Source: an uncultured Halobacteriales archaeon (GTDB lineage: Archaea; Halobacteriota; Halobacteria; Halobacteriales; Hikarchaeaceae). Taken from it: DNA of 28,495 bases. Of this stretch, positions 1-28,495 are shown piece by piece. The stretch covers positions 1 to 28,495 of the forward strand of contig CAYSJP010000003.1 of assembly GCA_964431395.1 (NCBI GenBank). Direction: 5' to 3'. How positions within the stretch are numbered: position 1 is the first letter of the stretch; each line of letters begins with the position of its first letter. The position numbers and the translations under genes are program-made. A model generated the notes under the pieces. The model was not told where the DNA came from and did no database searches. It saw nothing but the letters and a program-made list of their open reading frames with translations.

Positions 1-99
1 CGGACCGCGCCGGGAGCATCCGCGGGACGGCGCGGGCGTTCCCCCCGGATTTCGACCACATCCCAACCCTTTTACTGCGCATTTGACTAGTCCGAGTAG

Positions 100-1584
100 A
101 TGGTGCCCGGCTCGCTCGTGAGGGTTCGGGACCGGGCCCACGACGCGGCGTTCCTGTTTCCGGCGGCGCTCGCACGGATCGGTGTGGTCGACGGGGAGCG
201 CGGCGAGGAGGCGTTCGACCTCGCCCTCCCGGTGATGGTGACCGGGGCGATCCGGACGCTGTTGCGCACCGCGGACTTCTTCATGGTCAGCCTCGCGCTG
301 TCGTCGGCGGCGGTCGCGGGCCTGGAGTTCGCCTTCCAGTACTTCTTCATCGGGTTCGGGCTGGCGCTGGCGCTCTCGAGTGGCACGATCAGCGTCGTCT
401 CCCGGCTCCACGGTGCCGGCGAACACGCCAGGGCCAGGCTCGCGGTCAAGCAGTCGATCTGGCTCGCGGCGATGATCTCCGCGCCGCTGATGATCGGGGC
501 GTTCGTCTACGCCGAGCCGCTGATCGATCTCCTCACGGACGACGCGGCAGCCATCGAGCAGGGCGTGATCTACCTCCGGATCGTGATGGGGGCGTTGTTT
601 TTCAGGTTCGTCTCGCTCGTCGGCGCCCGCGCCTTCCAGGGCACCGGCGACACCCGAACGCCGATGTACGTCAACCTCGTCACCGTCCCGACGAACATCG
701 CGCTGAACGCCGTCCTGATCTTCGGCCTCGGGCCCGCTCCGGCGCTGGGGATCGCGGGCGCCGCGTGGGGCACCGCCATCGCGAACACCCTCTCGGCAGC
801 CATCTTCACGTACCTCCTCGTGGGCGACCGGTCCGGGGTCACGGTCCGGCTCGGCGGGCCACAGTGGGACACCCAGCTAGCGGCGGAAGTCGTCCGCGTC
901 GGGTCGCCGCTGGCGGGTAGCCGACTCGTGCAGACGCTCGGGCGCTTTCCCTTCCTGTTCATCCTCGCGTCGCTCGGGACGGGGGTGGTCGCCGCCTACG
1001 CCATCGGCCGGCGGGTCATCCTGCTCGCCCTGATGCCGGCGTGGGGGTACTCGACGGCCTCCTCGACGCTGGTGGGCCAGTCGATCGGCGCGGGCGAGGA
1101 GGAGGACGCGACGCGGTACGGCTGGTCGACGCTGCGGATCGCACTCGCGACGCAGCTGTTGATCGCCGCCGTCCTCATCGTCATCGCGCGGCCAATCGCG
1201 GCCGTGTTCAACACCGAGCCGATCAGCCTCACCGTCGAGTTCATCCGCGTGTTCGGGCTCGCAGTCGGGGGGTTCAGCGTCGCTCGCACCATGCAGGGCG
1301 CCCTCCGCGGCGCCGGCGACACCACCTGGCCGCTGTACGGGAAGATCCTCGGCCTCGTCGTCCGGCTCTCGGTGGCCGTGCTCGCGCTCGACGCGGCGAC
1401 GTCCTTCGAGGTCCTCGGGCTCACCCTCACCCCTGGCCTCGGACTGGGACTGCTCGCGGTGTACGTCGCGATACTGGCGGACTTCTACCTCCAGGCGTCC
1501 GTCAACACGTTCCGGTTCTGGGGCGGCAAGTGGCAGGCGGTCGCCAGGCGTGCCGAGGAGAAACGCGGTACGGCAGGCGATTGA
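100..1584 (+). CDS. MATE family efflux transporter
   Basis: 494-aa hydrophobic ORF with two MATE-like halves (FQGTGDTRTPM and LRGAGDTTWP motifs); TTTTACT TATA-like element at about -30. Confidence 0.9.
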   Translation: MVPGSLVRVRDRAHDAAFLFPAALARIGVVDGERGEEAFDLALPVMVTGAIRTLLRTADFFMVSLALSSAAVAGLEFAFQYFFIGFGLALALSSGTISVVSRLHGAGEHARARLAVKQSIWLAAMISAPLMIGAFVYAEPLIDLLTDDAAAIEQGVIYLRIVMGALFFRFVSLVGARAFQGTGDTRTPMYVNLVTVPTNIALNAVLIFGLGPAPALGIAGAAWGTAIANTLSAAIFTYLLVGDRSGVTVRLGGPQWDTQLAAEVVRVGSPLAGSRLVQTLGRFPFLFILASLGTGVVAAYAIGRRVILLALMPAWGYSTASSTLVGQSIGAGEEEDATRYGWSTLRIALATQLLIAAVLIVIARPIAAVFNTEPISLTVEFIRVFGLAVGGFSVARTMQGALRGAGDTTWPLYGKILGLVVRLSVAVLALDAATSFEVLGLTLTPGLGLGLLAVYVAILADFYLQASVNTFRFWGGKWQAVARRAEEKRGTAGD

Positions 1585-1615
1585 GCGGCGACCCCACGCA
1601 GTCGTTCGGCCCGGA

Positions 1616-2770
1616 TCAGGACGCCGCGCAGTTGTTCGGCCCGAGTTCGAGTTCGAACGCTTCCGCCGGGTCGACCTCCTCGCGGCCGAGATTGGTCGCG
1701 ATGATCCGCTCGTAGTTGGCCGGCCGCGGCGGCACGTCCCCCAGAACGCGCTCGACGAACGCCTCGCGATCGAGCCCGAGAAGGTCGAGCCGGTCCCGGA
1801 GCTCCCCGAGCCTCGCGGCGTAGACGCCGTCTTCGCCGGGTTCCGCGTCCGGGCCGACGTGTCCCGGCACGACGGCGGTGTGGTCGGGGAGGGTGAGAAG
1901 GCCCTGGAGCGTCTCGTGGAGTCGCTCCGCGAGATCGCGTGCGCCCTCCTCACCGCGCTCCAGATCGGGGCGGGCGACGCTCTCCAGAAACAGGCTGTCC
2001 CCGGTGAGGAGCACCCCGTCGACGCGGAAGGCGGTCATCTCGGTGGTGTGGCCCGGCACGTGGCGAGCCCGGACCGCCGCGTCCCCGACGCGGAGCTTCT
2101 CGCCGTCGTCGATCGTCTCCGCCTCGAACGCCAGTCCGCGATCGAGGGCACCCGACGGGACCACCGCCCGCGCGCCCGTCTCGGCCGCGAGGTCGCGGAT
2201 CCCGCTGACGTGGTCGGCGTGAACGTGCGTGTCGACGGCAGCGACGATCGAGACGCCACGCTCGGCCGCGTCCCCGGCGTACCGGTCCACGAACGCCCGC
2301 AGGGGATCGACGACGACCGCCTCCTCGCCGCTCGCGATCAGATAGGAGAGACAGCCACTGGAGGGGCGGTGGTACTGGACGACGGTGGCCTCGCCGGCCT
2401 CCGTCTCGGCCGCGAGGTAGAGTTCCGCCCACGCCTCCATCCCGCCGGCGAGGTTGTGCGCCTCGATCCCCGCCTCCTCGAGCAGGCCGGCGGCGTGATC
2501 GCTCGCCTCTCCCTCGCCACAGACGGCGACGACGGGCTCCTCCAGCCCGAGGTCCGCGGCGAGGTCGTCGACGGTCCCCGTGGCCTCCGCGGCGGCGAAC
2601 TGCATCATCGGCGCCCGGCGGAGGGTGACGCCCTCGCCCTCGATCCGCCAGGTGTCCACCTCGTCGCGGTCCCGCAGGTCGAGCACCGACACCGCCTCGC
2701 CGGCCGCGATCCGCCGGTGGAGTTCCGCGGGCGTGATCGAGGGTGCCCTTCCGGAGGTAGCGTTACTCAT
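1616..2770 (-). CDS. Rhodanese + MBL-fold metallo-hydrolase fusion (persulfide dioxygenase/sulfurtransferase-like)
   Basis: Start re-called at ATG 2770 (MSNATSG), with TTTAAT on the minus strand about -28. N-terminal rhodanese (DLRDRDE...VCGEGEAS), MBL motif THVHADH, then PGHT, TGD and PGH. Confidence 0.88.
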   Translation of the reverse strand: MSNATSGRAPSITPAELHRRIAAGEAVSVLDLRDRDEVDTWRIEGEGVTLRRAPMMQFAAAEATGTVDDLAADLGLEEPVVAVCGEGEASDHAAGLLEEAGIEAHNLAGGMEAWAELYLAAETEAGEATVVQYHRPSSGCLSYLIASGEEAVVVDPLRAFVDRYAGDAAERGVSIVAAVDTHVHADHVSGIRDLAAETGARAVVPSGALDRGLAFEAETIDDGEKLRVGDAAVRARHVPGHTTEMTAFRVDGVLLTGDSLFLESVARPDLERGEEGARDLAERLHETLQGLLTLPDHTAVVPGHVGPDAEPGEDGVYAARLGELRDRLDLLGLDREAFVERVLGDVPPRPANYERIIATNLGREEVDPAEAFELELGPNNCAAS

Positions 2771-2917
2771 ACCGGGTTCGTAGGCGTCACCGCGAATTAA
2801 ACCCCCCGGACGGCGTGACGGGGCGGGCCAGCAGATCGCTCCGGGAGGCCGAGCCAGCAGGTCTCTCCGGTGATGCCGGGGCAAACGTTCAACCCTTCCG
2901 GCGACGAACCGTGGAGC

Positions 2918-3550
2918 ATGAACCCGGAACGCTTTCGCGAGGAGGTCGAGGCCGAGAAACGAACGCAGCTCGATCGGCTCGGCTCCGGGAAGCTGCTCGT
3001 CGCGCTCACCGACGCGACGCTGGATCGGGAGTCCGTGCTCGCGGCCGCCGCGGACTCGGAGTCCGCCGCCGCCGAGACGTTCCGATCGTGGACGGCGGAC
3101 GAGGAATCCGACCGCGCCGTGGAGGCGTTCGCCGCCGTGCGCGACCAGGAGCAGGACCACTACGAGCGCGTCGCGGAGCACCTGCCCGACCACGACCCGC
3201 CGGAAGCTGGCGGGCCGATGCACGCCTACCTCCGGGGACTGGAAGGATCGGTCGAACGGGTGGGCGCCGGCCTCGTCGGACGCCCGCTCGTGTCGACGCG
3301 CTCACACACGCAGGTGATCAGCTTCTTCGTGAACGAGGCCGACACCTCGATGGCGGACCTCTTTCGCGATCTCAAGACGGAGACGAACGCCGAGCTCGAA
3401 CGCGGCCTGGACACGCTCGACGCGCTCTGTGAGAGCGAGGACGACTGGGAGCGCGCCAGGGCGACGGCGGCGTACGTCATCCAGGTCGCCTACGACGACT
3501 ACGCCGACTCGCTGGCGGGCATGGGTCTCGACCCGAAGCCGCTCTGCTGA
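2918..3550 (+). CDS. Ferritin-like / rubrerythrin-family protein
   Basis: Start re-called at ATG 2918 (MNPERFREE) after GGAG. All-helical acidic protein with an ExxH motif (EQDH); resembles a conserved haloarchaeal family. Confidence 0.65.
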   Translation: MNPERFREEVEAEKRTQLDRLGSGKLLVALTDATLDRESVLAAAADSESAAAETFRSWTADEESDRAVEAFAAVRDQEQDHYERVAEHLPDHDPPEAGGPMHAYLRGLEGSVERVGAGLVGRPLVSTRSHTQVISFFVNEADTSMADLFRDLKTETNAELERGLDTLDALCESEDDWERARATAAYVIQVAYDDYADSLAGMGLDPKPLC

Positions 3551-3649
3551 TCCGCCGGTGGTTCCGGAGTCGACGTCGGCGCGATCGGCTGTGTAACCGA
3601 CACGCACAGGCGGTTCAACGTTAATCTCGTTGATCACGATGAATCACGT

Positions 3650-4855
3650 ATGCGCCTGAACCGCCGCGCGTTCGTCGCCGCCGTGGGTGCCGCCGCGCTC
3701 GCCGGCTGTACGTCGGACTCGGACTCCCTCTCGGAGTACCAGACCCCGAGTACGACGGAACCCGAGGGTGGGGTCGACACCGCGACGCCCACGGCCGGCG
3801 GCGAGACCACACGGGAGGAAACGACTGACGGGAGTGAGTCCTCCCCGGTAGCCGAATCGACGCCGCCGCCGGCGTCCGGGGATCCATACGAGACACCCCC
3901 GGCGACCGATCCCCGTCTCCCCCTTCCGATGAGCCGGAGCGGCCTTCGCGAGGAGGCCCGTTCCGGCGGCCCCCCGAAAGACGGGATCCCGTCGATCGAC
4001 AGTCCGACCTTCGGGGAGGCCGGGGACGTCTCGCTCCTCGATGACGGGGACGTCGTGTTCGGACTGACCCGCAACGGCGTCGCGAAGGCATATCCCCGGA
4101 AGGTGCTGGTGAGCCACGAGATCTGCAACGACACGGTGGACGGCGAGCCGGTGGCGGTCACGTACTGCCCCCTCACCGGGACGGCGATGGGATTCGAGCG
4201 CGGCGAGACGACCTTCGGCGTCTCCGGCCGGCTCATCAACAACAACCTCGTCATGTACGACCGCGAACACGAGGCCTGGTGGCCACAGGTACTCGCGTCC
4301 TCGATCCCCGGTCCCTGGGAGGAATCGCCACCGGCCGGATCGCTACGGGAGTTCCGGTTGATCTGGACGACCTGGGAGCGGTGGCGCGACCAGCATCCCG
4401 ACACCCGCGTGCTCACGGGAGGCACGGATCGGGTCCGGGACTACGGCCGGGACCCCTACGGGAGCTACAACCCGATAGGCGGCTACTACGAGGAGAAGTC
4501 GACGCTGTTTCCCCGACTCAATCCCGACGATCGCTTTCACCCGAAGCGAATGCTGCTCGGCGCTCGCACGGCCGAAGGATCGGTAGCGTTCCCCAGGCCG
4601 GCCCTCCGCGAGAAGAAGACGGTCGCCGGCGAACTCGACGGCGATCCCGTCGTCGCCGTGCTCGACCCGCGGTTCGGTACGGGGTACGTCTATCGCAACC
4701 CCGAGGGGGCCGAGGTGACGGTCGAGGACGGGCGGGCACGCCTCGACGGATCGGAGTACGACCCGGACGCCCTCCCGCTGGATCGCGTCCACGCCTTCGA
4801 CGCGATGTGGTTCGCCTGGAGCGGCTTCTACCCCGGCTCGAACATCCATGACTGA
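3650..4855 (+). CDS. DUF3179-domain Tat lipoprotein (copy 1, long T/P/E/S linker)
   Basis: RRAF twin-arginine plus LAGC lipobox; SGGPPKDGIPSID, HEICND, TYCPLTG and FDAMWFAW motifs typical of DUF3179. Confidence 0.85.
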   Translation: MRLNRRAFVAAVGAAALAGCTSDSDSLSEYQTPSTTEPEGGVDTATPTAGGETTREETTDGSESSPVAESTPPPASGDPYETPPATDPRLPLPMSRSGLREEARSGGPPKDGIPSIDSPTFGEAGDVSLLDDGDVVFGLTRNGVAKAYPRKVLVSHEICNDTVDGEPVAVTYCPLTGTAMGFERGETTFGVSGRLINNNLVMYDREHEAWWPQVLASSIPGPWEESPPAGSLREFRLIWTTWERWRDQHPDTRVLTGGTDRVRDYGRDPYGSYNPIGGYYEEKSTLFPRLNPDDRFHPKRMLLGARTAEGSVAFPRPALREKKTVAGELDGDPVVAVLDPRFGTGYVYRNPEGAEVTVEDGRARLDGSEYDPDALPLDRVHAFDAMWFAWSGFYPGSNIHD

Positions 4856-5489
4856 TCACACCTCCGGATCCGGAACGGCGGGCGCGGAAGCGGCGGAGAC
4901 GACGGGCATCGTCGGCCGAACGCGGTTCGCCATCGCGACCGCGCTCGGGCGGCGAGACTCGGTATCGGTGTTCGGTCTCGTGGCGCTCGTGTACACCGTC
5001 GGCTACCTCTGGGCGGTTCAGGAGCTCCGTCTCGGGGGGTTCGGGTACGACGTGCGGGTCGCGAGCGACCCCGTGGCGAAACTCTTCCAGCCGTCGACCA
5101 GCGCCGTCAACTTCGAACCGGTGGTCCTGGTCCGGACGGAGTTTTTCACCTATCTGTTCTCGCTCAACACCCTCATCGGGGTCGGCCTCGGCGTGCTCGT
5201 CGGACTGAACCTGGCTATCACGTACCTGGCGTGGCGACAGCCGGCCGCCTGCGGTCTCGGGACGTCCTCCGCCGGCCTCCTCGCCGGGGTGCCGGCAATC
5301 CTGTCGGGATCGGCCTGCTGTGGCCCGATTCTGGTGATCGTCCTGGGCGTCCAGGCGACCGGCATCTTCGCCCCGGCCGTGTTCGCGTTCCTCCTCCCCG
5401 TCGCCGTCATCCTGCTCGTCGGGAGCCTGTTGCTCGTCGGCCGACAGATCGATCCGGTGCTCGTCTCCCAGGCCGACTCGCCGGCCTGA
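4848..5489 (+). CDS. Integral membrane protein with ACG...SACCGP cysteine motif
   Basis: Overlaps the upstream stop by 8 nt; about 4 hydrophobic segments; ends in three consecutive in-frame TGA codons. Confidence 0.8.
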   Translation: MTDHTSGSGTAGAEAAETTGIVGRTRFAIATALGRRDSVSVFGLVALVYTVGYLWAVQELRLGGFGYDVRVASDPVAKLFQPSTSAVNFEPVVLVRTEFFTYLFSLNTLIGVGLGVLVGLNLAITYLAWRQPAACGLGTSSAGLLAGVPAILSGSACCGPILVIVLGVQATGIFAPAVFAFLLPVAVILLVGSLLLVGRQIDPVLVSQADSPA

Positions 5490-5494
5490 TGATG

Positions 5495-5575
5495 ATACTG
5501 TCGGACGGAACGTTTGATGATCTCCGCCGGGGAACTCCCCCCGCGGAACGTATCACTGCTTCCGTCCGACAGTGT
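5495..5575. repeat. Long imperfect palindrome (~80-nt stem-loop)
   Basis: ACTGTCGGACGGAA (5497-5510) is the exact reverse complement of 5560-5573; inner pairs TGAT/ATCA, TCCGC/GCGGA and GGGG/CCCC. Confidence 0.85.
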
Positions 5576-5652
5576 ATGATACCGAGGGCGACTGTGCACC
5601 CGCTTCGCACACGTAGTTCAGCCTTTTGTAGCGCTCTCCCCCAGACTGTAGT

Positions 5653-6723
5653 ATGAACGTCACCCGACGCTCGTTTCTCGCCGTCGCCGGAACGGTCGCC
5701 CTCGCCGGGTGTAGCCAGGTGCTCGGGTCCGACGGTCCCGACCAGGGTCGGTCGGGCATCTCCCCACCGATGGATGAGGGCCGCCTCGGACTCCCCGCCG
5801 ACCCCGGGGAGTTGCGCTCCGAGGCCCGTTCCGGCGGCCCACCGAAGGACGGTATCCCGTCGATCGACGTTCCGGTGTTCGACGACGCCGGGAACCTCTC
5901 GCTGCTCGACGGCGGGGACATCGTGTTCGGGCTGGAACGTAACGGCGTCGCGAAGGCCTACCCACAGAAGGTGCTGGTTCGCCACGAGATCTGCAACGAC
6001 ACGATCGGCGGCGATCCGGTCGCGGTCACCTACTGTCCGCTGACGGGGACGGCGATGGGGTTCGAGCGCGGCGAGACGACCTTCGGCGTCTCCGGTCGCC
6101 TGCTCAACAACAACCTCATCATGTACGACCGGGGGACCGAATTCTGGTGGCCACAGGTGCTCGCATCCTCAATTCCAAGCCCCTGGAACGACTCGACGGA
6201 ACCGGCTTCGCTGCGCGAGTTCCGGGTCGTGTGGACGACCTGGGAGCGGTGGCGCGACCGGCATCCCGACACGAGCGTCCTCACCGGCGGCGAGAACCGC
6301 GTCGCCGACTACGACTCGGATCCGTACGGCTCGTACAACCCGAGGGGCGGCTACTACGCTGGCGGGTCGACGAATTTCCCGCGGCTCAACTCCGACGATC
6401 GCTTCGGCACCAAGCGCGTGTTCATCGGGACGCGCACCCGGGACGGCGCCGCCGCGTTCCTGAAGGACACGCTTCGCGAGCAGGGCACGATGGCCGGTGA
6501 ACTCGCCGGCGAACCGGTCGTCGCCGTGTACGATTCCAGTCTGGATACGGCGTACGTCTACCGGAATCCGGAGCAGCGGGACGTGACCCTCGCGGACGGC
6601 GAGGTCCGCCTCGACGGGACGGCCCACGACCCGGACGGCCTCCCGCTGGATCGCGTCTACGCGTTCGACGCGATGTGGTTCGCCTGGATCGGCTTCTACC
6701 CCGACTCGAACGTGTACGCGTAG
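5653..6723 (+). CDS. DUF3179-domain Tat lipoprotein (copy 2, short linker)
   Basis: TRRSF twin-arginine plus LAGC; same core motifs as copy 1, with long near-identical stretches. Confidence 0.85.
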   Translation: MNVTRRSFLAVAGTVALAGCSQVLGSDGPDQGRSGISPPMDEGRLGLPADPGELRSEARSGGPPKDGIPSIDVPVFDDAGNLSLLDGGDIVFGLERNGVAKAYPQKVLVRHEICNDTIGGDPVAVTYCPLTGTAMGFERGETTFGVSGRLLNNNLIMYDRGTEFWWPQVLASSIPSPWNDSTEPASLREFRVVWTTWERWRDRHPDTSVLTGGENRVADYDSDPYGSYNPRGGYYAGGSTNFPRLNSDDRFGTKRVFIGTRTRDGAAAFLKDTLREQGTMAGELAGEPVVAVYDSSLDTAYVYRNPEQRDVTLADGEVRLDGTAHDPDGLPLDRVYAFDAMWFAWIGFYPDSNVYA

Positions 6724-6824
6724 GCGATGCGGACACGCGAACGTCCCTGTGCAGGTGAAGCGGTCGCGCATGCGGAGCGCGGACGCACACGCGGAACGTC
6801 GACGTACGACGGACACGGGGAACC

Positions 6825-8522
6825 CTACGGCAGTCGCTTCGACACGTACGGGCCGTCCTGGCGGTACCCGAGCTTTCCCCGGTAGTACTCTCGGGCGCCG
6901 ATCCCCGCGATGACGGCGAGCTTGTCGTAGCCGGCGTCGGCCGCGAGTTCCTCGGCGCGCGCCATCAGCCGGCGGCCGTACCCCTGGTGCTGGTGGCCGC
7001 CGCCACCCTTCTCGAGCGCCGTCCCGTCGCCGCCGTCGATCCCGGCCGCGTCGTCCTCGCCGATCGCGATCTCGCTGCCGTACACGTGGAGCTCCCGGAC
7101 GAGCGCGGCCCCTTCGAGTTCGCGCCGCACCGGCTCGTCCGGGAAGCGAAGCCGACAGAACCCCACCAGCAGGTCCTGCTCGCGGTCCTCGACGGAGATG
7201 AACTGCTCCCGGCCGCCGGCGGCGTCGTACGCGAGGACGTCCATGGTCACCTCCTCGGGATCCTCGTCGTTCATGCCGACCTCGCGACACCTGATGCACT
7301 CGCAGGTCCAGCCGTGCTCGTCCATTCGGCGGCGGGCGAGCTGGCGCAGGTTCGATTTCTGCACGCCGCCCTCGATGAAGCCCGCGGGGATGTCGCGCTG
7401 GACGCGCTGGAGGCGGGTGTACCGGGGGATCATCGACTTGATCTCGGCGACGAGCTCGGCGGCCTCCTCGCTTCCCAGGGGGTCGAACTCGCCGCGATTC
7501 CAGTCGTCGTACACGCGGGTGCCCTCGACGACGAGAGTGGGATAGATCTTGAGGTAGTCCGGCCGCCAGCGCTCCTCCTCGAACAGCCGCCGGAAGTCCT
7601 CCAGACACATCTCCCGGCTCATGCCGGGCTGGCCGGGCATCATGTGGAAGCCGACTTTGAACGCGGCGTCCCGGAGCCGGCGGTTGGCGTCGATGCTTGC
7701 CCCGACGCCGTGCCCGCGGTGCATCTCGCGGTTGATCCGCTCGTAGGTGGTCTGGACGCCGACCTCCACCTTCGTCCCGCCCAGCCGGAGCATCCGGTCG
7801 ATCTGTTCGGGGTCACACCAGTCGGGCTTGGTCTCGAAGGTGATGCCGATACAGCGCGCGTCGGCGCGCTCGTTCTCGGCTTTCACGTCCTCGAGGTAGC
7901 GGAACTCGTACTCCGCGGGGTCCTGTGCGAAGCTGCGCCCCTCCGCCGGGGTCGGCTCCGCGTCCACGTCGTGGTCGTTCATCGCCTCGATGGCGCGTCT
8001 CACGAACCACTCCTGGTAGTCGTGTGAGCGGGCAGTCATCGTCCCCCCCATCAGGATCAGCTCGATCTTGTCGACGGGGTGGCCGATCTCCCGCAACTGG
8101 TTGAGTCGCAGCCGGACCTGCCCGTAGGGGTCGTAGTCGTTCTGCTCGCCCCGGGCCGCCGCTGGTTCGTGGCCCGTGTAGGACTGCGCGGAGGAGAACT
8201 CCGACGCCGGCCCGCCGGGACAGTACAGGCACTTCCCGTGCGGACAGTTGTGTGGCGAGGTCATGATCGCCACCGGCGACACCCCCGACGCGGTCCGGAC
8301 GGGTTTGCGCTGCAGAACCTCGACGAGTTCGTCGCGGCGGCCCTCGGGAGCGCGATCCAGGAGCTCCGTGTTCTTCGGGACCTTCGGCGAGGAGTACTTG
8401 CCACAGACCTCCTTTTTGGCGGGTTCGACGGAGTCGCGGTCGATCTCGCCCGCCAGGATGCCCTCGATCAACTCCCGGCAGGTCCGCTCGAAGGCGTCCG
8501 AGCCGTCCACGTCGGTGCTCAT
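6825..8522 (-). CDS. elp3: Elp3, tRNA wobble-uridine modification radical SAM/GNAT enzyme
   Basis: RTASGVSPVAIM, radical SAM CPHGKCLYC, MGGT, LKIYPT and C-terminal GNAT (VRELHVYG...QHQGYG...IAGIGAREYY). Confidence 0.96.
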   Translation of the reverse strand: MSTDVDGSDAFERTCRELIEGILAGEIDRDSVEPAKKEVCGKYSSPKVPKNTELLDRAPEGRRDELVEVLQRKPVRTASGVSPVAIMTSPHNCPHGKCLYCPGGPASEFSSAQSYTGHEPAAARGEQNDYDPYGQVRLRLNQLREIGHPVDKIELILMGGTMTARSHDYQEWFVRRAIEAMNDHDVDAEPTPAEGRSFAQDPAEYEFRYLEDVKAENERADARCIGITFETKPDWCDPEQIDRMLRLGGTKVEVGVQTTYERINREMHRGHGVGASIDANRRLRDAAFKVGFHMMPGQPGMSREMCLEDFRRLFEEERWRPDYLKIYPTLVVEGTRVYDDWNRGEFDPLGSEEAAELVAEIKSMIPRYTRLQRVQRDIPAGFIEGGVQKSNLRQLARRRMDEHGWTCECIRCREVGMNDEDPEEVTMDVLAYDAAGGREQFISVEDREQDLLVGFCRLRFPDEPVRRELEGAALVRELHVYGSEIAIGEDDAAGIDGGDGTALEKGGGGHQHQGYGRRLMARAEELAADAGYDKLAVIAGIGAREYYRGKLGYRQDGPYVSKRLP

Positions 8523-8594
8523 CGACTCATGTTCGCCGCGTAACGCGGTTAAGCATATCGCACGGCGGTGGACGCCCTGTTCGGATCCGCCGGC

Positions 8595-10688
8595 TTACGC
8601 GACCTGGTCGCTCACGGCCTCGACCGCCGCCGCGATGACGGCCTCGCGTTCGCCGTTGAGGAACACGAGCCGGCCGTCGCGGCCGCCCCGGGTCTCGACG
8701 CCGCCGGCGGGAACCGCGTCGGCGACCCGCTTGCCGACCTCGCGCATGTCGATCGTCGCGTCGCCTTCCGCCAGCAGGCGGTCCTCGTCGACGCCCACCA
8801 CTGCGGCGACGTCCTCGTTCCGGGCGGCGAGCTCCGCGAGCAGGGTCTCCGTCGGCGGGAAGTCGTAGGTGTTCGTGAACGCGTCGACGTCGAGCACGCC
8901 GACCGTCGCGCCGTCCGCATCGTGGCGTCGGAGGTGCGGCTCGGCGGTGCGGAGCTCCGAGTCGACCCGCTCGCGGAACTGCTCGCTGGCGTGTTTCGCG
9001 AGGTCGCGCTCCCCGAACAGGAGGTCGGAGACGAGTTCGCGCTTGTCGTCGTATGTGCCATAAAAGGCTTCCAGAGCGATCGCCTCGCGGACCGTCGTGA
9101 CCCGCCGGTTGTCATAGCCGGCCGTCTCCGCGAGGTCGCGGTAGGCTTCCGGTGCGTCGCGCCAGTAGCTCACGGCGGGCAGGTGGCTCACCTCCGCGCG
9201 GGCGTCCGGCGAGACGTGCGCGGCGACGTTCGCGCCGAGCGCCGTCGTGGTGACCGACTCCGCGGCCTCGCTACCGGCGAGGTGCGGGGAGACGAACACG
9301 GCGGTCGCGGCCTCCATCTCCGCGTCGGGGTAGGCGGCGTCGATCACGACGCGGTCGGCGCCGTAGGCCTCCAGCAGGTCGAAGCCGTCTCCCGACTCCG
9401 CGGTGCTCCCGGCGTTGACGAAGACGAAAAGCGGCGTCGGCTCGTCGTGGCGCTCCCCCGCGTCGAGCATGTTCGTCGCGTCGCGGATCGCGTCGCGCAT
9501 GCCGTAGATCCGGCCGTCCAGCGGCCGGCGGCTCACGTAGTGGTAGGTGGCGTCATCGGCTTCGTGTTCCTCCCGGACCAGCGGGATCGCTGCACGCTCG
9601 ATGGCTGCCGCGGCCGCGTAGCCATCGACGGTCGCGCTGTGTCGGAGCACCACCGGCCGACCCTCGACGATCGCCCGCCTGATCGCGGTCGCGGCCTCGA
9701 CGATCCCGTCCCGGACCGCCGTCACGCCCGCCTGATCCGCCAGGAGGTCGACCTCCTCCGGACTGGCGCGCTCCGCGATCGCCTCCTCGAGGCGGCGCTC
9801 GACCGCCTCGCGCTCCTCACCCTCGAGCGCCTCGGCGTCCTCCGTCTCGACCTGGAGGTCGCCCCGCCGCTCCTCGACGACGCCCGCGAGCCGGACCACG
9901 TCGCCGGCCCCGACCTCGGGATAGGCACGAACCCCCGCGGACTCGAAGGCGGCGCAGTCAACGGTGCCGGTTTCGTCGCGGACCTCGAACACCGTCGGAC
10001 CGCTGGTCTGGCGGGCCTCGACCACGGTCCCCTCGATCAGGACCGGGTCGCCGACCAGGTCATCGAGATCCGTGATCGGCGTCCGTTCCAGCTCCTCGAT
10101 CGACACGGAGACGCTGGCGGCCTCCGCGCCGGCCGCCTCGCCGCCCGATGCTGCCTGTGTCTCCCCGTCGGCGGTGACCGCTCCGCCGGAACCGCCCGAC
10201 CCACTCCCGGGGGTCGGCGCCGCCGGTTCCGTGTCCGGGGTACCGGCCGCGTCGGCCCCGCTCGCGTCACCGCCGTCCTCGGTTTCCGTCTCCTGTTCCT
10301 CCGTTTCGTCCTCCGGGAGTTCGTCGCCCTCGGGGGTGTCCACGAGCGCTCCGCGGAACTCCGACTCGTGCTGGCGGATCGACCAGCCCAGGTCGACGTT
10401 GCCGTCGTCGCGGACGTTCTTCACCTGGACGTACACGCTGTCGCCCGGGTCCCAGTCGAGACTCTCCAGACGCTGGTCGAGTTCGCTCGTGTGGAGTAGC
10501 CCGGTCACGTGATCGCCGACGTCGACGAACACGCCGAACTCGGCGAACCCGTCGACCGACCCGCGGTAGAACCGGCTCTCGGTCAACTGCCCCGGGCGGC
10601 TTCCCTCGAACTCGAAGCAGACGTCCTGTTCGTGACTGCGACAGACGTGGCCCTCTACCGGAGTGCCACAGATGAGACACGTACTCAT
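8595..10688 (-). CDS. recJ4: S1/OB-fold DHH-family protein, RecJ4-like, with degenerate catalytic motifs
   Basis: N-terminal CxxC...CxxH, S1 domain (FGVFVD...TGLLH), acidic linker, OB fold (RQTSGPTVF), degenerate DHH domain. Adjacency to elp3 matches my recollection of Haloferax recJ4-elp3. Confidence 0.75.
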   Translation of the reverse strand: MSTCLICGTPVEGHVCRSHEQDVCFEFEGSRPGQLTESRFYRGSVDGFAEFGVFVDVGDHVTGLLHTSELDQRLESLDWDPGDSVYVQVKNVRDDGNVDLGWSIRQHESEFRGALVDTPEGDELPEDETEEQETETEDGGDASGADAAGTPDTEPAAPTPGSGSGGSGGAVTADGETQAASGGEAAGAEAASVSVSIEELERTPITDLDDLVGDPVLIEGTVVEARQTSGPTVFEVRDETGTVDCAAFESAGVRAYPEVGAGDVVRLAGVVEERRGDLQVETEDAEALEGEEREAVERRLEEAIAERASPEEVDLLADQAGVTAVRDGIVEAATAIRRAIVEGRPVVLRHSATVDGYAAAAAIERAAIPLVREEHEADDATYHYVSRRPLDGRIYGMRDAIRDATNMLDAGERHDEPTPLFVFVNAGSTAESGDGFDLLEAYGADRVVIDAAYPDAEMEAATAVFVSPHLAGSEAAESVTTTALGANVAAHVSPDARAEVSHLPAVSYWRDAPEAYRDLAETAGYDNRRVTTVREAIALEAFYGTYDDKRELVSDLLFGERDLAKHASEQFRERVDSELRTAEPHLRRHDADGATVGVLDVDAFTNTYDFPPTETLLAELAARNEDVAAVVGVDEDRLLAEGDATIDMREVGKRVADAVPAGGVETRGGRDGRLVFLNGEREAVIAAAVEAVSDQVA

Positions 10689-10767
10689 TTGAATGGACGA
10701 AATGGGGGCGCACTAAAACGGTTGTCGAAAGCCGTTCGCGTCATCGCCGGCCGTGCGTCCCGGCAAC

Positions 10768-11031
10768 CTACTCGAACACCCGGCTCTCCTCCTCGAGTGA
10801 CTCGATGCTGCGGGCGATCTCCCGGGCTTCCGAGGGAGGGAGAGCCACCTCGACCTCGTTTCCCCCGTCGTCGACGAAGGAGAGTTTCACGCGCTCGTCG
10901 CCGAACTCCCGTGCCTCCGCGTCCGTGACGTCGTACAGTTTCGCCGTGGCCGACTTGTTCGGCGCGCCCACGTTCTTCACCGAACCCTCCTTGAGTTCGA
11001 TCATGAACTTCTCGAGTTGTAGCGAGAGCAT
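10768..11031 (-). CDS. Conserved small acidic haloarchaeal hypothetical protein
   Basis: 87 aa, typical codon usage and acidity; CTTATC TATA-like element about -27 on the minus strand. Confidence 0.75.
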   Translation of the reverse strand: MLSLQLEKFMIELKEGSVKNVGAPNKSATAKLYDVTDAEAREFGDERVKLSFVDDGGNEVEVALPPSEAREIARSIESLEEESRVFE

Positions 11032-11370
11032 GATCGGGTGTTCGCGGCGCTCCCTGATAAGGACGGCTGGAGCGGGTCACGGGTGACTGGCCCCCTCTCC
11101 CGGCGGTGCGCTCCGGGCGCAGGTCCGCTCTCCTGGCGTGCTCCGGGTCGACAGTGTTCCGCTACCCGAACAAGAGCGTGGGGTCGGTTCTTCGAAGGGC
11201 GCGACTGTACACCTGCGTCAGGCGGTCACGAGCCACGAAACCGGCCGTGTGTCCCCGGATGGGGACGACGAGGTCACTCTGCTTTGTCGTGCGGGCTAGT
11301 TCCAATAATCCGAGAACGTGACGCCGATTTATCCGTCCTCCGGGACGAGTCGTAAATGGAGGGTAGCACG

Positions 11371-11793
11371 ATGCCAATCCAAGAACTCGCGCGCGATGCA
11401 GTCGTCACTGCCGACCGGGACGCATCGATCGACGAACTCGCCGTGCTGATGCGGGATGAGAGCGTCGGGAGCGTCGTGATCACGGACGGCGACGAACCGG
11501 TGGGAATCGTCACGGATCGCGATCTGACGACCCGGATCCTGGCGGAGGACCCGGACGCGACCGACTGGACCGCCGGGGACGTCATGTCGACGGACCTGTG
11601 CACGGTGGGTCCGGACGCCGGCTTCTACGAGGCGGCAGGGGTGATGAGCGAGAACGGAATCCGTCGGCTCCCGGTCCGGGAAGAGGGAGGCGAACTCGTC
11701 GGGATCATCACCGCCGACGACCTGACGGAGGTACTCGCCGAGGAACAGGCACAGCTCGCATCGGTCATCCAGGCACAGCGGCCGACCTACTGA
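11371..11793 (+). CDS. CBS domain pair protein
   Basis: GIVTDRDL and IRRLPV...LVGIITADDL CBS signatures; start re-called at 11371 after GGAGGG. Confidence 0.9.
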   Translation: MPIQELARDAVVTADRDASIDELAVLMRDESVGSVVITDGDEPVGIVTDRDLTTRILAEDPDATDWTAGDVMSTDLCTVGPDAGFYEAAGVMSENGIRRLPVREEGGELVGIITADDLTEVLAEEQAQLASVIQAQRPTY

Positions 11794-11797
11794 AACC

Positions 11798-12283
11798 ATG
11801 AGCCAACAACAACCGCCACCCGAGGCCGCAACGCCGGCTTCCGGAGCAGAATCCGAGCCAGCCTACGGGGGCGTGGGACGGCGGGCCGTCGCCATCATCC
11901 TCGATTCCTTTCTGGGCGTTGTCGTGTTCATCGCCGCGGGGTTCCTCGTGGGATCGGTCACCGGCGAGACGACCGACGCCGGATTCCAGCTCGAGGGCGG
12001 GTCGGCGGTGGTCGCCATGGGTGCGGTGGCCCTGATCGGTCTTGCCTACTACGTCCTTCTCGAGGCCTACTACGGGCAGACGCTCGGGAAACGGCTGGCC
12101 GGAATCCGTGTCGTCTCCGAGGACAGGTCGGAGATCACCCTCTCGGAAGCCGTGATCAGGAACGTGCTCAGGGTAGTCGACGCTATCGGGTTTTATCTCG
12201 TCGGTTTAGTGTTCATCCTCTCGTCCGATGGGCGCCAGCGGTTGGGTGATCGTGTCGGGAACACGGTCGTCGTATCCGACTAA
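11798..12283 (+). CDS. RDD family membrane protein
   Basis: RRAVAIILD, GQTLGKRLAGIRVV and QRLGDRVGNTVVV motifs. Confidence 0.9.
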   Translation: MSQQQPPPEAATPASGAESEPAYGGVGRRAVAIILDSFLGVVVFIAAGFLVGSVTGETTDAGFQLEGGSAVVAMGAVALIGLAYYVLLEAYYGQTLGKRLAGIRVVSEDRSEITLSEAVIRNVLRVVDAIGFYLVGLVFILSSDGRQRLGDRVGNTVVVSD

Positions 12284-12372
12284 CCCCACCCCCCTGTCGT
12301 TTCACTCGACTCCGCTCTTCTCACCGACCGGCCACTCGACTCCACACCTCCCACGTACTGGCGAACCCGGTA

Positions 12373-12470
12373 AGCGCGTCGAACCGTGTGCTGGTCGGCG
12401 ATGTGAGCGCGTCGAACCGTGTGCCTGTCGGCGATGTGAGCGCGTCCGACCATGTGACGGTCGGCGATAC
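12373..12470. repeat. Tandem repeat, 3 x 33 bp
   Basis: Units start at 12373, 12406 and 12439 (AGCGCGTCGAACCGTGTGCTGGTCGGCGATGTG); the third is more diverged; no spacers. Confidence 0.9.
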
Positions 12471-12536
12471 CGGTTCTCCCGGGAGCACCGACCATGAAAA
12501 GTCACATTAGCGAGGGGTCATACCGTTCGAACACCA

Positions 12537-13457
12537 ATGGGTACGGCATCCCGTCGGTCGTTCCTCACGGCGGTCTCGGGAGGGCTGGCCGTCGGGCTGG
12601 CAGGGTGCCTCGGAGCGGACGACCGGGTTTCGGTCCTCTCCGCGGGAAGCCTCGCCGTCGTTCTCGACGACCACGTCGGTCGCCGGTTCGAGGAGGAAAC
12701 CGGGACGGCCTACCGGGGGGAGTACCACGGCTCGAACGCGGTCGTGCGCATGATCGAGGACCGGCAGAAACACCCCGACGTCGCGATCAGCGCGGACCAC
12801 GCCCTGTTGCGCGACCGGCTCTACGACCGACACGCCGACTGGGACGTTGAGTTCGCGTCGAACTCCGTCGGGCTCGCGTACTCCCCCGGAACCCGCGTCG
12901 CCGAACGGATCGAGGACGGTGACCCCTGGTACGAGGTCGCGCTCGACGCCGATGACGGGGAGTTCGCGATCAGTGACCCGGATCTCGACCCCCTCGGGTA
13001 CCGGGCGATGCACGCGTTCCGGCTCGCGGAGGCCGAACACGACCTCGAGGGGTTCGCCGACGCGCTCGCCGACGGGGTCTACCGCGAACCCGAGGAACCA
13101 CAGCTTCTGGCGGGCGTCGAAACCGGCAACCGCGCCGCAGCGGTCGTCTACCGGAACATGGCCGTCGACCACGGCCTGCCTTTCGAGGAGTTCCCCGACG
13201 CGTACGACTTCTCGAACCCGGAGTACGCGGATCAGTACGCGACCGTCTCCTACACCACCGACGAGGGCTACACGGCGGTCGGAAGGCCCGTCGTGTACAG
13301 CGCGACCGTGGTCGTGGGTGCCGACAATCCCGACGCCGGCCGGGAGTTCGTCGGCTTTCTGTCCGGCTCCCGGGACCTGCTCGTGGAGAACGGGTTGACC
13401 GCCGCCGGATTCCCGAACGCGCACGGTTCCCTGCCGGAGGGGGTGGTGTCGGGATGA
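12537..13457 (+). CDS. wtpA: Molybdate/tungstate ABC transporter substrate-binding Tat lipoprotein (WtpA/ModA type)
   Basis: SRRSF plus LAGC; SAGSL, PDVAISAD and SDPDLDPLGYR motifs of the WtpA-like family. Confidence 0.8.
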   Translation: MGTASRRSFLTAVSGGLAVGLAGCLGADDRVSVLSAGSLAVVLDDHVGRRFEEETGTAYRGEYHGSNAVVRMIEDRQKHPDVAISADHALLRDRLYDRHADWDVEFASNSVGLAYSPGTRVAERIEDGDPWYEVALDADDGEFAISDPDLDPLGYRAMHAFRLAEAEHDLEGFADALADGVYREPEEPQLLAGVETGNRAAAVVYRNMAVDHGLPFEEFPDAYDFSNPEYADQYATVSYTTDEGYTAVGRPVVYSATVVVGADNPDAGREFVGFLSGSRDLLVENGLTAAGFPNAHGSLPEGVVSG

Positions 13458-14275
13458 GTCTCGGTCGGTTGTCGCCGGGAACCCGGCGGTCCGTCCGCGT
13501 TCCCGAACTGCTCGTTCCGGGGCTGCTCGGGGGGCTGCTCGCGATCTATTTCGCGCTCCCGTTCGTGACGTTCCTGAGTCGGACCGGGTCGGTACCCATC
13601 GCGCAGGCGCTGTCACGGCCGACCACCAGGACGGCGATCCGGAACTCGCTGCTCACCGCACCGGTGTCGACGGCGATAGCGACCGTGTTCGGGGTGCCCC
13701 TGGCGTACGTGCTCGCCCGCGCCTCGTTCCGGGGGAAACGGGTGATCGAGGGGCTCGTCATCCTCCCGCTGGTGGTTCCACCCGTCGTCGGGGGCGCCAT
13801 GTTACTCACTGCCGTCGGCCGGTTCACGCCGATGGGCGCGGCCGCCGCGAGCCTCGGCGTCCCGCTCACCGACAGCCTGATCGGCGTGATCCTCGCCCAG
13901 ACCTTCGTCGCCGGACCGTTCGTCGTGATCACTGCCCGTGCCGGGTTCGGCACCGTCGACGAGCGCCTGGAGCAGGCCTCCCGATCGCTCGGCTACGGAC
14001 CGATCGCCACGTTCTGGAACGTCTCGCTCCCGCTGGCGCGCGGCGCGATCCTCGCGGGAGTCGTCCTGACGCTCGCCCGGGCGATCGGCGAGTTCGGGGC
14101 CACGATGATGGTCGCGTACAACCCCCGTACGATCCCGACCCGGATATGGGTGGACTTCATCTCCGGCGGGGTCGACGCGATCGTCCCGCTCGCGCTGGCG
14201 CTCCTGGGGATCACGCTGCTGGTCGTCACGGCGATCCAGTGGTTCGCCGACGTGCCCGCCGTCGTGGATCGATGA
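13454..14275 (+). CDS. wtpB: Oxyanion ABC transporter permease (WtpB/ModB type)
   Basis: LPLVVPPVVGG, EQASRSLG (EAA loop), ARAIGEFGAT; 4-nt overlap with the upstream gene. Confidence 0.85.
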   Translation: MSLGRLSPGTRRSVRVPELLVPGLLGGLLAIYFALPFVTFLSRTGSVPIAQALSRPTTRTAIRNSLLTAPVSTAIATVFGVPLAYVLARASFRGKRVIEGLVILPLVVPPVVGGAMLLTAVGRFTPMGAAAASLGVPLTDSLIGVILAQTFVAGPFVVITARAGFGTVDERLEQASRSLGYGPIATFWNVSLPLARGAILAGVVLTLARAIGEFGATMMVAYNPRTIPTRIWVDFISGGVDAIVPLALALLGITLLVVTAIQWFADVPAVVDR

Positions 14276-15345
14276 TCCTCGAACTGGACGGCGTGACCCA
14301 CGAGTACGGGACCGAGACGGCCGTCGACGCCGTCTCGTTCGGTCTCGGAGAGGGGGAACTGGGCGCGCTCCTCGGGCCGAGCGGTTGTGGAAAGACGACG
14401 ATCGTCCAAACCATCGCCGGCCACGTCCGCCCGACGGCCGGGCGGGTCTTTCTGCGGGGAACGGACGTCACCGACACCCCGCCCGAGCAACGAGGGGTCG
14501 GCGTCGTGTTCCAGCGGTCCACCCTCTACCCCCACATGACCGTCCGGGAGAACGTCGGGTACGGTCTCGGGGCGCGTGGTATCGACCCGGAGCGACGCCG
14601 GGAAATCGTCGACGAGTACCTCGAACTGGTCGAACTCGGCGGCCAGCGCGACGCGTACCCGGACGAACTGAGCGGCGGGCAGATACGCCGGTGTGAACTC
14701 GCCCGTGCGCTGGCCCCACAGCCGGACGTGCTGGTCCTCGACGAACCCCTGTCGGCGCTCGATCGGACCCTCCGGGGTCAGTTGCGCGACGAGATCGCCC
14801 GGATACAGCGTGAAACGGGGGTGACGACCCTGTACGTCACCCACGACCAGGAGGAGGCGATGTCGCTCGCCGACCGACTCGTGATACTGCAAGAGGGCTC
14901 CGTTTCGGCGGTCGGGGAGCCCCGGCGTCTGTACGAGTCGCCGCCGAACCGGTTCGTCGCGTCGTTCCTGGGGCGGTCGAACATGCTCCCGGCGTCGATC
15001 GCAAAACGGGATCCGCCGACGCTGCGGATCGGGGAGTCGTCGGTACGGGTCGGCGGTCTCCCCGACGACCGCGCACTGGGGACGGGGCCGGTCGTGCACG
15101 TCAGACCGGACGACGTCGTCGTCGGCACCACGAGCGGCGTCGGGACGGACGTCGAACTGCCGGGGCAGGTCCGGTCCGTCCGGGATCTCGGCCGCAGGTA
15201 CGACGTCCACGTGGATCTCTCGGCCGGGGAGGAGATAACCGCCGAGCGGAGCCACACGCCACCTGCCGTGGACGAACACGTCGTGGTCGGCATCGAGGGC
15301 GAGGACCTGACGGTGCTCTCGCGACGGGAACCGGAACGGTCCTGA
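14272..15345 (+). CDS. wtpC: ABC transporter ATP-binding subunit with C-terminal TOBE-like domain (WtpC/ModC type)
   Basis: Start re-called at the ATGA overlap (14272); Walker A GPSGCGKT, LSGGQ, VLVLDE and YVTHD. Confidence 0.88.
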   Translation: MILELDGVTHEYGTETAVDAVSFGLGEGELGALLGPSGCGKTTIVQTIAGHVRPTAGRVFLRGTDVTDTPPEQRGVGVVFQRSTLYPHMTVRENVGYGLGARGIDPERRREIVDEYLELVELGGQRDAYPDELSGGQIRRCELARALAPQPDVLVLDEPLSALDRTLRGQLRDEIARIQRETGVTTLYVTHDQEEAMSLADRLVILQEGSVSAVGEPRRLYESPPNRFVASFLGRSNMLPASIAKRDPPTLRIGESSVRVGGLPDDRALGTGPVVHVRPDDVVVGTTSGVGTDVELPGQVRSVRDLGRRYDVHVDLSAGEEITAERSHTPPAVDEHVVVGIEGEDLTVLSRREPERS

Positions 15346-15391
15346 ACGGCGCCACCTTCGGATCCCGGCGAGGCCGAACGCCGCCGTCCTC

Positions 15392-15473
15392 ATAAGCTCG
15401 GTTGTAGGTGTTTACCGGTGGTCGCCACCCCCGTCGGCAGCGACCACCGGTAAGAGACTACAACCGACCTTAT
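15392..15473. repeat. Long imperfect palindrome (82-nt stem-loop) between convergent genes
   Basis: ATAAG/CTTAT, TCGGTTGTAG/CTACAACCGA (10 bp) and TTACCGGTGGTCGC/GCGACCACCGGTAA (14 bp) are exact reverse complements around a 14-nt loop. Confidence 0.9.
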
Positions 15474-16063
15474 CAGACCCCGGCGAGACTCATCAGCGCG
15501 TCGAACCCCCGGAATCCGTAGCCGAACGCGACCGCGGCGGGGACCGCACCCAGCGCCAAGGCTCGCGGGGTAGAGAGGTCGTGAACGCGGCCGATACCCC
15601 CGACGTACAGCACGGTCCCGTAGACGGCGCAGGCGGCCCGGAGCGCGGGGATCGGCGCCCCGGCGAGTGCGCAGGGTGCGGTCGAGTACGCGAGCACCTG
15701 GACGGTCTCGCTGACGCCGGCCCGTTCGGGGGCGCCGGCGATCAGGAGCACGGTCTGGAGTGCCGAGACCAGGTGGAGGCTCGCCGGCGCGACGATCAGC
15801 ACCGCCACGGCGAGCGCGACGGCGGTCGAGGTGATCTCGTTGCCGGCGACCGGCGGCACTGCCTCCTCGACCAGCAGGAACCGGCTCGTCTCCTCGAGTG
15901 CGACGACCGTCATGACGAAGGTGAGCGCGGGTGCCTGGTCGCCGGTCCCGATCCCGGTCCGAAAGAACCGTTCCGGCCTGACGAACACCTCGATCCACGC
16001 CCTCGCCATGGCTCCCGGTCCGCGATCACGCCCCCCGGAGGGGTCCTCGGTCCACCGTGTCAT
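15473..16063 (-). CDS. YIP1 family membrane protein
   Basis: RPERFF, ETVQVLAYSTAP and four to five TM segments; alternative start at 16009. Confidence 0.75.
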   Translation of the reverse strand: MTRWTEDPSGGRDRGPGAMARAWIEVFVRPERFFRTGIGTGDQAPALTFVMTVVALEETSRFLLVEEAVPPVAGNEITSTAVALAVAVLIVAPASLHLVSALQTVLLIAGAPERAGVSETVQVLAYSTAPCALAGAPIPALRAACAVYGTVLYVGGIGRVHDLSTPRALALGAVPAAVAFGYGFRGFDALMSLAGV

Positions 16064-16172
16064 GCGACTCCCCGATCGGATTTTGCGGTGTCATAATGAC
16101 TCGTGTAGCGTTTTACCGTTCCGACCGCCCGCGCCGGGCGGTCGATACGGTAATTCCCTACACTAGTCATTA

Positions 16173-16754
16173 TCAGTCGAGCGCCCCGACGTTCTCCTCG
16201 CTCTCGAAGCAGGCGGGGTCGGGTTCGATGCTCGCGTACTCCACCGCGCGCTCCCCGAGCACCGCGACGCGCTCCGCGATCGCCGGATCGACGACCTCCC
16301 CGTCCTCGACCTTCGAGGAGGCGTTCGGCACTGCCGCCTGGTACGGCAGGACCCAGGCGTCGAGCGCGCGACACACCGCTCGCAGGTGATCGAGCGCGGT
16401 GATGGGAAAGCTCCCGCCGGAGACGGCGAGCAGCCCCACCGTCTTGTCCTCGAACTCGTCGAACCCGCAGTAATCCAGTGCCGTCTTCAGCGGCGAGGAG
16501 TACGAGCCGTGGTACATCGGCGTTCCCAGAAGGATCGCGTCGGCTTCCCGGACCCGTGCTTTGAGGTCGGCGGCGTCACCGACGTCCTCCTGATCGGCGT
16601 CGTAGACGGGGAGGTCAAGGTTCCGGAGGTCGATCAACTCGGTCCGTGCGCCCCGTTCCGTGGCGGCGTCGAGCGTACACGTCAATGCGACTCTGGTGTT
16701 GCTGGTCTCACGTAGGCTCCCGCACACCCCGACGACGCGCGGCGTACTGGTCAT
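16173..16754 (-). CDS. NADPH-dependent FMN reductase (flavodoxin-like)
   Basis: GSLRETSNT, GTPMYHGSYSSPLKTALD and KTVGLLAVSGG motifs. Confidence 0.92.
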   Translation of the reverse strand: MTSTPRVVGVCGSLRETSNTRVALTCTLDAATERGARTELIDLRNLDLPVYDADQEDVGDAADLKARVREADAILLGTPMYHGSYSSPLKTALDYCGFDEFEDKTVGLLAVSGGSFPITALDHLRAVCRALDAWVLPYQAAVPNASSKVEDGEVVDPAIAERVAVLGERAVEYASIEPDPACFESEENVGALD

Positions 16755-16877
16755 AGCGCCACTCGTTCCGGTCGAGGCAAGAATCTGCCGCTCCGGATGC
16801 GGGTCCGTGACCGTACTATTATCACTTCCAATAACTGGGGGATGAGATATATATCACCTGGCTAGAGATCAACACCG

Positions 16878-17201
16878 ATGACATTCCACGACGCACTCGG
16901 ACCGCTGGAGGTGACGGTTCTGGTCGTCGCGATTATCGGCGCAGTGCCGATCGCGTTTCACTACAGGAAACGATCGAAGTATTTCGTCGCCGCCTACGCG
17001 CTGATCTTCGTGGGTGCCATGAGCACGAACGTCGAGAATCTGATCTTGGGCGATACGTTCAATCTATTAGAACACAGCGTCGGGTTGATGGGCGCGAGCA
17101 TCGCGTTCGCGGCCGCCGCCTATCTCCGCCGACAGAACGTCCTCTTGGCCGACAACGACGACAGCGATCCGATGACCGACGACGAGCCCGGGGGTGCGTA
17201 G
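16878..17201 (+). CDS. Small 3-TM membrane protein, probably co-transcribed with the transducer
   Basis: Three hydrophobic segments; ATATATAT TATA at -31..-24; stop lies 1 nt before the transducer ATG. Confidence 0.8.
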
Positions 17202-17202
17202 T

Positions 17203-18786
17203 ATGGTCGAGATCACCGTTTATTTTGATTTCGTCGCGCTGGTCGGGTTCCTCGTTGCCGCGGGGATCGGGATTCGAAGTTACATGGACGCCGACCTCGA
17301 GGAGGGCTTTTGGGGGGCCTTCACTTTCGCGTCGGTGCTCGGTGCCGCGTGGACGGGATCGGTCCTCCTGGAGTGGCTAGGAGTCGCCCCGGCGTGGACC
17401 GATCCGATGAGCCGTATTCTGATGTCGGCCACCATCGGCGTGTTCGCGCTCACGACGACCGGGACGCTGGGCGCCGTCGAGGATCTCAAGAGCGCGCGAG
17501 CCGAGGCCGAGTCCTCGCGACGCGACGCCGAGTCCTCGCGACGCGACGCCGAACAGGCCCGCGACGAGGCTCAGTCGGCCCGCGAGGAGTCCGAGCAACT
17601 CAGGCAGGACATAGAGAGGAAAGCCGGGACGTACGGCGACGTGATGTCGCGTGCGGCCGAGGGCGATCTCACCGTTCGCGTCGATCCGGACGGCCGGAGT
17701 GAGGCCATGGTCCGGATCGGCGAATCGTTCAACACGATGATGGACGACCTCGAGGCGACGCTCCGTCAGATCCGGTCGTTCGCCGACGATGTCGCTGCCA
17801 ACACCGAGCAGGTGTCTGCGAGCGCCAAGGAGATTCAGACTGCCAGCGGGGACGTCGCCGAGTCGACACAGGAGATCTCGGCCGGGTCAAACGACGCGAA
17901 CGAACAGCTGCGCCGCGTCACGAACGAGATGCAGACCCTCTCGGGGAGCATCGAGGAGGTCGCCGCCTCCGCCAATCAGATGGCCGAGGTGTCGGAACAG
18001 GCGGCAACACGAGGCCAGCGCGGCAGCGAGTACGCCAGCCAGGCCCTCTCAGAGATGAATCGAATCGAGACACGGACCGACGGGACGGTCGATGAGGTGG
18101 AGTCGCTGGCCGACGAAATCGAGCAGGTGGGCGACATCGTCGACGTGATCAACGATATTGCCGAGCAAACGAACATGCTCGCGTTGAACGCCTCGATCGA
18201 GGCTGCTCGTGCGGGCGAGGCCGGCGAAGGGTTCGCGGTCGTCGCTGACGAGGTCAAATCCCTCGCGGAGGAGGCGGCCGATGCGACCACCGAAATCGAA
18301 TCACTCATCGTCGACATCCAGTCCTCCACGGACCGAACGGTCGAGGACATCCGGTCGATGGGCGAGAGCGTCTCGACCGGCCTCGGGACCGTCGAGGAGG
18401 CACTCGACGAACTCGAGGGGATCGCGAGCGACATCGATGAGGTCAATCAGGGGGTCCAAGAGATCGACAAGGCGGCCGACGAGCAGGCCTCTTCCACCGA
18501 GGAAGTCGTCACGATGGTCGAAACGGTCGAGGACATAAGCGAACGGACAAGCCAGGAGGCAAGCAGCGTTTCGGCCGCCGCGGAGGAACAGACCTCCTCG
18601 CTGTCGGAGGTCACGGACAGCGTCCAGCGGCTCTCCGAACAGGCCGACGAACTCCAGGGGCTCATTGAGGCGTTCCGCCTCGACGACGAGGACGCCATCA
18701 CTCCCGGTGCCGGCGGAGCCGCGACCGCCATGCCGGCACAGGCTGACGGCGGTTTCGACCTCGATACCGAGGATACGCCCGAGTGA
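17203..18786 (+). CDS. Methyl-accepting chemotaxis protein (halobacterial transducer, Htr): 3-TM N-terminus, HAMP, signalling domain
   Basis: GDLTVRVD...[12 protein letters not shown]; [38 protein letters not shown] signalling hairpin; ATG 17203 preferred over GTG 17194. Confidence 0.93.
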
Positions 18787-18815
18787 TCACCACGCCGAGT
18801 GAGACGCCTGCGCGA

Positions 18816-19748
18816 TCACCGTCGGAGCCGGACGACGGTCTCGCCGCCCCGTTGGACGCGCTCGACCAGTCCGTCGTCCACGAGGTCGGAGACGACACCG
18901 TCGAGCCATTCCCGACCGTTCTCACCGCCAGGGGCGTAGTCGACGCGGACGCGCGGTCCCAGATCGTCGAGCGCCAGTTCGTCGTGGCCATCGAGAGCCC
19001 GAATCACCCGGCCCCGGAACTGCCGGCGGCTCCCCTCGAAGTCGGGCTGGTCGGGCACGTCGGGCGCGGTGAAATCGCCGGTCCGGTAGGCGTGACACCA
19101 CTCCCGCCAGGGGCAGGGCTCGGCGTCACACCGGGGTTGCTTCCCGCAGGCGACGCCGCCGAGTTCCATGACCGCGTTGTTCCAGGCGCGCGATTGCCCC
19201 TCGGGCAGCAGGGCGTTCGCGACGCGTTCGAAGGCCTCGTCGTCGTCCGGGACGTCCAGCGCGCGGTACAGCACGCGTTTCACGTTCGTGTCGACGACCG
19301 CGTCGCCGCTGTTGAAGGCGAAGCTCGCGACCGCGTTGGCGGTGTATGGGCCGACGCCCATCAGCTCCTGTAGCCCGTCGGGGTCCTCGGGGAACTCGCC
19401 GCCGTACTCCTCGACGATCCGTCCGGCGGCCTCCTTGAGGTACTTCGCGCGGTTGTTGTAGCCCAGCGAGTGGTCCGTCCAGAACCCCACCACGTCGGCG
19501 CGGTCGGCACCGGCGAGATCCTCGACCGTGGGCCACCGATCCAGAAACGCCTCCCAGGCGTCGACGACGCGGTCCAGCTGGGTCTGCTGGCTCATCACCT
19601 CCGAGACGAGGATCGCGTAGGGGTCGGTCGTCTCCCGCCAGGGAAAGGATCGGTGATCGGCCTCGTACCACGCGATCAGCGCCTCCCGGAACGCGTCGGC
19701 GTCCCCGGGGAGGTGCTCCGTGCCGACGTCGCGGCCGCCGTCACTCAT
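18816..19748 (-). CDS. mutY: A/G-specific adenine glycosylase (HhH-GPD)
   Basis: FPWRETTDPYAILVSEVMSQQTQ, HhH LMGVGPYTA, VVDTNVKRV, and a four-Cys cluster motif; start re-called at ATG 19748. Confidence 0.9.
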   Translation of the reverse strand: MSDGGRDVGTEHLPGDADAFREALIAWYEADHRSFPWRETTDPYAILVSEVMSQQTQLDRVVDAWEAFLDRWPTVEDLAGADRADVVGFWTDHSLGYNNRAKYLKEAAGRIVEEYGGEFPEDPDGLQELMGVGPYTANAVASFAFNSGDAVVDTNVKRVLYRALDVPDDDEAFERVANALLPEGQSRAWNNAVMELGGVACGKQPRCDAEPCPWREWCHAYRTGDFTAPDVPDQPDFEGSRRQFRGRVIRALDGHDELALDDLGPRVRVDYAPGGENGREWLDGVVSDLVDDGLVERVQRGGETVVRLRR

Positions 19749-19873
19749 CGAGCCCTGGTAGCGCTCCCGATCGCTTGTGGTTGGCGGTCCGTGATCGGTG
19801 ACCGGCACTGACCGGTCCCCACCCGGGTTCGGGACCGTAGCTTTATGCGCGGTGACGACCGCAGTTCGTGGTG

Positions 19874-21328
19874 ATGGATCCGCCGGTTCCGGCCCTCGCC
19901 TCGCGGGCGAACGCGTGTGCCGAGCACCTCCTCGCTCGGGAGGAGGTCCTCGTCGTCTCCCACATCGACGCGGACGGCCTCACGAGCGCGGCGATCGCCA
20001 CGCGTGCGCTACAGCGGGTCGGCCTCGGCGTGGAGACGGCGTTCTCGAACCAGCTCGACGACGACGAAGTCGCCCGCGTCGCCGCGACGGACCACGAGAC
20101 GGTGCTGTTCACCGACTTCGGGAGCGGCCAGCTCGAGGCGATCCGGAACCACGAGGACCGGGGTGCGTTCACGCCGGTGATCGCCGACCACCACCAGCCC
20201 GCCGACGCGGACACGGAGTACCATCTGAACCCCCTGCTCGAGGGGATCGACGGCGCCTCCGAACTCTCGGGTGCGGGCGCCGCGTACGTCCTCGCCCGGG
20301 CCCTCGGTGAACGCGCGGGACCCGGGATGAGCAGTGGGCGCACCGACACCGAGGGCGGCACCGACATGCGCGATCTCGCCGCGCTGGCCGTCGTGGGCGC
20401 GGTCGGGGACATGCAGGCGAGCGGCGGCGAACTGGTCGGCGCGAACACCGGGATCGCCGAAGAGGGCGTCGCGGCGGGCGTCCTCCGGACGGGAAAGGAC
20501 CTGACGCTGTACGGCAAGCAGACCCGGCCGCTCCCGAAACTGCTGGAGTACGCGAGCGACCTCGACGTCCCGGGCATCACCAACGACGAGGCGGGGGCCG
20601 TCTCCTTTCTGGACGGCCTCGGTCTCGACCTCGAGCGCGAGGGCGAGTGGCGTACCTGGGCGGATCTCGACGCCGGGGAGCGCCGGACGCTCGTGAGCGC
20701 GCTCATCAGGCGTGCCGTGAAACGCGGCGTGCCGGCCGACCGCATCGACGGCCTGATCGGGACCGCCTACGAGCTCACGGAGGAGCCGGAGGGAACGGAA
20801 CTCCGGGACGCCAGCGAGTTCTCGACGCTGCTCAACGCGACGGCGCGCTACGACCGCCCCGACGTCGGCCTCGGCGTCTGTCTCGGGAACCGCGAGGAGG
20901 CGCTCGACCGCGCACGCCGTTTGCTTCGGAACCACCGGCGCAACCTCTCGGAGGGACTGCAGTTCGTCCGTGAGCGCGGCGTCACCCGCGAGGACAACAT
21001 CCAGTGGTTCGACGCGGGAACGGAGATCCGGGAGACGATCGTCGGCATCGTCGCCGGGATGGCGGTCGGCGTCGACGGCGTCGATCCGGACCGGCCGATC
21101 GTCGCCTTCGCGGAGAAGGACGAGGAGGGCCTGAAAGTGTCCGCCCGTGGTTCGCCGACGCTCGTCCGCCGCGGGCTCGATCTCTCGGTCGTGATGGGCG
21201 AGTCCGCGGCCGCCGTCGACGGCGAGGGGGGCGGCCACGACGTCGCCGCCGGCGCGACGATCCCGGAGGGCTCCGAGCGTGCGTTCCTCGACCGCGCCGA
21301 CGCGATCGTGGGCGGACAACTCGGGTGA
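19874..21328 (+). CDS. recJ: DHH/DHHA1 phosphoesterase, RecJ/GAN (Cdc45-like) nuclease
   Basis: Intact SHIDADG, TDFGS, ADHH and GGGHDVAAGA motifs; CTTTAT about -30 from ATG 19874. Confidence 0.88.
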   Translation: MDPPVPALASRANACAEHLLAREEVLVVSHIDADGLTSAAIATRALQRVGLGVETAFSNQLDDDEVARVAATDHETVLFTDFGSGQLEAIRNHEDRGAFTPVIADHHQPADADTEYHLNPLLEGIDGASELSGAGAAYVLARALGERAGPGMSSGRTDTEGGTDMRDLAALAVVGAVGDMQASGGELVGANTGIAEEGVAAGVLRTGKDLTLYGKQTRPLPKLLEYASDLDVPGITNDEAGAVSFLDGLGLDLEREGEWRTWADLDAGERRTLVSALIRRAVKRGVPADRIDGLIGTAYELTEEPEGTELRDASEFSTLLNATARYDRPDVGLGVCLGNREEALDRARRLLRNHRRNLSEGLQFVRERGVTREDNIQWFDAGTEIRETIVGIVAGMAVGVDGVDPDRPIVAFAEKDEEGLKVSARGSPTLVRRGLDLSVVMGESAAAVDGEGGGHDVAAGATIPEGSERAFLDRADAIVGGQLG

Positions 21329-21350
21329 GTCGCATCGCTCCCCCGGGAGT

Positions 21351-22103
21351 TCACCGTGACGCGCCGATCAGTCCCGCGGCCTCCGCCAGCGCGCCGTCGA
21401 CCCCGACCGGATCGTCCGGCGTGGACTCCCACGCGTGCTCGTGGACCAGCCACGCGCCGCCCCCGGCCGCGTGAGCCTCAACGCAGGCAGCGAGGTCGAG
21501 GTCCCCGTTACCCAGGGGGACGCGATCGTCCGTCTCCCCGTCGTGATCCGTGGGGTGAAACAGCGGCGCACGGTCGTCCAGCCGCTCCCGCAGGCGGACT
21601 GGATCCAGTCCGGCCGCGAGGACGCTCGCGGCGTCGAGGTCGAACCCGACGTGCTCGGTTAGCTCGATCAGGTACTCGTACGCCGTCCGTCCCCCGACGT
21701 CGGTGAACTCGTACCCCCGGCCGTGGTAGTGGACCGAGACGCCGTAGCCCCGGAGGGCCACGGCGAGTCCGTCGAGGCGCTGTGCAGCGGTCTCGACGGC
21801 GCGCTCCGTCTCGAAGCGCTCGGGCGGGATGCCCGGCACGACGAACCGCTCACAGCCCAGGCCGCGGTAGAACCCCAGCGTCGCCTCCGTGTCCTCGCCC
21901 AGCTGGTGGATGCTCACGTGTGCGCCGACCGCCGACAGGCCGGTCTCCGCCATCGCCGACCTGATTCCGTGGACGTCCGCCTCCTCCGTACCGGGGGCGA
22001 ACTCGACGCCCTCGAACCCGGCTGCCGCGGCGCGCTCGATGAGGTCCGCGAGCGGGCGGTCGAAATCGGGCGCGGGAGGCAACTGGACGGCGGGTCGGAC
22101 CAT
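21351..22103 (-). CDS. Sugar phosphate isomerase/epimerase (xylose-isomerase-like TIM barrel)
   Basis: AAAGFEGVEF, GLSAVGAHV and LGNGDLDL resemble the IolE/AP-endonuclease-2 family. Confidence 0.75.
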   Translation of the reverse strand: MVRPAVQLPPAPDFDRPLADLIERAAAAGFEGVEFAPGTEEADVHGIRSAMAETGLSAVGAHVSIHQLGEDTEATLGFYRGLGCERFVVPGIPPERFETERAVETAAQRLDGLAVALRGYGVSVHYHGRGYEFTDVGGRTAYEYLIELTEHVGFDLDAASVLAAGLDPVRLRERLDDRAPLFHPTDHDGETDDRVPLGNGDLDLAACVEAHAAGGGAWLVHEHAWESTPDDPVGVDGALAEAAGLIGASR

Positions 22104-22183
22104 GCAGGTGGGAACGACGGGACGAGCAAGTGGGTTTCGTTCCGGGGGTGGCGCTTACCGGTACACGGCGAGGGCAGTCGTCA

Positions 22184-24178
22184 TCAGTCGCCGTGGATCT
22201 GATCGCGGATCTCCTCCGGAACGCTGGGGTCACGCAGCGTCGTCGTGTCGCCGAGGTCGTCGTCGTTGGAGATGTTCTCCAGCAGCCGGCGCATGATCTT
22301 ACCCGACCGGGTCTTGGGCAGGTCGTCGGCGAAGATCACGTTCGCCGGCCGGGCGAAGGCGCCGATCTCGTCCTCGACGGCCTCGATCACCTTCCCGCGC
22401 ACCGCCTCGCTCTCCTCGACGCCCTCACGGACCGTGACGTAGGCATCGGGCACCGCCCCCTTCTGGGCGTCCTCGCGGGCGGCGACCGCAGCCTCGGCGA
22501 CCTCCTCGACCTCGGCGACCGCCGACTCGAGTTCCATCGTCCCCAGACGGTGTCCGGCGACGTTCATCACGTCGTCCAGCCGGCCCAGCACCCTGAAGTA
22601 GCCGTCGCGCTCGTGGACCGCGCCGTCGCCCGCCTCGTACACCCAGTCGGTCCAGTCGTCGCTCCCCGTGTCCGAGAAGCGCTTCCAGTACTCCTCGATG
22701 AACCGCTCGTCGTTGCCGTAGACGGTCTGGAGCATCCCGGGCCAGGGGCGCTCGATGACGAGGTTGCCGGCACGCCCGCTCGCCGCCTCGACGGGATTCC
22801 CGTTGTCGTCGTAGATCGCCGGCTGGATGCCGGGACAGGGCTTTCCGGCGGAGCCGGGCTTCATGTCCTCGAGGGCGGGCAGGTTCGTGATGAGGTGGCC
22901 GCCGGTCTCGGTCTGCCACCACGTGTCGACGATGACGGCGTCGCCGTCGCCGATGTGGTCGTAGTACCACAGCCACGCTTCGGGCTGGATCGGCTCGCCG
23001 ACGGTCGTCATGTGCCGGAAGTCGAAGTCGTAGGACGCGGGAATGTCCTCGCCCCACTTCATGAACATCCGGACGGCCGTGGGGGAGGTGTGGAAGACGT
23101 CGACGTCGTACTTCTCGGCGATCTCCCAGATGCGTCCCTTGTGGGGGTGGTCCGGCGTCCCCTCGTACATCACGCTCGTGGTCCCCAGTGCGAGGGGACC
23201 GTAGACGATGTAGGAGTGGCCGGTGATCCACCCGATGTCGGCGGCACACCAGTAGGTGTCTTCGGGCTCGATGTCGAGTACGTACTTCGAGGTGCCCGTC
23301 GCGTACGCCAGATACCCCCCGGTGCGGTGCTGACACCCCTTTGGCTTGCCCGTCGTGCCGGAGGTGTACATGAGAAAGAGGGGGTCCTCGGCGTCACGGG
23401 AGACTGGGTCCACGCGTGCGCGCTCGTTGTTCGCGAGCAACTCCGACACGAGAACGTCCCGACCCTCGACGAGGTCGGCCTCCTCGTGCAACTCGCCCTC
23501 GTGTCGTTCCCAGACCAGCAGCGTGTCGACGTCGGTGTCCGCCTCCTCGAGTGCCTCGTCGGCCTTCTGTTTGTGATCCAGGAACTCGCCGCGCCGGTAG
23601 TAGCCGTCGACCGTGACCACGACGTCAGAATCTGCGGCGTCGACGCGCTGGGCGAGCGCGCTCGCGGAGAAGCCCGCGAACACCTCCGAGTGTGGCGCGC
23701 CGATGCGCGCACACGCGAGCATCGTGATCGGCAGCGCGGGGAGCATCGGGAGGTGCAGCGTCACGACGTCGTCCTCCTCGACCCCGACGTCCCGGAGGGC
23801 GGCAGCCATCTGGTTGACCTGCCGGTAGAGGTCCCGGTACGTGATGTTGCGCTGATCGCCGCCCTCGCCCTCCCAGAGCAGGGCGACCTGGTTCTTTCGC
23901 TCCTCGAGATGACGGTCGATGCAGTTGTACGACGCGTTCAGTTCGCCGCCGACGAACCACTCGAAGAACGGGGGATCCGAGCCGTCGAACGTCTCGTCCC
24001 AGTGGTCGTCCCAGTCGAGCAGTTCGGCGTACTCCTCGAACCCCTCCGGGAAATCGGCAAAGCGGTCGTACACGTCCGGATCGCTCACGTTCGCCTGACC
24101 GACGAACTCCGTCGGTGGCCGGAAGTACTCCTGTTCGGACAGCCGCGACTCGATCTCAGGATCTCCTTGCTCTGACAT
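22184..24178 (-). CDS. acs: Acetate--CoA ligase (AMP-forming acetyl-CoA synthetase)
   Basis: YTSGTTGKPKG, DIGWITGHSY, DTWWQTETG, GRLDDVMNVAGHRLG and LPKTRSGKIMRR; GAGGTG SD upstream. Confidence 0.96.
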   Translation of the reverse strand: MSEQGDPEIESRLSEQEYFRPPTEFVGQANVSDPDVYDRFADFPEGFEEYAELLDWDDHWDETFDGSDPPFFEWFVGGELNASYNCIDRHLEERKNQVALLWEGEGGDQRNITYRDLYRQVNQMAAALRDVGVEEDDVVTLHLPMLPALPITMLACARIGAPHSEVFAGFSASALAQRVDAADSDVVVTVDGYYRRGEFLDHKQKADEALEEADTDVDTLLVWERHEGELHEEADLVEGRDVLVSELLANNERARVDPVSRDAEDPLFLMYTSGTTGKPKGCQHRTGGYLAYATGTSKYVLDIEPEDTYWCAADIGWITGHSYIVYGPLALGTTSVMYEGTPDHPHKGRIWEIAEKYDVDVFHTSPTAVRMFMKWGEDIPASYDFDFRHMTTVGEPIQPEAWLWYYDHIGDGDAVIVDTWWQTETGGHLITNLPALEDMKPGSAGKPCPGIQPAIYDDNGNPVEAASGRAGNLVIERPWPGMLQTVYGNDERFIEEYWKRFSDTGSDDWTDWVYEAGDGAVHERDGYFRVLGRLDDVMNVAGHRLGTMELESAVAEVEEVAEAAVAAREDAQKGAVPDAYVTVREGVEESEAVRGKVIEAVEDEIGAFARPANVIFADDLPKTRSGKIMRRLLENISNDDDLGDTTTLRDPSVPEEIRDQIHGD

Positions 24179-24336
24179 CGTTTACACCTCGTGTATGACG
24201 GGGTAGCGGTTCCTAATAATGGTTGGTGGCGTTTAGGGGGTCGACCCGCCGACTACGGCGGGACCCCACGAATCCACGAACGAAATCGAACAGTTATAAG
24301 CATGCGCGCTCCGAGATGCGGACGAGGCCACACTGC

Positions 24337-24759
24337 ATGGCAGCGATCGAAAGCACCCTCCTGATGGGGGGCGTCCTGCTCGTGATAATCGTCGCGACCG
24401 GTTTAGCCAGGGACTGGGAACGGAGTCCCGCCACGGACAGGGACCAGGCCGCGTCCCTGGTCGACGTCTTCCGGAGCCCGATCACGTGGACCGTCGGGTT
24501 CGTCGCACTGGCGCTACTGCTCGCGGTCGGCGCGATCGCCTTCGTCGGCGGCTCGAACGTCCTCGGAATCGGACGGAACGCCGGCGAACTGATCCTGATG
24601 GGGGTGTTCGGGGCCCTCATGGCCGGCTTCGTGTTCGCCGGACTGTACGCAACGGCCCGAAACAGGGGGCTGAAAGGCGCACAGGCCGCGGGCCTCGGCT
24701 CGATCATCCTCGGTCTCCTCGTCGTCGTTGGCATCTCGTTACAGCTGCTGTTGTTGTGA
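24337..24759 (+). CDS. Hypothetical membrane protein (about 4 TM)
   Basis: Hydrophobic ORF; CGAAA..TTATAAG BRE/TATA at 24281-24300; start re-called at 24337. Confidence 0.7.
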   Translation: MAAIESTLLMGGVLLVIIVATGLARDWERSPATDRDQAASLVDVFRSPITWTVGFVALALLLAVGAIAFVGGSNVLGIGRNAGELILMGVFGALMAGFVFAGLYATARNRGLKGAQAAGLGSIILGLLVVVGISLQLLLL

Positions 24760-25653
24760 GGACTCCACGCGCCGGACGGCGTCCTTTTCGGGAGCGCCGA
24801 ACGTTTCGGGATCGAGCACGGCCGCGAACTGCTCGAGCGTGTTCACGAGCCGCGGCCCGGGGCGGTTGACGTGGTGGTGGCCGTCCATGGCGTACACCTC
24901 GCCCTCCCGGGCGGCAGCGAGTTCCCCGAACCCCTCCCGTTCGATCAGCTCGTCGACGTGTTCGAGCGTCCGGTCCAGCGGGAACCCGCAGGGCGCGGCG
25001 ATCAGCACCTCCGGGTCGTACGAAAGCAACGTCTCGAACTCCCGGGGCCGGGATCGCTCGCCCGGATCGGCCATCCCGTAGGCGCCGCCGGCAGTCTCGA
25101 TCATGCCCGGGACCCAGTGGCCCGCGACCATCACGGGGTCCATCCAGTCGGCGACGACCACGCGACGTCCGGTCGTGGTGGCGCGCTCGCGCACCCCCCG
25201 GATCCGCGCCTCGAGGTCCGCGACCAGTTCCCGGGCCCGTTTTTCCGTGCCCGTTCGCTCGCCGATCCGGCGGACGTCCGCGAGCACGTCCGGGAGGCCG
25301 TGTGGGTGGGTCGTCAGTATCTCGGCGTCCAATCCCAGGTCGTCGATGGCCGTCCGCACGAGCCTGTCGTCGACCGCACAGACGTCACAGACCCCCTGCG
25401 TGACGATCAGGTCCGGATCGGCCTCCCCGAGAACGCCCTCGCGGAGTTCGTAGACCCCGCCCTCCGCCTCCGCACTCGCGACCTGCTGATTTATTTTCTC
25501 GCTCGCCGCGTCCGGGTCGACACGGCTCCGGTTGGCTGCCGGCTTCCCGCGGGCCGCCGGCGGGTAGTCACACTCGTGTGATACGGCGACGGGATCGACG
25601 CCGAGTGCGTACAGGATCTCGGTCGCCGAGGGGAGAAGCGAGACCACGCGCAT
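24739..25653 (-). CDS. BtuF-like cobalamin-binding / periplasmic-binding-fold protein without signal peptide
   Basis: MRVVSLLPSATEIL, VSHECDYP, TQGVCDVCAV, WMDPVMVAGHWVP and NRPGPRL; start re-called at 25653. Confidence 0.82.
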   Translation of the reverse strand: MRVVSLLPSATEILYALGVDPVAVSHECDYPPAARGKPAANRSRVDPDAASEKINQQVASAEAEGGVYELREGVLGEADPDLIVTQGVCDVCAVDDRLVRTAIDDLGLDAEILTTHPHGLPDVLADVRRIGERTGTEKRARELVADLEARIRGVRERATTTGRRVVVADWMDPVMVAGHWVPGMIETAGGAYGMADPGERSRPREFETLLSYDPEVLIAAPCGFPLDRTLEHVDELIEREGFGELAAAREGEVYAMDGHHHVNRPGPRLVNTLEQFAAVLDPETFGAPEKDAVRRVESSQQQQL

Positions 25654-25774
25654 GACCGAGGATGGGACCCCGGCTCCCAAATGTCTGCCGGAGGTGCGGG
25701 CGTATCTCCGCCGTGCCCGCCTCGTAGCTCCCGAGGCGAATGAATTATAGGCGCGGTGGGACGAGCGTCAGTAA

Positions 25775-26146
25775 ATGCGGAACATCGGGGTGGACGACTC
25801 GCCGGACCTCCAGACGGTCCTCGACGCGCTCGACGACCCCGACTGTCGAACGATCGTGAAACGGCTCACGGAACCCATGACCGCGAACGAGATTTCGGAG
25901 ACGACCGGCGTGCCGCTGTCGACCACCTACCGGAAACTCGACCTGCTGACTGAGGCGTCGATCCTCGAGGAACGCACGGAGATCAGGGAGGGTGGCCACC
26001 ACACGACGAAATACGTCCTCGATTTCGAGGCCGTCCGGATCGGCCTCGCAAAGGACCGGGAGTTCGAGGTGTCGATCACCCGCCCCGCACGCTCCGCGGA
26101 CGAACAGCTCTCGGAACTATGGTCGGAAGTTCGCAAGGAGACCTGA
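25775..26146 (+). CDS. Winged-helix (ArsR-like) transcriptional regulator
   Basis: VLDALDDPDCRTI...MTANEISETTGVPLSTTYRKLDLL helix-turn-helix. Confidence 0.88.
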   Translation: MRNIGVDDSPDLQTVLDALDDPDCRTIVKRLTEPMTANEISETTGVPLSTTYRKLDLLTEASILEERTEIREGGHHTTKYVLDFEAVRIGLAKDREFEVSITRPARSADEQLSELWSEVRKET

Positions 26147-26147
26147 C

Positions 26148-26420
26148 ATGCCACACTTCAACTTCGTCGTCCTGTTCAAGACGATCACCCTCCTGTTGGG
26201 GGCACTGATCACGTACTTCGCCTACAGCGCGTACCGCCGGACCGACGCGAGGGCGCTCGGCGCGCTCTCCGTCGGATTCGGGATCGTGACGGTCGGTGCA
26301 CTCCTCGCGGGGGTCGTCGATCAGGCACTCGGAGCCGCCCAGAAAAACGCTCTCCTGCTCGAGAGTTCGCTCACGATGGTCGGGTTCGCGGTCATCCTCT
26401 ACTCGCTGTACGCCGAGTAG
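26148..26420 (+). CDS. Small 3-TM membrane protein (DUF7521-like) coupled to the wHTH gene
   Basis: ATG 1 nt after the HTH stop with AGGAG upstream; KTITLLLGALITYFAYSAYRRT. The family name is from recall only. Confidence 0.78.
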   Translation: MPHFNFVVLFKTITLLLGALITYFAYSAYRRTDARALGALSVGFGIVTVGALLAGVVDQALGAAQKNALLLESSLTMVGFAVILYSLYAE

Positions 26421-26425
26421 GCGGA

Positions 26426-27529
26426 TCAGAAATCCGAGGGGGGGTCGGCCCCGGCGTCCCGACCGTCCGTGCTCGCCTCGATCCCGCTCCCCTCGACCGG
26501 CTCGTGGACGGCCCGATAGCCCCCCGCGACGCCGTCGACGTCTTTCACCACGTGAAACCGGATGCCTTTCTCCTGTTTCGTGGTCACGGGGAACGCGTAG
26601 TTGTCGGCCTCGTACGCGAAGTCGTCGCCGGATTCGCGCGTCTCTTCGACGAACGCCCGGTGGTCTTCCAGGCGCGTCCGGATCACGGTCTCGGAGAGGT
26701 CCGGCGCTTCCGACACCCGGTCGTCGAAGACGCGCGTGAACTCCTCGCGGAGTTCGTAGCCGACGGAGTTCCGCCCGGCGACCAGCGCAGCCAGCGAGGT
26801 CGTCCCCGTGCCCCAGAAGGGATCGAGGACGGTGTCGCCGTAGACGCTGTACATGTTGATCAGGCGGTAGGGTATCTCGAAGGGGTACGCCGCCGAGCGG
26901 TCCCGCAGGTCCCCGTCGTCGAGTGACTGCAGGTCGCCCGTGATCCCCGTCCACACGTCGGAGAACCACCGGTTGCGCTCCTCCCAGAAGTAGGCCGCGC
27001 CGTACCTGCGCTCGGCCCCGGGTTCGAAGCTCCGTGACCGCGTCCCGTTCCGGAACACCAGAACGTACTCGTGTTCCAGCGTGACGTAGGCGTTCGGCGG
27101 GAGCATCCCGGAACCCATGAACTTCGCCGCCGAATTGACCGGCTTCCGCCAGAGTATCTCCGGGAGGGGCTCGAACCCCCGCTTCGCGAGGGCGTCGACG
27201 ACCCTGGAGTGGTTCTGGTAGACGCGGAAGCTCCCGTCGACCGTCCGGGTCGCGTCCCCGACGTTGATGCACGCCATCCCGCCGTCGACGAGGACGCGCT
27301 TCACCTCCGACCACACCCCGTTCAGCTCCGCGTGCATCAGTTCGAACGCCTCTCGGCCGTCCCCGGCGTCCAGCGCGTCACGTATCGAGGGGTTGAGATC
27401 GGCGAAGGTGTCGTCCCACATCTCGATCATCGGGTACGGGGGCGACGTCACGACCAGCTCGACGGAGTCGTCCTCGACCTCCTCGAGTTGCCGGGCGTCC
27501 CCGACCACGACGCGGTGTTGCGTTTCCAT
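26426..27529 (-). CDS. zim: Orphan beta-class (N4-C/N6-A) DNA methyltransferase, probably the haloarchaeal CTAG methylase Zim
   Basis: Catalytic TSPPY near the N-terminus and SAM-binding DPFWGTGT later (beta order); no adjacent endonuclease; CTAG is scarce in the window; start re-called at ATG 27529. Confidence 0.75.
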   Translation of the reverse strand: METQHRVVVGDARQLEEVEDDSVELVVTSPPYPMIEMWDDTFADLNPSIRDALDAGDGREAFELMHAELNGVWSEVKRVLVDGGMACINVGDATRTVDGSFRVYQNHSRVVDALAKRGFEPLPEILWRKPVNSAAKFMGSGMLPPNAYVTLEHEYVLVFRNGTRSRSFEPGAERRYGAAYFWEERNRWFSDVWTGITGDLQSLDDGDLRDRSAAYPFEIPYRLINMYSVYGDTVLDPFWGTGTTSLAALVAGRNSVGYELREEFTRVFDDRVSEAPDLSETVIRTRLEDHRAFVEETRESGDDFAYEADNYAFPVTTKQEKGIRFHVVKDVDGVAGGYRAVHEPVEGSGIEASTDGRDAGADPPSDF

Positions 27530-27552
27530 TACTGGGTACACTCGGATTCCGC

Positions 27553-27567
27553 TTACTAGTGATTTCG
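27553..27567 (-). promoter_or_regulatory. BRE/TATA of the methyltransferase, containing a CTAG site
   Basis: Minus strand reads CGAAA (-38..-34) TCA CTAGTAAG (-30..-23) relative to ATG 27529, matching leaderless haloarchaeal promoter spacing. Confidence 0.65.
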
Positions 27568-27762
27568 CATGGGGACGCTCGGGGAAATAACACCATTTAT
27601 TTTGTATATAGTCCCGGGCGAACTGCGAGGCTGAGGTCGGGAGTCCAACAGGCCACCAACCCAGCCACGACCGCCCGACGCGTCGTCTCTCTGGTCAGTT
27701 ACTGATGGTACACGCTCCAGTCGCGTAACAGCTACGGAGGGGCGGTTCGGGTCGTCGACAGT

Positions 27763-28194
27763 CTACTGGCGCTCCCACAGCGACTCGATCCGTTCCTCGA
27801 TGCGGTCGATGGCGAGGCGGATCACGTCACGGTGGTCGTTCGGCCACCGAGCGTCCTTCGCGTCCGTGCGGCTGGCGGCCGGCGGCGGATGGAAGTGATC
27901 CCGCGAATTGTGTCTGTTCGGATGGCGATCCAATCGGCACTTCCACGCGCTGTCCTGCCGATCTTCTTGATGGTGGATGTTGAAGTCGTCGTTGCGGTAC
28001 CAGCGGATCTCGAAGCGAGCAGACGTCTCGTCCGGATAGTACTCGTGAGACAGTTCGACCCGGAGGTGCAGTTTCTCCTCCTCGACAATCTCCGCCGACT
28101 CGAAGGTTCGACTGGTGGCAAATCGGGACTGTATCCGCTCCAGTACTGACCGGTCTATCGGCGCGGGACTCGCGCCATCGTCTGCCGGCACCAT
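27763..28194 (-). CDS. Hypothetical protein with R.DRHPN.H..RDHFHPPP motif (putative toxin of a TA-like pair)
   Basis: 143 aa; ATG 2 nt after the upstream stop with GAGG; His-rich motif reminiscent of DUF6516/TumE-like proteins. Confidence 0.6.
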   Translation of the reverse strand: MVPADDGASPAPIDRSVLERIQSRFATSRTFESAEIVEEEKLHLRVELSHEYYPDETSARFEIRWYRNDDFNIHHQEDRQDSAWKCRLDRHPNRHNSRDHFHPPPAASRTDAKDARWPNDHRDVIRLAIDRIEERIESLWERQ

Positions 28195-28196
28195 CC

Positions 28197-28495
28197 TCAG
28201 CTATGCGACGGGGCCGTCGGGCCGGCAGTCTTCCGCCGAGCGCGTTCGTGTAGGCGACGCTCCTCGATGGTGGTGGCCCAGTCACCGAGATCTACGTACA
28301 CGTCGTCGACCTCCTCCGCATCGAATTCGAGGACGTCGACCTCGGCTGGCGAGTCGGTGCCGTACTCCTCACGGTAGGCCTCGACACGGTCGGTTAGTTC
28401 GGACACGCGGGCCTGCAGTTCCTCGACGGTGTTCCCCTGTGCCAGCTCGTTCACCCGCCGCCACTCGAAGTAGTCGTCGTTGCGCTCGTACCTGA
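28197..28495 (-). CDS. C-terminal part of a DUF7342-like HTH/coiled-coil protein (5' end outside the window)
   Basis: Frame is open to the window edge (...RYERNDDYFEWRRVNELAQG...), so the GTG at 28454 is not the true start. Confidence 0.65.
   Translation of the reverse strand, partial: RYERNDDYFEWRRVNELAQGNTVEELQARVSELTDRVEAYREEYGTDSPAEVDVLEFDAEEVDDVYVDLGDWATTIEERRLHERARRKTAGPTAPSHS

Follow-up and report, generated by a model that had tools for sequence, protein, structure and literature searches.

Within the window, a 28,495-nucleotide stretch of DNA from an uncultured Halobacteriales archaeon, lie two pairs of forward-strand genes, each containing a gene for a small three-transmembrane (3-TM) protein. 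One pair consists of a 107-aa protein (16878..17201; hereafter A), placed in the '3TMprot' family by alignment, AF2 modelling and gene neighbourhood, and a 527-aa halobacterial transducer (Htr) of the Htr7/Htr17 type (17203..18786), recognised from its Pfam MCPsignal domain and the clustering of its N-terminus. The other pair consists of a 123-aa ArsR-like winged-helix (wHTH) regulator (25775..26146), identified by Pfam HTH_20 and as the conserved 5' partner of DUF7521, and a 90-aa 3-TM protein (26148..26420; hereafter B) that belongs to DUF7521 by Pfam PF24365. All four genes are present as the earlier note described them, and its observation that a single nucleotide separates each small-protein gene from its partner is borne out at both junctions, TAG-t-ATG at 17199-17205 between A and Htr and TGA-c-ATG at 26144-26150 between the wHTH gene and the gene for B. 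Three TM helices are likewise evident from hydropathy in A, in B and in the N-terminus of Htr, with corresponding helices in AF2 models, and counts of Lys and Arg predict an N-out/C-in topology for all three segments. Sequence inspection located an AT-rich candidate TATA box, GATATATAT (16846..16854, forward strand), 24-32 nt 5' of the ATG at 16878, which is possibly the promoter element of a leaderless or short-leader transcript covering A and Htr.

A search of a 1.8-billion-protein library recovered 45 representatives of the A family at E<=1e-3, and the family was found in 51 of 401 Halobacteria genomes and 21 of 91 genera. Conserved residues are G21, Y40, T50, N51, E53, N62, E65 and H66, with E65 invariant and G21, Y40, T50, E53 and H66 near-invariant in the family alignment; the hallmark motifs, T50-N51-x-E53 and N62..E65-H66, are formed by residues that the predicted topology directs to the outer membrane face. 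The AF2 model of A (pLDDT 88.7) has helices at 9-27, 31-57 and 60-94. Neither the window protein nor the family members scanned reached the cut-off of any Pfam or NCBIfam family. Two candidate relatives were considered and rejected. The 7TMR-DISM_7TM family (PF07695) gives A 16.2 bits against a cut-off of 29 and is not recovered by Foldseek; 20 of 43 A-family members match its TM5-7 weakly (best E 2.4e-4, all below curated cut-offs), and these matches leave the conserved polar residues of A unmatched. The SemiSWEET/MtN3-PQ-loop bundle is matched at E 0.083 in 4x5m, where the A profile aligns in the same helix register with its conserved polar residues again unmatched, and is absent from the Foldseek list of the A model. 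Foldseek searches with the AF2 models of A and of Htr read-through constructs returned no informative structural relative for either.

The start of Htr was set at the ATG at 17203, because orthologues share an MV(E)I... N-terminus. From this start the protein runs through three TM helices, a charged coiled coil that matches HAMP weakly (1.2e-3, under the cut-off) and an MCP signalling domain (Pfam MCPsignal, PF00015, 7.5e-48, 163 bits, cut-off 34.6) at residues 276-445, about 18028-18537. The N-terminal 3-TM domain (residues 1-95, 17203..17487; hereafter Htr-N), delimited by alignment, hydropathy and free-standing homologues, shows three hydrophobic segments, and AF2 modelled an orthologous read-through construct with three long helices. 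Its conserved residues are D9, F36-W37, E57 and G60, the last two forming an 'LEWxG' motif, and D9 and E57 are predicted to face the outer side of the membrane. By clustering, the window's domain groups with the Htr17-type subfamily.

The gene-neighbourhood survey upheld the earlier note's proposal that both small proteins are tightly and conservatively tied to their neighbours. For A, a 3-TM Htr lies directly downstream in 30 of 30 haloarchaeal loci and in 43 of 44 in a DNA-pattern set, in the one-strand order A, 3-TM domain, MCP domain; depending on which start codon is taken, the junctions lie between an overlap of 8 nt and a spacer of 3 nt. Furthermore, among the Halobacteria of the phylum sample, Htr-N matches were confined to genomes that also match A. 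Subfamilies of A and Htr-N are congruent (with 5 and with 8 clusters the adjusted Rand index is 0.92-0.95, with 6 it is 0.84; Mantel r is 0.85, a value that none of 2000 permutations attained), a congruence that is partly expected from a common species phylogeny and joint operon inheritance. AF2 applied to natural in-frame read-through 'fusions' of A and Htr gave a model of pLDDT 68.5 and pTM 0.54 from an input of only 8 sequences.

Halobacterium salinarum carries two A/Htr pairs, which sit in different matched clusters in the A and Htr-N clusterings. In strain DSM 3754 both loci (L121 and L130) match the family models built from the window pair, with E-values of 6e-34 and 8e-30 for the small protein and of 1e-40 and 4e-36 for the 3-TM domain. 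One of the pairs adjoins a convergent MCP gene, as htr7 lies beside cosT, and it is on the basis of this neighbour and of published tables that L121 and L130 are named htr17 and htr7. A is by alignment a member of the '3TMprot' partner family of Htr7/Htr17-type transducers. This partnership was already known, as Htr7 and Htr17 are listed as 3-TM transducers with an uncharacterised '3TMprot' partner (PMC3579733; PMC7289035), and the 2018 review 'Taxis in archaea' by Quax, Albers & Pfeiffer tabulates it for Htr7 (OE3473F; HVO_1999) and Htr17 (OE3436R) (PMC7289035). In the published pairs as in the window pair, the gene of a 3-TM protein precedes, within one operon, that of a 3-TM MCP-type transducer; there is no difference in kind, and the window contributes a further member, of the Htr17-type cluster, from an uncultured haloarchaeon. 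The literature on the 3TMprot partners of Htr7 and Htr17 gives no stimulus, mechanism, family description, or free-standing or PAS-linked versions.

What is new is the occurrence of the pair outside transducers. Free-standing homologues of Htr-N, of about 95-100 aa, exist at E-values of 1e-8 to 1e-31, and outside Halobacteria they lie directly 3' of distant A genes in 11 of 11 loci, forming pairs in other archaea without any output domain; one fusion of an Htr-N-type domain to PAS, on a metagenomic contig, is tentative. Also new are the congruence of the subfamilies and the conserved polar residues on the predicted outer face of both subunits.

A familiar arrangement of this sort is that of the haloarchaeal sensory rhodopsins, in which SRI and SRII are encoded beside their transducers HtrI and HtrII and signal through intramembrane helix-helix contacts in a 2:2 complex. 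A/Htr resembles these systems in having a separate integral-membrane receptor gene next to the transducer gene, but the rhodopsin partner has 7 TM and its transducer 2 TM, whereas A is a non-rhodopsin protein of 3 TM and its Htr also has 3, and the A/Htr complex is a proposed one. By this proposal, A would be a separate receptor or co-receptor subunit of Htr that packs on the transducer's own 3-TM N-terminus to make a membrane-embedded 3+3 TM sensor; because transducers are dimers, the complex would probably be 2:2. The outer-face residues T50, N51, E53, N62, E65 and H66 of A, together with D9 and E57 of Htr, may form a cation or proton site, a suggestion drawn from conservation and predicted topology, and the change would then travel through TM3 of Htr and the coiled coil into the MCP signalling domain and on to the Che proteins. 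The split receptor of 3+3 TM that the earlier note envisaged thus finds support for the A/Htr pair, in the strict coupling, the congruent subfamilies and the free-standing two-gene versions, but not as a system common to both gene pairs. A broader reading, to which we give a little less than an even chance, is that A and Htr-N are the halves of an old, so far undescribed heteromeric 3+3 TM sensor, free-standing outside haloarchaea and fused at least twice, to MCP and to PAS, with the outer Glu, His, Asn and Asp residues as its ligand site.

The free-standing pairs can also be read in another way. Since they have no output domain, they may originally have served a purpose other than signalling, and A could be an accessory factor for insertion, stability or clustering of Htr, or the ancestral 3+3 unit could be a transporter or channel on which Htr reports, as in a transceptor. 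There is a precedent in SemiSWEETs, whose 3-TM protomers join into 6-TM units, and it is the E. coli SemiSWEET 4x5m that the A profile matches best among PDB sequences; the top Foldseek matches, which are non-significant, are 3-TM Mrp/complex I subunits with membrane carboxylates. The SemiSWEET match is, however, non-significant as well and misses the conserved polar residues, and no SemiSWEET appears among the structural matches. Invariant outer-face Glu, His and Asn in both subunits are easier to reconcile with a binding site than with a chaperone, and recruitment for signalling has happened repeatedly, as the second subunit is joined to MCP and, in a tentative case, to PAS, so that an accessory or transporter role is distinctly improbable. 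The sensor reading, if true, would provide two long-orphan Halobacterium transducers with a sensor as well as with a class of stimulus that can be tested. The orphan-stimulus transducers of haloarchaea include Htr7 and Htr17 (HVO_1999 in Haloferax), and their 3-TM partner has so far been an entry in a review table; with a family definition for that partner, with conserved outer-face residues named for mutation in both subunits, and with output-free pairs known from other archaea, the orphan-receptor question is now directly testable in H. salinarum or Haloferax volcanii.

The second pair of the window (25775-26420) is, by its profile matches, an instance of a near-universal haloarchaeal pair of ArsR-like wHTH and DUF7521. 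B is a full-length member of DUF7521 (PF24365, 1.2e-31; 109.3 bits, cut-off 27; positions 1-82 of 82), a family to which A does not belong, and all of its 119 homologues carry PF24365. DUF7521 occurs in 150 of 151 Halobacteria genomes, in 1-11 copies each. Its hallmarks are K11-T12, G79-F80 and Y85-S86-L87-Y88, and conservation is strongest in the predicted first cytoplasmic loop (AYRRT) and at the C-terminus (YSLYAE). The regulator matches HTH_20 (1.3e-9; 38.4 bits, cut-off 27) and falls below the cut-off of 55 for the NCBIfam metalloregulator model, at 27 bits. In the 30 best-matching DUF7521 loci a homologous wHTH gene (E 1e-31 to 1e-51) lies directly upstream in every case, with spacers of about 0-30 nt in most.

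In Bacillus subtilis, the ArsR-family autorepressor SdpR is reportedly sequestered by the membrane protein SdpI, encoded downstream (work of Ellermeier and colleagues, 2006). The window pair shares with this system the order of an ArsR-like regulator gene followed by that of a multi-pass membrane protein, and possibly also sequestration at the membrane; it differs in that the wHTH protein scores only 17.7 bits against the SdpR model (NF033789, cut-off 100), which makes the likeness one of functional analogy alone. By that analogy, DUF7521 might control the regulator by binding it at the membrane or setting it free. Alternatively, the wHTH protein could simply autoregulate the operon, with DUF7521 acting as an effector, for example a membrane protein involved in stress, that sends no signal to it. 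Operons in which a regulator precedes a gene that it controls are common, and some DUF7521 paralogues, including two of four in the source genome, have no adjoining wHTH gene. In H. volcanii, moreover, HVO_B0192 and HVO_B0193, a transmembrane protein and a DUF7521-annotated regulator, shift in expression jointly in a qarA deletion (bioRxiv 10.1101/2025.11.10.687552). The constancy and close spacing of the pair in the loci examined count against simple autoregulation, as does the peak of conservation at loop 1 and YSLYAE, which fits a protein-binding surface, and we consider autoregulation alone rather unlikely.

The earlier note had gone further and proposed that one 3-TM module is wired to two outputs, a chemoreceptor and a transcription factor, on the strength of a residue pattern common to A and B and a looser resemblance in Htr-N. 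The letters of the pattern are indeed present in both proteins, but the two were not found to be alike beyond chance (BLASTP E 0.54, 21% identity); of the pattern's columns, conservation in both families is limited to the Tyr-Arg after TM1, one aromatic residue and the Glu that opens TM3. The resemblance of Htr-N to the small proteins did not hold up, with BLASTP E-values of 0.69 against A and 0.042, over 12 residues, against B. Nor did profile comparison of the three segments recover it, as hhalign gave probabilities of 0.3-12% for the three pairs, and the idea of one module found sequence and profile tests all at background.

Arguments can nonetheless be found for A, B and Htr-N as divergent copies of one sensor. 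They are of one length class, with three TM helices, N-out/C-in topology and Tyr-Arg after TM1 in all three, and both small families conserve a Glu where TM3 begins (E65 and E72). Profile alignment places TM1, loop and TM2 in the register of the earlier note, with P 0.018 for A and DUF7521 and P 0.0025, at the 12% probability, for DUF7521 and Htr-N. In addition, DUF5985, to which DUF7521 members show weak matches, is present in a weak protein-atlas neighbour of A (score 0.78). Against this, the hhalign probability for A and DUF7521 stays within 3% (2.5%), its score of 18.3 is nearly equalled by a reversed DUF7521 profile (18.0), and the score of 15.9 for A and Htr-N is exceeded by column-shuffled Htr-N profiles, which reach up to 22.6. 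Between families, HMM scores do not exceed 9.6 bits, compared with 127-142 bits inside families. With the DUF7521 HMM, neither hmmscan nor a scan of the whole genome matches A at E<=1; the genome scan finds 5 copies, none of them at 16878, and DUF7521 is not among the 25 families listed for 43 A-family members. The hallmark residues of neither family have a counterpart in the other, the gene order is reversed (the small protein is 5' of Htr but 3' of the wHTH gene), and the phyletic spread is 13% of Halobacteria genomes for A versus 99% for DUF7521. A single shared module is therefore very unlikely, although a very distant common origin of small 3-TM proteins would escape methods based on sequence. 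At the level of sequence, the families of A and B show no detectable homology and are two separately conserved cassettes; the tempting link between them is removed as unsupported, leaving DUF7521 as a separate, near-universal, regulator-associated haloarchaeal membrane protein. The window most probably holds two independent two-gene signalling cassettes alike in membrane topology only, a proposed A/Htr sensor and a wHTH/DUF7521 pair that may work by sequestration. What the three segments have in common is the 3-TM N-out topology and a basic, aromatic-flanked first cytoplasmic loop.

The two small membrane proteins in the window are each encoded a single base away from a partner gene. The 107-aa ORF, A (16878-17201, +), reaches the cut-off for no family in Pfam or NCBIfam and precedes the gene for a 527-aa transducer (17203-18786, +) that matches the MCP signalling domain (7.5e-48) and, weakly, HAMP, with the junction reading TAG-t-ATG. 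The 90-aa ORF, B (26148-26420, +), matches Pfam DUF7521 over its full length (1.2e-31, 109 bits) and follows, across the junction TGA-c-ATG, the gene for a 123-aa regulator (25775-26146, +) with an HTH_20 winged helix (1.3e-9). Separating the two pairs are genes for an HhH-GPD glycosylase, a DHH phosphoesterase, a TIM-barrel protein, an acetyl-CoA synthetase, a small membrane protein and a periplasmic-binding-protein homologue, all unrelated housekeeping functions. The DNA is high in GC (64-73%) and comes from a metagenome-assembled genome that is 70% complete.

An earlier note had read A, B and, more loosely, the N-terminal 3-TM domain of the transducer (Htr-N, residues 1-95) as one module wired to both a chemoreceptor and a transcription factor. 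The genes, their 1-nt spacers and the three-TM architecture stand, but the pattern said to be shared by A and B does not exceed chance, and the sequence and profile tests, all at background level, give no support to one module serving two outputs. BLASTP gives E 0.54 and 21% identity for A and B, E 0.69 for A and Htr-N, and E 0.042 over 12 residues for B and Htr-N, and A is not among the five matches (E<=1) to the DUF7521 model in its own genome. Family alignments were built for A (43 sequences, out of 45 representatives from an exhaustive search), DUF7521 (38 sequences) and Htr-N, and hhalign probabilities between them are 2.5% for A and DUF7521, 0.3-1.3% for A and Htr-N, and 5-12% for DUF7521 and Htr-N. 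The A profile scores 18.3 with the real DUF7521 profile and 18.0 with the reversed one; against Htr-N the real score is 15.9, and column-shuffled Htr-N profiles reach 22.6. HMM scores across families are at most 9.6 bits, compared with 127-142 bits inside one family, and searches with Pfam and NCBIfam HMMs likewise place homology among the three at background. The hallmark residues of A (T50-N51-x-E53 and N62-x-x-E65-H66) differ from those of DUF7521 (K11-T12, A28-x-x-R31-T32, G43-F44, G79-F80 and Y85-S86-L87-Y88). Because all three families have three TM segments in an N-out/C-in topology, with Lys and Arg densest in the first loop and past TM3, the Tyr-Arg after TM1 and the overall resemblance are accounted for. 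Nor is a duplication linking A and Htr-N claimed, since the 15.6 bits that one free-standing Htr-N homologue (L049) scores with the A-family HMM are not supported by hhalign with broad profiles, which gives only 1.3%.

The pairing of A with a transducer, on the other hand, is conserved. A-family members were found in 51 of the 401 Halobacteria genomes sampled, representing 21 of 91 genera. Each of the 30 loci fetched has the A gene immediately ahead of an MCP gene in the same orientation; according to which start codon is taken, the two genes overlap by up to 8 nt or are spaced by up to 3 nt. Every Halobacteria genome of the phylum sample with an Htr-N match has an A match too. A search with a degenerate DNA pattern derived from the codons invariant in A recovered 44 named loci from Haloferax, Haloarcula, Halorubrum, Halosimplex, Halobacterium and others; the order A, 3-TM domain, MCP domain holds in 43, and the remaining locus, from an uncultured archaeon, has A with a free-standing 3-TM protein. 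Long open frames that hinted at A-Htr fusions proved to be stop-to-stop artefacts of high-GC DNA, and a 1354-aa match in the representative search (P0157) is a spurious RTX-repeat protein. Among the loci inspected, no third neighbouring gene consistently pointed to a stimulus. The transducer gene of Halorubrum ezzemoulense DSM 17463 has Htr-N split over two frames (L106:767-1069), either by a frameshift or by an assembly error.

Two of the A-Htr loci are in Halobacterium salinarum DSM 3754, and one of them adjoins a convergent MCP gene, as htr7 (OE3473F) lies beside cosT (OE3474R). In published tables the 3-TM transducers of H. salinarum are exactly two, Htr7 and Htr17, with signal unknown (PMC3579733), and for both a 2018 review lists '3TMprot' as partner (PMC7289035). 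The pairing of a small 3-TM protein with an Htr is thus already on record, as annotation only; no functional study of it was found, and searches on the locus tags of both H. salinarum and H. volcanii turned up mentions in tables and omics data only. The window adds a further member to these known but uncharacterised Htr7/Htr17-type pairs.

Htr-N is itself a conserved family, marked by D9, F36-W37, E57 and G60, the last two within an LEWxG motif at the end of TM2, and its homologues also occur as free-standing proteins of about 95-100 aa. Directly downstream of the A-family gene, an Htr-N-profile match is present in 11 of 11 loci outside Halobacteria, most with a 4-nt overlap at the junction: seven metagenomic contigs with distant A members (L037-L039, L053, L054, L056 and L057), three loci from other families of that phylum, spread over two small genomes (L049, L050 and L052), and the uncultured-archaeon locus already mentioned (L098). 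E-values run from 1e-8 to 1e-31 in ten of these. The eleventh (L056:13-817; metagenome contig ERZ10759785 NODE_355464, 817 bp) has a weak match (E 0.0086), and its A-family gene, itself borderline (P0166, E 7e-4), overlaps a gene encoding a 3-TM N-terminus with an LEWFG motif followed by a PAS domain (PAS_8, 7.6e-8), tentatively a fusion of an Htr-N-type domain to PAS; the contig stops before any kinase domain could appear. A word-indexed search from Htr-N returned one relative only. One free-standing pair (L039:4001-5436; Logan SRR16248214 contig) sits beside an opposite-strand gene for a Zip-family metal transporter, an anecdotal single case and the sole neighbourhood hint of a metal stimulus.

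Subfamilies of the two partners run in parallel. Distance matrices of A and Htr-N correlate with r 0.85 over 56 non-identical pairs, a value reached by 0 of 2000 permutations, and cluster agreement gives an adjusted Rand index of 0.92 at 5, 0.84 at 6 and 0.95 at 8 clusters. The two H. salinarum pairs fall into different matched clusters, and the Htr-N of the window groups with the Htr17 type. This congruence supports the A-Htr pairing rather than proving it, because shared ancestry and shared operon inheritance add to the signal. Under the predicted N-out topology, conserved polar residues lie near the outer membrane boundary in A (T50, N51, E53, N62, E65 and H66) and in the transducer (D9 and E57), and these may form a candidate cation or proton site common to both. 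Together with the free-standing pairs, they offer modest new leads to the stimulus of the Htr7/Htr17 type. The part of the earlier interpretation that holds up is the idea of a split 3+3 receptor, which fits the A-Htr pair and agrees with existing annotation; the unified module is not supported.

An AF2 model of A, built from the 43-sequence alignment, is a confident one with three helices (9-27, 31-57 and 60-94; pLDDT 88.7, pTM 0.73). Foldseek found nothing for it in the PDB at E<3.5, the best non-significant matches being MrpG, ND4L/NuoK and similar 3-TM subunits. As a stand-in for the A-Htr complex, natural read-through translations were taken from 8 loci in which the Htr start is in frame past the A stop codon; the resulting AF2 model has six long helices at moderate confidence (pLDDT 68.5, pTM 0.54) and matched generic 7-TM bundles only (E>=0.02). 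Two further leads for A are weak: 7TMR-DISM TM5-7, weakly matched by 20 of 43 members (best E 2.4e-4), and E. coli SemiSWEET 4x5m, the best match of the A profile among PDB sequences (E 0.083), fall under every threshold and leave the conserved residues uncovered. Searches of PDB sequences with Htr-N or DUF7521 profiles gave no meaningful match, and the protein atlas returned unnamed clusters only.

DUF7521 is found in 150 of 151 Halobacteria genomes, in 1-11 copies each. Each of the 30 loci that match best has, immediately ahead of DUF7521 and in the same orientation, a gene homologous to that of the window regulator (E 1e-31 to 1e-51), mostly with spacers of ~0-30 nt, and a winged-helix gene also precedes two of the four other DUF7521 copies in the genome that the window comes from. 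The only paper found to mention the family reports that the genes most up-regulated upon deletion of qarA in Haloferax are those for a transmembrane protein and a DUF7521-annotated regulator, HVO_B0192 and HVO_B0193 (bioRxiv 10.1101/2025.11.10.687552). Because conservation peaks in loop 1, predicted to be cytoplasmic, and in YSLYAE at the C-terminus, we favour, by analogy with SdpR-SdpI, a mechanism in which DUF7521 would control the regulator through binding at the membrane; by score the window regulator is not of the SdpR family.

Elsewhere in the genome that holds the window, one DUF7521 paralogue (contig C68, L002:1462-2579) has no winged-helix gene ahead of it and overlaps the end of a DUF2103 gene, which encodes a 240-aa zinc-ribbon 'predicted metal-binding protein'. 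Another contig (C47, L003:1489-1700) carries a truncated DUF7521-like ORF of ~66 aa with the last two helices only (model positions 33-81) and no adjoining regulator. Within the window, a four-helix membrane ORF without a Pfam family (24328-24759, +) overlaps tail to tail with the gene for a Peripla_BP_2 homologue with no obvious signal peptide (24739-25680, -), and an N6/N4 DNA methylase gene (26426-27541, -; PF01555, 2.7e-35) is convergent with the DUF7521 gene, ending 5 nt past its stop codon.

Follow-up and report, generated by a model that had tools for sequence, protein, structure and literature searches.

A CTAG site in the TATA zone of a zim orthologue from an uncultured Halobacteriales archaeon

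Background

Halobacteria possess a near-universal orphan methylase that recognizes CTAG, and its role is debated, with replication, repair, gene regulation and defence all under discussion (PMC5867850, PMC6471742, PMC11001535). In Haloferax volcanii this enzyme is Zim (HVO_0794), an M.HvoDSI-type orphan CTAG m4C methyltransferase (Ouellette et al. 2018, PMC5867850). The CTAG restriction-modification systems MthZI and MjaI contain homologous methylases with the same CTAG specificity (PMC5867850). Haloferax lucertense shows an excess of CTAG in the 75 bp upstream of genes, with no correlation between methylation of the motif and expression (PMC11001535).

Methylase recognition sites that lie in promoters have been described in bacteria. 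One of the enzymes concerned, M.CfrBI, also makes m4C. Methylation of the single CfrBI site, located in a shared promoter, lowers expression of the methylase (Gibhardt et al., bioRxiv 10.64898/2025.12.04.692298), and control by methylation of this promoter site is credited to Beletskaya et al. 2000, a work listed among the references of a review (PMC3874152). In Leptospira interrogans, m4C placed at a CTAG in the sigX promoter by the orphan CTAG methylase LomA inhibits transcription; the closest characterised homologue of LomA is MthZIM (PMC7708080). The ccrM promoter of Caulobacter crescentus contains a GANTC site whose effect on ccrM is minor. We found no description of a CTAG in a zim promoter in the literature cited here.

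The DNA analysed here, referred to as the window, is a stretch of 28,495 nt from an uncultured Halobacteriales archaeon. It carries a zim orthologue with a CTAG in its predicted core promoter, and a sequence-only reading had proposed that methylation of this site tunes binding of the transcription factors TBP and TFB and thereby closes a feedback loop on the methylase. Like CfrBI, the locus has a methylase recognition site in the methylase's own core promoter. However, CfrBI is bacterial, sigma-70 dependent, arranged as a divergent R/M promoter pair and established by experiment, whereas the window combines a predicted archaeal TBP/TFB promoter with an apparently solitary enzyme and a site that is not conserved. 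LomA shares the motif, the modification and a homologous enzyme with the window, but its target is the promoter of another gene, sigX, and the system is bacterial. CcrM resembles the window's enzyme in being an orphan methylase whose promoter contains its own recognition site, and in the idea of replication-coupled hemimethylation. It differs in making m6A, in being bacterial and in being embedded in the CtrA cell-cycle circuit.

Identity of the methylase gene

The gene at 26426..27529 on the minus strand encodes a 367-aa protein that was assigned to the beta-class N4-cytosine/N6-adenine DNA methyltransferases, and to the zim orthologues, from its Pfam domain, its orthology with H. volcanii and its motifs. 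PF01555 (N6_N4_Mtase) spanned residues 23-267 (E 2.6e-35), and Pfam returned no extra DNA-binding domain in the protein. The methyltransferase motifs are TSPPY at residues 28-32 and DPFWGTGTT at residues 236-244 (FWGTG 238-242). With (S/D)PPY N-terminal and the AdoMet-binding FxGxG C-terminal, the order is that of the beta class.

The window protein aligned with the HVO_0794 locus of H. volcanii at 57% identity over residues 1-359 (E 3.5e-124). In a one-way search of the H. volcanii genome, this locus, at 713430-714497 of a 2,847,757-bp replicon, was the only one to reach E <= 1e-20. Its assignment to HVO_0794 comes from two published sequences, both of which match our locus L288: the 22 nt upstream of the gene correspond, as reverse complement, to the gene-specific portion of a published deletion primer (PMC5867850), and the supplement of a dRNA-seq study prints the identical sequence (PMC4983044). 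The window protein thus shares with Zim the Pfam family, the length class, the SPPY/FxGxG order and 57% identity over 359 residues. As with HVO_0794, the gene is chromosomal, and a cognate endonuclease was not found in the MAG to which the window belongs, which is 70% complete.

Restriction genes do accompany some orthologues. In locus L352, which has a 73%-identical methylase, a PF09568 (RE_MjaI) gene lies directly upstream, and tblastn with this ORF detected RE_MjaI-like ORFs in about a dozen other distinct loci, again upstream of zim orthologues. No RE_MjaI match was obtained in the window or in the MAG at its 70% completeness. Upstream of zim in the window is an ORF of 143 aa (27763..28194, minus strand), in DNA that is non-syntenic with the closest relatives, and it had no matches in Pfam or NCBIfam. 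We rejected the idea that this ORF is a degenerate MjaI-type endonuclease, as it matched no family and had no similarity to the RE_MjaI-like ORF of L352. In contrast to MthZI and MjaI, therefore, the ORF upstream in the window is unrelated to RE_MjaI, and the methylase is apparently solitary. The Zim-type identity proposed from the sequence was supported by PF01555, by the identity to HVO_0794 and by the MjaI-family neighbours of the orthologues. The gene is very probably a Zim-family orthologue with CTAG specificity.

The start codon was placed at the ATG at 27527..27529 (minus strand), which is probably also the start of a leaderless transcript. Orthologues begin M-E-T-x-H at ATG 27529 and align from residue 1. 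DNA homology to metagenomic relatives (92% identity) begins exactly at 27529 and runs downstream through a DUF7521/HTH_20 pair. An alternative start at GTG 27541, the head of the longest ORF, was ruled out by the N-termini of the orthologues together with this homology boundary.

CTAG abundance in the window and the MAG

The window contained 7 CTAG, and our recount agreed with the number given in the sequence-only reading. The expectation from 100 dinucleotide-preserving shuffles was 32.9 ± 5.6, a depletion of about 4.7-fold, and all 100 shuffles held at least 7. Across the MAG (383 contigs, 2.45 Mb, 70% completeness), 467 CTAG were counted in 2.45 Mb, with an observed/expected ratio of 0.30 under a second-order Markov model. 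The density was 0.13 per kb in predicted coding DNA versus 0.38 per kb outside it. Depletion of CTAG in the MAG is compatible with CTAG methylation in the organism, although it is a non-specific sign.

Promoter architecture upstream of zim

Read directly from the minus strand, 5' to 3', the DNA upstream of the gene consists of CGAAA (27567-27563), TCA, CTAG (27559-27556), TAAG, 22 nt and the ATG (27529-27527). This matches exactly the layout that had been described for it. Counted from the A of the ATG, CTAG spans -30 (its C) to -27 (its G). The site (27556..27559) is palindromic, and so strand-neutral, and forms part of ACTAGT. Contigs assembled from short reads of four metagenome runs, all of one study and probably of the source sample, covered positions 27441-27800, with zero differences at the CTAG site.

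The TATA zone of this proximal promoter (27553..27561, minus strand, about -32 to -24) reads CACTAGTAA and was delimited from a genome-wide A+T peak and from homologous promoters. The BRE-like CGAAA (27563..27567, minus strand) occupies -38..-34. Between the TATA zone and the start lies a 9-bp palindrome, CGGA-A-TCCG (27543..27551, minus strand; -22..-14). Small GC-rich palindromes are also present at the same place in relatives. Farther upstream is an A+T-rich block (27583..27612, minus strand) containing TATATA (27605-27610), possibly an alternative promoter or the terminator region of the upstream gene.

The spacing of these elements was compared with that of other promoters in the MAG. A gene finder using codon log-odds was built on the MAG and yielded 1897 non-overlapping genes, of which 1753 had 80 nt upstream. 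Against a baseline of about 0.32, A+T in these 1753 promoters reached 0.53-0.59 at -29..-26, 0.43-0.46 at -34/-33 and 0.43-0.48 at -11/-10. A was raised at -34/-33, and a T/A-rich core spanned -30 to -25. Such a profile, with TATA, BRE and -10/-11 signals, is the one that marks leaderless haloarchaeal genes. The window CTAG (-30..-27) lies inside the TATA core defined by the MAG, with CGAAA (-38..-34) in the BRE position; zim promoters have A-rich positions at -36 to -33. The earlier placement of CTAG in the TATA zone of the zim promoter therefore held with respect to its spacing to the ATG, which is that of leaderless haloarchaeal genes, and the transcription start that goes with it is a predicted one.

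CTAG was also considered as a generally favoured word of the TATA zone in the MAG. This was rejected, as its density in the zone was 0.7 of that in the rest of the upstream region, compared with 5 to 11 for words made of T and A alone (TATA, TTAA, TTAT and TTTA).

In five homologous promoters, a tetramer follows ATGCGAAG or a version of it that differs at one base. This BRE-like element, ATGCGAAG, is common to the window, L347, L348 and L352, and L082 and L350 have nearly the same sequence. Each of the five has this tetramer, in the form N-T-A-N, with its first base at exactly -30, despite divergence of the 26 nt leading from it to the ATG. The tetramer is CTAG in the window, CTAT in L082, CTAC in L348, CTAA in L352 and GTAG in both L347 and L350.

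CTAG in orthologous zim promoters

Loci containing zim were collected from GTDB species representatives, in which two scans detected about 580 and 520 relatives, and their upstream regions were anchored on the start that aligned to residue 1, giving 244 distinct promoters. CTAG was present at -33..-24 in 20 of the 244 (8.2%). Its first base lay at -29 in 8 promoters, at -26 in 7, at -28 in 3, and at -30 and -24 in one promoter each. Only 5 further CTAG were found in the rest of -100..-4. Differences in the flanks divide the carriers into 8-9 groups, namely this MAG, L093 (from the window's family), three Haloarcula, Halobellus marinus with H. ordinarius, four Haloferacaceae clades, and L041, whose site is at the edge of the zone. 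Most groups have close relatives with one-base variants, such as CTAT in other Halobellus and CTCG, CTAA or CTACGG elsewhere.

The site was thus missing from most orthologues. H. volcanii and its genus have the TATA element GGTTTTG, without CTAG, where the window reads CACTAGTAA. Three Halobacterium loci have CCTACG or ACTACG. In the metagenomic relatives, whose proteins are 92% and 90% identical, the upstream region is unrelated and contains CTTTATG or CCTTATA. CTAG is missing in each case. Conservation in orthologous promoters, as upkeep of the site by selection would predict, was not observed. Because CTAG is missing from most orthologous promoters, a regulatory loop as a general property of zim is excluded.

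Control promoters were drawn from three sources. CTAG was in the zone in 5/1753 promoters of the MAG, the zim of the window included, in 2/306 promoters from twenty 20-kb stretches (nineteen from genomes with a CTAG-carrying zim and one from H. volcanii), and in 1/248 promoters of zim neighbours in 4-kb loci. Pooled without the window's zim, the controls gave 7/2306 (0.3%). The zim promoters (20/244) therefore carried CTAG about 25-fold more commonly than the controls, with an odds ratio of 29 and p = 1e-15. When promoters were clustered by their first 90 coding nt with an identity cut-off of 85%, 12 of 129 zim clusters had CTAG, and the difference from the controls persisted (Fisher p about 1e-11). 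In only 87 of 139 loci did the gene finder call the same zim start as the alignment, and many control promoters may be out of register; this leaves the result unchanged, as CTAG shows no peak at all in the control zone (density 0.7 of the flanks). Whether the single CTAG of the window exceeds chance depends on the reference, that is, 0.3% among controls versus 8% among zim-type promoters.

We then asked which part of CTAG is enriched. CTA was present in the zone in 45.5% of zim promoters compared with 6.8% of the 2306 controls, and CTAAG in 19% compared with 0.35%. CTAA, CTAC and CTAT were enriched as well, whereas TTAG, ATAG and GTAG were not. We therefore rejected the CTA core as a remnant of an ancestral palindromic CTAG. 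Among the 53 clusters with CTAN in the zone, the base after CTA was nearly uniform (A 22, C 15, T 13, G 12).

The ratio of observed CTAG to that expected from local counts of CTA, TAG and TA was 1.33 in zim promoters versus 0.40 in control promoters, the latter resembling the 0.39-0.49 found elsewhere upstream. Escape of CTAG from its general avoidance at the zim TATA zone is a weak signal, coming as it does from a small sample of related lineages.

Discussion

The CTAG upstream of zim in the window is best read as a neutral variant of the TATA element and not as a selected feedback switch, a reading that we hold with reasonable though by no means full confidence. According to this explanation, zim is probably transcribed as a leaderless mRNA from the proximal promoter, in which the BRE-like CGAAA (-38..-34) precedes a weak TATA element (about -32..-25). 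The zim genes of Halobacteria would have inherited an unusual C-T-A-based TATA element, with CTAAG as its commonest form, in which the base after CTA is unconstrained. In the lineage of the window this base would simply have become G, giving CTAG. The promoter CTAG would presumably be methylated by the enzyme on both strands, like other CTAG sites, and this methylation would have no regulatory effect. Enrichment of CTAG in zim promoters, its lack of avoidance there and its recurrence are all consistent with a CTA core whose fourth base is free, but weak positive selection would fit them as well.

The feedback proposed by the sequence-only reading could exist in a lineage-specific form, in which m4C on both strands of the TATA-zone CTAG alters binding of TBP and TFB. 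Transcription of zim would then depend on how its own promoter is methylated, and may rise transiently after replication, when the site is hemimethylated. We regard this as improbable. The position of CTAG in the TATA zone is consistent with it, as are the roughly 25-fold excess over control promoters and the presence of the site in 8-9 lineages where it is not avoided. However, a CTA core whose fourth base is free largely accounts for the enrichment. TBP contacts DNA in the minor groove, and the N4-methyl group lies in the major groove. A direct effect of methylation on TBP is therefore unexpected, and only an indirect one, through the deformability or bending of the DNA, is conceivable. Bacterial precedents exist in the Leptospira sigX promoter, CfrBI and ccrM, and a regulatory role was suggested from the upstream over-representation of CTAG in H. 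lucertense, but in that species CTAG methylation was uncorrelated with expression (PMC11001535). Moreover, 92% of the orthologous promoters are without the site, including those of H. volcanii, the three Halobacterium loci and the closest relatives. With the site not conserved among orthologues and with variants at -30 in the five homologous promoters, the feedback loop was left unsupported. It is likewise improbable that several lineages (the MAG, Haloarcula, Halobellus marinus, H. ordinarius and at least four further Haloferacaceae clades) acquired and kept CTAG in the methylase TATA element, the single location among the promoters compared where the word escapes avoidance, so as to form a feedback dependent on methylation or occupancy.

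A different possibility is that the upstream TATATA (27605-27610) is the real promoter. The mRNA would then have a leader of about 50 nt and CTAG would lie in transcribed DNA, an arrangement that is compatible with the neutral reading. The A+T-rich block is present in the window, the start of transcription there is a predicted one, and no RNA run contained the window DNA. In H. volcanii, dRNA-seq called no primary TSS at the ATG of HVO_0794, and the only starts listed for the gene are an internal one at +16 and an antisense one (PMC4983044); these data neither confirm nor refute leaderless transcription of zim. Against an upstream promoter, the TATATA block has no counterpart in the upstream regions of relatives, and the promoters of the MAG are overwhelmingly spaced as the proximal one is. 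The exact -30 spacing of N-T-A-N after ATGCGAAG in the five homologous promoters, maintained although the 26 nt that follow have diverged, likewise favours the proximal promoter over the upstream block. We therefore give the upstream promoter little credence.

Least of all do we expect that Zim occludes its own promoter by binding CTAG, or near-cognate CTA-N, in the TATA element in competition with TBP, a negative autoregulation by occupancy: the enrichment of the CTA core across several families, put at 11-fold, does want explaining, and M.EcoRII, M.MspI, M.SsoII and M.LlaDII are cited as cases of autogenous repression through binding to the promoter (reference list of PMC3874152; PMC6100179), but a TATA variant inherited from one ancestor would persist without such a mechanism, Zim binding to CTAA, CTAC or CTAT is purely hypothetical, the NTAG variants, which are equally near-cognate for a reader of the palindrome, are not enriched, and the methylase has no extra DNA-binding domain.

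With the neutral reading preferred, the gene in the window is a new orthologue of a known family with what is predicted to be an ordinary promoter of the leaderless type. For the family, the comparison indicates that zim is not always solitary, given the dozen or so loci with an MjaI-like endonuclease gene directly upstream. A feedback loop would be at most a lineage-specific addition and not a general property of zim. If it were true, a methylase that senses its own mark at the TATA element would constitute the first case of epigenetic feedback acting on a core promoter in Archaea, and m4C would be able to modulate promoters dependent on TBP and TFB, a type of control so far undescribed in these organisms.

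The zim promoter and the CTAG sites of the window

The 92% DNA homology between the window and its closest relatives, L342 and L345, begins exactly at the zim start codon (27529/27530) and extends downstream to approximately 26026. Upstream of the start codon, the whole window side, including a 143-aa ORF at 27763-28194, is non-syntenic with these loci. The promoter of zim in L342 and L345 differs from that of the window, which is of a type common to more distant relatives.

Palindromes were observed between the TATA element and the ATG. Natrialbaceae zim promoters (loci L022-L044 and L129-L188) carry, at -24 to -10, a block with the 9-bp palindrome GGCG-A-CGCC between a CTAAG TATA element and the ATG. 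This block is kept across many genera, reads GCGACGCCGAC in 15 distinct promoters, and may be an operator. At the same place, the window zim promoter has another 9-bp palindrome, CGGA-A-TCCG (27543-27551).

Transcription start sites were available for the H. volcanii orthologue, HVO_0794 (locus L288), in a dRNA-seq supplement. The sole sense-strand start site listed lies at chromosome position 714482, 15 nt within the ORF, is classed as internal (iTSS), and is preceded by its own AAATA element at -30 to -26 relative to that site. No primary start site was called at the ATG in this supplement, yet a good GCGAAGGGTTTTG promoter is located at leaderless distance from it.

Five of the seven CTAG sites in the window fall outside predicted genes: the zim promoter site; those at 87 and 16862, which precede the ATGs at 100 and 16878 by 13 and 16 nt, respectively; the one at 11296, 60 nt ahead of the gene that starts at 11356; and the one at 16163, 10 nt beyond a gene end at 16173. 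This mostly non-coding placement agrees with the pattern of the genome, where CTAG is three times as dense outside coding DNA as within it.

Conservation of zim and its association with an endonuclease

In the sister genome G001, which belongs to the window's genus, zim is represented by just three partial matches (C5:5547-6304), spanning residues 151-349. As one of these is interrupted by a TAA and the N-terminal part was not found, the sequence suggests that zim is broken or fragmented in this nearest relative. Seven other genomes of the same family (G011 and G013-G018; family f1, genus g2) each carry a zim orthologue of approximately 50% identity; at 0.8-1.2 Mb and 58-75% completeness, they are unusually small for Halobacteria.

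An ORF resembling the MjaI endonuclease family (PF09568) adjoins zim on its upstream side, co-directionally, in approximately 12 distinct loci: L352 (at 2-340), whose methylase is 73% identical to that of the window, L002, L005/L135, L006/L183, L010/L223, L012, L046/L232, L052, L053, L218, L225 and L237. Named records with this pair comprise Natronomonas, Haloquadratum and Halolamina MAGs, Halorubrum species and unclassified MAGs. In each of these approximately 12 loci, the TATA zone of the zim promoter lacks CTAG. Judged by this gene order, with the MjaI-like ORF directly 5' of zim, the "orphan" CTAG methylase is half of a full restriction-modification pair in some haloarchaea.
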